DNA from: Hyaloraphidium curvatum SAG 235-1 | Lineage: Eukaryota > Fungi > Monoblepharomycota | DNA length: 64,000 nt | Direction of reading: 5' to 3' | NCBI GenBank assembly: GCA_025558095.1 | Contig: JAIVFI010000023.1 | Location: forward strand, 558,001 to 622,000 | Shown: in pieces, positions 1 to 64,000 of the stretch | Layout: each line of letters begins with the position of its first letter | Position numbering within the stretch: position 1 is the first letter of the stretch | Position numbers and translations under genes: made by a program | The notes under the pieces: generated by a model | Database searches by the model: none | What the model was told of the DNA's origin: nothing | The model's input: only the letters and a program-made list of their open reading frames with translations

Positions 1-667
1 TCTGGGCAACGCGGGCCGACCGGCGGGAGGAGGACCGCCGGTCGTCGTACGAGTCCGAGTCGTCGTCCGTGCGTGTGCGGGACTGCCGGCCCTTGCGGGG
101 GCCCGAGGCCGACGCAGGGCCCGCGCTCCGCGGGGGTTCGTCGGGGGGGGATCCGTGCTCGGGCTCGGCGTCGTCGCTGTGGGACGCATCCTCCTTGCCG
201 CCCTGTCCCGCATCGTCGCCGGTGGCGAGCACCGCGCTGCGGATGAGGGAAGCGGTCTCCTTGTGCCAGTTGCGCAGGTACTCCCCCGGCAGGTTGTCGA
301 GGTTGGTCATGTTCTTCTTCTTGCGCGTGTGCTGGAACCACGAGTTGATCTGCTTGAGCGTGCAGCCCGTTTCCCTGGAGACGGCGGCCTTTTCCTCGCG
401 CGTTGGGAACGGGTTCTTCGCAAAGAGGCGCTCCAGCGCGGCCACCTGGTCCGGGTGCTTCTTTGCGGCGCGTGCCTCGCCCGCCTCGCGTCGCTTGCGA
501 GCAGAGAACCATCTGCCGACGTTCTGCGGGCTCACGTGCAGCTCCAGCGCGAGCGCCATCTTCGCGTTGGAAGATGGGTTCGGGTTCTCCGCGAAGCGAG
601 CCTCGAGCACGGCCTCCTCCTCCTCGCCAATCGCTCTCCACTCGTGAAGCACGTTGCTGGCTGACAT
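1..667 (-). CDS. Double-homeodomain transcription factor (3' end runs off the window)
   Basis: Manual minus-strand translation from ATG 667: MSASNVLHEWRAIGEEEEAVLEARFAENPNPSSNAKMALALELHVSPQNVGRWFSARKRRE...DQVAALERLFAKNPFPTREEKAAVSRETGCTLKQINSWFQHTRKKK. Two L-E-x-x-F-x-x-N-P-x-P / W-F homeodomain signatures. Absent from the ORF track because there is no stop within the window. Confidence 0.85.
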   Translation of the reverse strand, partial: MSASNVLHEWRAIGEEEEAVLEARFAENPNPSSNAKMALALELHVSPQNVGRWFSARKRREAGEARAAKKHPDQVAALERLFAKNPFPTREEKAAVSRETGCTLKQINSWFQHTRKKKNMTNLDNLPGEYLRNWHKETASLIRSAVLATGDDAGQGGKEDASHSDDAEPEHGSPPDEPPRSAGPASASGPRKGRQSRTRTDDDSDSYDDRRSSSRRSARVAQ

Positions 668-2735
668 TTCGGCTTCAAAAATAGCTTAAAGGCACGGAGA
701 GATGAATTTCGGTGCGGTGTAGCGGCTTGCGCCAAGCAGAGGGGGGATTGCGTCGGGGTGCGCCGTCGAGGGCGAGCGGGGCGAACGACTCCTCCTTGGA
801 GCGTCCACAAAAGTTGATTCGCAGCAGCTGAGGCGTCGGCAGCGATGGCAGGTGGTGGGCGGCCGGTGCCGATTTCGCGGCCCGCTTCGGTAGCGTCGGC
901 CGCGACTGCCCCCCGCGCCTCGGCGCCTCCGCCCCGCCCCGCCGGCCTCAGCGCCTCACGCGGCGTGTGCGGCGGTCGCCATCGCGGTCGTTCCTGCGGG
1001 ATGCGGCGAGCGGTGAGCAACGGCGCCGGCGATCCGCGGGCGCCCGCCCGCCCCGACGCGGCCGCGCATCGCCGCGCACGCCGCCGCCGGGGCCGCGGGG
1101 AGCTCCTACCTTTTTTCATTCACGGGTTTCGGAGCGATCCGGCGCCCGGTGGGCCGCCGAGGCCGCAGAGAATAGAATGGAGCAGCCCCGGCCCGCGGGC
1201 TGAGTTCGTTTTTTCTGTCGGTTGCTCTTCATGTGAAACCTCGATTGCGCAGGCATGAAGGGCCATCAGGCGGCGGCACCGCGAGAGACGGAAGCAGTGC
1301 TGGCCGCTGCCTTCGGCGGGCGGTTTTGGGGGTTCTTCTCGTCCCGGGGACGCCGGTAATGCTCGCGAACCCGAACGGCAAGACCGCTGCCGGTCGGCGG
1401 CCGCACAGCCCGACTCCATTTTTTCGCACATTCAGCGAGGCGATCCGCTAGCTGACGGCGATCGGCGGGTGGAGAGGGCCCAATCTTTGCCCGACCGTGG
1501 CCGCGGTCGCGCCGGATGCATCCTTTCGATGACCTGGTGACCCGGGGAGACCGGGCCTTCCCTACCCCGCCGCTCGTTGGACCCTGGCCGTCGGACCGCC
1601 AAGCTCCGGCAGCGGCGCCCGCCCAGCATCACTTGTTCCAATGATCTCACCTATGTCCGCCGTCCATCCACCCTGGCGTGCCCTGGGGGACTTCGGGGAT
1701 GCGGATACTGCGGCACCGCCATAGTCAGGGACGGATGCCGCCGCTCCTCTATACGGCCCTCTCTCCCGCCACCGTACGACCCGCGAGCGGCAGGGTTGGG
1801 ACCTGCCCCTCGTTCCGGCGGCGATCCGGCAACGGGATAGCTCCCCGCCGCAGATGGCGCCCCCGGCGCGCGCCCGATTCGGGGGCCGCGATCCCACCGG
1901 TCCGGACCCTCCGGCCAGGCCTCGGACCGGTATCGACGCCGGGCGTCGGGCTTCACAGATCTGGGGTGCCAATCAGTCCTTTGGTGCTCTCAGGAATGGA
2001 TGGAAGCAGGGAAAGGGGGATATGGGGGGAAACCGGCGGGCCAACGCCGGCCGTCGCGCCGAACTGGGTGGAGGATGCACCCGAGGGAAATCCCAGCTGC
2101 GTGAGCCGGGGGACTGCAAACATCCGCTTCGGTGCAGCTTTTTTCGCCTTTGAAGCCGACGGAGTGCACTGCACGCGGGCAGGAGGGCGGCTGCGGGGTC
2201 CCATCCGTGTGGGAGGCGCGGCGATGCGCGGGGCCCGGCCGACGGCCGGGCCGTCATCGCGCCGGACAGGAGGCGTTTATTATGGCTGCGTGATGGATGT
2301 GGATGTCAACTTCGGCAGGCCAGCGGGGGTGTGGCTTGCGGTGGGGATGCGGGGCTTTGTTCGGGGATCCGCGAGGTCAGCCGGAAGCCGCGGGCGGTGT
2401 CGGTGCGAGGGGCAATCCGGATGGGTGCATCGGGTCGGTGCGGGAGAGGTGCTGCGGGATGGAACTGGGAAGGTGGTGCCGCCCGAGCTGGATTGGGCTG
2501 GGATGGGGAGGGCGCGCTGGACCTCGTGGCGGATTGCGAGGCCGAGGGTGCGGGGAACGTCAATCCAGCCCGGGGGGGACGCACAATAGCTCTCTAAAAG
2601 CAATCGTACGATCTCTGTGCCGCCCGCTTTGAATTCGTCGTGCTGGGTTGCGGGGCGCGTGGGCTCCGGCTCCACTTTCGGGAGTCGGGAAATCTTTAGG
2701 CCTCAACCGCCCGGTCAACCACCTTCGCCGGCACG

Positions 2736-5169
2736 ATGGGGAAGTCCTTCACGTCCCAGGAGGTCGCGCAGCACAACCACGACAAGGATGCTTGGTGCGT
2801 TGCCGCTCCCGGGAGGGGCCGTCCGGCGCGCGCGGGGCGTGCCGGGGACGCGGACCGGGTGGCGAGCGCTAAGCGTTGTTTGGACTTGCCGGGAGGCCGA
2901 TGGCACCGAGGGGCGCGGCTCGGACGTGCAGAGCGCTCGGAGGCGGTGCCGTCGAGTATTGCCGGGCTCCCGGCTCGGTCCGAGGCGTGTGCGGCGCGCC
3001 GGTGGCCGGGAGACAGGACGACCCGGCCCGGCACGTCCCCGGTGCCCCCTTTCCCTTCGCCTGCTCCCTCGCGCTCCGCCGAAAGTCACCGATATTCCCC
3101 TCAGGATCATCGTGGACAGCAAGGTCTACGATGTTACCAAGTTCCTCGACGAGGTCGGTGCCCGCGATCCCCCTTCCCCTCGCCGTGCCTGAACCACCAC
3201 CCCGCAGCACCCGGGCGGCCGCAAGATTCTCCTCCGCTTCGCCGGCACCGATGCATCGAAGCAGTTCCACACGTACCACTCGGATCTCGTGATGCAGCAG
3301 TTCGGCCCGAAGCTGCAGATCGGCGAGGTCGCGTCGCTGATCGAGGCGGTCAAGAAGGAGGACAAGCAGGTCGCGCTGCCGCCTACGGCGGCAATGCTGC
3401 TGTCGAACCAGAACGAGGTGTTTGGGGACCTCGCGCCGTTCTGCGAACCCGCCTGGTACCAGGACAACTGTGAGTTTCTCTGCTGGGGGAGCCTGTACCC
3501 GATGCTCACAAGGCTGTCCCCGCCAGACACGCCCTACTACAACGAGTCCCACAAGAAGCTCCGCGCCCACATCCGCAAGGTCCTCTCGGAGCACACCTGG
3601 CTCGAGCACGTCGGGTGCGTTGCCTTCCCTTTGCCCCTCCACACCTCATCTCATCCTGTTGCCCACAGCGAGTGGGAGAAGGCCATCCACAACGACCAGG
3701 GCCCGCCGCGCTGGGTGTTCGAGAAGGTCGGCGAGCTCGGGTTCTTCCGCGTCATCGTCGGCCCCCCGTGGGAGGCGCCGGACCTTCCCGGCATCCCGGA
3801 ACTGCCGTCGGGGATCAAGTCCAAGGACTGGGATATCTTCCACGAGCTCATCGTTCTTGGTTGGCTTTTTCGAATATGGCAAATGAAGTGGAAGCTAACG
3901 GATCATTTCGTATTCAGACGAGCTCACCAACTCGACCTCCGTCCTGGGCTCGCTCTTCGGTGGCCAGGCCTTGTGAGTCGCAATCACCCGCCGTTTCTGC
4001 AGCACCTCTGACAGTGTATCAGCGCCATCCCGCCCCTCGTCAAGTACGGCAAGGACTGGATGAAGAGGGACCTCGTCCCCGCGCTCTACTCGGGCAAGCA
4101 GACCGCCGCCCTCGCCATCTCGGAGCCCCACGCCGGCTCGGACGTGCAGAACATCCAGACCAACGGCAGGCTCAGCGACGACGGCAAGTTCTGGATCGTC
4201 AACGGCGAGAAGAAGTGGATCACCGGCGGCGTGCGTTCTCTCTCCCGCGCTCCTGCCATTCGTCGCTGATTGTGGTCGCGATTTTGCAGGTCTGGGCCGA
4301 TTGGTTCACCACTGCCGTCCGCACCGGCGGCCCCGGCGGCGCCGGCATCTCTGTCATGATGATCCCGCGCGGCAAGGGCGTCAAGACCCGGCACATCGAG
4401 ACCCAGGGCGGCGTCATGGGCGGCACCGCCTACGTCACCTTCGACGACGTCTACGTGCCCGTGGACAACGTCATCGGCAAGGTCAACGAGGGCTTCAAGG
4501 TCTTGATGGTAAAGCAGCTTGAGACGGAAGAGCACGGGGACAACTGCTGACTGATGACGGCAGACCAACTTCAACCACGAGCGCTTCCTCATCTGCGCCA
4601 ACACCAACCGCATGTCGCGTGTCTGCTACCAGGGTATGTCCGCCTCGAGTCCCGGATGTGCTCTGCGGCTCACACGACCCTTCCTATAGAGGCCCTCCAC
4701 TACGCTCACCGCCGCAAGACCTTCGGCAAGAACCTCATCGAGCACGGCGTCATCCGCGACAAGCTCGGCAACATGGCGCGCCAGATCGAGGCCACCCAGT
4801 CCTGGATCGAGCACCTCGCCTACCAGATGTACAAGATGCCCAAGCACATCCAGGACGCCCGCCTCGGCGGCCACTTTGCCCTGTGCAAGCTGCAGTGCAC
4901 GCGCACCTTCGAGTTCTGCGCCCGCGAGGCGTCGCAGATCCTCGGCGGCATCGCGTACACCAAGGGCGGCCAGGGTGGCCGTGTTGAGGCCCTATACAGG
5001 GCTGTTAGGGGCATGGCCATCCCCGGCGGTTCCGAGGAGATCATGGCAGATCTTGGCGTTAGGTGTGTATCTCCGTCTTTTGCTCGTTCCCGCGGAATCT
5101 CATTCGCCTCCGTGCCCTTACAGGCAGTCGACCAAGGTCGCAGCCCTCATGGGTGCCAACCTCGCCTAA
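2736..5169 (+). CDS. Cytochrome b5-domain acyl-CoA dehydrogenase (multi-exon)
   Basis: Spliced N-terminus MGKSFTSQEVAQHNHDKDAW/IIVDSKVYDVTKFLDE/HPGG (cyt b5 heme-binding motif), then ACAD motifs LAISEPHAGSDV, NGEKKWITGG, RKTFGKNLIEHGVIRDKL, QILGGIAY, IPGGSEEIM. Last exon ends ...GANLA* at 5169. Confidence 0.93.
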
Positions 5170-5328
5170 GCTGCGGGACCGCCGCGCCGCCAAATTCGCA
5201 AGAGTTTGGACGATGGGTTCTGTCGAGCGTCGCGGGAGTTCTCAGCTTTGGCATCAAGTGTTATCGGCGTGGCCGAGCGAATACAGCTGGCCTCGAAATA
5301 TTCTTGTTCGAGCGTAAAAGGCGGCAAA

Positions 5329-6871
5329 TCACCGCACCGGGCAGAAGCTCTCCAGGGTGACAAACACCCCGACCGTCCATATGCCGATCCCGAGGGTCAC
5401 AGCGGTGGCCACGAACGTGCGAAGGAGCCCGTATGAGATCGGGAACCCGAAGAACAGCGCACGGAAACCGTCCATCTCCAAGAAAGACGAAAGCACCGAG
5501 TCGTGCTTGCCCAGCTCGCGGACAAGAGGGCCGTCGTCCGCGCCGCGGCCGGAGGCGAGCACCCGGATCTCGCGCTGGGCGGTACGGTACACCGATGCCA
5601 CGGTGGCCAGTTCCTCGTTGAGCGCCGCGAGCCCCATGAGGCTGTTGACCTCGAAGTTGAGTATGAAGACCAGCATGGCCAGCTGCCACGCCGAAATGCA
5701 GGAACCGGCGGCCTGCGGGCGGTGATGGTAACTACGCGGCAGGCGGTGAGGCGCACTCTTGAGGCACTCACAATGGTGATAACAAACCCGAGCAGCAAGG
5801 AAACGGGAACAGTGGTCGTGAAGGCGTCACGTGTGACAGCCGAATCGTGCGAGTTACGCGACCGCCAGAGAGCGCATAGGTGGTAATGCAGTCGCACGTA
5901 GAGGCGCGTTTTCTCCGGTGGCGGCGGGGGACCACCGCCTGCCAGCGCGGCGCGGTAGCTGTCCAAGAGCGAGCGCAGGGCCACCGAAACCGCACGGCTT
6001 TGCATCCTATTTTCGAGGTCCGCGACCCGGGGTTGGGCTGCAGGAACAGGGCGAGAGCCATAAAGAAGTAGCTGGCGAGGATACAAAGTAGAAGAACGGC
6101 AAGCAGCCATCCCCACCAGTAGGAAAACAGCTGTTCGCGAAGGTGCGCAGTGGCGTTGTCACCAGCAGTACAAACTCAACCCAAACGAGCATCGTGTTCA
6201 CGACCACGGCCAGTACGGCGTGGAAAGCCGCCGAGCGAGGAGCACCGCCGGCACAAGACTTGAGGGAACACGGGCACATGATGTCACCTTGCTTGTGTCG
6301 AAGAAGGGCCTCTTGGGAGTCAGGTGTGGAGCTTAGCTGCAGCCAGCGCACAATTGGGGCGAGGCCGCTGGCATCCAAGGAGCTGTCTTGGGCGACGGCG
6401 GCGCCGCGCCGAAGAAATGCAATGACGTAGTATGCCAGGTTACCCAGGTAGTAGATGGCAGCGGCGGCGATGCCCGCAGCGAGCTGGGTGGCCCCGAACG
6501 AAGGAGACCCCCAGAAGCGCGAGGCTTAGGGCCATGCCGCAGCTCATGAGCGCAAAGTGGGACCAGAGCGGGGCGGCGAGCGCAAAGCGCACGGCCGTCG
6601 CGGCGTGCAGGAAGCGGTTGCCCGCGAAGGCGGCGAGCATCGACGCGCTCGTCACGGGTTCCGCGGTCCGCAGGGACGCCGCGGGGTCATCGCATTTCCA
6701 CGCTTTGGCTTCGGCCTCTGCGTCGGAGAGGGTGTCGATGGGCTCAAGGGTCGCGGGGAAGAGGGAGAGCCACTCTCGCGGAGAGAAGTCGACGAAGTCG
6801 CGGGGCACGCGGTCGACGCCCTCGCCCGAGACGCGGCCGGGCAGCAGCGCAATAGCGTGTGTTTCGGCCAT
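5329..6871 (-). pseudogene. Frameshifted paralog of the multi-TM (DUF3537/GRL-like) protein at 7183-8860
   Basis: Shares DF(S/T)PxEWxxLFPATL, RWLQL, CPCSxxSCAG, LENR..RAV, LYVRLHY and TLESFCP with the 7183 gene. Aligning the two needs ~3 frame changes (near 6500, 6133 and 6030). The C-terminus also lacks the LRTL segment present in the 9484 copy. Confidence 0.7.
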
Positions 6872-7182
6872 ATCTGACGCCTCCAGACGTGCGGTACCGG
6901 GCTACCAGATGAGAGAGAAGTTCGACGGTTGCGGTTGGCTGACTGGCGCGACGGACGCGAGTCCGACGCGTTTCCCCGCAGAAATCCGGCAGCCGCCCGC
7001 GGGAGACAGACAAAGCATCTTGATTGATTGATTGAAGAGCCATCCACCAGAAAATGCTAGAAGCCGGCCGGCAACGTGTGGTTTGAGATTTTCGGACTGG
7101 TCCGCATCGACGTCACCGGGCGAGTCCGCCGTTCGTAACTTGAGACGCTCCTCGTCTCTCTCTCTCTGCTTGCGGCACCTCC

Positions 7183-8860
7183 ATGGAGCCGACGGGCAAA
7201 TCTGCGCCGGACGAGCCCGCGCCGGCCCGTGCCGCGGATAGGCCCGCCGATTTCACGCCGGAAGAATGGGTTGCTCTCTTCCCGGCGACGCTCCCCCCCC
7301 TGCACCCGTACACGGACGTCGAGGCGCGCAGCGGCCGCGCGGACGAGGATCCCGCGGCCCCGGCGCGCGGGGAGCATCCCTTGACCCGCGACGTGGTGCG
7401 CCGCGAACTCTCGGCATTCCCCGGCCTCGCCGCAGCCGTGTTCGCCGGCTACAGGCTCGGGCTCTCTCCGCGAAGCTTGCTCCTGTGGTACTCCTTCATG
7501 TACGCGCTCGAGATCGCGTTGCTCGCCCTGGCGACAGCCTGGAGCGACGGCAGCTTCGGGGTCGCCCAGCTGGCGGTTGGCATGCTGGTAGCTTGCCTCG
7601 TGCCCGTGGTCGGAACGTCGATTCTGTTGCCTGTCATTCTTTCGCTCAAAGGATGGGTTATGACGACGGCGGACCTCGAACCTTGGGCGGGGCTCATCAG
7701 GTGGCTTCAACTGCAGCGCGCCGAATCGCAGGGAGCGCAAGGAATACAGGCCACGTTGACGACCCGGCTCGTGGAGCACGATCCTGCAGACCGTCTCTGC
7801 CCCTGCTCCGCCCCTTCATGCGCCGGCAACACGCCCGCCTGGGCTGGCTTCTTTGCCTGGCTGGACGCTATCGTTTGGATTGTTCCCGAGCTCGCGACCT
7901 ACCTCATGATGTGCTACACGACGTACGTCAGCTTCGGTGCACGCCTGTTCTCCACCTGGTGGGGCATCCTCTTGTTTGCCAGCTTCGTTTTCTCCTGTTC
8001 CGGCACCATCTTTCTCGGAGTTGCGAGACTATCGACCTTTGGCAACATCGCTTACTACAGATTGGAGAACAGGCTGTTGAACCGGGCCGTGCGCATCGCT
8101 CTGCGAGTTGCGCTAAACAGGGACGCGGACCCGGATGCCGATTACACGGAAGAGAAAGTACCTTTGGCAGCCGAGGTGTCGCGGAATGCACCATCGCCGG
8201 ATCTCTACGTCAGGCTGCACTACCAGCTGATGCGGTTGTGGACGCTTCGCGCCGATCAGGACGTTGCCTTCGTCAGCCAAGCCTACCTGTTCGGCTGGAT
8301 CCCATCCCTGGTCGTCTTTGCGATTCTTTACATCGTGGGTTTCCGCTTTCTTGCGGCGTATGCCGTCTGTGCGCCTCACCCGCTCACGGTTCTTTCTGCC
8401 GGCACAGACAACTGGGCGTTGCATACCCGCATGGCTCCTCGTCGCCTTCCTCCCGAAGCTCATTGTGGGATCCGCGGACGGGCTGCACGTGTGCTCGTTG
8501 CCGCAACTGACGGCTTCCTATATCCCGCAGTTCATGTCCTGCAACATCGTCAACCTTGCCGCCCGCAACGCCTCGATAGCCTCCGTGGTTGCCCAGTACC
8601 ACTCCGCCCTCCGCGAGATCCGTGTCCTCTCCGGCCTGCAGGTTTCCCGCTCCCCCGCGCTGCGGCGGCACGAGGCCGTGCTCTCCTCTTTCCTGGATGT
8701 TTCAGGCTTCCAGGGAAAGGTGTTCGGGCTCGCGGCGACCTATGGCACTGCGAGGGCGCTGCTGGTGACGCTGGTCACCCTCTGCGTGGGCTTGTGGAGC
8801 GTGATGAGGAACTTGGGGACGGCGGTTACGCTGGAGAGCTTCTGCCCGTACCAGGCGTAG
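7183..8860 (+). CDS. Multi-pass membrane protein, DUF3537/gustatory-receptor-like candidate
   Basis: Several hydrophobic helices in the first part of ORF 7183. An intron at ~8335-8407 joins it to the 8264-8860 frame, ending HEAVLSSFLDVSGFQGKVFGLAATYGTARALLVTLVTLCVGLWSVMRNLGTAVTLESFCPYQA*. Confidence 0.75.
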
Positions 8861-9483
8861 ATGGGCGGTGGGAAATAGATGAAGTCGGTGAGTGTGCACT
8901 TGATCTTATTGCAAGCAGGATACACATGTCATTGCGGCTCTTTAGTTGGGACGCTTGGCCTCGATCGCGACGGCAGTATCTTTGCGGATGCGGTCGCAGG
9001 TCGGAGCGAGCTGTCAGGAAGCATTCCGTCATCAGCACCCGTCTACCTGTTTGCCCTCCGTCGACGCACCGAAGGCCTCGCCACAACATCCGGGGTGATC
9101 AGCGCGGCCGCCTTCTCCGACAGCTTGGGGAGCTCCGCGCCGTCGGTGCCCTACGGTGTCGCCTCGATCTGCAGCAGGATGGCCTTGAGCTTGCCGTGCA
9201 GGGACACGTTAAAGCGGATGTCGTTGAACTGCTCTTCCAGCCCGCGATTCTGCAGCTGCTCCTTGGCGTTAACGTCGGCGGCCTTGAGGCTCAGGGGTGG
9301 GATCCTTTGGCAGACCCATGGGGGCTCCCGGCCCAGCTTGGCGGCACAAGAGCATGACGGCCCCCGACGATCAATGAGACGATCAGGCAGAGTCCACAGA
9401 CAAAGCAAAGTTAATTCGATTCGACTCATGTTACTGCTCCCGGAGATCCCGATCATTGTAACGTGGGTGCGCAAATGCCGGGA

Positions 9484-9635
9484 TCACCTCATCGGACAGT
9501 AGCTCTCCAGCGTGAGAAACACTCCGAGCGTCCTAAGCACCGTCCATATGCCGATCCTGAGCGTCACTGAGGTGGCCACGAACGTGCGCAGAAGTCCATA
9601 CGAGATAGGGAATCCGAAAAAAAGCGCTCGCCGAA
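9484..9635 (-). pseudogene. 3'-terminal remnant of a third copy of the same membrane-protein family
   Basis: RALFFGFPISYGLLRTFVATSVTLRIGIWTVLRTLGVFLTLESYCPMR* nearly matches the C-terminus at 5329-5460. There is no room for upstream exons because the next gene ends at 9746. Confidence 0.75.
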
Positions 9636-9745
9636 GAGCATCCAGCAAACGTTCCAAAAAGGCAAAGAGACTGGCAGGCTCTGGAGCGCTAGGAAGATCA
9701 CACGGTAGCTGTATTCCGGGAATAAAGCTTCCATCCACGAATGAG

Positions 9746-10570
9746 CTACAAAGCCGCATCCTCGCTGTCCTCGTTCAGCAAAACTTTGGGCTTGAGGTTG
9801 AAGCGCTTCCAGAACTCGCTTGAGTCGAGCCAGCGCTTCAGCGTGTCCCGCGGCCTGGGCAGCTTCGCGATCCCCTGCTCTTCCATCGCCTTCCGGATCG
9901 CCGCCTGCGTCGCCTCGTTCGTCCAGCCCTTCCACAGGCCAATTTCCCACTGGTCGTAGACCTGTTCGTCCGTAACGATCCACCTCCCCGCCTCGAGCTT
10001 CTTTTCCGCGTGCATCTTGAGCACCGCGCGCGCGATGTCCGACCCGTGGATCAGGTGGAGCGAAAACACCTGGTTGACGCGCTCCCCGTTGGGTCCGAAG
10101 ACGTTCTGCATATAACTTTTCGGCCGGCGTTCGCCGCCATGAAGGCCCGCAAGGTTGAGCACAACGCCGCTGTACTTAACAATGAGCTCGTCCTCGGCCT
10201 CGGTCCGCTCCGGCAGGATGGTCCGGTTCATGAACTTCTCGTCGCGCGTCGCTCCGAGCCCTTCGAATGCCCGGGTTGAGCCCAGGAGGACCAAGGACGG
10301 GTCCCTCCGCTTCCTTTCGGCCGTGCTCCCGAGGTAGCCGCCGTACAGCTCGTCGACCTGCTTGGCGCCGAGCAGCGGGAACGTCACGATGGCCATGTCT
10401 GCGTCCGGGAGCGACGCCGGATCGTCCTTCCCAAACTCAAACTTGATGGTCCCGTCGCGTCCATCGCGGGTGGTGCCGACGCAGGCCACGCCTCGCTTCT
10501 TGCAGAGATCCATGATGAAAGTCCCAGTCCAACCGACCCCAAGGACGAGGATGTCCGCTTTCCGGGCCAT
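9746..10570 (-). CDS. NAD(P)-binding Rossmann-fold protein (atypical SDR/epimerase, YeeZ-like)
   Basis: MARKADILVLGVGWTG (GxGxxG), TTRDG, LLGST, AEDEL, LNLAGLHG, LHLIHGSDIARA. An alternative in-frame ATG lies at 10651. Confidence 0.85.
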   Translation of the reverse strand: MARKADILVLGVGWTGTFIMDLCKKRGVACVGTTRDGRDGTIKFEFGKDDPASLPDADMAIVTFPLLGAKQVDELYGGYLGSTAERKRRDPSLVLLGSTRAFEGLGATRDEKFMNRTILPERTEAEDELIVKYSGVVLNLAGLHGGERRPKSYMQNVFGPNGERVNQVFSLHLIHGSDIARAVLKMHAEKKLEAGRWIVTDEQVYDQWEIGLWKGWTNEATQAAIRKAMEEQGIAKLPRPRDTLKRWLDSSEFWKRFNLKPKVLLNEDSEDAAL

Positions 10571-10780
10571 CGGAAGGATTGGGAGCTGGTCGGCACGAGA
10601 GAGGTTCGCGTGAAGGCCGAGCACCAGAATCGCGAATAGGGCCCTCAGCATCTGATTTTCCGAGCGCCGATTCGAGATTCCTATAGCTCGGCGGCCGAAC
10701 AGATGACGGGGACGGGAAAGATGGTGACAGCTGCGATCGCGAGCGTCGATCGACCTTCCTCCGTTCCGCTCCTCGCCAAA

Positions 10781-11800
10781 ATGGCCCCTGCTGCTGCGAA
10801 TGGAGCGCAGAACGGCGCAGAGCGCCACGTGGACCCCGAAGACGACGCACGGAAGGCCGGTTATCTCGGCCCGACCGTTCTCGCCCCCTCCCTTTCTCCG
10901 CGGCCCCTGCCCATCGTTGGGATCCCTGCCTGCGTCAAAATGCTGCCTCCTCATCCTTTTCATAGTGTGGGAGACAAGTATCTGCGTGCTGTCAGGTGGG
11001 ATTAGGCCGGAGAGGCTGCTATCTTCTCGACTGACCTCGGCTGCTCGCTCCTGTCGAATAGCAACGGCGCCAAATGCCTTCCACTCCTGATCCCCGCGAT
11101 TCCCGACTTTTACGGCACCGAGTTTGTTCCGAGCGGCGCCGGTCCCGATTCGGACTTTATCGATGAGCTGCTCGCTCCCTTCGACGGGCTGCTGTTCACC
11201 GGCTCGGTCTCCAACCTCCACCCCTCGCTGTACGATTCCGACCACGAGCCCCTGCCGCCCCACGACCCTCACCGGGACAACACGACCCTTCCGCTCATCC
11301 GCCGCGCCATCGCCAAGGGCATCCCGTTCCTCTGCATCTGCAAGGGCATCCAGGAGCTCAACGTCGCGTGCGGGGGCAAGCTGCACCCCCGCGTGTGGGA
11401 AGTTCCCGGCATGCGCGACCACCGCGAGGATAAGCACGCTCCGATCGAGGACCAGTACTCGTATTCGGCCCACGACGTCGAGATCGTTCCCGGCGGCGTC
11501 CTCGAAAGCATCTTTGGTGCCGGCGAAGGCGGCGCACCGCGCACGCTGCACGTCAACTCGCTGCACTCGCAGGGGATCGCGGTCCCCGGGTCCTCGCCCA
11601 AGCTCCGCGTGGAGGCGCGATCCGTTCCGGACAATCTCGTGGAGGCGCTGAGCGTCGAGAACCATCCGTTCGGGGTCGGTGTGCAGTGGCACCCGGAGTG
11701 GCGCTTTTGGGACCAGGAGGACAGCGCGAAGCTCTTCGCGGTGTTTGGGAAAAAGGTCCGCGAGCACGCAATGAAGCGGAGGAAGGCTTCGCAGGTGTAG
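10781..11800 (+). CDS. puuD: Gamma-glutamyl-gamma-aminobutyrate hydrolase (peptidase C26, PuuD/SpuA family)
   Basis: PIVGIPAC...HPFHSVGDKYLRAV, one intron (~10996-11061), then DGLLFTGSVSNLHP, DPHRDNTTLPLIRRAI, catalytic CICKGIQELNVA, VNSLHSQGI, VQWHPEW. Confidence 0.88.
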
Positions 11801-11832
11801 ACGAGTGTACTTTTATCCACAGAGGAGTTGAC

Positions 11833-12601
11833 TATATCTTCTTCGCTGGCTTCCCCTTGTAGCCTGCGGGGAGCTTCCCGGGCTTGAAGGGGTGCCGGAA
11901 CGGGTGGTTGTCTGCAGACAGATAGTGTAAATGCGAACATGTGTTGGGCGAACCTGCAAAAGCCAACCTTTCGGGTAACCGCAGATACCGAGATCGGGGT
12001 AAAGGCCGTTCGTAGTCTCCTCGACACAGATGGCGTTGGGGTCAGAGGCGGCCGCCGAGTCTTCCGTCTCCATGGGGACGCCGACAAACTCCTCCGCTGC
12101 GGCCGCGTTGGACGTGTCCAGGGTTGCGCCACCGAGCGGCTGGAATCCCTCGGACGAATCGGCCCCAAGAACGCCCGCGGAGTCCGTAAGCGGTTCCGCC
12201 TCGGCGATGCTGCGGCCCCCGGCGATCGCGGGACCGAGACTGCCCTGAAGTGCAGCGACAAGCTCGGGCTTGGAAAACATCGCCTTGACCTCCTCGCCGA
12301 GCTGGTCGTACTTGGACTGCAGTTCGGCAAGCTGGGCCTTGAGCTTCTTGTTCTCGGCCGCCAGCGCGGCAGCATCGAGCTTCTCCTCCCGGGCTTCGGC
12401 CGCGGCCGCATCTGCGGCGTCGAGATCGTCGAGCGAGACCTTGGCGACAGTGGCAGTCTTGGACTCGGCGGTCTTGGTCTCGGCCTTGGGTTCGGCCTTA
12501 ATCTCCGACGTGGTCTCCGATGCGTCCTTGGTCTCCGCCTTCGTCTCCGAAGCCGCCTTGGAGGCCGACGTCGACGCAGAGCTCGACGTCTTCGAAGACA
12601 T
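11833..12601 (-). CDS. Hypothetical protein: Ser/Ala/Glu/Lys-rich N-terminus, coiled coil, C-terminal Cys/His motif
   Basis: MSSKTSSSASTSASKAASETKAE...AENKKLKAQLAELQSKYDQL. A probable intron (~11912-11967) gives ...ICGYPKDNHPFRHPFKPGKLPAGYKGKPAKKI*. Codon usage is GC3-biased like neighbouring genes. Confidence 0.65.
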
Positions 12602-13169
12602 CGTTGCTGTAGGTTCCAACCAAAGGAGCAGCAGACAAGGAAATGCAGCATACACAGGAAGCCCCAAGCAGAAGACGTGCCGACGAGTTCGATTCGAGGA
12701 TGGAGAGGGAATGGCGCGGGCGGTGGGTGAGGAGGAGCTCAGGGTGTCCCCCGCCGCGCGGATCCCACCTAAGCTGCTGTTTGCCGGCGCCGCGTGAGAG
12801 CAAAGACCCCAACGAGGAGCAGCGACTGCTGTTGCGAGCGGCTGGCGCCCGAGTGGCGGGAAGGGCGCTCCGCTGCAGTGGGGTCCGCTGAGGAGGAGTG
12901 CGGCGCCCTGACGATCGGACCCTGGACGACGCCCGCTGTGGACAGATTCCCGTGGCCGACAAAGCCGTTCCTGCGGTTTCGTCCCTCCTCATCGTTCGAT
13001 TCTTATCGCCCGACGAGGTTCGTTCAACGCGGCCGGCGCCTGGCCGCTCCGGAGTCCGGGGAGACACGCGTTGCTCACCGCCGTTCCGACGACGGACCTT
13101 TGGCTCGCCATCCCACCTCTCGCTTCTCGCCTGCTCCCGTACGTGAAACGCAGACTTCACTGAGTCGCC

Positions 13170-15393
13170 ATGGGGGACCCATACGGAGCGCCGGGCGAGC
13201 TGAACCGGGCCCTCATGGACGGGAGCCTCCCCATTCAGGGCCAGGGGGCCATTCCCGCCGACCAGGCGGCGGCGCAGCTCGGAGGCTTGAAGCAGGTCAA
13301 CCAGAGGGGTTTCGCTGAGGGGAGGGGCAAGAAGAAGGCGCTCTTCATTGGGGTAAGCTGCCTCCTCGCCCACGAGCGATTCTATGTCGTAACACGAGTT
13401 CACGCGAACCAGATCAACTACCCCGGCACTGAGGCCGAGCTCCGGGGCTGTATCAACGATGTTCGGGTATGGATCGACAACAAAGGGCCCCAGAGTGCCC
13501 GCCGGTAGCTGACTGGCGTCCCACAGAACATGTACAACTTCGTCAAGACGAACTACGGCTTCGCGCAGCAGGTTAGTCTTGAGCCGTGCTCAACGGAGCT
13601 GATCGATTGAGCTGATTGTGCGGCCGTTCCAGGACATGATGGTCCTCACGGACGACAACCCGAACCCGTCGGGCAGGCCCACGGCGCAGAACATCATCGG
13701 CGCCATAGGCTGGCTCGTGAGCGGCGCTGCTCCCGGCGACTCGCTGTTTATGCACTACTCGGGACACGGTGAGCAGAAACGGAGCGGAGACGATAAACGG
13801 TACCTGACATTTGGTGTGTGCAGGGGGCACTGCGCGCGGCCAGGGCGGCACGATGCAGACCATCATCCCCGAGGACTACAAGAGGGTCGGCCAGATCTCG
13901 GACATCCAGCTGCACAACTACCTGTGCAAGAAGATCCCCGCCGGCTGCCAGCTGACGGCCATCTTCGACTCTTGCCACTCGGGCTCCGTGCTCAACCTCC
14001 CGTGGTCCTTCGTCGCCGCAGGCAGCCGCGAAGCCGGCGGCACCAAGATCGTCGAGGTCAACGGCCAATCCGGCATCGGCGCCTCCATGCTCTCCATGAT
14101 GTCGCAGTGGGGCAACAACCCGCAGCAGCTCATGAACATGATGTTGCAGATGCAGTCGCAAGGCTACGCGGTCACGAGCGGTGGCCGCGACCTGGTCACG
14201 GCCAACGCCATCGCCGACGCCCAGGTTCCGAAGTACACGATCCAGGCCGGTGGGTTTCGCAGGATCAGCGCGACAGATCTAAGGCGGCTGACATGTTGAT
14301 TGCGACCCGAAGGCGACACGCTGTGGAACCTCGTTCAGGCTGGCAAGGCCCCTTCGGTCGACGTCCTCATGCAGGCGAACCCCGGCATCGTGCCCGAGAT
14401 GCTCATGCCTGGCCAAGTCATCAACCTCGCGGTGCCGCCCAAGCCCCGGGACGCGCCCTTGATGATGGCAGGCGGGATATCGACCTACACGATCCAGGCC
14501 GGCGACACGTACTGGAACTTGGTGCAGAAGGGTTCGTTCGTTGGTTGCAATGGTCGTTGCAGCTCGGGTCCTGACCCGTCGATCCACCAGGTCGCGCGCC
14601 TTCCGTTGAAGCTCTCCAGGCCGCAAACCCGGGCGTCAACCCCGAGCAGCTCCAGATCGGCCAGGTCATCAACGTGCCCGAGTCGGCCGCGGCTGGTGTC
14701 GGCGGGCTCCGCTCCCTCGACGGCGTCCCCTCGGTTCCCTACACCATCGTGCAGGGCGACACGTACTGGAACCTTGTCGAGCAGGGCAAGGCCACCAGCG
14801 TCGACGCGCTCAACAAGGTCAACCCGGGCATCAACCCCGAGAACCTGCAGATCGGCCAGATCATCAACCTTCCCGTCTCTGCCACCGACCGCAGTACGTC
14901 CACTGCGTCCTCCTTCCTCCTAGCATTGCGATTTGCTAACCCGTCTGACCAGGTTTCGGCTCCTTCCTCGCCGCCCTCTTTGGCGGCTCCGTCGCACCCC
15001 AGTTCGTCCCGCCTCAGAACCCGACCGTCCCCCCGCCGCAGGCCCCCCCGGCAGGCAGTGGAGGGCAGGCCATGACCGGCCTCCAGGTCGACATCACGCA
15101 GGGCACCTGCATCCAGCTTTCCGGCTGCCAGGACGACCAGACCTCGGCGGACGCGACCATCGGCGGCAAGCCGACCGGCGCGCTGTCCTGGGCCTTCCTC
15201 ACGGCCATGGCGCAGATGCAGCGGCCGACGTACGAGCAGCTGATCCTGAAGATCCGGCAGTTGCTCGCCGGCAAGTTCACCCAGATTCCCCGTAAGTGGT
15301 GCCCGCGGACGGTGCCGCTGCCGTTGCTGACTCCAGATGGCAGAGCTGTCGACCGGGTATCAGATGGATCTCAAGGCGCCGTTCTCTCTCTAA
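13170..15393 (+). CDS. Metacaspase (peptidase C14) with three LysM domains inserted between p20 and p10
   Basis: Spliced: KKALFIG/INYPGTEAELRGCINDVR, catalytic HYSGHG (His codon 13765) and IFDSCHSG (Cys codon 13973). Three repeats of YTIxxGDTxWNL...ANPGIxPExLxxGQVIN(L/V) at ~14234-14875. p10 region: SGCQDDQTSADATIGGKPTGALSWAF...FTQIPQLSTGYQMDLKAPFSL*. Introns include 13353-13412, 13467-13526, 13572-13632 and 13769-13823. Confidence 0.93.
14234..14875 (+). repeat. Three tandem LysM domain-coding repeats
   Basis: YTIQAGDTLWNLVQAGKAPSVDVLMQANPGIVPEMLMPGQVINL; YTIQAGDTYWNLVQKGRAPSVEALQAANPGVNPEQLQIGQVINVP; YTIVQGDTYWNLVEQGKATSVDALNKVNPGINPENLQIGQIINLP. Confidence 0.9.
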
Positions 15394-15428
15394 GGTTGTG
15401 TATTGCTGCGAAAAAGATAACTATCGAT

Positions 15429-16382
15429 CTAGAGGCGCGACTTGCCGTTCCAGGACTTGTATCCCGGTCCCGGGCGGCTGCCCTGCTTCGCGTCGAACGT
15501 GCCGGCCTCCACGTCGGCGATGAAGCGGACCGTCTCGCGCACGCACTCGGCTGGCTTCTCGTAGATAAGCCAATGCCCGCAGTCGTCCAAGTCCACGAGG
15601 CGGATCCGGTCCGGATGCCTGCGGTAAAGCCACCATCCGTTCTCGACGCGCGCGATGCGGTCGTCCCGGCCTTGAAGCAGCAGGATAGGGGCGTTCCCGC
15701 CCGCCAAGTAGTCCTCTTTCGGCGTGACGAAGGTGGCCTTGCTCTGCGCCCGGAGAACGCGAAAGTCGGCCTCACGCTGGAGCTTCTCGTCCGGGGTGAG
15801 CTCCGACTCGGGCTTCGGCCTGCGGACGAGCGAGGCCACAAGGGCATCATCTGTCTTGTCCGAAGCCAGGATGAACTTGGTGAGGATGACCCGTTCCGCG
15901 AACGGCATGCTGCGCTCCTTGTTGAGCCGTCGCTGCGCGGCGTCGACCTCCTTGGACGCCGGGAACAGGCCTCCCGAGGCGTACATCACGAGGCCCTTGA
16001 CCAGATCGGGCCGGTCCGCCGCGACGCAGCGTGCCGTGCGATGACCATAGGCCCAGCCACCGAGAAAGACCTTCCGGCCCTTCCACAGGTGCTCGATGAG
16101 CATGACAACGTCCTGGGCCAGGAAATGCATGTCGACTTTCGGAGGAAACGCCGCGTCTCGGGTTCCCCCTTCCATGCAGCGGGGCGAGGCGACGATTATT
16201 CGGAGATCGGGCCGGGCTGCGAGCAGCTGGGCGGGGAACTTGTGCATTGTGCCGGCTCCCGAGCCCATGCCAGGCAGGAGGACGAACGGGATTCCGTTCT
16301 CGGGCCCCAGGGCACGGTACGAGAGCACGAGGCCCGGGGCGACCTCGGCCAGCGACGGCGGAACCGAAGAAATGTCCTGCAT
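15429..16382 (-). CDS. Alpha/beta-hydrolase fold protein with Ala at the nucleophile position (GWAYG)
   Basis: FVLLPGMGSG, DMHFLAQDVV, FLGGWAYGHRTAR, PDLVKGLV, PILLLQGRDD, DCGHWLIYEKP. No introns are needed. Confidence 0.85.
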   Translation of the reverse strand: MQDISSVPPSLAEVAPGLVLSYRALGPENGIPFVLLPGMGSGAGTMHKFPAQLLAARPDLRIIVASPRCMEGGTRDAAFPPKVDMHFLAQDVVMLIEHLWKGRKVFLGGWAYGHRTARCVAADRPDLVKGLVMYASGGLFPASKEVDAAQRRLNKERSMPFAERVILTKFILASDKTDDALVASLVRRPKPESELTPDEKLQREADFRVLRAQSKATFVTPKEDYLAGGNAPILLLQGRDDRIARVENGWWLYRRHPDRIRLVDLDDCGHWLIYEKPAECVRETVRFIADVEAGTFDAKQGSRPGPGYKSWNGKSRL

Positions 16383-16495
16383 GGCTACACTATCTGAAGC
16401 GGTAGAGGCACGAAACGCCGCCTGCGTCAACGCGGGCACCGTCAGTCACCGTGCGGATTGACCGCCACCCCATCGACGCGAGCCCGCCCCGCACC

Positions 16496-17184
16496 ATGTC
16501 GACGCAGCCGGCCGTCCCGTCGGCGGTGCCGCCCCCGGCGCCCATGTACTTCACCCGTGCGTGCGCCCGTCGCGCCGCCCGCCCGCTCTGACCGCCCCGC
16601 AGAGCAAAAGGACACGTTCAGGTTCCTGAAGGGCAACGTGCGGGGATACAAAATCAAGAACTGGTCGGTAGAGCAGTCTTGGCGGACGCGGAGACGATGG
16701 GAGGGCTGCGCAGAGGCGATGGGGCGCGGGGCGGAGGGCCGCCCGGGCTCGGCACCGTGCTCACGGCGCCGCGCACACCACGGGCGCGGAAGCTGCCCAC
16801 GGGCTCTGGGGCTTGCTTTGCTGCACTCGATGGAGCTGATGGGGCGCAGTGGAGGCACATCTGGGACATCGGACGGCTGCGGGACCGCGTGGCGCTGGCG
16901 GCCGTGCATCGGCCGTACACCCCTACGGAGCAGCAAATCTGACCCGGAACCGCCCATTTACCACCGCAGGGCACCGTCTCTTATCGGCTGGGCCGGAGTT
17001 GTGGGCTTTGCGGCGCTGTGGATCCTCGAGGCGACCCCCATCGCCCGACGGGACGTCTTTTCGGTACGGTGGCGCCCACTGGCGGAAGGAATGCGGTCGC
17101 TGACGCAGGCATGTTCCGCAGCAACTCCCGATCATCGGCGGCTACTGGCAAAAGAAGCTGGAGGACGCGGAGAAGAAGGACTGA
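16496..17184 (+). CDS. QCR10: Cytochrome b-c1 complex subunit 10
   Basis: Four exons splice to MSTQPAVPSAVPPPAPMYFTQQKDTFRFLKGNVRGYKIKNWAPSLIGWAGVVGFAALWILEATPIARRDVFSQLPIIGGYWQKKLEDAEKKD*, matching the Qcr10 pattern W-x-P-x-L-x-x-W...P-x-x-R-R-D-V...P-I-I-G-x-Y-W. Confidence 0.85.
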
Positions 17185-17382
17185 GCAGGCACTCGCTTCG
17201 CAGCGCGATCGGGCCGGTGCGCGAGCGCAATCCTGTCCGGCTTTGCTGGGAATAGACTCTTCGCCATGAAACTCGCTGGGTTCCGATCGTCATATTCTTC
17301 GCAGAGGGTCCGGCGGCGAAGCAACGGAGCGGGAGCCGATCCGTCGATCCAGCTCCGCCCGAATAATCAATCTCCGGCAACC

Positions 17383-19258
17383 ATGGCCCTCCCGTCGCGA
17401 TGCGCGCTCCTGCGCCCCGCCCTCGCGCGTTCCTTCTCCTCCACGCCCCGCCGCGCGCAGGCCGTCTCCACGCGCGCGGACCTGGCCACCGAGGCCGCTG
17501 TTGCGGACTACCTCGTCAACTCGATCGCGAAAGGCGTAGGACGGTCAACGAAAATCGTTGCCGAGCGCGGCGAGGGCGTATGGATTTACAGCATGGAGGG
17601 GAAGAAGTACCTGGATTCGACGACCGGAATCGGGGTTACGAGCACCGGTGGGCGCGGGGAAGGTCGGGCGTGGAAGACGGGGAGTGCGAACAACGTTCCC
17701 GCGTCCAGGGCACTCCCACCCGACGGTCGTGAAGGCGGTGCAGGATCAGGCGGCCAAGATCCCCCACGTGCAGGTGCTTGTCGGGCCTGTCCTTGCTTCT
17801 GTCGGCCGGCGGAGATTCTGACGGCGACCGACCTCTCTTCTCCCCACCTTCGGCCTTTTGCCGCCATTCTTGCTACGTAATAACAGCAAAATATCATGTT
17901 CCACCGGCCCATGTCGGAACTGGTGGCGCGCATGAAGCAGATCATGCCTGACCCCTCGCTGGACACCTTCTTCTTCTGGAACTCGGGAGCTGAGGCCGTC
18001 GAGGCCTCGATCAAGCTCGCTCGCCACGCGACCGGCAAGCCGAACGTGATCGTCGTCAACGGATCTTGTGGGTTGCCTTGAATCGGCGCCTCTCCGTCCC
18101 CTGACCATGTCGTTACTCTCTGGTTTACGCACCCTTTGATCACGTCCGTCAGACCACGGCCGCACGATGGGCACCATGGCAATGACCACCTCCAAGACCA
18201 TTTACCGCACCGGCTTCGGCCCGCTGATGCCCGGCGTCTTCGTAGCCCCTTTTCCGTATGTTGACCACTGCTCCAAGACGTGTGACTGCGCCGGCGAGAA
18301 GCGCGGCGTACCCGGCGTCAAACCCCCCGCCGCGGGCCTGAAGTGCACCAAAGATGCCATCGCCGCGCTCGAGACCCTCCTCAAGACGCAGTCGGCGCCC
18401 GAGGAGACGTGCGCTGTCATTCTCGAGCCCGTTCTGGGCGAGGGCGGCTACGTGGTGCCGCCGGCGGACTACCTGGCCAAGCTTAAAGAGGTCTGCGCCA
18501 AGAACAACATCCTCCTGATCGCGGACGAGGTGCAGACGGGCGTCGGGAGGACGGGGAAGATGTGGGCCGTGGAGCACTTTGGCGTGGTGCCGGACATCAT
18601 GATCTTCGCCAAGGGGATCGCGAGCGGGTACCCGCTGAGCGGGATCGTGAGCCGGAAGGAGCTGATGGACAAGCAGCCCCCTGGGTCGATGGTGCGTCCT
18701 GAGAAAGCAGGGTTGAACTCAATCTAACGTCTGCGCTATTAAGGGAGGCACCTACGGAGGCAACGCCGGTAGGTTGATCTCTTTCGGCAACGGGCCTTGC
18801 ACTCTAGCTGTTTGTTGTTCCTTTCAGTGGCATGCGCCGCCGCCGTCGCCACCCTCGACGTGTTCGCCAAGGAGAAGCTGCTCGAGAACGCCGCGGCCCG
18901 CTCCAAGCAGGCCTTTTCGCTGCTGCAGTCCAACCTGCCGCAGATCTGCACGGCCAAGGGGATCGAGGTCAACGTTCGCGGCCTGGGGCTCATGATCGGC
19001 ATCGAGTTCTCGGGGGAGAAAGTCAAGAAAGGTTTCGCGAACGCAATCTCTGAGGCGGCCATGAAGAGGTACGATCGCTAGCTCCGAGGTGCCGGCATTG
19101 GATTTGAGCGCTTCCACAGGCAGGAGATGTTCGTCCTCACGACCTCCATCTACGAAACGCTCCGGCTGATCCCGCCGATCAACGTGACCGAGGGCGAGAT
19201 GGCCGAGATCGCGAAGCGGCTGTTTGCCGCCGTCGAAGAGGTCGTCAAGGATCTGTAG
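17383..19258 (+). CDS. Class III PLP aminotransferase (4-aminobutyrate/acetylornithine type), likely mitochondrial
   Basis: Arg/Ser-rich presequence MALPSRCALLRPALARSFSSTPRR, then GKKYLD, NSGAEAVEASIKLA, HGRTMG, ILEPVLGEGGY, LLIADEVQTGVGRTG, PDIMIFAKGIASG, GGTYGGN, VRGLGLMIGIE, LRLIPP. Confidence 0.92.
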
Positions 19259-19378
19259 GCTGGGCCAGGGAACTTGTAGCTGAGCGAGTGATCATGCCTT
19301 GTGCGGTGCGCAGCACCATGCATGAGGCAGGTGTGCCAAAGAGTCGTTGATGACCGAGTCGTCAACAACCAAGCAGCA

Positions 19379-22300
19379 ATGTTCGCCCGAGCTTCCCGCG
19401 CGTTACGCGGGCGCGGCGGAGCCGCTCCTAGCGCAACGGACATCTTCTATAGCGCAAGACGTGCCCGGGTGCCTTTTGCAGTCTTGGATGGGGCTGCGAG
19501 CTCGTCGCTGCACTCCAACGCCCGGTTGGGCCAAGCTGCCCCGCAGGCCCGCCCGGAGCCGGATGACGACCGGAACGCGAAATTGGGATTCGACGACTTT
19601 GTGGGGAGCTATGATGGCGTTTCTTCCCGGCGGAAAGGGCGGAGAAACCCGTCGCGGGACGCGGAAGATGTTCTGGTGGCAGACCGCGTCGCCCCACCGC
19701 TGGACAGGGACAACGGCGGCGATCAAGAACTAGTCGATCCTGCCACATTGGAGCAACCGACGTTCCTCACGCGCTCGCAGCAGCGAAAGCAGAACTTGGG
19801 CGCGAGACAAGGCCCCACGGCTCGGCGCGCACATTTGCCGTCTTCGGTCGATCTTCCTGGATCTTTTGGCGCGGCACCAGGCTCTGGGATGCCTGCTAGA
19901 TCTTCTGGACCAGAGATTGTTGCGGAACCTTCGCCGGACCTTTCTGATTCCCTGCCTCGGCGGCGTCGATCGATCGACAGCGCCCGAGAGCCTGCAGCGA
20001 CGTCTACCACGGTTTCATTTCCCGGCCAATCGCCGATGACAGCGGCGCGGCGCAATGGAGGGCCATCTAAAGAGGCCGACCCGTTGAATTGGCTGATTCG
20101 GGAGACGTCCGCCTTGAACCGTGCCGGCGCCGGACGGGGAGCGCTCGCAAAGATGCCGTCCTCTCGGAAAGCGGAGGAGCTATGGGACGCTTATGCGCAC
20201 GTCAGAGTCAACGAAGGACTCCTTCGCAACCTCCCGGTGACGACTTTTGGATCGCTCTGCCGCGCATTGAGGCCGCCCCACCGCGTTATGGGGGAGAGCA
20301 AGTCGAAGGATCTCATAACCGACCCAGGCACCAGAGCCGCCCTCATCGAGGACCTAGAACGGATCAAAACCATCGTTCGGGACATGAAGTTTATCGGTCT
20401 TCTTCCAGATAGCACCATTCATGCCGTCTTCGTGCTGGCGACGAAAGACACGATTACGTCAGTGCCCTTTCTTCGTCTGTGCCGTGTCGGTGGCTGACTC
20501 GAATCATCGCAGAACATTCAAGGGCGCCGTCGAACATCTGGAGTTCTGCAGAGAGCACGGAATCCATGTCACGCACAGTCTCGCGGCGGTTGTCCTGAGG
20601 GACCTTGGCAGATACGGCAACTACACGGCTTACCTACGCCTCTTCGATTTGATTCAGCGGGAACCATTTCGTTTGGAGCCCAGCGGCCCGCTTTGGAGCA
20701 CGATGCTGGTCGCGATCATTTACGCCCGCGTGGAGCGCAGCGAGCCGGATCTGGGCTACCACGTTGGCCCAAACGTGCTGGCCGACTTGAAGCTCCCCAG
20801 TGTCTTCACCCGCTACCGAGGGACGTCGCGCAAAGCCGACACGTGGGCACTTGGATCCATGGAGTATGCAATGCTGCCGAACCAGAAGTCGGCGGGGATC
20901 GAGCCCTCGCCGATCGATTCCGATGCCGCCGACTTGCAGCACATCTTTGCCGAAGATGCTTTCCCCAAGGATCTGTGCTCCGCGGACATGCCTGCGGGCT
21001 CAATTACGCCGATTCGGAAGGTTCTCGCGGCCTTCCAGCGCGCTTGGTCGGCCGGCGAATGGGAAACAGTTGAAGGGGCAGCCAAGCTCACCCCCGTCAG
21101 CGTGTTCAACCTTGCCATGTTTGCTTGCTCGGTCATGGGCAGACCGGCTTTGGCTATTGAGTTCCTCAGGCTGATGAAGTCGGAACCGTATAACGTTGCC
21201 CCGGATATGTTTACGTACACGGCCTTGCTGCACCAGTGCGTGCTGGCCGTGAAGCACAACCGCTCTGCGCCGATATCGCCCAACCTGGCCTCTGCCCTGG
21301 GCTCGCCGCCCAGCCTCGAGGCTGCGGCTGTTCAACGCCGGAACGCTGTTCTCTCAGCCGAGTCCATTTGGGAGGATATGGTTTCCCGGAACCTCAAGCC
21401 GAACGTGGTGGCGTTTTCGACAATGATCAATCTGTACTGCGAGAACGATGAGGTGAGCCGATGTCTTCAGGTGAGGCTGGCAGCTGGCCCTGATCGCGTG
21501 TTCGACCATCCCAGCCCGAGAAAGCTCTCCACCTTTTGCGCTTGATGAAGGCGGTTGGGGAGCCGCCAAACGTCGTGACCTATGGCATCCTCATCAACTA
21601 TCTGCTTGAGCAAGATGATACGCCCGGTGCTCTGGCCGTGTTCCGGCAGATGAAGGACCAGGGTGTGCGGCCCAGCGTCGTCATCTACACGAGCCTCATT
21701 AGCCACTTCCGGAGCAAAGGGAACCTGCAGGGTATGGAGGAGGTCTGGAACCAGCTCACGGACCCTGCGAGCCCGGTCAAGCCCAACATCTTCACGGTGT
21801 GCGCAATGGCCGCGGAGTACGGATCAAAAGCGCTCCCGCGCAAGATGCTGGGCGTCCTGGACAAGGTTGCTCGGTCCGAGCTAGCCACGGACTCGGCAAT
21901 TTGGAACGCCGTCATGGATGGACTTGGTCGGACCGTGCAGCTGACGCGCTACTACTACCTTAACGAGCGGAATGGGCCACAGGACGACGGGGAGCACGGA
22001 GCTCCTCATGACTTCGCCTCGCAGGAAGAACTGAAGCGCAACGCAAAGTCATTCTACGCCATGGCGATGGAGATGTGGAAATCGCGCTGCCAACGGAGGG
22101 CGTTTGATTCTGCCGTGGTCCCCGAGGATTTGAGGGACAGCTTCCCATTCGGCGGCCTTCTTGGGCCGCCGATCGACATGTCGACGATATGCTCTGTTTT
22201 CGACATGGTGGGCTACTCTGGTACCCGTCGTGAGCTCGACGACGCCTGGAACGATGCCATGGATGTGCTCTCGAATGCCTATGCTCCCTCGGGAGCACCT

Positions 22301-23047
22301 TTGCCGCGGCACGAGGCTGTCGTTGATAATGTTCACGCTGCCTACGTTGAAGCGCTGTGCCGGCTTGGATGCTTTGCCGATGCCCGACACTTTGTGCTGG
22401 ACGGCTTGCGCCACCGTGGCGACGTGCATGCTGGTAGGCGAGCGCAGCAAGCTGGGCTGCGCGTAGCCACTACGCTGCTTGCAATGTGGTCGTCCGCTAG
22501 CCCGCGGCGGGATATCAACCCCCCCCGCGAGCAGCAACGGGATTGCTCGCTGGTCGAGCTCCGCGAGCTAGTGACGGCTCGCTTCGGGCGCTCTTTCATG
22601 GCAGAAGTGGACAGGCTCATCACGGAGCTCCAGATCGTCGGACCCAAGGGGGCCATCGACCGGATCCGTCCCGCTTTCGGTTTCTCGCTGCAGCATGCGT
22701 CGGCCGTGCTCAAGATCGAGCAGAAGCAAGACGATCCCTGGATGCAAAAGGTGCATATGACGGCACCGGTGGACAAGCTGCAACCGCCCAGCGAGCAAGA
22801 ACTCCAAGCGGCCGCCGCCCAAATGCTGCACACCCGCGGCCGCCGAGCTCGCAAGGACAAGCCGACGGTCGATCCTGGCTTCACGGGGGTCCTATCCCAA
22901 ATCGAGCAGGAAGCACAGGCGACCGGAGGGAAGGGGATGTTGTCCCCGGTGATCGAGGTCGACGGTCTTGTGACGGAGGCCGATCTCCGACGTATCCGTC
23001 GCCGAAATCCTTCAGAGCACATCGAGGCGGAGATACAGCGGTTGTAG
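19379..23047 (+). CDS. Pentatricopeptide repeat (PPR) protein, likely mitochondrial
   Basis: PPR motifs PDMFTYTALL, PNVVAFSTMINLY, PNVVTYGILINY, PSVVIYTSLISHF, PNIFTV. Arg-rich N-terminus. Short introns join ORFs 19301, 20421 and 21536. Confidence 0.88.
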
Positions 23048-23244
23048 TCCAATATAGCTGACCGTCGTGATTGCGCGAAAACTGGCGTGTTGGGTCCACC
23101 TGGCCGGATCCCTGCCCGCCGCCCGCCACTCTTATCTCCTACTACATCGCCCCCCTCCCTCCCCACGCGATGGAGTGCGATTTGCCGCCCGGATTCGGCC
23201 AGAATCGGCTACCGTGACGTGCGATTTCCCACCCGGACTTGGCC

Positions 23245-25732
23245 ATGGCGGACCTGTTCACGCTGATTACCGTGGGCCAAGATGTGGCGGCCGGAGAGCC
23301 GACCAGGCGAAAGAGCGCCGCGGTCAGCACGAGTGGCGCATCGAGACGGAGCGTGTCTCCGGGGAGGGTCTCGACCAGGAGCAGGAGGCTTCGCCATTGG
23401 GCGATCCTGAGGCAGGCAGTCTTGACCGGAAGAGCCCGACGTCTGCTCCTTCTCGCGGACGGCGGTGCCGCCGCAGAAACCGCAAATGGCGATTCTCGAC
23501 CGACGATTCAATTCGCTCATCCAGTTGCGAAACCGACGGTTGCCGATGCCCAACCACTGCCTGCAGCAGCTCTGCCGGGCCTGGTTCCGTTGGAACTCTT
23601 TCTCGCCAGCGGGTCGCCGCCCGCGGCGCCAGGATTCAAGCAAAAGGTCATCATGTACTCGCCCGATGGGACCCTTTCCTCGACGGCACCATACGTGCAA
23701 ACGATCCCTGCCAGTTTCGATATGGACCAGGAACCCGGGGACGACGACGACGACGATCTGCGTCCCAAAAGGAGAGCCGGGAGAGCGAGCAGCTGGAGCT
23801 CATTCTCGACCTCGTCGGACGGATCTGACGACGATACCATGACCATTAGGTCCACGACGACCTATGGGGACCTTCCTCGGCATCCAAAGGGCTGGTTCGC
23901 CGACCTTTTCGAGCACTGTCGGCCAAACTACGATACGAAGCCCTTTCCTCCTTGGAGGCAAAAGATTCGAGTGCTGATGAACGATCCATCTTCATCTCGT
24001 TTGGCCCGTGCGATCGACACCTGTAGGTACTCATGCCGTGCAGTCGCCCGCTTTTGCTTGACGATCGCGGTTTCCAGATATCTTTTCATTGATCATCGTC
24101 AGCACGATCTCGTTCGTGATCATATCCGTGCCTGTGATTCACGACAATCCCTCCCTCGCTCCCTTCTTCTTTGCCTGGGAGTGCTTTGTCTCCACGTCTT
24201 TCCTCATCGAGATCATTCTCCGCTGGATTGGGATGAAGTACTGGCGCGAGTTCTTCTCCTTGATGAATCTGGTAAAGGTGCACCATGCATTGGTTTGGTC
24301 GTAACTCACACATGGGCCCCAGATCGACGTGCTTGCCACTTTCCCCTTCTTTATCGAGCTGATTGTGGCAGCTTGCCTCGGGCACAACCTCGTCACATCT
24401 TCCATGGGTCTTGCTGGGCTCCAGGTGCTGCGAATCCTCCGCATATTCCGTGTTTTCCGGCTGTTCAAGGTCGTGCGGAAGTCGGGCAAGATGAAGCTCC
24501 TTGGCCTTGCCATGAAGGAGTCATTGGATGGGATCGCTGCTTTCTGCATGATCTTTTTCCTGGCCCTCCTGTTCACGAGCACGCTCGTGTACTATGCGGA
24601 AACATCGCAGGCCGAGTATTCGGGTGGCCAATGGATTTACACTTCAGGGTATGCGCCGGGAGCCGTCAGCCAGTTCTCCAGCATACCAGGGAGCTTTTGG
24701 TTCGGTGTCGTGTCTCTCACCACTACTGGCTACGGCGGTAAGCTTGCTTCAAGCCGCTTCCGCACCGGCGTCTTATCCTGCTCGCAGATGTATATCCGCA
24801 GACTATCGCCGGCCGAATCGTTACCATGTTCCTTCTCGTTGGAGCCCTTTTCGTGCTTGCGTTTCCGCTCACGATGATCACTTTGTCGTATGGTGAGGCG
24901 CTTGCTGGCTTCATGCAGACTCGGGCGTCCTGATGCCTGGTTTCCAGCGACTGTCGCGCGTCGAGAGCAGGCACAGAAGCTCACGAGGAGGCTGAGGAAG
25001 CACCAAGCTCGTTTGGCGAGGCAAAAGGCAAAGGAGGACGAGGCCATGCGTCGAGCCATGGAAAAGGAATCCGGCGAGAAACCTCCCTCGAGCATCCGGG
25101 GAGCAATGCGCAGGGCTTCGATCTTTGACATCGTGATGGCTGTGAAGGGAAGCGAGGCGACCAAGTCAGCTTCCTTTGCTGTGGACGAGGAGAAGGTGCA
25201 GGACGATAGCGTGTCGGCTCCGGCTCCCCAAGGGATCCTGGCAAATGCCGCGCCTGCTGGAGAGACCGCCGTTCCACCCGCGTTACCTGAGGCCTCCGCA
25301 CCAACTCCTCCACCAGAGCCAATGCCGCCTATGCGCATCAATCTTCCTGAAGTCATGAAGGCTCAATCACAGTCATTCTCATCCGAACCGACTGTCGTGT
25401 TTGGGTCTCTGGGCAAGACTTGGGACTCGAACACCGGCATTGCATCCCAGGACAGCGCTGTCGACGGAGCGTTCTACTCGCTTCCGCAACTCCCAGTGGA
25501 GAAGGCGCTGAAGCGGACCACGAAAGGCACCGACGGACGGCTTCCCGGGAACGTCCACCTCAAGGTGTTCGAGTTCGAACGGACGCATCGCGAATCCAAC
25601 CTCCACCAGGAAGACGACGATTCGGTCGACGAGGAGGTCGGGCCGGACCTGCTTTCCATCCGCGTGGCGGTTCGCAATCGCGAGCATTTCTCGAAGCTGA
25701 TGACGATCCTGGCGGAAGCGCAAGTTCTGTGA
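23245..25732 (+). CDS. Voltage-gated K+ channel (Shaker-superfamily-like, 6TM)
   Basis: DPSSSRLAR before S1, IDVLATFPFFIEL (S3), S4 LQVLRILRIFRVFRLFKVVRKS, pore FSSIPGSFWFGVVSLTTTGYG/DVYP after splicing. Confidence 0.92.
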
Positions 25733-25801
25733 TACCTTGGACACGATACTGATTGTTGCGCATCGTTGGAGTCTCTCTAATCTTGCATAGAGATGGACAT
25801 A

Positions 25802-27167
25802 TCACGCATACACATAGGTCCCAACGTCCACGGAGGTTTTGTTGGGACAAATACGAGTCCGATCGCCGAAGCCTTCGGGCTCTTCGCCCGGCCCTTCCTT
25901 TTTCCGCAGCTCCTTTCCGACCTCTTCCACCTCCCTCCAGACGCGCAGCAGATTCCCGCCCGCGATCCCGGCCACCGCTTCCTCCGACAGGCCGGCGCCG
26001 AGGAGGCCCGCGATCAGCGCGGGGAACTTCTCGACGCCCTCCAGCCCCGTCGGAGTCACGGGGATCCCGTCAAAGTCCGAGCCGAGCCCAACGTGCTGCC
26101 AGCCGACCTCCTTGGCCAGCTTGACGATGTGCGCCACCAGCGCCGACAGCGGAGCCGTGGTGTTGCACGCGTAGAACCCCGGCGAAAAGTTGACCATGAT
26201 GACAGAGTTGGTCGAAGAAACCAGGGGAAGAATCGAGTCCGGCTGGCGAAGAACGTCAGCGATGCTCGAGATCGGCATCATCCACTGTACTCACGACGTT
26301 GCGAGGAATGTCGCAGTCTTGCGATCCGGCCGAGTGCGAGAACATGACGGGGGCGCGGGTGACATGAAGGGCATCGCGTGCCGTCTTGCCCGATACGTGA
26401 GAAAGATCGACTAGCATGCCAATGCGGTTCATCTCGAGCACGGCACGCACGCCAAAGGGCGTGAGTCCGTGATGGAGGGGTGGCGGGGTCGATGAATCCG
26501 CCCAGGACGTGTGGCAGACGTGTGCCAGCGTCATGTAGCTCACTCCGAGCTCCTTAAACATCCGCAAGGCGGCCAAACTGCCATCGATGGGGTGCGCGCC
26601 CTCCATGCCGAGCATCGACGCGACCCGCCTACGCCCGTTGCGGCGGGCAAATATGTCCACCACGTCGTCCGGCGTGAACGCCAGAGCGAGGTAATCAGGG
26701 TACTTTGCCACGATGCGTTTCACGAGGTCAATTTGCTCAAGCTGGACTCTGGTCGCGTCGCTCCACTCCTTGAAGTCCGAGCACGGGACATAAACGGACC
26801 AAAACTGCGCGCCAACACGGCCCAGCAGCAGCCGTTCCAGGTCCGTTGAGTACCCGTTCGGGTCCGCCGGTCCAGCGCGCGGGGGAAGCGCGACCAGGCT
26901 GAGGTTGGCCAGAAGGTTCTTCTCCCGATACCGCAGCCGCACGGGAAAGTCATTGTGCCCGTCGATGAGCGGATGTTTGTCCAGAAGGCGATATGCCCGC
27001 TCGAGGTCCGTCAATGCCTCGGGCCGGAGTGAGGCGAGGAGCGGCGCCCAGACATGGAGCAGGATGAGCGCCGCGAGCATCGCTCCAGCAACCGCGCCAT
27101 GGCGCGTTGCCGACGCAGCACCGCTGAGCGATGCCGGGAGTTCTTCTTCTGGCCGAGTCTTCGACAT
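25802..27167 (-). CDS. Membrane dipeptidase (peptidase M19)
   Basis: N-terminal TM segment, [56 protein letters not shown]. One intron at ~26.25-26.29 kb. Confidence 0.93.
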
Positions 27168-27322
27168 TATTGGCCGTGACTCTTTGAAGGCGAGATTAGC
27201 GCGCGCCGATCACGGAGTAGTCCTACGCCAGTGCGCGCGATCGCGGTGGTGCAAGTTTAGGCTGCTCGCGTCTCCCGCGGCAGCTCTCCAGAAGGAGGCT
27301 ACGGTTCGTCGGGAAAACGACC

Positions 27323-29146
27323 ATGGCGAACCCCCTTTCGGCCGTGGCATCGCTCTCGGCGCGGGTGGACCGCGCGGTGGCATCGTCGGCGCTCTTCAGC
27401 ATGCTCAGGAACCTTCTAGTGCTCCGCTTCATCCTTGCTATCGTTGGCGCGCGTATTTGGACTGATGTCCGGCGATTCGGACCTCTGCAAGTTCTGCGCG
27501 ACCTCGTTACCTCCATCCGGGTCGCTGGCTTCGGATTGCTGCGGCGCTATGTCCCTGCGGTCGGAAAGGAGGTCGACACGGCGATTCGCACGAATGTGGA
27601 GCAGATCGACGCCGGAATGTCGCACCCGGCCGCCGCGGATGTCCATCTTGTGCTCCCGAGGAAGGGTCTCGACAGGTTAGCCGTCACCAAGATCCTGGAG
27701 CGTTACCAAGAAATGGACAAGATCGATTTCGCGGGGGGCAGAGTGACTGCTGCGGTGTTCCACGAGCGGAAGGAGCTCAAGGAGATTGGTGTGGAAGCCA
27801 TCTCGCGCTACCTCAGCGCGAATGCCCTCCATGCCGACATCTTCCAGTCCACCCGCCAAATGGAGGCCGAGATTGGTGAGAGCCAACCGCCTTCGAGCTT
27901 AGCCTTCGAGATAGCGCTAACGCGCTTGGGAGTCTCGATGACGCTCCGGTTGTTCAATGCAGGCCCTGACGGATGCGGTGTTCACACCAGCGGTGGTACC
28001 GAGTCCTTGACCATGGTGAGCCTTTTCTGCGGTCCTCTCCTGGACATTCCTCACCTGCACGATCAGGCAATCAAAGCATACCGGGACAAGGCGCGAGCGC
28101 AGCGAGGCATCACGGACCCCGAGATCATCTGCCCGTCTTCCATCCACCCCGCCGTGCCCAAAGCCTGCCACCTGTTTAACGTGCGATGTATTCGCATCCC
28201 CGTGGACGCTACGAGCAAGCGGGGCGACGTGGACGCCATGCGCCGCGCCGTGAGCCGCAACACCATCGCCATCTTCGGGTCCGCACCATCGTGGCCGTAC
28301 GGAGCCGTGGACGACTTTCCGGCGCTCGGCAAGATCGCCTTGGACGCGGGCATCGGCCTTCATGTTGATTCGTGCCTGGGCGGCTTTGTTCTCCCGTTCA
28401 TGGAGGAAGCGGGCTTCCCGATCTCGACGCCGTTCGACTTCCGAGTACCCGGAGTCACCTCCATCTCCGCCGACGTTCATAAAGCTGGTCTGGCACCGAA
28501 GGGCAACTCCGTCATCATGTACTCTCACCCATCCATCCGGCGCTACCAGTTCTTCACCCTCGTGGAATACTGCGGCGGCCTCTACGCGAGTCCCAGCTTT
28601 TCCGGGACCCGGCCGGGAATGCTGATTGCCGCGTGCTACGCGACCATGATCAGCATCGGCCGCGAAGGCTACGTGGAGGTCACGAAGTCGATCATCGAGA
28701 CCGCGAGGGAGATCAGGGAGAAAGTGTGGGTTCGATCTCGATGTCCTTCGCACGCCATGCTGATTTGCCGTCCGTCTAGCCCGACGTTGATCCCCGAAGC
28801 TGGATGGTTCGTTTTCGGCGACGCACCAGCGCACGTCGTGGCCTTCGGCGCGACGAAGGTTAACCCGCTGGCCGTGCTCGACGCCCTGGGCAAGAAAGGA
28901 TGGCAACTGGGCGGGCTCCAGGAGCCGTCCGGCCTGCAGATCGCGGTCACCACGCTCACCGTCGGCCACGTTGAGGAGCTGCTGCGCGATTTCGAGGAGT
29001 GCACCCGGCTCGTGATGACCGACCCGGAGGCGGCGAAAGGGGGCCAATGGGCGTCCATGTATGGCGCGGTGAAGAATGTTCCGGACACGAGAATCGTCGG
29101 CGAGATCGTGGAGGGATATCTTGCCGCGATGTATAAGCCTCTTTGA
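27323..29146 (+). CDS. DPL1: Sphingosine-1-phosphate lyase
   Basis: NALHADIF, TSGGTES, SIHPAVPKACH, GSAPSWPYG, LHVDSCLGGF, PFDFRVPGVTSISADVHK (PLP Lys), GGLYASP. The single ORF reads through in-frame introns. Confidence 0.92.
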   Translation: MANPLSAVASLSARVDRAVASSALFSMLRNLLVLRFILAIVGARIWTDVRRFGPLQVLRDLVTSIRVAGFGLLRRYVPAVGKEVDTAIRTNVEQIDAGMSHPAAADVHLVLPRKGLDRLAVTKILERYQEMDKIDFAGGRVTAAVFHERKELKEIGVEAISRYLSANALHADIFQSTRQMEAEIGESQPPSSLAFEIALTRLGVSMTLRLFNAGPDGCGVHTSGGTESLTMVSLFCGPLLDIPHLHDQAIKAYRDKARAQRGITDPEIICPSSIHPAVPKACHLFNVRCIRIPVDATSKRGDVDAMRRAVSRNTIAIFGSAPSWPYGAVDDFPALGKIALDAGIGLHVDSCLGGFVLPFMEEAGFPISTPFDFRVPGVTSISADVHKAGLAPKGNSVIMYSHPSIRRYQFFTLVEYCGGLYASPSFSGTRPGMLIAACYATMISIGREGYVEVTKSIIETAREIREKVWVRSRCPSHAMLICRPSSPTLIPEAGWFVFGDAPAHVVAFGATKVNPLAVLDALGKKGWQLGGLQEPSGLQIAVTTLTVGHVEELLRDFEECTRLVMTDPEAAKGGQWASMYGAVKNVPDTRIVGEIVEGYLAAMYKPL

Positions 29147-29412
29147 ATGAACTCTGTTGCAAACAGAGTCCAACTGACCTGCTCGTGTTTCTCAGACGCT
29201 GCGGGGCTTGCTCCAGAGGCTTGACCGTCTCTGAACACCCATCCGTCTGTGGCTCGAAAGGCCGTCGACATCTTGCAAGGTTGGCAGGCAACAGGGCGTC
29301 CAGAGAGCGGGGGAGCAGAAATTGGCTCGTCTCCAGCCACCAACCGTGCGGCGGGGACCGCCGCCCACAAACTTCGTTTTTCTCCTCATTCAGGCCCGCC
29401 TTTCTTGCCGAG

Positions 29413-30102
29413 ATGTCGTACGAGCAGGCTCCCCGCGCCCCCAGGGCCCCCCGCGCCGTGAGTTTCTGCGCGAAATGGGCCGTTCTGGCGGGGGAGGGAC
29501 GTGGAATGGCCCCGGGGCACCGAGTGCGAGGTGGCGGTGGCGGGGAAGCTCGCCGCCCAAACCGGGACAGGGCACGGGACGGACTTTGGCTTCGTTTGGT
29601 CTCGGAGGGCGTTTGGCGCAATCGGGCATTGCTTCAATGGAGAATGCGGCCGGCCATTCGCGATGGGAGGGTGTTTGGCGCAATCGACATTGCGTCGTTG
29701 GCGAATGGGGCCGGCCATCGCGCACGTTGCTCACCGTTCCTCCAGGAAGCGGCCCCCGGCACCAAGGTCTACGTCGGCAACCTCGCGTGGGCCACCGAGG
29801 CCGGCGCTCTCCGCCAGGAGTTCTCGCAGTGTGCGTTTCCTTCGGACTGTCGGTCTATGGCCTTTGATCCTGATCCTTTCCACGGCCCACTTGATCCTGA
29901 TCCTTCCTTCGTTCATCGATGACCAGTCGGCAACGTGACGGACTGCTTCATCCCCCGCGACCGCGAGACGGGGCGCCCGCGCGGCTTCGGCTTCGTCACC
30001 TTCGACTCCACCGACTCGGCGAATGAATCCGTCAACAAGATGAACGGCAAGGAGCTCGACGGTCGCACCCTCAGGGTCAACATCGCCCAGGACAGGAACT
30101 AA
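29413..30102 (+). CDS. Small single-RRM RNA-binding protein
   Basis: [28 protein letters not shown] (RNP2)...[13 protein letters not shown] (RNP1)...[20 protein letters not shown]. Two introns. Confidence 0.9.
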
Positions 30103-30386
30103 ATGCCGAAACTGGGGAACCGTCGCCCGATGGGCGACCGGGAGAGGGAGGATTTGCACCAAAATGACGATCTGCTTCGGCAGCCAAAAAAGCTTCTCTA
30201 TGATGCTCGCGTTAGATGTAGTAGACTGCGCTAATATTGAGCTCTGTGTTTCGTTTACTCGGCTTCGGTGGTGAACTATGTCGGGTCGACGACAGACCCA
30301 CGGCAGCGGCTGAATCGGCGTGCCGGAACCCCACCAAATCTCCACACGTCCGCCGCCGGAATCGTTCCAAGGGCGCCCCAATCGCA

Positions 30387-31367
30387 ATGTCCTACGACTA
30401 CCAGACCCTGACGCTCACGAAGCCGGAGCCCGGCATCGCGGTCATTACCCACAACCGCCCGAAGATCAAGAACGCAATGGACCCCGAAAGCTTCTATGAA
30501 TGGGCCCACGCGCTCCGCGCCGCCAACGCCGATGCCTCGGTGAACGTCATCGTGGTCACCGGATGCCCGGAGTCGAACATATTCACTTCCGGAGCACGTC
30601 TGGGCTCCGGGCCGGACCGCGAGCTCAAGCCGGAGGCCAAGGCGGTCGGCAACACGACGGAGTACTGCATCAACTGCCACATCGACAGCGCCAAGCCGCT
30701 TATTGCTGCCTGCAACGGTCCGGCAATCGGAATTGGGACCACCATCCTTGGATTGTACGACTTTGTCTACGTTCAGCCCACCACTATATTCCGGACGTAA
30801 GGATAGCTAGGAGTGGAGCGTTGGCCCAAGTTGACCTTCGTCGTCCAAGACCTTTCATGCCACTGGCCTTCGGTGCCGAGGGATGCTCGAGCCTCACCTT
30901 CCCCACTGTCATGGTCCGTTGCGGTGGCTCGGCGATCATTGTCATTCCACTCACCTTGCGTTCGCTGCCAGGGGCCTGCCCTCGCGAACAAGCTGCTCTT
31001 CCTCGACCAGACCTTCCCCGCGTCCGACTTTGTCGCCTGCGGCTTCGTCACCGATGTCATCCCGAAGGAGGGCTTCTTTGGCGAGGTGCTGAAGCGCGCC
31101 CGTGCCCTTGCGAGCATGCCGCCCGCCGCCCTGAAGGGGACGAGGGAGCTCGTGATCAAGGCACGCTGGGGCGGGAGGGACCGGCTGAAGGAGGTCAACC
31201 GCATCGAGATGGAGAACTTGGTGAGCCTACTCTGTTGCACCCCCTAGCCGGCCGCGCTCAACGAGTTGTCACAGGGGAAGCAGCTCACGGACCCGGCAAA
31301 CGCTCAATCCCGGCAAAACTACATCGCTTCGGTGATCGGAAAGGGGCCCAAGAAGGAGAAGCTGTAG
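30387..31367 (+). CDS. Enoyl-CoA hydratase/isomerase family (delta3,delta2-enoyl-CoA isomerase-like, possibly peroxisomal)
   Basis: ITHNRPKIKNAM, KPLIAACNGPAIGIGTT, PFMPLAFGAEGCSS. C-terminus ...KKEKL* resembles a PTS1 signal. Confidence 0.88.
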
Positions 31368-31399
31368 ACATCGAGGAAATGCTATCTATTGCTCCCCTT

Positions 31400-32564
31400 T
31401 CAGACCCCGCCGGGGAGGGACCACTTTGCAGAGTCGCCTGCAACAACGAGCCCAGGAACGCCCAGCTTTTCGACCACGGCGGTCCATCCTCCTGCGCTTT
31501 CCAACGCCTGCTTCGCATCCTCCTTGATATCGACCTCGAATCCGCCGTCCTCTGCGGGCTCCACATCCTTTTCGAGGGAAAGCAGCCCCTTCACCTCGCC
31601 ATCCGCCCCACGGGCGAGCACTCCGAGCCTGACTGTTACCCCCTGTCCGTCTTCGGCCCCGTCGACGAAGCCCTTGGCGACAATGTCGCCGATCTTGGTC
31701 ACGCGGCCCCACTGCAGGGAGCGCTGAGGGCCGGCGCTCCACAGGTTTTCGGGGTACGAGGTCGCAGAGCTGGCCAGCAAGGGGACGGGCGATTCGAAGT
31801 GGGCCCAGACGGTGTCGGGCCCGGCAAGGTGGCAACGCAGGGCGGAATCGGCCGCCTTGATGTCTTCGGCGCTCGGAGATCCGGAGAGGAGCTTCTCGAC
31901 GCCCGCGACGGGCATCGGAGGCTCACCGTCCATGCCGCTGTCCTCGGTGAAAAGGGCGTCGCAGCAGCCCCCGGGGCGGCGGGTGGCCAGCTTGATCAGG
32001 GTGTCGACGGCCGCCGACAGGGCTTCGAGCACCTCGCCCTCGGGTTTGGCCGACGCGATGGTCCATTCGGCGGCGTGCGACGGCTTCTCCTCCCCTTCCT
32101 CCGCCTCGGGATACGCGTCGGGGCCCGGAGGCCAGCCTGAATGAATGGCAGCGTTGAGCGATTCGGGCAGATGGGACGGGGTCGTGCCGGGGAAGGAACT
32201 CACCCTGGAGCTTCCAGTTCCGGGATCCCCACTGGACAAGCTCCGAGCTTCCCGTGCCGATGGAGAGCACCGCTTCGCAGGATGCGGGCTCGGAGTCAGC
32301 GTGGCAGTAGACGGTTCCCGTGTCGAGCTTCCACGCCCCCTTGCCCGCGCCGGAGGTGCCTTCGAAGACGGCGCGCCAGAAAAATGTGTTTGAATCCGTT
32401 CCGTTGTAGTTGTGGGCGTGATGCGTCTGGATGCAGCTCGCGAGCTCGAGCGGGGCGGACCCCGTGGCGGCTCCGACGGCGTCCAGCGCCCCGCGCGCGG
32501 CGGGGTCGGCCGACACGCGGAGCGCGCCGGCGCGGCCCAGCAACGAAAGCACGGCGTCGGACAT
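31400..32564 (-). CDS. Hypothetical protein (two exons)
   Basis: ORFs 31923-32564 and 31400-32239 are joined by a GTGAGT...CAG intron at ~32137-32202. Codon bias matches neighbouring genes. No family recognised. Confidence 0.65.
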
Positions 32565-33000
32565 CGCTCAGCGGTAACGGATGCGAGGAATGGCGGGCGG
32601 GTTTTGGCGATGCCCGCGGGTTCAGGGACCTCTCTGATGCGTTGTCCGACATCCCTCGCACCGAGAGGCTGAGCCCCAGCTGCCGCCTTTCACAGGATCA
32701 TCACGCCGTCGTACGGATATAATGAGCTGCGGATGACCCCGGCAGCAAGATTTCCTCACCACTTTGGGTCGCGGAGGAGCAGGATATCGACCAGCATCAA
32801 GCGCACGGCCCAGGGAAAGAAGGAATCCAAGCGTTCGTGGAACATCGGCCACCACGTTGGCCATTTCTTAATCCAGCGAGATGGAGGTGTAAGGCTCGGG
32901 GAGGCGGGCGGGGCAAGTCAGACGCGCTCCCTTCCCAATACTGCGGTCCTCCACCGTCGAACGCAGAAGCGACCGACACCGACACCGACGACGGAGCTCG

Positions 33001-35655
33001 ATGGCGACTCAGAGCAACGGCGCACTTGCGCCCGGAGCCTCCGAGGCCGGCGTGAAGCTCGCGGACGACCAGAACCCACCGCCGCAGTCCTCCGAGGACG
33101 CTGCCTCGGCGCTCGTCGCCCGGATGGCGAAGCACCGCAGCGTCGTCCCCCAGACGGCGCACCTGGAAGATTTCGACAAGCCGCGGCTCGTGCAGTGGCT
33201 CTACTACAACTTCCCGCGCCCGACACGGCTCCAGATCGCCCGCGTCTTCCGCGCGCTCGTCGTTGGATGGTGCGCGTTCGCCATCGCGGTCGTCCATCCG
33301 ACGGTGGTCAACATTACAGTCGTCGGCGGAATCATCTCCTTCGACACGGCCTCGGGGCAGGTCGTGGCCGTCCTTGTTAATCACTTCGTCCTCATTCTCG
33401 CCCTGGCCATCGGAGTCTGCTTCAACCTGCTCGGCCAGCTCTGGCTGTCACTGTACAACCAGGCACACCTGACGGACGCGAACCCGTACATGAGGGCGCT
33501 CATCAGCGAGATCTGGATCGTTTTTGTCGTCTGGGGGGCTTCTGCGTTTCAGTACCGCTTCCTTGGCACGCCGCTTGCTGTGTTCGGGTTGCTCTGCGTC
33601 CCCGTCATGTTCGCTTTCGTCGGTGCGGCCCCGCTCGAGGTGACGGAGAGGATCCCTTTCGTCGCTGCGCTCTTTGAAACTATGCTCCTACCGTTGGCCC
33701 TAATCGCGGCCCTGGGCTGTGGCGCCGCAATTGTTCTCCCCGAACACGACACCGAAGCGACGAGGAGCGGGTGCTTGGACGTGCTGGGAGACCTCCGCTT
33801 TCTGTTTGCTGGGGAAGCGACGACCGAGGATGCCGCGGACTTCTACTCCGGCCGGCTCCGGACCTCCCTGGCCGCCCTGGTCACATCCACAAAGGGCTGC
33901 ATGATCGACATCGGCTTTCTCCGCGATGCACCTGCACGCATGGTGCGGGTTTCGCGGGTCGTGCAGGATCTGGCCCGTTTCGTGAATGTCCGTGTGCGGA
34001 GCGCGCATGTGGCCCGGGCCTTGGACGTCGCCATGGCGGCGCTCCAGGTCGAGACCCCGGTGTGGTCGACGTCTCGATACATCTATGGCGATCGAAGGGC
34101 GGCAGAGACGTTTGCTAAGTGCCCGGCACCGCAGGACTTTGTCGAGGTCGGAGAGGAGCTGGAGAAGCGCAGGGCGGAGCTCTGCGCACAGTCTCTGACG
34201 GAGCCGCACCCCGAGGGCTCGTTCTTTGACGAGCACGATTCGGACGCTCTTTTGGAGTACCTTGCCCTCGGAGGGTGCCAAAAGCTGTTGGAAGAGCTCA
34301 AGTCGCTGGTCGAAGCCCGGCGCGGGTTGCGGTTCTTCGCCTTCGGGAATCCTGACAAGCATGTGCTTGGCAAGAAGCCGCCCAAGGCCAAGCGCGCGAC
34401 AAAGGCGCAAAGCGACAGCAAGAAGAGGGGGTTCCACTGCGGGCGCATCTTTTCGGACGTTTTGTACACCACGAACACCGTGCTTGCCTCGGATGCAACC
34501 AAGTTTGGCTTCAAGCGCGCCCTTGCCTTCTTTCTTGCCTCGGTGTGGGCTTTCCTCCCTGGCACCATGGATGCCTACTACGAGCGGAACATTCTTTGGG
34601 TTGTCATCACGGTTTTCGTGCTCATGCAACCGACGCTCGGCAGCGGCATCACAAAGAGCGTCGCGAGGCTGGGCGGGACCGGATTCGGCGTGCTCTGGTC
34701 GTATCTGGCATTCCTTGCCGCGGGCGGCGGCTCGCTCGAGTGGAACGTCAAGGTCGCCGTCCTCATGTTCATCCCCGTCAGCATCGTGGGTTACTACGTC
34801 CAGGTCACGACGACCAAGCACGTGTACGCGGGACAGCTTCTTATGCTGACCTACATGATGGTCTTCTGCGGAGGACTGTACTCGGGTTCTGGGACAGTGC
34901 AGACGGCGACGGCCGCCCTCCAACGGGCGCTGTGGATCAGCGTCGGGGCTGTCGGATGCCTCGCAGTCCAGATCCTCATCTTCCCGTTCCTGGCTCGGAC
35001 AGATGTCCGTAAGTCACATGCTGCGGTGTTGAGCGCGATCGAGGATGCGGTCCGGCAAGCAGAGTTTGGCAGCAGGCTGTCTGGAGAGGACCAGGCGAGG
35101 AACAACTTGGTTGCCATGCTGGAGACGGCGCAGCAGAAGCTCACCATGGCGAGAGCGGGTGCACTGCTGGACAGTCTCGATGAGCCCGACCTCGATCGGC
35201 CGTGGGATTCCGCCCTCATGCGCGCGATCTCGGCAACCGTGCAGAAGCTTCTTGCCCTGGCGGAGCTGATCGTGAGCCGGGCGCACGGGGTGCAGGTTCT
35301 CGCGGCTCCTGCGGAGCAGATGATATTGAAGTTGCACACGGTCGCAAAGGCCCTGCAGGACAAGCAGCCCCTCCCGCGACTTCCCCGGCTCCACGAACTC
35401 CGCTTTCCGCGGGCGATCGTGCAGGACGCAAGGTCGGCATCCGCAAGGCTGGTTGCATCCGGCGTTTTGGCTGCCGTGGGGCAGGCGATGTTTGAAGTGG
35501 ATGTGTTGGAAGAGCTGGTTGGCAGGCTGTACGGGCGAAAGTCTTTGCCGGGAGAGGACGATCGCGAGCACGACGAGTGGTATGCGTGGATACCAGTGGG
35601 AAAGACGGGCGGCGCCTTGAACCCCGAGAGCGAGAGGCTGCTTCAGGTGGTCTAG
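33001..35655 (+). CDS. FUSC/ArAE (aromatic acid exporter, ALMT-like) membrane protein
   Basis: Two hydrophobic blocks. The second has KFGFKRAL...WVVITVFVLMQPTLGSGITKSVARLGGTGFG...QILIFPFLAR, typical of FUSC-like domains. 884-aa ORF. Confidence 0.85.
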   Translation: MATQSNGALAPGASEAGVKLADDQNPPPQSSEDAASALVARMAKHRSVVPQTAHLEDFDKPRLVQWLYYNFPRPTRLQIARVFRALVVGWCAFAIAVVHPTVVNITVVGGIISFDTASGQVVAVLVNHFVLILALAIGVCFNLLGQLWLSLYNQAHLTDANPYMRALISEIWIVFVVWGASAFQYRFLGTPLAVFGLLCVPVMFAFVGAAPLEVTERIPFVAALFETMLLPLALIAALGCGAAIVLPEHDTEATRSGCLDVLGDLRFLFAGEATTEDAADFYSGRLRTSLAALVTSTKGCMIDIGFLRDAPARMVRVSRVVQDLARFVNVRVRSAHVARALDVAMAALQVETPVWSTSRYIYGDRRAAETFAKCPAPQDFVEVGEELEKRRAELCAQSLTEPHPEGSFFDEHDSDALLEYLALGGCQKLLEELKSLVEARRGLRFFAFGNPDKHVLGKKPPKAKRATKAQSDSKKRGFHCGRIFSDVLYTTNTVLASDATKFGFKRALAFFLASVWAFLPGTMDAYYERNILWVVITVFVLMQPTLGSGITKSVARLGGTGFGVLWSYLAFLAAGGGSLEWNVKVAVLMFIPVSIVGYYVQVTTTKHVYAGQLLMLTYMMVFCGGLYSGSGTVQTATAALQRALWISVGAVGCLAVQILIFPFLARTDVRKSHAAVLSAIEDAVRQAEFGSRLSGEDQARNNLVAMLETAQQKLTMARAGALLDSLDEPDLDRPWDSALMRAISATVQKLLALAELIVSRAHGVQVLAAPAEQMILKLHTVAKALQDKQPLPRLPRLHELRFPRAIVQDARSASARLVASGVLAAVGQAMFEVDVLEELVGRLYGRKSLPGEDDREHDEWYAWIPVGKTGGALNPESERLLQVV

Positions 35656-36002
35656 CGTTCCGATTCAGTTGTAACGCAGAGCGTGCCGAAGCGACTTAGC
35701 AGCGAAAGCGGCGCAGTACTTTTCGGTCCACCGAAGGGAACCTGGGACCCGGCAGCGACTGAGGAGAGGGGAAAGGGGGCTAGCAGCCACGCCACGAGAG
35801 CCAGTTCCCGTAACCCACAGCCTGTTCATGTCTATGTAGACAGATCGATAAAGCTAGCTATGCATCTGAAATCTCACGGAACGGGCCTGCGATCGCCGAC
35901 GAATGTGGTAAGCGCCGATCAATCTCCTCATCCTCCGGTCGGTGGCGCGGGAAAACATCCATCGCTCCGGGTAACCACCTTGCCTCCGGACACGCCGCAA
36001 CA

Positions 36003-37635
36003 ATGTCGACATCGACCCCCAAGGAGGTCTTCCCCGCCCTGAAGCGCCCCGTCGACGGCGAGATCCCGCCGCAGTTCCCCGCCGACGGGCCTCCCCCGCT
36101 CCCTCTCACGCATCACGAGCCGCGCCGCCCCGGCCGGCTCTTCTTCGCCAACCCCGGGCCGACCAACATCCCGGACTCGATCCAATGGGCTGCCGCGCAC
36201 CACTCGGTGGACTTTTTCGATCGCGATTGGAACGATGTCTACATGTCGTGCGTGGACGGCGTGAGGAAGGTGCTCAAAACGACGGATCCGAAGAGCCACG
36301 TGTTCTTCAACGCCGCGTCGGTCGGTTCTGCCGTTTCCCGTCGCGCCGCCGGCCTCTGACGCGCGTTTTCGGGCCCGCCCAGGGTAACGGCGCGTGGGAG
36401 GCCGCCCTCGTGAACCTGCTCACCGTGGGCGACACCGTGCTCATGCTCGACTCGGGCTTCTTCTCGGACCTGTGGACCGCCATGGCGCGCAATCTGGCGC
36501 TCAAGGTCGAGGTGCTGGACTGCGACATCCGGAGGGGCGTGGATCTGGGGAAGCTCCGCGAGGTGCTGGAAAAGGACGCGAAGGAGGGCCGGTTCAAGGC
36601 CGTGTGCGCGGTCCACAACGAGACGTCGTCGGGCGTCGTGGCTCCGATCCACGAGATCAGGAAGGCGATGGACGCCGCGGGACACCCGGGCCTGCTGATG
36701 GTTGGTCGCTGCGGGTTTCGTTGTCCTTGGCTGACGAGATCGCGTCTTCCAGGTCGACACAATCTCCAGCTTGGCCTCGATCAACTTCGAGTTCGACGCC
36801 TGGGGCGTGGACGCCGCCGTCTGCGGCGGCCAAAAGGTGAGTTATTAACCGACTCTTAAAGTATATAGGGCTTGATCCCAACTGGCCTCTCATTCACCAA
36901 AGGGCTTGATGTTGCCGACTGGCCTCTCATTCACCGGCGTCTCGGCCAAGGGCCTCCAGGCGCATCTCTCCCGCGCTTCGCCCTTTCCGGCGCACTATTT
37001 CTCGTGGAGCTGGTGGGATAAATCTCTACTTATGCTTACTCATGACTAAAGTCCCGCAGGATGCTGCGCCGCCCGCAAAAATCCTTCGCGGGGACCATCC
37101 CCACGCAGTTCTTCTACGCCCTGAAGGAGGCCCTGCGCCTGATCCTCGACGCCGAGGGCCTCGAGAACGTGCTGCAGAGGCACCACCGCCTTGCCGAAGG
37201 GGTGCGGCGGGCCATAGCGCACTGGGGGAAGGACGGGGGGCCGCAGATCCTGTGCCTGGATCCATCGAGGTACTCGGACTCGATCACCACGGTGATGATG
37301 CCGGAGGGGTGCGATCCCGAGGCCGTGAGGAAGGTGGCGTACGCTATGGGGGTCAGCTTGGGGGCGTCGATGGGGAGGATCGCGGGGAAGGTGTTCCGGA
37401 TCGGGCACCTCGGTACGTGATCTCCTTGACATTTCGTGGCGTCCGGCTCATTTCTGTGGCAGGCGACCTTAACGAGCCCATGGTGCTGGGCACGCTCGGC
37501 GTCATCGAGGCCGCGTTCCTCGTCAACAAGTTCCCCATCACCCCGGGCGGGGTCACGGCCGCGGCCGAGTACTTTGCGAGCTGCAGGGACAAGTCGGGCG
37601 AGCTGAAAGGGGGGGTAAACGGTGTGCATCTCTAG
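36003..37635 (+). CDS. Class V aminotransferase (alanine/serine-glyoxylate aminotransferase)
   Basis: NPGPTNIP, GNGAWEAALVNLL, VHNETSSGV, VDTISSL, GGQK/GLMLPTG (PLP Lys), VFRIGHLG. Confidence 0.92.
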
Positions 37636-37963
37636 AGTGTGTAGAGCGGCGTGATGTGAGGGTTGGAAGGGAAAGAAAGGAGATGGGAGGTGCCTGGCCG
37701 AGGCTCGGTGAAACTGTGAGGAAGCCGCTGCGGCGCCCGGCGAGTCACGATCAGATCCAACCTCTGCCCCTCGCGAATCCCGGTCCGGAGCAACGAATTG
37801 CGGCCGGAAATAGCTCAATCCTCCAGCTATGGCCGATCACGGTGGTTTCCTGCTGCCTTTTGCCGGTGGGCCGCCGTGCGGTTGGTGGGTGATCCTCCCG
37901 CCTGCGGCACTGCTGTCTGGCTAAGCCGCAAGTTCCACCCCAATCACCCTCCCGCTCCCCACG

Positions 37964-38378
37964 ATGCGCGCCGCCGCGCTGCTCCTCGCGCTCGCCGCTC
38001 TCCTTTCCCTGGCGCTGTCGGGCGCCGCGCAGCGCGTGGTCATCGAGCCCAACGCCGGGCCCGACCCGTGCAGCAACGCCGCCATCTTCATGGCCGCAAA
38101 CGCCGTCGACATCCTCGACGCCCGCAGCGGCCGCGTGGAGAAGGCCTTCGTGGGTGTCCGCCGCCCCGCTCGCCGGCCCCGCTGACCGCCCCGTCCCGCC
38201 GCAGTCCTCCGCCCGCCACGCCTTCCCCGACCCCGACCGCGTGTGCGTGTGCCGCGACCGCTTCCTGGCCGGCATCGGCAAGTACTGCCAGACGACGTCG
38301 GAGTTCTACCAGTACTGGTACAAGCTGTGCTACGAGAGCTCGACGACCTACGACTTTGCCCGGTGCCGCTCCAACTAG
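37964..38378 (+). CDS. Small secreted cysteine-rich protein
   Basis: Signal peptide MRAAALLLALAALLSLALSGAA. One intron (~38150-38204). About 120 aa with 6 Cys, ending ...YDFARCRSN*. Confidence 0.75.
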
Positions 38379-39026
38379 GCGCCCGGATGGCCATGAAGGC
38401 CGGAATGACACTGGTTTCGGGCTTCCCGACACTCACTGGGGATCGTATTGCGGCTACCCATAGATCAGCGCCCGTATTGCGCCGTGTATCGACCATGCTG
38501 TAAGATATCTGCCTATTCTGGATCTTGCCTGCTCCTTGCCGGCCAAATGCGATATTTCCGATGGAACCAGTCGGCAATGAATCCAGAATATCATGTGGCA
38601 CGCTTCCTGGCATAGTCCCAGTATGTGGGCCTTTCCTTGTCGGCTGGGAGTGAAGGGCGAGTGCGGCGCCTGATGAGCCCATTGCCGCAGCGTCCGAGGA
38701 GAATAGACAACGAAGCCGTCTTTGCGAAGAAGCAATCAACCGGGCTCTGGTAGTATAGAAGAGCGGCAGAGAAGGAACGCCTCGGGCTCGCTGATAGCGC
38801 GCCGCGCCGCTCCTGCCTGTTGCAAAACCGCGCCCACGAACGGCTTCGCGGCAAACACCCGCCGGCGCCTTTCTCGCGCCGTCCGAAGCTCTTCGCGTGC
38901 CTCGCAGCGCTTTCCCGGCCCGTCAACGCGGGATCCGCCCCTCTAGCGCCCGCAAACCGCCCCGGCGGTCGGCAACCGTCGCCTCGTTTCTCCCTCCCCT
39001 CCCACCATCCCCTGAACCAATCCGCC

Positions 39027-39899
39027 ATGGGAAACCCCGCCATCACCTCTCCCTCCCCAAGGAAACCGCCGGGAAACCCCGCCACCACCTCTCCCTCCCC
39101 AAAGGAACCACCTGTCCGCGCCGCACCCGCGCTGTTCTCCCCGTACCCGGGCAAACGCCGCACCGAGCTCTTCTACCTGCTCTACACCCCCGTCTGGACG
39201 CTTGCGCTCGCCGCCGTGATCCTCACGGGGACCTACAGGACGCTCGGCGATCCGGGGTACCTGGCCATGGGCACCGCCTTTGCCGTCCCGCTCTTCGTCG
39301 TCCCTCTGTTCTGGCCCGCCGAGGAGGCGCGCACGGCGCAGAGGGCCAACGCGTTCCTCTTTGCCCTGTCGTACTTTGGCAACTACGCCATGTCTCCCTA
39401 CTTCTTCGAGCTGCTGGGTATGCGGTACCGATGGCCCAACAAATGGAACTGGGACGCGTATCTCATTGGTGCCGAGAGGGGGAGGGTGCCGTTCTGGCTG
39501 ACCCCGCTGACGGCGGCGTACTTTGCCACGTACCACGGGATCGCGTCCGTCGCGAGGCGGTGGATCGTTTCGCGGTTCCGGTTGGGCAAGTGGGGGGATG
39601 CCGCCGTGGTGTGCGGGCTGGCGTACGCGCTGGCGTTTGCGGAGACGTACGTGATGGCCTCCCCCATCATCGACGACGTCTTCGAGTACTCGGATCGGGA
39701 CAGGATGCTCAAGTACGGCAGCATCTGCTACGGGATCGTCTTTCTGCTCTCGTTCCCGGCCTTCTCGGCGCTGGACGAGGACGAGGCCGCCCGCGCGAGG
39801 CCGCTGTGGGATTTGCTGGCCCTGTCCATGGGGTGCTGCTTCGCGGCGATGATGGCGATGGACACGTGGGCCAACTTGTTCGGCAAGATCATCGTGTGA
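39027..39899 (+). CDS. CPI1: Cycloeucalenol cycloisomerase (cyclopropyl-sterol isomerase) homolog
   Basis: KRRTELFYLLYTPVW, ANAFLFALSYFGNY..YFFELLGMRY, YFATYH, YALAFAET, DRDRMLKYGSICYGI..SFP....DE follow the CPI1 motif order. Intronless. Confidence 0.85.
   Translation: MGNPAITSPSPRKPPGNPATTSPSPKEPPVRAAPALFSPYPGKRRTELFYLLYTPVWTLALAAVILTGTYRTLGDPGYLAMGTAFAVPLFVVPLFWPAEEARTAQRANAFLFALSYFGNYAMSPYFFELLGMRYRWPNKWNWDAYLIGAERGRVPFWLTPLTAAYFATYHGIASVARRWIVSRFRLGKWGDAAVVCGLAYALAFAETYVMASPIIDDVFEYSDRDRMLKYGSICYGIVFLLSFPAFSALDEDEAARARPLWDLLALSMGCCFAAMMAMDTWANLFGKIIV
39030..39112 (+). repeat. 42-nt tandem duplication in the CPI1-like N-terminus
   Basis: ggaaaccccgccatcacctctccctccccaaggaaaccgccg followed by ggaaaccccgccaccacctctccctccccaaaggaaccacc. 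Confidence 0.85.
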
Positions 39900-40034
39900 G
39901 GGGTTGGAAGGAGAAGAGAGATCCGGCTTTCGTGGCCTGCCCCGTAGCCTGTGCCCTGTCGACGGCGCGGGCGCGCACGCTTCCCCGGGCCCCGGCATCA
40001 TGCCTTTCATCTGGTTCCGATTCCTGCCACGAGG

Positions 40035-40577
40035 TCACGACAAGCGCAGGTACGCCGCGCCCGGTGACCTTTCTCCGGTGCTGGGATAGGCCCTCTGCAC
40101 TTCCACGACCAGCCTGTTGCCGTCCTCCGACGCCCGCACCCATGTTCCCTCGCCGACCCCGACTGCCCCCTTCACGGTGCCCCAGACAAGCACGTACTTT
40201 CTCCCTCCGCACTGTACCCCGTTATCCTCGAGCATTCCGGTCCGTTGCCGCGGGATCAGTCCCTCCAGATGCCGCTCCAACCACCCATCCGCCCCGTCCC
40301 GGGCAAACGCCGCCAGCGGGATCATCGACCCCGGTCCGCACGAAACCAGCACCCGCACGCGCCTCTCTGCAGCCCGGATCAGCTGTGGGGACAGCAGAGC
40401 TCGCGCAGAGCGGCAGGAGAGGGAGAGATTCAGAAGCGTTCGGAGCTGGCCGGCGCCTGCGAGCGCCGAGGCAAACAGGGTGAAGAGGTCCGCGGGGAGG
40501 GCGGGCAGCGGGGCCAGCGGGGTCTGGGGGGATGAAATGGCTTCCCCAGAGGGTGGCCCGTTTGAATTGCAGTCCAT
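40035..40577 (-). CDS. Small F-box-like protein
   Basis: LPALPADLFTLFASALAGAGQLRTLLNLSLSCRSARALLSPQL resembles an F-box motif. The 3' end is uncertain. Confidence 0.55.
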   Translation of the reverse strand: MDCNSNGPPSGEAISSPQTPLAPLPALPADLFTLFASALAGAGQLRTLLNLSLSCRSARALLSPQLIRAAERRVRVLVSCGPGSMIPLAAFARDGADGWLERHLEGLIPRQRTGMLEDNGVQCGGRKYVLVWGTVKGAVGVGEGTWVRASEDGNRLVVEVQRAYPSTGERSPGAAYLRLS

Positions 40578-40697
40578 GTTTGCGGTGCCTGTGCCGAGAG
40601 CCGGGGGTGCGGAGTTCCTCTGTTTGGGCTCTCGCCGTGTTTGCGCGAACCTCCCATCCAAACACCCGGACGGACAAACAACCCCTGCGGCATCGCG

Positions 40698-42947
40698 ATG
40701 GACGCGCACGCGGACGTGCTCGCGCACCTCGCGCCGTTCTGCGGGCTGCCGACGTTCGCGCGGCTGCTGCGGCTCAGCCGGGCGGCGCACCGCGCGCTCG
40801 ACCGCGCGTCTGTGTGGCGCGACGTGGCCCTCGGCGAGTGGGGCACGCACCGCGCGCCGCTCGAGCTGCTGCACAGAGCGCTGGGCGACAATGCCCTGAA
40901 GGGGACGCCGGGCCGCCCCGTCGAGGCGCTGCTGCGGAGGCTGCTCTCGCTGGGGCTGCTCCGCCCTCCTCCCTTCGCGGCCCACTTTGCCGGCCGCCGC
41001 GTGCGCGCAATCAGGGGCGTCGCGGATCTGCTGGCCGCCCGCAGCAGGTTCGCCGAGCGCGCACCCGACAGGGGGGCTGCCCAGCCGGCACAGGCCACGG
41101 ACCCGCGGCTGGCGCGGGCAGCAGCCCTGGCAGAGGCCATTGTCGCGCGGCTGCCCCCGGTTGCCGCCGCCCAAACCACCGCCGAGGACTCACAAGGCAC
41201 CGATGTCGAAGCACCCAGCCCGGATGAAGCCGATGCTTCCCCCCAGCCCGACGCCCACCCCGACGACGCCGCCCGCTTCCTGCAGCTCCTCCGCCTCGCC
41301 CTCGGCCGCGCCCCGCGCCCGCACTTTGCCCGCCTCGCCCGGTTCCTCGCCGAATCCGGCTTCCCCGTGTGCCCCGTCGCGCTGCTCGGCACGGACCGCG
41401 TCGGCGCGCCGCTGCAGGGGCCCGGGCCGGCGGACCTGCCCGTGCAGATGGTCGAGCTGGCGTACCGCGCGTGGCGGGCCGGCGAGCGGGGCCTGCTGTC
41501 GAGGTTGGCTGCGAATGGGTTTTGTCTGGCGGACTTTGCCGGGCCAGGTGGCGCAGGGGCCAAGGGGCTGCGGACGAAATCGGCCGCCGATGTCTGGTTC
41601 GTGCTCATGGTCCGCAAGGCGCTGCAGGGGGCCGAGGACGTCGACCCATCCGAAGGCACATCGGACAGCGGCTCCGAGTCCGCCGACGAAGCGGCCGCCT
41701 TCTTTGCTTCCCCGCACGCCCTCGCATCCGACGACAGCGACACCCAGCGCCGCCTCGACCGCACCCTCCTGATCCCCTTTGCCCGCACCTACCTCCGCCC
41801 CTCGGGCATCCGCCTTGACCGCACCGCGCTCCTCCTCGAGCTCGTTCCCGCCGCCGTCGCCCCCATCTGCAGGCACCACCCCGGCGCGCACCTCGCCTCC
41901 CGGCGGCGGCGCGAGCTCGAGGGCTTCCTCCGGTGGTTCCGCCACCTCGAGGTAGCCCTCGCCTTGCCCGCACCACCGGCGGACCCGGACCTCCCCACCC
42001 GCCTGTTCGAGTCGCACCTGCGCTCCCTCGCCCGCTCCAGACACGCGGACGACGCCACGGCGCTGTACCTCGACTCGCGGCTCGTCCCCCCCACCCGCGC
42101 GCTGGCCCTCCTCCGCGCGCACGCCGAGTCGCTCGCCCCCTCGCCGTGGGACCCGCGCGACGAGTCGTTCTTTGCCGCGCAGGGGGTCGAGGACGCCCGG
42201 ATCGCCGGGCTGCTGGCGGCGGGTGCGGCCGCCGAGGTGCGCGCGGGCGAGCAGGCGGGGGCGTTCGGGAGGTGGATGCTGGCGCGGTGCGTGGCGTGGG
42301 AGTACCAGCTGGGGATCGTGACGTGCCTGAGCAGGGGGGCGAGGGCGGACGGGGGCACGCTGGATGCCGTGAGGGGCAAGACGATCGCCGCCCAGGTTCG
42401 TGCCCGTCGCGCTGCATGGTCTGCATTACGGGACGCGCTGACACACCGATTCCCTGAATAGCAACGCATCTGGCCCCTCCTCATCAAGCACTCGGACCTC
42501 CCCTCCCTCTCCCGCCTCGCCCGGGCCGCCTCCTCCCCTCCCCGCCCGCGCCGCCCGCAGCTCTCCCTCCCGTGCTCGCCCGTCGCCCGCATGCCGGGCG
42601 GCGACCCCGAATCCGCGGTCGCGGAGCTGGTCCTCCGCTCTTTGAGGGCGAGGTTCGACGCCGAGATCGGTGGCGCGGTGAGGGAGGGCGTGAGGGGGTT
42701 GTTGAAGGGACGGGGGGGGGTGCCGGACCTGGAGGGGTTGGTGGGGAGGGTGTTGGAGGGGAGGAGGTACAAGGGGGCGGTGATGGCGTCGCCGTCTGTG
42801 GGGAGGGGTGAAGGGCGGTGGGGAGCGGAGGACGGGGCGGCGGTGGAGAGCCCGGAGCCTGTAATGGTTGCGACGGCGGAGGAGGTGCCGGTGGCGGCGG
42901 ACGGGGGGATGGATCCGTCGTGGTTCCAGGGGGACGTGGAGTTCTGA
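40698..42947 (+). CDS. Hypothetical protein with an N-terminal F-box-like motif
   Basis: MDAHADVLAHLAPFCGLPTFARLLRLSRAAHRALDRASVWR. An intron at 42396-42461 puts the 42591-42947 ORF in frame. Confidence 0.65.
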
Positions 42948-43016
42948 ATGCGACGAGTGGTGGCTTGTACAGGCCGTAGAGGCGTCCGAGAGAAGATACC
43001 CTATTCGTTCGTTGGA

Positions 43017-43350
43017 CTACATCCGAGACTTTTCGGCCCCGTTGCCGCGGTACCTGATGTTCACCGCCCTCGCGCGCGCCCTGATCAAAGGCTTCGGCAT
43101 GCCGGTTTTGCCATCCTTCCACGCCACCCAGTCGTGCAGATGGAAGATCGCGCATTCCAGGGCGAACTCCTTCCCCTGCAGCAGCGTGTCCTTGGTGATC
43201 CCCGGCGGGGGTATCAGCACCGCCGCGTAGGATCCCGGCGCGGGAACGGGCCGGAGGTAGTCGACCGTCAGCGACGCCGTGACGATGACAAAGTCCTTGG
43301 GCCCGACGCCCAGCTCGCCTGCCAGCAGGTTGAACCCCGCGACGAGTTGC
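43017..43350 (-). pseudogene. Hotdog-fold (PaaI-like) thioesterase C-terminal fragment
   Basis: VIVTASLTVDYLRPVPAP motif. No convincing upstream exon before the divergent ankyrin-kinase gene. Confidence 0.5.
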
Positions 43351-43638
43351 AGATGACAGGGAGACCCGGATGGAGGGAAACCGTTCGGGAAAGCGATCCT
43401 TCGCGCGCCTCCGAAAACAGACTCTAGCAGCTGCGAGGCGCGTGGGCAGTGACGCTCATTCCGTCCGTTCCGATCGCGGCATCGACATGGCTCCTGGATG
43501 GTCGTTGATCGCGTCTGGGACCGATCTTGGGTCTCGCCAAGGAGGGAGACGCGTCCCATCGCAGTCGTCGCCGCCACACGCGGTCACCCGACACGTATTC
43601 CGGACGACTCGTCCGCGAATCCCGCCCCGCGAGCCGCG

Positions 43639-45343
43639 ATGAGCGACGACCGCCCCGCGAAGCGCGCGCGGTCGTCGGCCCCGGGGAGCCCGGCGCCGGG
43701 CCGCCCCGACGCGCTCGGCAGCAAGGGCGCGGCGCCTCTCCACAGTTTCGCAGCGGAGGGCAAGGAGGACGCGATCCGGCTGGCGGCGCGCGACAGGACG
43801 GTCGATATGGACGTCGCCGATGCCAACGGTTACACGCCGCTGCTGTTCGCCGTGCGCAAGGGGCACCCGCACGTGGTCCGGTTCCTGCTCTCCCTCGGGG
43901 ACCGCGTCGACCCGAACAGGGCCCGCAGCGACGGCGTGACGCCGCTGATCCGCGCTGCAGAGGTCGGCGGCTCGGAGAAGGCCGAGGAAGTGCTGAAGCT
44001 GCTGCTCAACGATCCCCGCGTGAACGTCAACGCCCGCGTGACCGCCAGCGCGAAAGACAAGCCCACCAAGGCAGGCGACACGGCCCTCCACGTCGCCGCC
44101 CGCGCCGGGCACGCCGAGTTCGTGCACCGGCTGCTCGAACACCCGGACCTGAACGTGACGGTCGCCAACGATGCCGGGGAGACCGCGGCCGACCTTGTGC
44201 CCGACGATGCCGACGGCTCCCTGGCGCCCACGAAGCAGAGGCTCCAGGAGGCGGTCGCGCGGGACCGCCTCAAGGCCGGAGCCCGCCTGCGGATATCCAA
44301 CATGAAGCTCGACTATCACGGCGACCTCGTGCTGGGCAAGGAGCTCGGCCGCGGCGGGTTCGGCGTTGCTTACGAGGCGGAATTGCGCGCGGGGTCCGCA
44401 TGCACCGCTATGCCCAATGGCGGCCGCGTTGCCGTCAAGATCGAACTGAAGCCCTGGGAGGACAAGGATTTCGAGAAGGAGGTGATACTGTGGGCGCATG
44501 CGGGAAGCCACGAGAACAGTGGGTGAGGCCAGGGCCAACTTTCGGTCGATCTGACCAAGCTCTTTTCCAGTCGTCGCCCTCTTGGGCTACTGCGAATCTC
44601 CAAAAGCCTTCGTCTCGCAGTTGGTGGAAGGCCACATCCTGGCCCACCACCTGTTCTACCTGTGGCGCCCCAAGAAGGGACCCAAGCCGACGGCTGCGGA
44701 GTACCACCGCGCCTCTGCGCTCCTCCTCCTCGACATTGCCCGCGCCATCGAGTACCTCCACGACGTGCGGCACCTCGTCCACGGCGACCTCAAGGGCGAC
44801 AACGCGTTCGTTTCCGCCGGACCCCGGCCGCGCGCGCTGCTGGCCGATTTCGGGCTTTCCCGCATCCGCATCGACGGCAGCTACAGCAAACCCATCACGA
44901 GGGAGCCTCCCGGCGGCTGGCCCTTCAAGGCGCCCGAGATGCTCGCCCTGCAGCCGCAGAAGGCGCGCAAGCCCACCGACGTGTACGCCTTCGCCATGCT
45001 CATCTACATAGCCGGATCGGGGGGCTACGAGCCGTTCTACAAGCAGCTCCGGGCCAAGTACGAGGATCTGACGCCGGACGAGCAGGACGAGGAGGACGCG
45101 CGCGTGAGGGGGTTGAAGGCCGCCGTGCGGACGCCGCCTCCCGAAGGGCCGTGCAGGCCCAAGCTCCCGCCCGAGCCGGCGATCCCGGGCTGGAACATGC
45201 CCAGGATGCCTGACGGGATGCGGAAGCTGATGGAGGACTGCTGGGCGCACGAGCAGGAGAAGAGGCCGACGATGGCCGAGGTCGTGGCGAGGCTGGAGGG
45301 GATGCTGGCTCCGGGAGGGGAATTGGCAGCTCCGACGACGTAA
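43639..45343 (+). CDS. Ankyrin-repeat TKL-like protein kinase
   Basis: Ankyrin repeats GYTPLLFAVRKGH, GVTPLIRAA, GDTALHVAARAGH. Kinase motifs LGRGGFGVAY, VAVK, HGDLKGDN, DFGLS, KAPE, DVYAFA. Intron at 44523-44570. Confidence 0.93.
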
Positions 45344-45444
45344 ACCAACACACGGTTCGAATTGTGTGCAAAAGTGCAAAGAACGAGCTATGAAGATCCC
45401 ACACATGCGCCTCCGCGTCCATGCCCAGCAAGACCCCAAGCAAA

Positions 45445-46701
45445 TCAGACGATCGCCAGCGCCACGTCCAACTCGAACGCCTCCTCCTCCAGCCTCCTGC
45501 GCCCTTCGGCATCTCCACGATCTTCCCCGAGATCGAACAGCCCCCAGGGTGCTTTCGAGCGCACGCATCCACGGAGCTCAGCCGCCCTCGCCCGCATGGC
45601 TCCTTCCGTCACGACCGGGGGTAGCCAGTCGGGGCTGGCGATGCGCAGCCTCGTGTCGCATCCGGGGCGCGCCAGAGCTTCCAGGACGACCCGTTCGGCC
45701 CCGGCGAAGGCGTCCGAGTCCGAGCTATCCAGGTCCGGGTAAAGCAAGATTTCGAGCTTCCTGACCCGGGGCGGGAACCCGTTGCGAAGCTGACGCACAA
45801 TGTGCGACGTGCCGCCCTTGATGACGAGGATCGTGATGCTCGTACACGCCGTGACCTGCGCCCAGAGCTCGTCGCTTTCGACATCGGCGAGGTGGTAGAA
45901 CGAAATCGGGCGGAAATCGGGCCGCCGGCGGAACAGCTCGGAGTTGACGATGCGGCCGACGTTGCTCAGCTTCTTGATCCTGCGCACAACCCCCGGCGCC
46001 AGGGACGTGAGGAGCAATGTCTGGTCCCGTATCCCGGAGGCCGACTTGTCGATTTCGTCGGCAGAGAGCATGATCTCCTTCAGCCGTGGCGAGTCCCTCG
46101 CGATGCCCTCGCAGATCTGCCGCATCACATCGTTCACAGGCCAGGTCAGGTCCAGCTTCTCGAGGGCGGGGAACTTCGCCAAAGTGAAGGGCTTCACTTC
46201 GTCGTTCCATCGAGGTTCAAGGTATGGGTACCTCAGCAACTTGAGCGCCTCCACATTGGGCCACGTCAGCGCCGAAAAGCGCCCGAAATCTCCCGCGTCG
46301 CGGACCGTGACGTCCAAGTCCGTGATTTGCGGCGCCAGCGCCTCGACGAGACCGGAATCCCACGGCCAGCCGGGCTCTGTGCCCAAGTCCGAGAGCACCA
46401 GGCGCCGGCACAGACGGAACTTGCTCTCCCCACCCGCCCCGGCCGAGCCGCCAACGAAGCGCCGCATGCCGTCGAGGTCCACAAAAACGTGCGACCACTC
46501 GAGGCCGCCGTCTTCGTCCACGCCGTAGTCGAAGACCATGTCGAGGAGCCTCGGGGCGAGACGCGGCAAAAGGAGCTCGCACGCTCCGCGCGACGCCAGC
46601 GCCATCTCGAGGAGCGTGCGCGCCGGTACAAACCGCGCGACATTCAGGAGGAGCTCGGGCGGCACTGCGGGGCCGTCGCTGGGGTCAGAGACGTCGGACA
46701 T
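45445..46701 (-). CDS. F-box-like / degenerate-LRR protein, copy 1
   Basis: VPPELLLNVARFVPARTLLEMALASR (F-box-like), then repeats such as WPNVEALKL, FPALEKLDL, SPRLKEIML. Paralog of 51786-53012. Confidence 0.75.
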   Translation of the reverse strand: MSDVSDPSDGPAVPPELLLNVARFVPARTLLEMALASRGACELLLPRLAPRLLDMVFDYGVDEDGGLEWSHVFVDLDGMRRFVGGSAGAGGESKFRLCRRLVLSDLGTEPGWPWDSGLVEALAPQITDLDVTVRDAGDFGRFSALTWPNVEALKLLRYPYLEPRWNDEVKPFTLAKFPALEKLDLTWPVNDVMRQICEGIARDSPRLKEIMLSADEIDKSASGIRDQTLLLTSLAPGVVRRIKKLSNVGRIVNSELFRRRPDFRPISFYHLADVESDELWAQVTACTSITILVIKGGTSHIVRQLRNGFPPRVRKLEILLYPDLDSSDSDAFAGAERVVLEALARPGCDTRLRIASPDWLPPVVTEGAMRARAAELRGCVRSKAPWGLFDLGEDRGDAEGRRRLEEEAFELDVALAIV

Positions 46702-46962
46702 TGTTCGAAACCTTTCGTTGCGAGAGTTATGACGTGGTCTGTTCGAGGCCCTGGCAATCCACTTCTGCACTTTTGGACGTTCCGAAATTCAAGCCGCGCC
46801 GGATATCTGCATGAACTGGACACGAATGCACTGCGTCAGCTAGGGTCGGTCGCCCATCGCTTCCTAAGTCAAGGCTAGCAGTCCACACTCCTGCTTCCCC
46901 CACTCGCACCTCAGTAACCCGGATCCGCGTCCTATAGCATCCATCCCCTTCTTCCGAGCCGG

Positions 46963-47594
46963 CTATCCGTCCTCCATCCGAGCAGTAGCCGGCCCTGTGT
47001 GGCAGCGAGGCTTGTGGTTCCTCCAGTCGGCGCGCTGGCACTCGCGAGAGCAGTACGACACCGACTTGCATCTGGCGCACCGTTGCAGTTCCGACACGGG
47101 CTGTAGGCCTGGCTGGTGAGGCAGGTGCCCGTCATCGAACCCCGCCCGCGCCCTCGCCCAGTGATGGCCGAGAAGGCCCTGTCCATGAGCTTCGGAAGGG
47201 GCTTGTTGCAGATGGGAGATCGGCAGAGGGGGGCGAAGATGGTGCAAAGGAAAGAGAAGAGGCGGCCTTCGTCGTTGCGGTTGTGGACGACGACGCCAGA
47301 CAGCTTTGTGCGGTGGCCGCATATGATGCAGGGGCTGCGAAAGGCAGATCCGGTCGGCGGGTTCGTTTCGGGGCACCACGCAGACTCCAAGGGCGAGGCG
47401 GGCCTGCCGCCCCTCGAGAACGACGGCTGCCATTTCAACGAAAGCGTGATGTTTCGATTTGTCCAGAGGCTGGCGATCAATTGAGTATCGTACCGTCGTC
47501 ACCAAGCTAGAGAGGATGCTGATGACGTGCAAGGAGCTGAATCCTTAGAAATACCGAGACCGGAGCCCCACGATCTTGGCTTGGGAGACGGCAT
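46963..47594 (-). pseudogene. MYND zinc-finger gene, copy 1 (frameshifted)
   Basis: LQRCARCKSVSYCSRECQRADWRNHKPRC lies in a different frame from the upstream CIICG...PLCRSPIC segment. The intact paralog at 54599-55339 has both in one frame. There is an early stop after the homologous ATG. Confidence 0.78.
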
Positions 47595-47861
47595 TGCGTC
47601 CAGCTCCAGCTCTCCGCGATCGGATGAGCGAATCCCGTCGTACTTGCATGGCGCTGCCTTGACGATCAATACCATGAATGCTTATTATTATCAACGATTT
47701 TGCTCGATCCTGAAGCTGTACATCACGGGTGCTATGTTGCGTCTCGGTTTGCGGTTCGTCAGCGCGTCGTCTCGACCCTGTCGCGCCGCCACCTTCCCTC
47801 GTCGGCGATCCGGGGCCGCATCGCGCATCTGCCCGCCTTCCGGCACCCTCCGTCGACCGCG

Positions 47862-49844
47862 ATGGCCGATGGTGCCGGCTCCGGCGGGGATTCGGGGCCT
47901 CCGCCCGGACCGGCACCCCCATCAGAGTCCCGCAACCTCCAGACGCCGCTGGTGCTCCCGCGTCCCGCGAGCTTCCAGCTCGATTGGCGGGATATCGTGC
48001 GCGAAACAGATTTCTCTACCGGTCGACCGCGAAAGCTCGGCAGCGGAGCTTTCGGGGTGGTGTACGCGGCCAAGCTGAAGCGGGACATGGACACACTGGT
48101 TGCGCTCAAGATTCTGCAGTGGTCGGGCGATGAGGGACTCCGGCGGAAGCAGCACGAGTCTTTTTCCCGGGAGGTCGAGGTCTGGCAGACCCTGACCGAC
48201 GACCACGGTATGTCGCGTTCTGCGGAGAGGATGGCCTCGCGCTGAACTTGGTGCAGTGCTCCGATTCCTGGGCTACACCGTCGATCCTTATCTCACGCTG
48301 GTATCGGAAGTGGCGGAGACGGATCTCGCGAGCCTACTCCAGGGCCCGCCCCGACCAACATTTCCGTGGGTTGACGCGCAGCGCTGCTTGCTCCATGTCG
48401 CCCTCGGCATGAGACACCTCCATTCCAAGGACATTGTTCATTGCGATCTGAAGCCCGCCAACATCCTACGACGAAACGGGATCTACAAAGTCGCCGACTT
48501 TGGGCTTTCCGCCTTCAGGGACTCTGCTTTGGGCGGAACCCGCGGCTACCTCGCCCCCGAAGCTCTGTTCCAGGACGTGGGACCGCGTGAGCTCCCATCG
48601 GATGTGTACAGCTACGGGATCGTTGCTTACGAGCTCAACGCGGGACAGTGTCCTGATCTGCCTGGCTCTTTGGCCTACCGCTCTGGATCACCTTTGCGGC
48701 GGCCGTTTGGAATCACCGATGCCGTGTGGAACTTGATCGAGAGCTGTACGGACTGGCAGCCGCTGGATCGGCCCGATTTCCGGGCCATCGTCGCCGTCGT
48801 GGAAGCGCTGTCTCGGCTCGCTTCTGAACCCGGGCCCGACGTGCTGCAGAGCGGCAACGATTGGAGCCTGTCGTGTGCGCTCACGGAGACCGCCGCCGCG
48901 ATGTATTCGACAAGCGAGCGGGACGGAAGCTCGGCATCATGCCTTCAGGGCATGTTTCAGCTTCATGAGCCCGACATTACCTACGATACCTCAATTGTCC
49001 TTGGCCAAAACTCCTTCTTGACAGTCTATCGGGGCGGGCTTCATGGCTTTGGAGATAGTGCGATCAAGGTCTTCAGATCCTGGTGCCACAAGGACTACGT
49101 GAACGAGCTTCTGAAGGCCGAGTTCGAGGTCTCCTGGGGAAAGCTCCCCGCCCATGAGAATGGTGCGTAACGAGGAACTGCAGCATATCACATCCGGACT
49201 CAAACTACCTCGTAAACGTTACAGTCGTCCCATTCTTTGGTTTCTGCACGTCTCCCCCGCTTGTTGTGACGGAATTCTGCGCCGGTGGAAACCTATCACA
49301 GTTTATGGCACGGCACGACTGGCACACCCACCTTGGCTTTCGCCTACTTGCCAATGCGGCCACTGGCATCACCTTCCTACATTCAAAGGACATCATCCAC
49401 GGGGGACTTAAGCCTGAAAACATCCTCATTGATGACAGCTTCGGCTATCCCGTTGCCAAGGTATCAGACTATTGCATGCCCCAGATTTTCACGAAGCTAG
49501 CTACCCACGACACCTTCGAGCCCGAGTTTCAGCATGGAGAAGATTTCGACATCGCCTATGCTTCTCCAGAGTCGATAACTGGGGAACGGTTGCCAAAGGC
49601 TTCCGATGTGTGGTCCTTCGGAATGGTCTGCTGGCACGTTCAGGCCCATGGGCAGCGCCCTTATGGTCCGAGGCCTGGGTTTCCGATAGTTCAGGCCATC
49701 CGCCGTGGGCAGTGCCCGCCAAGGCCGTACAGAACTACTGATGCCGTCTGGAGCCTCATCCAGTCGTGCTGGAGCCTGGAAACCGAACGGCGGCCGACAA
49801 TGGCGGCGGTGACGGCGGAGTTGATCCGCCTCAGGGACACTTGA
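47862..49844 (+). CDS. Tandem TKL kinase-pseudokinase
   Basis: Domain 1: LGSGAFGVVY, VALK, HCDLKPAN, DFG, APE. Domain 2: LGQNSFLTVY, SAIK, HGGLKPEN (no catalytic Asp), SDYC in place of DFG, SPE. Introns at 48208-48256 and ~49163-49225. Confidence 0.88.
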
Positions 49845-49874
49845 GCGAATTGCAGCCAATGGATGTTTAGCGGC

Positions 49875-50696
49875 GCGCACGAGAACAGTGGGTGAAGCAT
49901 CGGCGGCCCGCGGAGCGCACTGATTGCTCTTTCATAAGGTCGTTTCCCTCCTCGGATACTGTGAATCTCCTTCGTGTCCACCCTCGTTCGGGGCAAGATC
50001 TTTGCACACCACCTGTTCTACCTCTAACGCAACTCCAAGCCGCGGCCGGACGAGTACTACTACGCCTCCGCATCACTCCTCCTTGACGTTGCCCGCGCGC
50101 TCGCGTACCTCCACGACGACCGCCACCTCGTCCACGGGGACCTCAAGGGCGACAACATCCTCGTGGACGACTCGGTCTCCCCGCCCCGCGCCAGGCTCGC
50201 CGACTTTGGCCTCTCCCGGATGCGGGTCGACACCAGCGTCAGCGATGCCCTCGTTTCGGAACCCGCGAGCGGCTGGCCGTTCAAGGCGCCCGAGATGCTC
50301 GCGGTCGCGCCCAACCCGCAGAAGGCCCGCAAGCCGACGGACGTGTACGCTTTCGCGATGCTCGCCTACGTCGCCGGGTCGGGGGGCTACGAGCCGTACT
50401 ACTTTCCGATGCCGGCCAAGCCGACGGATGCCGAGCGCGCCGCCGAGGCAGCCCACATTTTGCGGGTCAAGGATGCGGTGCGGACGCCGCCTCCCGAAGG
50501 GCCGTGCAGGCCCAAGTTCCCGCCCGAGCCGGCGATCCCGGGCTGGAACATGCCCAGGATGCCCGACGGGATGCGGAAGCTGATGGAGGACTGCTGGGCG
50601 CACGAGCAGGACGCGAGGCCGACGATGGCGCAGGTGGTGGCGAGGCTGGAGGGGATGCTGGCGCCGGGCGGGGAGCTGGCGGCGCCGGCGACGTAG
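49875..50696 (+). pseudogene. 5'-truncated, disrupted copy of the ankyrin-kinase catalytic domain
   Basis: Starts at cacgagaacagtgg|gtga, as at 44509. Has a stop in ...ttctacctc TAA and frameshifts, then intact HGDLKGDN/DFG/KAPE. The last ~200 nt are nearly identical to 45125-45343. Confidence 0.82.
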
Positions 50697-50975
50697 TGAA
50701 GCTCTTTGTATTGGCAAGGCGAATGGTGTTGGAACGAAGATTGCTCCTAGCTCGGACTTGGACTCGTTAGCGGTGGCTCTTCCTTTCTATCCTGATCGCG
50801 CCGAAGACTCAACGGTTCAACGGCGAGGATCTTTGCGGTCAGGAATGCACATGGGTGCTGTCAGGAAACCTGCTCGGGGTGTATCAGCGTGGGATTCAAC
50901 GGGTTAGTCATTCAGGGACCGTAGGGACTGGGACGCAGCGGAAACACCCAGGAGTCACACCATCAGACGGCAAGA

Positions 50976-51653
50976 ATGGGAGCCACGTACTCGATAGCCC
51001 TGAGCCCCCGCCGCATCAACGTCGACCAGAATCCCGAGCCGCTCCGGTTTCAGTGCGGCGCCGAGGGCGACCGCAGCGACGGCACCTGGCGGGTGCTGCT
51101 CGTCCCCCGCGGGCAGGGCCCCGGCAAGCCGGTGAAGACGGCGCCCCAGATACGGATGGGCCTCAGCGAGTCGCAGGGGACCTTCTCGTTGGAGGGTCTC
51201 GAGGCGGGGAGGGACTACGAGGCCGTGCTGGTCAAGACGGTCACGGGGTGGATATCGCAGGGGGTGACAGAACTGGCCCGCTCCGCCGCCGCGACCATCA
51301 CCAGCGATGCTCACGAGGCCAAGTTGGAGCTGGCAAGGAGGAGGGAAGCACTGGAAAGGGCCAGACAGGAGATGGAGGAGGCCAAAAAGAACCTGAAGCG
51401 GAAGGAGAGGGCGGTCAGGAAGCTCAAGCGCGACATCCGCGAGTTCGGCAAGGAAAAGAAGCTCGAGGAGGAGGTAGACGACGTTTCGAGCGACGCGACC
51501 GAATTCGAGCGGGAGCCCGAGGAGAAGCCGGGGAAGCGCAAGCGGGAAAGGGGGAAAGTGGTGGTCATGGTGTCGCATCCCGGAGGTTCGGACGAGGAGG
51601 ATGAATCGGAAAGGGAGAGGGATAGGGTGAGACCGGCCAAAAGGATGAAGTAA
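50976..51653 (+). CDS. Hypothetical protein: FN3-like N-terminal domain, coiled coil, basic/acidic tail
   Basis: MGATYS start, FSLEGLEAGRDYEAVL (FN3-like), heptad-rich EAKLELARRREALERARQEMEEAKKNLKRKE, basic KRKRE and RPAKRMK. Confidence 0.6.
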   Translation: MGATYSIALSPRRINVDQNPEPLRFQCGAEGDRSDGTWRVLLVPRGQGPGKPVKTAPQIRMGLSESQGTFSLEGLEAGRDYEAVLVKTVTGWISQGVTELARSAAATITSDAHEAKLELARRREALERARQEMEEAKKNLKRKERAVRKLKRDIREFGKEKKLEEEVDDVSSDATEFEREPEEKPGKRKRERGKVVVMVSHPGGSDEEDESERERDRVRPAKRMK

Positions 51654-51785
51654 CTGCTGATGGCTGGGATCGCGAGCACATATTATTGTTCTTCATCAGT
51701 CGTGTAGCAGTTTTGCGAGCAAGTGATCCTTCTGTCTGTGGGTCATGCCCGTCGGGGCATCTGTGGCAGCACACCATCAAACTAC

Positions 51786-53012
51786 TCAAATGGCAGCCAA
51801 CGCCCCTTCCAGCTCGCGCGCCGCCTCCTCCAGCCTCCTACGCCCTTCGGCTCCGTCATCGAACAGCGTCCAAGGTGCTTTCGACCGCGCCCACCCACGG
51901 AGCTCGGCCGCCCTTGCCCGCCTGGCGTCTTCCGTTCCGACACCGTGCAGCCACTCGGGGCTAGCGATTTCCAGCTTGGCGGCACAATTCGGGCGTGCCA
52001 GAAACTCCACGATGACCCGTTCGGCCTCCGCAAACGCGTGTGCGCAATCGAGGTCCGGGTAGAGGGAGATTGAAAGCTCCGTGACCCGAGGCGGGAAACC
52101 TTGGCGCAAGTGACGCACGATGCCCGACGTGCCGCCCTTGATGTCGAGAGACGTGAGGCTGGTACACGCCGTGATCTGGGCCCAAAACTCGTCGCGATCG
52201 GCCACGGCGAGATGGAACAACGAGGTCGGGCGGAAATCCGGCCGCCGCCGGAGAAGTTCCGAAACCACGCTGTGGTCGACGTTCTCCAGCGTCTTGATCT
52301 TGCGCATAACCGCCGAAGACAGGGCCGCAAGGAGCAATGCTTGATCTTGAGTCCCGTTAATCGAATCGTCGATTTCGTCGGCATAGAGTATGATCTCCTT
52401 GAGCCGCGGCGAATCCATCGTGATGCCCTCGCAGATTAGCCGCAGCATATCGTTGACAGGCCAGCTCAGCACCAGCTGCTGGACGACGGGGAACATTGCC
52501 GATGGGAAGAACTGCGCTCGGTCCTTCCATTGGGGTTCGAGGTACGGGTCCCGTTGCAACCGCAGCGTGTCCACGTTGGGCCACGGTAGCGCCGAAAAGC
52601 GTCCTAAAGCTCCCGCGTTGCGGACGTCGATCTCCAAGTCCGTGATTCGCGGTGCCAACGCCACGACGAGCCCGGAATCCCACGGCCAGCTGGCCTGAGC
52701 GCCAGAATCCAACAGCACCAGGCGCCGGCACAGGCGAAACTTGCCCTCTTCCCCCGCCCCGGCCGAGCCGCCGACGAAGCGCCACATGCCGTCCAGGTCC
52801 CGAAAAACGCGCGACCATTCGAGTTCCCCTTCAGCGTTCACGCCGTAGTCGAAGACCATGTCGAGGAGCCTCGGGGCGAGGTGGGGCAAAAGGAGCTCGC
52901 ATGCGCCGCGCGACGCCAGCGCCATCTCGAGGAGCGTGCGCGCCGGTACGGACCGCGCGACATTCAGGAGGAGCTCGGGCGGCAGTGCGAGGCCATCGCT
53001 GGGGTCCGACAT
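51786..53012 (-). CDS. F-box-like / degenerate-LRR protein, copy 2
   Basis: MSDPSDGLALPPELLLNVARSVPARTLLEMALASRGACELLLP, collinear with 45445-46701 over its full length. Confidence 0.75.
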   Translation of the reverse strand: MSDPSDGLALPPELLLNVARSVPARTLLEMALASRGACELLLPHLAPRLLDMVFDYGVNAEGELEWSRVFRDLDGMWRFVGGSAGAGEEGKFRLCRRLVLLDSGAQASWPWDSGLVVALAPRITDLEIDVRNAGALGRFSALPWPNVDTLRLQRDPYLEPQWKDRAQFFPSAMFPVVQQLVLSWPVNDMLRLICEGITMDSPRLKEIILYADEIDDSINGTQDQALLLAALSSAVMRKIKTLENVDHSVVSELLRRRPDFRPTSLFHLAVADRDEFWAQITACTSLTSLDIKGGTSGIVRHLRQGFPPRVTELSISLYPDLDCAHAFAEAERVIVEFLARPNCAAKLEIASPEWLHGVGTEDARRARAAELRGWARSKAPWTLFDDGAEGRRRLEEAARELEGALAAI

Positions 53013-53425
53013 TGTTCGAAGTCGCACGGGACTAGCGACCCGGCCCGTCCGACCCCGACTGTGGAGTGGGCGGAGGAGGCAAACTGGCACTCCGAGCAGT
53101 TCCCCTGGACACTTATCCAAATATCAAAGCGTGACATGCTACTGGTCACGGATGCATCGTGTCAGCGCTTGGATCCGTCGCGCATCGTTCCCTGGGCGCT
53201 AGAACCTCCACTATTGCTTCCAATTAGCGCTTGCTCTCCCGTCTGCGACCTCGAGCAGCCTCCCCACCTCCACCAACCTATTCCGACCCTTATCTCCGGC
53301 CCACTGCATGTCCACCAGCGGCAGGTGTGCCTCCGCATGCGGTATGTCGTCGGATTGAGGTTTGCTATCAGCAACTCCATCCGTGGGGGCCCCGTTCACT
53401 GCATGGGTGAAGCATTTCGGGGTCA

Positions 53426-54340
53426 TCATCTGCCCTCCCTCGGCTGGCAGACCGCCTTGTGGCGCGACCAATCCTTTCGCTGGCACTCGGGCGAGCAGTA
53501 CCGCATTGACTTGCACTTCCCGCAGCGCTGCATGCCCCTGGATCTCTCGGTGGCGAAGGCCCTGCAGCCGACGGCGGCGCAGAGGCAGCCCTCCCCGAGG
53601 GCGACCGGGTAGTCCGCTGCATGGCCCGCATCCGACCGCTCCCTGCATGTCGCAACGTCGCAGTGCGGAAAGATGCCGACGTCAATCTGCTCGGCGTCAC
53701 CCACGGCGACGGTGGAGATGCGGATTCTGTAGGCGCTGGTGGCCCTGCGGCAGCCCACGCACCGCCAATCCTGCCAGGTCCGCAGCCCCTCGCTGGCGGC
53801 GTCAGCGCGCACCCGGTGGAGGATCGAGGCAAAGTTCGAAGCAAGCATGGTGCCGTCTTTGTCCGCTGCCGGCAGCTCGAAGGCGGCCCGGAAGATTTCT
53901 GCGGTGCCGCCAGCTGACCAAAGCGCTACGGCGGCATGCACGGGGCGGAAGTCGAGCTCGCGCGTAGCGTCGTCGAGGTCCATTACGCGCGGGTCCATCA
54001 GCGCCTCCGTGTACTTTGCCTCCTTGGCAATGCATTTGGGTGCCGCGCACCGCGGTACGCACATGAGGAGAAGCGAGCGCGCCCAGCCGCCCCCGGCCGG
54101 CACGTCGTTTAGAACGCAGGGGAACTCGACCGCGGGAGCGGTGCCGCAGGAATAGCACTTCCACGGGCGCGCATCGACCGCCGCGGCCTTCCACGCCGCG
54201 ACGGAGGGCAGCCACGGCTCGATGCGCGCAGCGGCCCCCGCGGCGCGAAGCGCGTCGGTGGGAAGCTGGAAGATGCGCACGGCCTCGGTGGGCGGCGAAC
54301 CCGGGACTGTGACCAAAAGTCTGACAGAGATCTCCTCCAT
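53426..54340 (-). CDS. MYND zinc-finger protein with two upstream W-x-CxxC...P-x-C-x4-C repeats
   Basis: C-terminal MQRCGKCKSMRYCSPECQRKDWSRHKAVC. Upstream WKCYSCG...VPRCAAPKC and WRCVGCR...FPHCDVATC. Confidence 0.82.
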   Translation of the reverse strand: MEEISVRLLVTVPGSPPTEAVRIFQLPTDALRAAGAAARIEPWLPSVAAWKAAAVDARPWKCYSCGTAPAVEFPCVLNDVPAGGGWARSLLLMCVPRCAAPKCIAKEAKYTEALMDPRVMDLDDATRELDFRPVHAAVALWSAGGTAEIFRAAFELPAADKDGTMLASNFASILHRVRADAASEGLRTWQDWRCVGCRRATSAYRIRISTVAVGDAEQIDVGIFPHCDVATCRERSDAGHAADYPVALGEGCLCAAVGCRAFATERSRGMQRCGKCKSMRYCSPECQRKDWSRHKAVCQPREGR

Positions 54341-54598
54341 GGGGCCGGTTGTTTCGTCCCGCGTCGGAACAGCGGTCAAGCTTCAGGACGAGGAACTCCG
54401 ATGGCGTCGTTTGTTTACTTCCCTTCCGAGGCGGCGTCTCCGAGCTCTAATGCTCTTGGCCGCAGCAACGCAATACATCAGCTTTCGCCATCGGCTGCTT
54501 GTTCCGTGTACCCGCGACTGCTCCCGGCAGAGCGTATGCACTGCCCGATAGCATCGTTGAGCCTGTCACTCCGCGATCTGCGATGCCAGCCGAGCCCG

Positions 54599-55339
54599 TC
54601 AGCCCTCCTCCTTACGAACAGCGGCCTCCCCAGAATGGCAAAGAGGCTTGTGGTTCCTCCAGTCAGCGCGCTGGCACGCGCTCGAGCAGTACGACACAGA
54701 CTTGCACCTGGCACACCTCTGCAGCTCCGATACGTGCTTGTAGGCCCGGCAGGTGAGGCAGATGCCAGTCATCGAACTCCCAGAGCGTCCGATGAGAGCA
54801 AAAAAGACCCTGTCCATTAGCTTCGGAACGAGCTTGCAGCAGCGGGGAGATCGGCGGGCTGGTGCAAAGACGGTGAACAGAAACGAGTTAAAGAGGCGCC
54901 CGTCATCGTTGCGGTTGCGGTTGTGGACGGCTATCGATGACAGCTTCACGGTACGCTGACCGCAGATGATGCAGGGGCTCCGAAAGGCCGATCTGGCCGG
55001 CGGGCTCGTTTCGGGCAACAGGCACAACCCGAGAGTAAAGCGGGCCTGCAGTCTTTCGAGAACGGCAGCCGCCATCTCCACGAAAGCGTGATGCCTCGAT
55101 TCGTCCAAAGGCGAGCTGTCTGGCTCGAAAACAGGGGTCCCGTGGCGGATGCGTTCCGACAAGATTGGACCAGCGAACTTGTCGATCCCGCCGGCCGAGT
55201 ACCGCAGCTGGTCTTCTCCTCCGTGCCATTGCCGACCGTCATCACCAGTCGGAGAGGATGCCGATGACGTGCGAGGAGCTGAATCCTTAGCAATACCGAG
55301 ACCGGAGCCCCACGACTTGGCTTGGGAGACGGACGGCAT
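54599..55339 (-). CDS. MYND zinc-finger protein, copy 2 (intact)
   Basis: CLTC...LQRCARCKSVSYCSSACQRADWRNHKPLC in a single ORF with an upstream PCIICG motif. Confidence 0.8.
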   Translation of the reverse strand: MPSVSQAKSWGSGLGIAKDSAPRTSSASSPTGDDGRQWHGGEDQLRYSAGGIDKFAGPILSERIRHGTPVFEPDSSPLDESRHHAFVEMAAAVLERLQARFTLGLCLLPETSPPARSAFRSPCIICGQRTVKLSSIAVHNRNRNDDGRLFNSFLFTVFAPARRSPRCCKLVPKLMDRVFFALIGRSGSSMTGICLTCRAYKHVSELQRCARCKSVSYCSSACQRADWRNHKPLCHSGEAAVRKEEG

Positions 55340-55473
55340 TGCGTCCAGCTCCAGCTCTCACGCGATCGGATGAGAAAATCCCATCGTACTCGCATGGCGC
55401 TGCCTTGACGATCAATAACATGAATTCCGATTCTCTCAACGAGTAGCTCCTGTAGCTGTACACACGGGTGCAA

Positions 55474-57974
55474 ATGTTGCGTCTCGGTTTGCGGTACTTG
55501 CCGCGCCCCACCTTCCCTCGTCGGCGATCCGGGGCCGCATCGCGCATGTTCGCGCCCTCCCGGCATCCCTGGCCGACGGCAATGGCCGTTGGTGCCGACC
55601 TCGGCGGGGACTTGGAGCCTCCGCCTGGACCAGCACCCCCATCGGAGTCTCGCGACCTCCGGACGCCGCGTGTGCTCCCGCGTCCCGCGAGCTTCCAGCT
55701 CGATTGGCGGGATATCGTGCGCGACACGGATTCCTCCACCGGTCGACCGCGAAAGCTCGGCAGCGGAGCTTTCGGGGTGGTGTACGCGGCCAAGCTGAAG
55801 AGGGACATGGACACACTGGTCGCGCTCAAGATTCTGCAGTGGTCGGGCGATGAGGGACTCCGGCGGAAGCAGCACGAGTCTTTTTCCCGGGAGGTCGAGG
55901 TCTGGCAGACCCTGACGGACGACCACGGTATGTCGCGTTCTGCGGAGAGGATGGCCTCGCGCTGAACTTGGTGCAGTGCTCCGATTCCTGGGCTACACCG
56001 TCGATCCTTATCTCACGCTGGTATCGGAAGTGGCGGAGACGGATCTCGCGAGCCTACTCCAGGGCCCGCCCCGACCAACATTTCCGTGGGTTGACGCGCA
56101 GCGCTGCTTGCTCCATGTCGCGCGCGGCATGAGACACCTCCATTCGAAGGACATTGTTCATTGCGATCTGAAGCCCGCCAACATCCTACGACGAAACGGG
56201 ATCTATAAAGTCGCCGACTTTGGGCTTTCCGCCTTCAGAGACTCTGCTTTCGGCGGAACCAGCGGCTATCTCGCCCCCGAAGCTCTTTTACGGGACCTGG
56301 GACCGCGTGGGCTCCCATCAGATGTGTATAGCTACGGGATTATTGCTCACGAGCTCAATGTGGGACAGTGTCCTGATCTGCCGGGATGCTTGGTCTACCG
56401 CTCAGGATCACCTTTGCGGCGGCCGTTTGGAATCACCGATGCCATGTGGAACTTGATCGAGAGCTGTACGGACTGGGAACCACTGGAACGGCCTGATTTC
56501 CGGGCCATCATCGATACTGTGGAGCACTTGACCATCGTACCGATGGTGGATCGCATTATCTTGCAGGTTGGAAACGGCACTTACGGCGCGGATGGGGATC
56601 CGAAGAACCTTCCGATGGCGACGGACAGCGTCGATCTGCTCAACACGGTGTTGACATCCTTCTATGGTTTTTCGGGCGGGCTTAACTACAACCAAAGCGC
56701 AGCTGAGATTCGCAGGGCCGCAAGCGCCGCCGTGTCCGACATCCGGACTTCCTCGGGGACTTCTCTCATTCACCTTGTTGGTCACGGCGGGGATCGGAAC
56801 GGACGATTCGTATTCGAAGGCGCCTGCTCTCCAGACGCCATTGGTTCAGGGGAAGTCAACACGGTGGACCTTGAGCATGATATTCTTGCACGAATCCCCA
56901 AAGATCATGCGGGTCTCGTGGTCGCTCTGCTGGACTGCTGTCGGGGCGCTGCTGGGGAGGAGGATCGGCCCTTTGAGGAGATAAGGCCGAACGTCCTCCT
57001 TGGGTTCGCCGCCAGCCATAACGCTAAAGCTTACGGCTGTCTGTACTCATTTCTGGTGGCCGAGGAGCTCTGGAGACGCTTTAACCGCCAGTCAGCTCCC
57101 TTCTCGTGGCGCAGTGCTCTTGATGCTGTCCAGAAGCGGATCATCAAGAGGACCAACGTGGCCGCTTTGCAACAGGACACGAAAGACGCCGATTTAGCGC
57201 AAAAGGTGCAGCAAGTTCCCGAACACATGCCCATGAGTGGTGAGATTAATTGGACGGAGAACCGCTTCCTGCTTGTGAGCTTGCCAGTCGCGAATCCAAG
57301 CAGTTTTATTGACCTTCGTCTCCTCGCAGAAACCGTTACCGAAAACTGCGACGGAAGCAAGTGAACAGGAAAGTCTGCGCCTATCTTTTGAACGACACAC
57401 GAGGGAGCTCGAAGAAACCAAGTCATTGGAGCAGAGCTACCCACTTGCGTCCTACATGTCCTACATGTCTGATCTCTTTGATTCACCGTACCGATTGGAG
57501 CTGATCTTCTCTGATGGATCTTCACGGAGCATTGGTGGTGATTCGGGGATCGCCGCGGGGGAGATGCTGCTCCAGATCCACGCAATGTCATCAAGCCCGC
57601 TAACTCCGCAGCGAATCAAGAGCTTCCATCTTCAATCTTTGAAGCATCAATCCCGTTACCATCTTCCCCGGCTACCAGGATCAACGCTTTTCTTGTTTCG
57701 AGGCTTCGCAGAGGAAGCGATTGAGCAGGCATTTGGTGGATTTGCAGGCCCGGAGACTGCCACGGGGTCTGGGCGGGTCACCACCGCCGGCGAATCCAAG
57801 TTTGGCAAACGCGTCGGTGCAGAGGATGAAATCATACCCCTGGAAGCTCGGAAGCGCGGCAAGCTTGCGGAAACCTCGCGAGTGAGCAGCACGGTGATAG
57901 CACTCACCGGAGGTTCCGCTTGGCTCGCCTCCCACTTTCTTTCCGGCGCCAACAACGGCGCGGACGATAGTTGA
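55474..57974 (+). CDS. TKL kinase fused to a caspase-like (peptidase C14) domain and a C-terminal domain
   Basis: Kinase nearly identical to 47862-48790 (intron 55928-55976). Then ILQVGNGTY...NLPMATDSVDLLNTVLTSFYGF, LIHLVGHGG (His 56783), VALLDCCRG (Cys 56939), LLGFAA, VQKRI...QQVP. Intron 57275-57329 brings in the 57309-57974 frame. Start is either 55474 or 55582. Confidence 0.82.
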
Positions 57975-58698
57975 GGATGGTATTGTAGACCTGTGCATGA
58001 TCCATGCTGGAAAGAGGAGCCGCAGGCGAGGTTGCGAGAGGTGGAAGCGGTGACGAAGCTGGAGGAGATCTTGGTTCCCCGGTGGCGAGCTGGCGTGATG
58101 GATGTCGTCGTGTTCTTATCTATCTTTGTCCTATTGCCGTCGTTTCGTTGAATGCCGAGCTGCTGTCAAGTGATCGTCGATGGTTGTCCCGGTTGTGACG
58201 GCGTCTTCCCACAACCTGCCGAGATCGGCCCCAAAGATGACCTTCGGTAAGATTTATTGTCGAATCCGTGCAATTCGATGTGAATGGCGTCGAGCAATAA
58301 GCTCGCCGCCGACGGTCTGCTTCGAGATTGGAGATCGACGTGCGCGATCACGGGCCGGACGCGGCAGTCCCCGCGGGAGCCGAACCGGCACTGCAGCTGA
58401 GATACGTTGAGAAGTGCACTTCGAAGAATTCTCTAGAACAAGGACGTCCTTGCGGGTACCTGCCCGAAGACAATTCAGCACAAGGAGAGGAGACGATCCC
58501 GTGAAGGACAGTAGCCATCTCGGGCCACGAACTTCGGAAAAGCTCATGGAGCTACAGTGCCTGATCCTCGATGCTCTACGAGACTATTGCACGCCGTGCT
58601 TGAGCCTTTGGGGAGTCGGCCGATCGGCTCTTTTCCATCCGGCTGTCCCGCCTCCGACGCCACTTTGTTGACGTCTTTCCCCGCCGCCGTTTTACACG

Positions 58699-61600
58699 AT
58701 GGAGTCCCGTCTCGAGGCGTGGAAGGCGCACCTCGCGTCGCCGACGGAGCTGCTGCTGCCGACGGACTACCCGCGGCCGGTGCCGCTGCGCGTCGTCGAG
58801 TCGGAGCTCGCGTATGCCGTGCCACCGGCGGCCGTCTCCGCGCTGGCGGATCTGGCCAAGGAGCTCGGCGTTTCGCGCGACGATGCATTGCTTTCCTTGT
58901 TGGGCATTGTGTTGGCGCGGCACGCGGGCGAGGAGGACGTGTGCGTCGGCGGACTCGCGGGGACGGCCGGCGGCAGCGAGGACGGCGCGGCCGCGCCCGA
59001 GGTCTCCGATGCCGCGTCCGCGTGGACGGCGCAGCAGACGGTCCTGCGGTTCCGCGTCGAGCGCGGCATGGCGGTGCGCGACGTGGCGGCCGCCGTGGCC
59101 GCCGCGGCCGCGTTCGCCCGCGGGAACCACGTGCCGCCGGCGGAGCTCATGGCCGCGCTGGCCGACGGCGCCGCGTCGCCGCCCGCGCTGATGCGGGTGC
59201 GGTTCCTGCCGCTGGCCGGCGAGGGCGCCCGCGTCTCGATCGCCCACGCGCCGCACCTGGCATCGGACCTGGCAGTGCTGCCCGCCCTGGACGGCCCGGC
59301 GCCCTCGGTGCGCTACGTGCTCAACTCGCTGCTCTTTTCCACCGCCCGGATCGCCGACCTGCACGCCCTGCTGGTGCAGCTGTGTTCATCCTGCCGGCCC
59401 GGCGACGACGCCTACGGCGTGTCGCTGATCACCGACGCCGCCCGCTCCGTGCTTCCGGACCCGACCGCCTCGCTCGATTGGGAGGGTTGGCGCGGCGCGA
59501 TCCCCGACATCCTGCACCGCAACGCGGAAGCACACCCGGATCGCGTCTGCGTGGTCCAGTCGCTGCCCGACGGCAGCGCGGAATCCTACACCTACGGCCA
59601 GGTCGACGCGGCGTCCAACGTGCTCGCGAACCACCTGATTTCCGCCGGCGTGAAGCGCGAGGACGTCGTCACGCTGTACGCCGCCCGCTCCGCCGACATG
59701 GCGGCCGCGGTCATGGGCGTCCTCAAGACCGGCGGCATCTTCAACGTGCTCGACCCGGCCTACCCCGTCGAGCGCCAGAAGATCTACCTCGGCGTCGCCC
59801 GACCCCGCGCCCTCGTCGTGCTGGCCAAGGCCGGCGAGATCCACCCGGACGTGCTGGCCTACATCGACGCCGAGCTGCCCGGCATCCCCAAGGTCGTCGG
59901 CCTGGCCATGACCAAGGACGGCACCTTTGCTTCCCCCTCCTTCACCGCCCCGGATGCCAAGTTCCCCGGCGTCGAGCTCGGCCCCGACTCCCCCGCCACC
60001 CTCTCCTTCACCTCGGGCTCCACCGGCCTCCCCAAGGGCGTCAAGGGCCGGCACTTTTCCCTCACTCACTTCTACCCCTGGATGGCCTCGCGGTTCGGCC
60101 TCTCCTCCGACGACCGCTTCACCATGCTCTCCGGGATAGCCCACGACCCCATCCAGCGCGACATCTTCACCCCCCTCTTCCTGGGCGCGCAGCTCCGCGT
60201 GCCCACCGCCGACGACATCGCCACCCCCGGCCGCCTCGCCGAATGGATGCGCGACAACGCGTGCTCCGTGACCCACCTCACCCCCGCCATGGGCCAGCTC
60301 CTCACCGCCAACGCCTCGGCCAGGATGCCGGCCCTCCGCAGCGCCTTTTTCGTGGGGGACGTACTCACCCTGCGCGACGTCCGCCGGCTGCAGGCCCTGG
60401 CGCCCGGCTGCGCCGTGGTCAACATGTACGGCACCACCGAGACGCAGCGCGCAGTGTCGCACTACGTCGTGCCGCCGGGGACCAACCTTGAGAGCTACAA
60501 GGAGGTGGTGCCCGCGGGCAAGGGGATGCACGACGTGCAGCTGCTCGTCGTTTGTGGGGAGGGGGAGGGGAGGAGGACGGCGGGTATTGGAGAGGTGGGG
60601 GAGCTCTATGTGAGGAGCGGGGGGCTGGCGGAAGGGTACCTCGAGGGAGGGGAGGAGAAGTTTGTGGCGAATTTCTTCAGGTGGGTGGTCGGCGCGACGA
60701 GCCTTCTGTTTATCGGGGCTCATCTTCATCACCATCATCCCCCACAGGGACCCCAACGTCCCCCCCAAGCCCACGCACCCCTCCCCCACCCCCCTCCCCT
60801 TCTTCTTCGGCCCGCGCGACCGGATGTACCGCACCGGCGACCTCGGCCGGTATCTCCCCACGGGCGACGTCGAGTGCACGGGCCGCAAGGACGACCAGGT
60901 CAAGATCCGCGGGTTCAGGATCGAGCTGGGGGAGATCGACACCCACCTGAGCCAGTGCCCGAAAGTGAGGGAGAACGTGACGAGGGTGCGGAGGGACAGG
61001 GACGAGGAGCAGGTGCTGGTGGGTGTCGCGCGCTGTTGAGCCTTCCATGCGGACGACTCACATCGCGAGCGCGTCGCCCCACAGGTATCGTACATCGTCC
61101 CGCAGCAGCACGAGGCCGACCACGACGCCCTCGCGCGCGAGATCCGCGCCTTCCTCTCCTCCAAGCTCCCCGCCTACGCCGTCCCGACCGTCTTCGTGGT
61201 GCTCAAGCGGATGCCGCTGACCCCCAATGGCAAGGTGGACAAGAACGCGCTGCCGTTCCCCGACACGCCGCGGTTCCGCCGGGGATCCATTGTCTCGCGC
61301 ACGACCTCGACCGCGGACGCGCAGCTCCCCGGCGAGCTCGCCGCGCTGCCGCCGACCACCCTCGCCGTGCTCGCCATCTGGGCGGACCTCCTCGCGGTCC
61401 CGCCGGCGTCGATCCGCCCCGCGGACTCGTTCTTCGACCTCGGCGGGCACTCGATCCTCGCCACCAGGCTGGTGTTCGAGATGCGGCGGCAGCTCGGCGT
61501 CGAGGTGCCCCTAGGGGTCGTGTTCAACCGGCCGTCGCTCGAGGCCATGGCGGCCGAGGTGGACAGGCTCAAGGCCGGCGATCTGGACGTCGCGGGGGGT

Positions 61601-63121
61601 GAGGACAAGGAGGCCGAGGGGGAAGAATACCCGTACGCGGCGCAGGTGGACGAGCTGGACGCCGGGTGGGCGCCCACCGAGGAGCAGAGGAGGGGGGCCA
61701 AGACGGGCAGGCCGCGGAGCATCTTCCTCACGGGCGCGACCGGGTTCCTGGGCGCCTTCATTCTGCGGGACCTCCTCGCGGACTTCCCCGATGCCACGGT
61801 GACGTGCCTCGTGCGCGCCGATACCCCCGAGAAGGGCGTCGACCGCGTGCGGGCAAACTGCGCCGCGCAGGGCGTGTGGGACGACGCGTGGGCATCGCAG
61901 AAGCGGATCCGCGCCGTCACGGGCGACCTCGGCAAGCCGCGCTTCGGGCTGGGCGACGCCGCGTGGACGGCGCTGGCCTCCAGCACCGACGCCATCGTGC
62001 ACAACGGCGCCACGGTGCACTGGGTCTTCCCTTACACCAAGATGCGCTCCGTCAACGTGCTCTCGACGGTCGCGTGCCTGGAGCTCTCGCTCGCCGACCC
62101 CAAGGGCATGATCCCGCTGCACTTTGTCTCGACGACGGCGGTGCTCGACACGCAGGCCTACGTGGCGCTGCTGGCCGACGGCACGAGGGTGCTCGAGTCG
62201 GACGACCTCGCGCGCTCGGCGGCGGGGCTCAAGGCGGGCTACGGGCAGACCAAGTGGGTCAGCGAGAAGCTGCTCATGCGTGCGAGGGGGAGGGGGTGCG
62301 CGGCGACGATCGTCAGGCCGGGGTACATCCTGGGCGACTCCAAGAGCGGAGGTGGGTCGTATGGGGTTGCGTTTTGGGCGAGGCGGATGCTGACGGGGGC
62401 GGAACTCGCAGTGACCAACACGGACGACTTCCTCATCCGGCTCATGAAGGGCTGCATCACCCTCGGGATCGTGCCCGAGATCACCAACGTCATCAACATG
62501 GTGCCGGTCGACTACGTCTCCAAGGTCGTCTCGTCGGTCGTCGGCGGATCCACGGCGGCCATCGAGAAGGGCGTCTTCCAGATATGGCAGCGCAACATGT
62601 ACGTCTCTTCCCTGCCGGTCCGCCGAGTCGACCAGCTCATTGCTCGCCTTCACAGGTTCCGCTTCATCGACCTGTTCCGCTGCCTGCGGCAGTACGGCTA
62701 CCCCGTCGAGCCGACGGCCTACATCCCCTGGCGCACCGCGCTCATGGACCACACCCTCAACTCGCAGGACAACGCGCTGTACCCGCTGCTCCACTTCGTC
62801 ATGGACGACCTGCCGACGAGCACCAAGGGCCCCGAGCTCGACGACGGCAACACCCGCGAGGTGACGGGCAACCTCGACTGCGGCGACATGGGCGAGCTGG
62901 TCGGGCTGTACATCTCGTACCTGATACAGGTCGGGTTCCTGGAGGCGCCACCGGCGCCCAAGGCCAACGGTGCCAACGGCACGGCGAACGGGACCGCAAA
63001 GGCAGCGGTCTCGGAGTCGGTCACGGAGTGGTTCGAGGGCGCCGATGCCGAGAGGAAGGCGCTGCCCGTGGTGGAGCTGACGGCCGAGATGAAGAAGCTG
63101 GTCGCCAGGAACAGGGAGTGA
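58699..63121 (+). CDS. LYS2: L-alpha-aminoadipate reductase large subunit (A-T-R)
   Basis: [62 protein letters not shown], carrier [11 protein letters not shown], reductase [43 protein letters not shown]. Confidence 0.96.
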
Positions 63122-63239
63122 ACGGACGGTGGGAAAAAGGAGGTGGAGAGAGAAGATCGTTTTGGACTGTAGAAGCTTGATAGACGAGCGAGATCACAAT
63201 CGATTCATCAATCCAGCAATCCATCGAGTGACAAACTAA

Positions 63240-64000
63240 TCAGAAGAACAGCCCATCATCTTCGTCCTCATCCTCGTCGTAGTCACGCAACGCCGTCTCC
63301 GCCTCGTACCCGTAGAATATGTCGTCCCGGCCGTCGACGTCGGAAAAGTGCGCCCGTCCTTCGTCGGAGCCGGCGCTTTCGTCCGGATAGTCCTCGAAAC
63401 CAAGCACGTCGCCGTCTTCCTCGCGAGTAGCAGCATCGAACCGGTCCCTTATGGCTTCGGATGCATCGCGCGACAGGTCATCAAGCACATCGCTGGCGCT
63501 GCCATCCTCGGAGCTGTCCGTTTCGGAAGGCTCGCCGAGTCCGTCCGTTTCCAGGTCCGTCAGCTCCAGCACCGTGATTCCCGGTATCGATGGGTAGGGT
63601 TGCCCGGGGCCGAGCAAAGCAGGGTCTGGCTGACCACCGTCGGAACTAGAATCCGAGCTCGAACCGTCGCCATCCACGTGCCAATCGCCCAGGACCTCAC
63701 TGCCCGCGTCGTCGTCCCAACCGTCCGAACCGGCCACGCTGGCATCTTCCGAGGCAAACCCCTCCTCCACGTCGTAGTCGGCCTTCTCGAACAGGAGCTG
63801 CAGAGACGGGCGTACCAGCCCAAGCTCCTCCATCAGATAGCTGTGATCCGTATGGAATCCCGAGAACCGGAGCCTGGTGAGACTCTTCATGGCAAACACC
63901 GTATCTTCGAGCTGAAACAGTCGGTACCGCGACCCAGCGACTTCAAGGGACGAAAGGCCGTGGAGTTGGCTGATCGCTCCCCAAGATGCCGAACGAATAA
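63240..64000 (-). CDS. 3' part of an LRR-like protein with an acidic tail (5' end outside the window)
   Basis: The frame stays open to the window edge: ...AISQLHGLSSLEV...MKSLTRLRFSG...PGITVLELTD, followed by an Asp/Glu-rich tail. Confidence 0.6.
   Translation of the reverse strand, partial: IRSASWGAISQLHGLSSLEVAGSRYRLFQLEDTVFAMKSLTRLRFSGFHTDHSYLMEELGLVRPSLQLLFEKADYDVEEGFASEDASVAGSDGWDDDAGSEVLGDWHVDGDGSSSDSSSDGGQPDPALLGPGQPYPSIPGITVLELTDLETDGLGEPSETDSSEDGSASDVLDDLSRDASEAIRDRFDAATREEDGDVLGFEDYPDESAGSDEGRAHFSDVDGRDDIFYGYEAETALRDYDEDEDEDDGLFF

Follow-up and report, generated by a model that had tools for sequence, protein, structure and literature searches.

The question raised by this locus is whether one gene of Hyaloraphidium curvatum, an aquatic fungus of an early-branching lineage, encodes a metacaspase whose p20 and p10 regions are separated by three LysM domains, and, if so, how such a protease may be switched on. 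The first-pass annotation of the window (the whole stretch of 64,000 nucleotides that was analysed) had read such a gene from the letters, and had proposed a cytosolic enzyme gated by chitin or peptidoglycan.

Gene structure, relatives and the public gene model

The nine coding exons (Table 1) join into a single frame of 584 amino acids without stops and with a GC3 of 0.90. All eight coding introns are of the GT..AG type and 52–63 nt long, and a CTRAY-type branch site is found in seven of them. In one RNA contig assembled from a public run, all eight coding introns and a further intron in the 5' UTR are removed exactly, and the displayed pieces of the contig have zero mismatches to the gene. 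These spliced joints indicate that the sequencing run is RNA, and the gene is expressed in this run, the only one available. The p20, LysM and p10 exons all lie on the same contig; the LysM exons are thus not a separate unit, and the exon chain stands as it had been proposed. The transcript evidence is a single assembled contig from a single study, and contigs may lose rare isoforms.

In a Pfam profile search done exon by exon, LysM is above the cut-off on exons 6 and 7, and Peptidase_C14 is above it on exon 8 (24.1 bits) and below it on exon 4 (19.4 bits). The motifs HYSGHG, DSCHSG and SGCQD are found at aa 135, aa 188 and aa 512, respectively. Contig, profiles and motifs together bear out the claim that a p20 with its dyad, three LysMs and a p10 belong to one spliced gene. 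The spliced leader contains no ATG and has an in-frame stop three codons upstream, and the hydropathy of the 584-aa protein reveals neither a signal peptide nor a TM segment (maximum 19-residue mean 1.28), as the first-pass annotation had stated.

The RNA contig continues through an alpha/beta-hydrolase gene that lies tail-to-tail with the metacaspase gene. It also joins the metacaspase gene with a head-to-head gene, which suggests overlapping 5' ends.

Table 1. Features of the metacaspase-LysM gene and of other genes in the window (positions are those of the window)
Feature	Position	Strand	Evidence or remark
Metacaspase-LysM gene, Hyaloraphidium curvatum	13170-15393	+	9 coding exons, 584 aa
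Coding exons 1-5	13170-13352, 13413-13466, 13527-13571, 13633-13768, 13824-14249	+	
Coding exons 6-9	14313-14531, 14591-14893, 14953-15291, 15344-15393	+	
5' UTR intron, 136 nt	13018-13153	+	RNA contig joint, GT..AG
N-terminal 52 aa, not Pro-rich (8% Pro), no signal peptide	13170-13325	+	63% identity to relative
p20, aa 53-201, exons 1-5	13326-14008	+	Pfam C14; Yca1 match; AF2/Foldseek
S1-pocket Cys74 and Asp77 (TbMCA2 C92, D95)	13449-13460	+	Sequence comparison
Catalytic His139	13765-13767	+	
L5/cation loop, shortened, non-acidic, ending in Met150 (TbMCA2 Asp173)	13826-13855	+	Confident beta-hairpin in model
Asp166 (kept; TbMCA2 D189) and Ile167 (in place of D190)	13901-13906	+	
Catalytic Cys190	13973-13975	+	
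Asn197 (in place of TbMCA2 Asp220)	13994-13996	+	
Linker A, Met/Gln-rich, partly helical	14009-14230	+	34% identity to relative; low pLDDT
G-G-R-[DE]-[LI]-V-T motif (Arg261), candidate self-inhibitory/autocleavage site	14180-14200	+	Putative role
LysM1, aa 276-322, split by intron 5	14231-14434	+	
LysM2, aa 339-384, split by intron 6	14483-14679	+	
LysM3, aa 404-449	14737-14874	+	Pfam; closest solved relatives 5k2l, Ecp6
D-[RK]-x-F-G-S (Arg455) and amphipathic segment directly after LysM3; second candidate cleavage site	14887-14990	+	
Pro-rich spacer (linker B)	14991-15101	+	Length differs among copies
p10, aa 506-584, and stop	15102-15393	+	Pfam C14 above cut-off; 80% identity to relative
Head-to-head gene	11813-12770	-	5' UTR intron at about 12607-12768 (-)
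Alpha/beta-hydrolase gene, tail-to-tail	15429-16391	-	RNA contig
Protein kinase domain followed by Peptidase_C14	55976-57361	+	One ORF

The p10 exon is 100% identical to the NCBI protein KAI9016168.1 of H. curvatum. In this model of 304 aa, linker A is fused straight to p10 via a 931-nt GT..AG gap, and all three LysMs are lost. The LysM region was treated as an intron, which has hidden the architecture, and the RNA contig contradicts that model.

When KAI9016168.1 was compared with 1.84 billion representatives, one close match was obtained (P0003, 61%), encoded in run SRR23967301 on a contig of 23.7 kb, which has several neighbour genes in common with the window. Just two introns, placed differently, interrupt the P0003 gene, whose 585-aa product again comprises p20, three LysMs and p10. 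The identity between the two proteins is 72% in p20, 77–83% in the LysMs, 80% in p10 and 34% in linker A. The corresponding dN values are 0.205 (p20), 0.196 (LysMs), 0.153 (p10) and 0.581 (spacers), with a dS of about 2, which is near saturation. By this measure the LysMs are conserved as strongly as the protease, and strong constraint acts on both p20 and p10. Moreover, each repeat is closest to the repeat at the same position in the relative (77–83%, versus 57–67% for other positions). The alpha/beta-hydrolase gene is likewise a neighbour in the relative, in a different arrangement; the neighbour genes are not taken as partners, because they are shared with the relative yet locally rearranged.

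A third organism, a more distant eukaryote than the source of P0003, is represented by P0154 and P0266 from JGI sample 3300059473, whose contigs also carry Arf and CLP1/NOL9 genes. Here one unspliced ORF runs from the Cys half of p20 through three LysMs to p10, which confirms the layout independently of any splice model. The search elsewhere for the C14-LysM-C14 layout, which had been advised at the outset, has therefore placed it in at least two organisms besides Hyaloraphidium. Other collections yielded no further copies. Among the best 150 metacaspase representatives, none except P0003 has a LysM. A scan of JGI metagenome DNA for the architecture gave four weak matches, to LysM only, and the architecture was not found in viral contigs. 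In bacterial genomes and phage records, only the LysM block was matched, with no C14 within 2–4 kb of the bacterial matches. In the ESM Atlas, only C14 clusters (under 0.9) were retrieved by features, and only LysM clusters (TM under 0.3) by structure. No named Gonapodya or Monoblepharella copy is among the database matches; annotation may mask one, as it did in Hyaloraphidium.

With these copies at hand, the public model may be judged. It would hold if the LysM region were skipped always or predominantly, so that the product is a metacaspase of ordinary length. A GT..AG pair does exist 931 nt apart, and a rare isoform could have escaped the contig. Against this, the LysM exons are present in the RNA contig, the remaining introns of the gene are only 52–136 nt, P0154/P0266 have the Cys, the LysMs and p10 within one unspliced ORF, and P0003 keeps the reading frame despite intron positions elsewhere. 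The short form as the product is already largely refuted, and we regard it as highly improbable. A public gene model that removed the unusual part is thus corrected.

The protease core and its cation site

The core has the caspase-haemoglobinase fold with both p20 and p10, as indicated by Pfam C14 and by AF2 and Foldseek on the LysM-less NCBI model. That model matches Yca1 at an E value of 1e-57, and its AF2 structure (pTM 0.82) has fungal metacaspases as its best Foldseek matches (7qp1, E 2e-22). The dyad His139/Cys190 is intact. The acidic S1 pocket is likewise intact, with C74, D77, S137 and D188 corresponding to C92, D95, S156 and D211 of TbMCA2; from this pocket, cleavage after Arg or Lys is predicted.

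The cation site shows a distinct pattern. The Ca2+ ligands of TbMCA2 are D173, D189, D190 and D220 (PMC4357240), and 254 of 310 surveyed domains have D-D-D-D at these positions. The four positions read M-D-I-N in Hyaloraphidium, V-D-V-N in P0003 and M-D-V-N in P0154, and three of the four aspartates, together with the acidic L5 loop, are missing in all LysM-metacaspase copies. The loop after the catalytic His has 9 residues and is non-acidic, versus 14 residues in 262 of the 310 domains. In the Ca2+-independent AtMC9, Val stands in place of one of the four site aspartates, and the L5 acidic residues are absent (PMC10235996). Given these similar losses, Ca2+-independent activity of the LysM-metacaspase is a reasonable inference. 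In AtMC4, however, processing is impaired when the L5 acids are removed (PMC7206013), so that loss of the Ca2+ site can also mean a weak enzyme. The first-pass annotation had not seen that both proposed Ca2+ sites are lost while the dyad and the S1 pocket stay intact; this loss strengthens its idea of a non-standard activation.

In a tree of p20 and p10 built without plant type II rows, the three LysM enzymes and the LysM-free P0033 (JGI 3300030625, 16-1017) form one clade (99/96) among chytrid metacaspases. P0033 has M, D, I, S at the Ca2+ site; its branch is long, and its placement inside the clade is not settled by the tree. As P0033 is decayed at this site and has no LysM, the change may predate, or be independent of, the LysM insertion; loss of the Ca2+ site need not be linked to the LysMs.

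The sequence score is also higher for fungal type I than for plant type II. With the fungal type I enzymes (Yca1/Mca1, CgMCA-I, and those of Chytridium, Dinochytrium and Rhizoclosmatium) the protein shares fold, dyad and S1 pocket, and its core lies among chytrid sequences. It differs from them in the degenerate Ca2+ site with one of four aspartates kept, the lack of a Pro/Gln-rich prodomain, and the lack of a short linker, the distance from Cys to p10 being 322 aa versus a median of 84, with three LysMs inserted. With the plant type II enzymes AtMC4 and AtMC9 (AtMCA-IIf), it shares the order p20, basic-motif linker, insert and p10, as well as the long linker and the absence of a prodomain; the insert is a helical UNK domain in those enzymes and three LysMs here. 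The comparison with type II enzymes made in the first-pass annotation therefore holds for the p20-linker-p10 layout, but only as an analogy, since the core groups with chytrid metacaspases. Fold and active site make the protein a genuine metacaspase, which departs from canonical type I and is type II-like in layout only.

The genome holds other genes of this kind. Contig C10 (967-2424, + strand, of the piece searched) carries a type I metacaspase gene without introns, whose product has a Pro-rich N-terminus and a near-complete Ca2+ site of D,D,N,D and forms a long branch in the tree. Contig C4, at about 294.3-296.2 kb (1204-3075, - strand, of the piece), carries one long ORF in which ankyrin, FHA and Peptidase_C14 are fused, with the motifs HYSGHG and DGC. 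Since these two coexist with it, the LysM-metacaspase is a derived extra copy. The window itself contains a kinase-C14 gene (Table 1). Among the database proteins, P0004-P0027 and many similar ones are long and have metacaspase domains in tandem, two to four per protein, with catalytic residues missing in several cases; P0028 joins an EF-hand to a metacaspase, and P0057 is a metacaspase with a dockerin tag.

LysM modules and linker motifs

The repeats are LysMs by Pfam score and by the beta-alpha-alpha-beta fold that they adopt in the AF2 model of P0154. Their closest solved relatives are the chitinase 5k2l (E 1e-12) and Ecp6 (4b8v); the closest sequences to LysM2 are Firmicutes multi-LysM proteins (62–67%), and there is a weak match to the spore-coat protein SafA. 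A bacterial origin is not claimed, because the domains are short. All nine repeats retain the two groove loops, G-D-T-x-aromatic and L-x-x-G-Q. LysMs bind GlcNAc-X-GlcNAc in chitin and peptidoglycan alike, and more repeats give more binding potential (PMC4083421). From the groove motifs, binding of a GlcNAc polymer by the three LysMs is predicted; chitin and peptidoglycan are not separable by LysM sequence here. Chitin is slightly favoured as the polymer because Hyaloraphidium makes chitin. An aromatic-residue rule for chitin versus peptidoglycan was rejected as non-discriminating, the same aromatic position being shared by 504 of 526 Firmicutes-type repeats.

Ecp6 and the CERK1-type receptors also have three LysM repeats, with the groove motifs and the fold that are common to LysM modules. 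The LysM proteins with known roles among 5k2l, Ecp6, and the Firmicutes and CERK1-type proteins are, as far as is known, secreted or extracellular. In contrast, the metacaspase LysMs are cytosolic, almost cysteine-free, loosely tethered and placed inside a protease. A further gene on genome contig C8 (about 369.4-370.3 kb; 732-1650, + strand, of the piece) encodes a Pro-rich protein with two C-terminal LysMs that are 62–67% identical to those of the metacaspase; it has no obvious signal peptide, and may be a source or a partner.

In the spacers, 30 of 165 positions are identical across the three organisms. Two clusters are conserved: G-G-R-[DE]-[LI]-V-T, which contains Arg261 and precedes LysM1, and D-[RK]-x-F-G-S, which contains Arg455 and follows LysM3. 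The G-G-R-[DE]-[LI] motif, which had also escaped the first-pass annotation, is present in all three organisms and absent from 202 other metacaspase linkers. In type II enzymes an Arg or Lys of the linker occupies the S1 pocket and must be cut, and the inserted domain then follows (PMC10235996, PMC7206013). By analogy, the Arg261 motif resembles this self-inhibitory residue, and R-[DE]-[LI] agrees with the P1/P1'/P2' preference of AtMC9 (PMC10235996).

The structural check that had been suggested, namely whether p20 and p10 assemble around the insertion, covered two parts of the protein: the LysM-less core folds, as described above, and the AF2 model of P0154 has three confident LysM folds. 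In that model, which is without the first half of p20, the whole has no fixed arrangement (pTM 0.41), the linkers are disordered, the segment after LysM3 is a low-confidence helix, and the Arg261 motif is without order (pLDDT about 29), with no docking in S1 seen.

Modes of activation and their significance

Our tentative preference, held at a confidence somewhat short of even, is for a Ca2+-independent, cytosolic, Arg/Lys-specific metacaspase zymogen whose LysMs bind a GlcNAc polymer and cluster zymogens for cutting in trans. Self-inhibition would come from the linker motif around Arg261, lodged in the active site. On their flexible tethers, the three LysMs would hold the polymer with avidity and so concentrate the zymogens, which would then cut each other at Arg261 and Arg455, releasing the LysM cassette and freeing the p20/p10 enzyme. 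Maturation in trans is documented for CgMCA-I (PMC9622860). The polymer might be any that reaches the cytosol, either the cell's own chitin (through damage or endospore formation) or the wall of an intruder. Against this proposal stand the fact that a cytosolic protein normally meets no chitin, the decayed Ca2+ site of the LysM-free P0033, the AtMC4 L5 result, the disorder of the Arg261 motif in the AF2 model with its half p20, and the sighting of the layout in only three organisms.

The LysMs may instead merely place the enzyme on the cell's own wall, for example where new endospore walls face leftover mother cytoplasm, at mother-wall rupture, or on the wall after lysis, with another trigger such as low pH; the protein would then be a developmental protease and not a sensor. 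Hyaloraphidium makes 4–8 spores within the mother cell (PMC6899921), and leftover cytoplasm could contact the new spore walls. Four contigs of its genome match chitin synthase, and GH18 matches are numerous. The LysM-metacaspase gene is transcribed in the only run available, AtMC9 is a precedent of pH activation, and an exon-wise genome search gave no NACHT matches, which is not proof of absence. The insertion in the regulatory linker and the conserved basic sites that flank it would, however, fit regulation better than an anchor, and we consider this explanation unlikely, if well worth keeping in view.

Two further explanations dispense with the sugar ligand or with the protease, respectively, and both appear improbable. 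If the LysMs were protein-binding or self-assembly modules, their cytosolic location, their similarity to Firmicutes multi-LysM proteins with the weak SafA match, and the second gene of the same LysM type on contig C8 would be readily accommodated; the intact groove loops of all nine repeats, and chitinase and Ecp6 LysMs as the best solved relatives, argue for a sugar. If the protease were weak or inactive after loss of its Ca2+ site, the protein might serve as a scaffold or as an Ecp6-like sink for GlcNAc oligomers, with which the missing ligands and acidic loop, the deficient AtMC4 L5 tetra-mutant and the Ecp6-like block of three LysMs are consistent. Yet both full copies retain the dyad and the complete S1 quartet, residues that many other surveyed domains have lost along with their Ca2+ site, and p20 and p10 are strongly constrained.

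With regard to precedents, no metacaspase-LysM fusion is described among the papers listed in searches of a mainly open-access literature, in agreement with the first-pass annotation; one paper with both Peptidase_C14 and LysM concerns separate proteins. Bacterial metacaspases with a putative peptidoglycan-binding domain in one chain make up 1.6% of surveyed sequences (PMC3501461), and the accessible text of that survey names neither LysM nor an insertion between p20 and p10 for them.

In its widest form, the preferred reading of a polymer-clustered zymogen would make the protein a one-chain intracellular sensor-effector of early-diverging fungi, in which cytosolic chitin or peptidoglycan takes the place of Ca2+ as the trigger, and the metacaspase then brings about defence or cell death with neither an NLR nor a membrane receptor involved. 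This extension is doubtful at present, and immunity and a developmental role on the cell's own chitin are about equally plausible. Known metacaspase triggers are Ca2+ or low pH. With the LysM-metacaspase, which has lost its Ca2+ site and has putative sugar-binding modules in its regulatory linker, one can ask directly if a cell-wall polymer is able to gate a clan CD protease, and if GlcNAc polymers are sensed by fungi intracellularly. Even without such gating, the enzyme would be of use, as a case from nature, for studying the loss of Ca2+ dependence.

Follow-up and report, generated by a model that had tools for sequence, protein, structure and literature searches.

In animals, kinases of the TKL group and caspase-fold proteases cooperate as separate proteins, and RIPK1/RIPK3 and caspase-8 are joined by DD, DED and RHIM adaptors. 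Raf-like TKL kinases also function as dimers. In fungi, discussions of regulated cell death usually centre on metacaspases and NLR-like/HET systems. For caspase-8/-9 and MALT1, dimerisation along beta6 is required, and the Ig3 domain of MALT1 is autoinhibitory (PMC4357240); in the table of the same 2015 review, fungi are listed without paracaspase- or caspase-like C14 enzymes. Bacterial systems of the EACC1 type combine a constant caspase with many alternative effectors, for which a model of auto-proteolysis has been put forward (Kaur et al., PMC7159879). Our literature searches yielded no description of a kinase fused to a caspase or paracaspase in chytrids or other fungi, and kinase fusions are not discussed in Asplund-Samuelsson 2012 or in the cyanobacterial reviews.

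Within the window, i.e., the stretch of 64,000 nucleotides of Hyaloraphidium curvatum DNA that was analysed here, the P0001 locus is an expressed, spliced gene which encodes a kinase, a Peptidase_C14 (C14) domain, a helix with a post-C14 domain (PCD) and a disordered tail in one chain. The corresponding NCBI protein, annotated as "kinase-like domain-containing protein" (P0001, 774 aa), covers positions 55546-57974 (+) in three exons, and the joined-exon translation is identical to the NCBI model. Exon 1 (55546-55927, +), placed by joined-exon translation, Pfam and RNA contig, encodes a Pro-rich N-terminus of about 60 aa followed by the kinase N-lobe. Intron 1 (55928-55976, +; 49 nt, GT..AG) lies within the kinase domain. 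Exon 2 (55977-57274, +) contains, in a single open frame, the C-lobe of the kinase, about 10 linker residues and the entire C14 domain, and is followed by intron 2 (57275-57329, +; 55 nt, GT..AG), at which the NCBI model reads NRFLL/KPLPK. The first part of exon 3 (57330-57749, +) encodes the long helix and the PCD, and the remainder (57750-57974, +) the C-terminal tail and the stop codon TGA at 57972-57974. Both introns are spliced out in the RNA contigs of the gene. A single contig of 1,624 nt spans positions 56447-58102, including the kinase/C14 junction; the 3' UTR comprises at least 57975-58102 (+), where this spliced contig ends and sequencing adapter follows. The ATG at 55546 is supported as start by the NCBI model, and the RNA contig on the + strand begins at 55518, a position which need not mark the transcript start, as assembled RNA contigs cannot show transcript starts.

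At the junction itself, the kinase ends at about aa 311 (window position ~56527) and the C14 domain starts at about aa 320 (56552), with neither a stop nor an intron in between. The one frame of exon 2 holds RPDFRAIIDTVEHL, ILQVGNGTY, LIHLVGHGG, LLDCCRG, LLGFAA and QQVP, and with them the complete motif list from which a preliminary description of this DNA had proposed a kinase fused directly to a caspase-fold domain. The fusion is confirmed by this uninterrupted frame together with Pfam matches to both domains, and the host is indeed an early-diverging fungus, as had been supposed. The earlier gene end at 57974 also stands, whereas the start has to be moved from 55474 to the supported 55546 and two introns have to be added. 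In addition, the spliced RNA contig across the junction and the occurrence at five genomic loci demonstrate that the junction is transcribed and no chimera of the assembly.

The protein kinase domain (55750-56527, +; aa 69-311, interrupted by intron 1) matched Pkinase (PF00069) with an E-value of 5.6e-35 and PK_Tyr_Ser-Thr (PF07714) with 7.6e-32. It displays GSGAFG at aa 72, VALK with Lys95, HCDLKPAN at aa 189, DFG at 208 and APE at 227, and is of the non-RD type (HCD). The closest solved structures in a PDB search were those of CTR1 and B-Raf (~2.5e-21). Judged from its best PDB and Pfam matches, the domain is a TKL-type kinase, and its motifs give it the appearance of a catalytically intact enzyme. 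Among the N-terminal (K1) kinases of the family described below, HCDLKPxN occurs in five of six sequences examined (P0008 had no match) and DFG in all six, while VAxK is present wherever the called protein includes the N-lobe. PADLOC returned generic kinase matches only (mad6, PD-T4-6 and others), which were confined to the kinase domain, and no match on the C14 domain or the PCD. These kinase matches were not taken as evidence for a role in defence.

The adjacent caspase-fold domain (56552-57274, +; aa ~320-560) was delineated by Pfam, AF2, Foldseek and VIA. Peptidase_C14 (PF00656) scored 30.6 bits on P0001 (3.5e-7) and 31.9 bits on the exon-2 open reading frame at a cut-off of 21.4; three paralogs score just under or near this cut-off. 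The predicted catalytic His397 (VGHGG; codon at 56783-56785, +) aligns with H415 of MALT1. Asp447-Cys448-Cys449 of LDCCRG (codons at 56933-56941, +) align with the MALT1 sequence DMCR in the HMM alignment, which places Cys449, the predicted nucleophile, at C464 and makes Asp447 the equivalent of the S1 residue Asp462. VGHGG and LDCCR, and hence the His/Cys dyad that had been suggested before, are invariant in the alignment of all eight family members, as are 48 other columns. The AF2 model of the domain (pLDDT 82.7, pTM 0.85) was compared with known structures, and the caspase fold expected from the motif order was recovered. In Foldseek against the PDB, 289 matches were obtained at E <= 1e-3; MALT1 came first (6e-10), and MALT1 and caspases headed the list. 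VIA yielded Z-scores of 19.8-17 over about 200 residues, with MALT1 at 19.8 (208 residues, 19% identity), caspases at 19.7 and Arabidopsis metacaspase 4 at 19.1, and lower values for the c-FLIP protease-like domain (16.1) and Yca1 (15.0). DSSP assigned six main strands to the model, two extra ones being a feature of metacaspases, but Arabidopsis metacaspase 4 was tied with MALT1 in Z. A homodimer prediction for the C14 domain scored 0.00 and gave no verdict either way. By profile, modelled fold and the alignment of His and Cys, residues which in C14 peptidases stand at the ends of beta3 and beta4, the domain belongs to peptidase family C14 (clan CD) and is a predicted protease.

Within this family, the domain appears nearest in sequence to the paracaspases (MEROPS C14B(P)), by weak matches that assign it to no subfamily. 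Matches in the PDB were to MALT1 entries only, weak with the single sequence (E 0.044) and at E 6.5e-4 with the family profile, to which caspases and metacaspases had zero matches in the PDB. The subfamilies are not separable by structure alone, since the Z-scores for paracaspase, caspase and metacaspase (19.8/19.7/19.1) are so similar. At position Cys-2 the family has Asp (DCCRG) instead of the Gln in QACxG of the caspases (C14A), whose S1 pocket is made basic by Arg residues, and it carries VGHGG/LDCCRG rather than HYSGHG/DSCHSG and the p10 region of the metacaspases (C14B(M)). LDCCRG and its alignment to MALT1 are in agreement with the earlier view that the D-x-C-R context is closer to paracaspases and bacterial caspases than to fungal metacaspases (DSCHSG). 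Canonical metacaspase-like sequence was also observed in the genome and elsewhere in the window, where it carries HYSGHG and SGCQDDQTSAD. The death domain and Ig domains of type 1 paracaspases are absent from P0001-P0008 according to Pfam. From the acidic S1 pocket of MALT1 (Asp365, Asp462, Glu500; residue roles from PMC4357240), Asp462 alone is conserved, in the form of Asp447; the position equivalent to Glu500 is an invariant Gly in the family, and that equivalent to Asp365 is either variable (D/E/Q/Y/K) or the invariant Ser next to it. As only one of the three acidic residues is kept, the P1 specificity is uncertain. The NCBIfam model for EACC1-associated caspases (NF047832) scored 29 bits (6.8e-7) at a cut-off of 140, and no EACC1 partner gene was seen in the neighbourhood of P0001.

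A long helix (aa ~567-596) leads from the C14 domain to the PCD (aa ~597-700), which is recognised by the motif YPLASYM..LF..YRLE..F.DG and is kept after the C14 domain in 5/5 genomic and 3/3 environmental loci. AF2 predicts an alpha/beta module with a core pLDDT of ~80-90. The PCD had zero Pfam and zero NCBIfam matches, and the fold search gave no assignment and no Ig-like match, the best Z being 4.3, reached with small alpha/beta and designed proteins that are unrelated. With a length of about 100 aa, the PCD is a new domain that had not been described before. The tail (aa 701-774) has a pLDDT < 50 and is not conserved in the paralogs.

P0001 is one, and the most divergent, of five paralogous loci in the genome, and the core order kinase-C14-PCD is the same in three chytrid-like relatives from the environment. 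The overall identity across the eight members is 41-75%. Prokaryotic gene callers break the environmental homologs into separate open reading frames, an observation that illustrates how easily gene models mislead. The pairing of kinase and C14 is repeated at five genomic loci and in three environmental relatives and so goes far beyond what chance would produce. K1 and C14 trees agree in topology, so that the fusion is old, arose once, was kept through speciation and duplication and is no chimera. The linker between kinase and C14 domain measures ~10 aa in P0001 and ~75 aa in P0002, thus no fixed interdomain interface is implied. Beyond the K1-C14-PCD core the C-terminal additions vary, being a tail, an Ank-kinase or a second K1-like kinase. 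Pfam identified no death-fold, RHIM, CARD, NLR-type or other immune adaptor domains in the family. Synteny with an environmental homolog was considered and rejected, as the similarity of the F-box-like neighbour in the window to the F-box/Ank neighbour of that homolog (E 0.017) was too weak.

Judged from sequence, this kinase-C14-PCD clade is isolated. An exhaustive HMMER search with the C14 domain among 1.84 billion proteins retrieved seven clade representatives and nothing between E 1.9e-37 and the next match at 6.5e-6; three weak caspase-like matches lie at E 3e-4 to 7.5e-4. When the family alignment was used for a word-indexed profile search, P0007 was the only match, and distant relatives did not appear. 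The architecture as such is not unique, since the ESM Atlas holds clusters with Pkinase and Peptidase_C14 from Arthropoda (~672 aa) and Actinomycetota (~718 aa), which are of similar length and contain the same domain pair. These clusters were nearest to a kinase + C14 query by language-model features (0.98 and 0.96, respectively). Up to E 1e-3, HMMER with the C14 query did not retrieve them, and their C14 domains are therefore at best very distant.

As a whole, the data are best explained by P0001 being a bifunctional signalling enzyme that couples a kinase to a protease activity, a reading that we regard as reasonably probable. The protease would most likely be switched on by proximity or oligomerisation, with auto- or trans-phosphorylation strengthening or licensing this step. 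The active protease would then cut specific substrates in a limited way, probably after Arg/Lys, as suggested by the invariant Asp at Cys-2. Occupying the position of the autoinhibitory Ig3 of MALT1, the PCD could serve as a regulatory or recruitment module. An involvement in responses to stress or non-self or in cell death appears plausible; the idea, already put forward in the preliminary description, that the kinase gates the protease for cell death or immunity is a guess.

Alternatively, the C14 domain may cut its own chain in cis and thereby free the kinase(s) or a C-terminal module, as the constant K1-C14-PCD core with its variable C-terminal additions and the weak similarity to the NCBIfam 'caspase, EACC1-associated type' might suggest. 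The corresponding score of 29 bits is, however, far under the cut-off of 140, neither an EACC1 partner nor a TM segment was found, and in P0001 there would be little to release, as only a disordered tail follows the PCD. We consider such auto-processing unlikely, and it would be compatible with, rather than exclusive of, a coupled bifunctional enzyme. Considerably less probable is a non-catalytic C14 domain that acts as a scaffold or peptide-binding pseudo-protease on the kinase, in the manner of c-FLIP or of the many caspase domains that lack activity in bacterial vWA-MoxR systems. Structural matches include the protease-like domain of c-FLIP (Z 16.1), and about 70% of the caspase domains at effector position are inactive in some bacterial systems (Kaur et al., PMC7159879). 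Nevertheless, despite an overall identity of 41-75%, none of the eight members deviates at the His and its flanking Gly residues, at the Cys or at the Asp in position Cys-2, a pattern expected of an active enzyme.

The paralogous loci also bear on the question of a foreign origin. A segment comprising the promoter region and the kinase (55235-56513, +) has a copy at 47492-48793 with 90.2% nucleotide identity, and this homology, established by blastn and protein comparisons, stops exactly at the kinase/C14 junction (56513). In addition, GC3 is 0.69 in the kinase and declines over the C14 domain (0.64) to the PCD (0.53), and the nearest structural neighbours in the ESM Atlas are bacterial caspase-family proteins (TM 0.65-0.72). 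All three observations could indicate that C14-PCD was recently taken from bacteria or another foreign source and joined behind a resident kinase. Yet the exhaustive search identified no bacterial protein at E <= 1e-6, so that a bacterial origin was not borne out; the gap in the HMMER matches between 1.9e-37 and 6.5e-6 was not filled by the profile and word searches. Furthermore, the K1-C14-PCD order recurs at four further loci and in three other organisms with congruent trees, and a spliceosomal intron separates the C14 domain and the PCD. A recent foreign acquisition is therefore improbable, slightly more so than a pseudo-protease, and the simpler reading is that the K1-pseudokinase gene at 47492-49844, rather than P0001, is a recent chimera. 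That the fusion is an artefact of assembly or annotation, or two merged adjacent genes, found no positive support and is highly improbable given the open frame through the junction, the spliced RNA contig across it, the five independent loci and an NCBI model that equals the exon join.

The gene family is small and previously undescribed, while similar kinase-protease fusions appear to exist elsewhere. In this conserved, expressed family, a predicted protease is permanently joined to a non-RD TKL kinase that looks active and to a new constant domain, and the family offers a directly testable coupling of kinase and protease inside one polypeptide. It also provides a data point on the linkage of TKL kinases and caspase-fold proteases, which is achieved by adaptors in animals and by fusion in Actinomycetota and possibly arthropods. 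Several points limit the value: NCBI already lists the gene with precomputed Pfam domains, similar architectures are found in databases, the host is not genetically tractable, and the function is entirely inferred. A further-reaching and doubtful proposition is that a chytrid-grade lineage independently built a single-chain switch of kinase and paracaspase-like protease, in which oligomerisation or phosphorylation by the kinase would activate the protease under control of the PCD. If true, this switch would parallel RIPK/caspase-8 or CBM/MALT1 signalling outside the animals, and fungi would have their first paracaspase-like (non-metacaspase) C14 protease system for which a regulatory partner is defined.

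Compared with the described systems, P0001 has the clan CD/C14 fold in common with the fungal type I metacaspase Yca1 (Z 15.0), but metacaspases differ by HYSGHG, DSCHSG and the p10 sequence SGCQDDQTSAD as opposed to VGHGG and DCCRG, and rank below MALT1 and caspases in Foldseek. The likeness to RIPK/caspase-8 is a functional analogy only, as P0001 lacks such adaptors and its kinase is closest to CTR1/B-Raf and not to the RIPKs. Bacterial conflict-system caspases (EACC1-associated, NF047832) likewise consist of a constant caspase-fold domain with variable signalling or effector domains, and bacterial caspase-family clusters are the structurally nearest ones in the ESM Atlas (TM up to 0.72); in contrast to these systems, P0001 is encoded by a eukaryotic gene with spliceosomal introns and without an EACC1 partner. 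From MALT1, the P0001 family differs by the lack of a death domain and Ig domains, by a PCD that is alpha/beta and not Ig, by Gly at the Glu500 equivalent, by a non-conserved Asp365 equivalent and by the fused N-terminal kinase. MALT1 is at the same time the sole solved profile match (E 6.5e-4) and the top structural match, shares the short loop after the Cys, and likewise has a protease followed by a further constant domain, with the PCD at the position of Ig3.

The preliminary assignment of the stretch to an early-diverging fungus held up, the host being of monoblepharid type. The window is eukaryotic and rich in G+C. When the caspase-like part of the gene was searched against the database, an identical NCBI protein was retrieved, P0001 (774 aa), which had been deposited beforehand with both Pfam domains precomputed. 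ORF listing and sequence reading placed the kinase N-lobe in an ORF at 55468-55965, while a third ORF in a different frame ended at 57974. Between them, a single 462-codon ORF (55976-57364) carried the kinase C-lobe together with the caspase-like motifs. Joining the exons 55546-55927, 55977-57274 and 57330-57974 yielded P0001 exactly upon translation.

As transcript evidence, the contigs of the sole public run covering the stretch were aligned to 55000-58400; these contigs are uninformative on transcript ends and expression levels. Intron 1 (55928-55976, 49 nt) and intron 2 (57275-57329, 55 nt), both GT..AG, were absent exactly as predicted, demonstrating that the contigs derive from spliced RNA. 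A contig of 1,624 nt joined 56447-57274 to 57330-58102 and thus ran from the kinase end through all of C14 and the domain behind it into the 3' UTR, where it gave way to sequencing adapter. As it spans approximately 56510-56552, the kinase/C14 junction lies on one spliced transcript, and transcription across the junction, on which the preliminary description had made its reading depend, was confirmed. The gene was covered piecewise rather than end to end by one molecule, with gaps between contigs at 56105-56146 and 56435-56446. A plus-strand contig starting at 55518 fits a start at the ATG at 55546 better than the earlier placement at 55474.

Membership of the domain in C14 is solid, as profile, fold and dyad agree. 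Peptidase_C14 matched P0001 at 3.5e-7 (30.6 bits; 31.9 bits for the exon-2 ORF; Pfam cut-off 21.4). MALT1 was the sole PDB match of the domain as a single query (E 0.044), and MALT1 entries were the sole matches of the eight-member family profile (E 6.5e-4). Both alignments placed VGHGG on MALT1 H415 and LDCCR on D462-M-C464-R, in agreement with the suspected His/Cys dyad. The AlphaFold2 model built on the alignment of the eight sequences (pLDDT 82.7, pTM 0.85) retrieved MALT1 first (6e-10) in a Foldseek search of the PDB, followed by caspases-8, -7, -3 and -6. A Foldseek-independent aligner gave MALT1 Z 19.8, caspases-3/-8/-9 Z 19.7 and Arabidopsis metacaspase 4 Z 19.1, each over some 205 residues. 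The suggested paracaspase affinity is thus a leaning by sequence; structure, about equally near to MALT1, caspases and metacaspase, does not separate the subfamilies. MALT1 uses Asp365, Asp462 and Glu500 at this site (PMC4357240); only the Asp462 equivalent is invariant in the family and Glu500 is replaced by an invariant Gly, so the domain was not filed as a paracaspase, although its sequence leans toward that subfamily. A basic P1 specificity may be predicted with moderate confidence.

The kinase (aa 69-311) matched Pkinase (5.6e-35) and PK_Tyr_Ser-Thr (7.6e-32) in Pfam. Its closest solved structures were CTR1 and B-Raf (about 2.5e-21), supporting the proposed TKL affinity. With GSGAFG, VALK, HCDLKPAN, DFG and APE present, the kinase looks active and of the non-RD type. 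HCDLKPxN was kept in five of the six N-terminal kinases (K1) examined, the exception being P0008, and DFG in all six. The approximately 130 residues following C14 are homologous across all five genomic and the environmental loci, even where annotation ends sooner, as at the P0002 locus, and the conserved unit is therefore kinase-C14-PCD (post-C14 domain). In the model of this region, a long helix leads into a small alpha/beta unit whose core has pLDDT 80-90, and the final 75 residues of P0001 are disordered; a fold search with PCD gave no match above Z 4.3, and no Pfam or NCBIfam family matched.

When 1.84 billion representatives were scanned exhaustively by HMMER with the C14 domain, seven proteins matched at E < 1e-30. 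The next match, an immunoglobulin-domain protein without Pfam C14, scored 6.5e-6, three further weak caspase-like matches lay at 3e-4 to 7.5e-4, and a profile search with the family added no members. The H. curvatum genome contains exactly five copies, of which contigs 13 and 30 carry two each; the fifth is the gene under study. P0001, P0002 and P0003 are annotated as kinase-C14(-X), P0005 as kinase-C14-kinase and P0004 as C14-Ank-kinase, with more kinase ORFs directly upstream of its annotated start. The order kinase-C14 also occurs in three environmental relatives: P0006/P0015 from an ENA metagenome, P0007/P0017, with kinase ORFs directly before and after the C14 ORF on the contig, and P0008 on a 96-kb Logan contig. 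The latter carries a KH-protein gene whose best named match is H. curvatum (49% to the annotated protein by BLASTP, 53% by genome search), then chytrids, pointing to an unsequenced chytrid-grade fungus as host. Annotation of P0004 (L003:69-1161) and P0002 (L004:1042-1458) looks incomplete; at the P0002 locus PCD is encoded just past the annotated stop, with a TGA within the genomic C14 match. At two environmental loci (L008:823-4628, L006:10001-12737) C14-PCD is flanked on both sides by kinase ORFs, as in P0005.

The K1 and C14 trees had the same shape. In both, the two most distant environmental members formed the deepest branches, P0006 split off next, and the H. curvatum copies came last, P0001 being the most divergent among them. 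This agreement indicates that the fusion arose once, long ago, and that its parts then diverged together and were duplicated. There are hints that the older order may have been kinase-C14-PCD-kinase, in which two kinases enclose the protease. The P0004 kinase clustered instead with the Ank-kinase of the window (support 97/96), which shows that C-terminal partners have been shuffled. Window 55235-56513, promoter and kinase, is 90.2% identical in nucleotides to 47492-48793 (85-91% in amino acids, even through the intron), and the homology breaks off precisely at the kinase/C14 junction (56513 vs 48793). In this paralog (47492-49844, +) the place of C14-PCD is taken by a second kinase-like domain, whose glycine loop is degenerate. 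The paralog is probably a kinase-pseudokinase chimera of recent origin; as the K1 and C14 trees are congruent, the recent chimera would be this neighbor and not the gene under study. Third-position G+C falls from 0.69 in the kinase to 0.64 in C14 and 0.53 in PCD. The fall speaks only weakly for a foreign origin, as an intron lies between C14 and PCD and the HMMER scan found no bacterial relative of C14 at E <= 1e-6.

The divergent neighbors upstream of the gene (51786-55339, -) comprise an F-box-like/LRR-like ORF (51786-53120) and two MYND zinc-finger genes (53426-54379, 54599-55339). An environmental relative has an Ank and F-box-like gene head-to-head with its kinase-C14 gene (L007:15-2024, -). 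The two F-box-like proteins match marginally (E 0.017), and conservation of the pairing is only hinted at. The next gene downstream (58699-61602, +) is adenylate-forming-enzyme-like, with SGSTGLPKG in its ORF translation, and its product may be of the fungal alpha-aminoadipate reductase type. A canonical metacaspase-like gene lies in pieces at 13618-16397 (+): ORFs 13618-14574 (HYSGHG) and 15072-16397 (SGCQDDQTSAD) both match PF00656, with a LysM-like stretch between (14300-14923). Elsewhere in the genome, a weak Peptidase_C14 match (37.4 bits; C4:295189-295509, -) lies within a 795-aa open frame.

The gene is expressed as one chain in which the kinase and the C14 dyad both look intact and a further domain is conserved, a combination maintained across species and paralogs. 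Such a chain would couple kinase and protease signaling. We favor a protease that would be switched on by proximity or oligomerization, licensed by phosphorylation, and would cut its targets in limited fashion, probably after basic residues. Dimerization is required by MALT1 and initiator caspases, and the domain following the MALT1 protease exerts further control (PMC4357240). The kinase-C14 linker measures about 10 aa in P0001 vs about 75 aa in P0002, which favors a tether over a rigid interface. The main alternative is the mode put forward for bacterial fusions with a constant caspase (PMC7159879), auto-processing in cis that frees the adjoining modules. A pseudo-protease is unlikely because the catalytic residues are invariant, VGHGG and LDCCR being kept in all eight family members. 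The earlier proposal of a role in cell death or immunity found no direct support: the Pfam scan of the family proteins revealed no death-fold or NLR-type domains, and PADLOC matched a generic kinase only. Non-RD kinases are linked to innate immune signaling, which provides a lead only.

In the literature we found no description of the family or of a fungal kinase-C14 fusion, and a 2015 review tabulates paracaspases as absent from fungi (PMC4357240). New are an isolated C14 clade with a fixed kinase partner and its accessory domain, in a fungal lineage. The kinase plus C14 architecture itself is not unique. In the ESM Atlas, the clusters nearest to a kinase plus C14 query are one of Actinomycetota (about 718 aa, 91 members) and, unexpectedly, one of Arthropoda (about 672 aa, 92 members), and 97-100% of their members have both Pkinase and Peptidase_C14. 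HMMER with the P0001 C14 domain retrieved neither, so any relationship to it is distant or absent, and the likeness of both clusters to P0001, drawn without alignments, is one of shared domain content.
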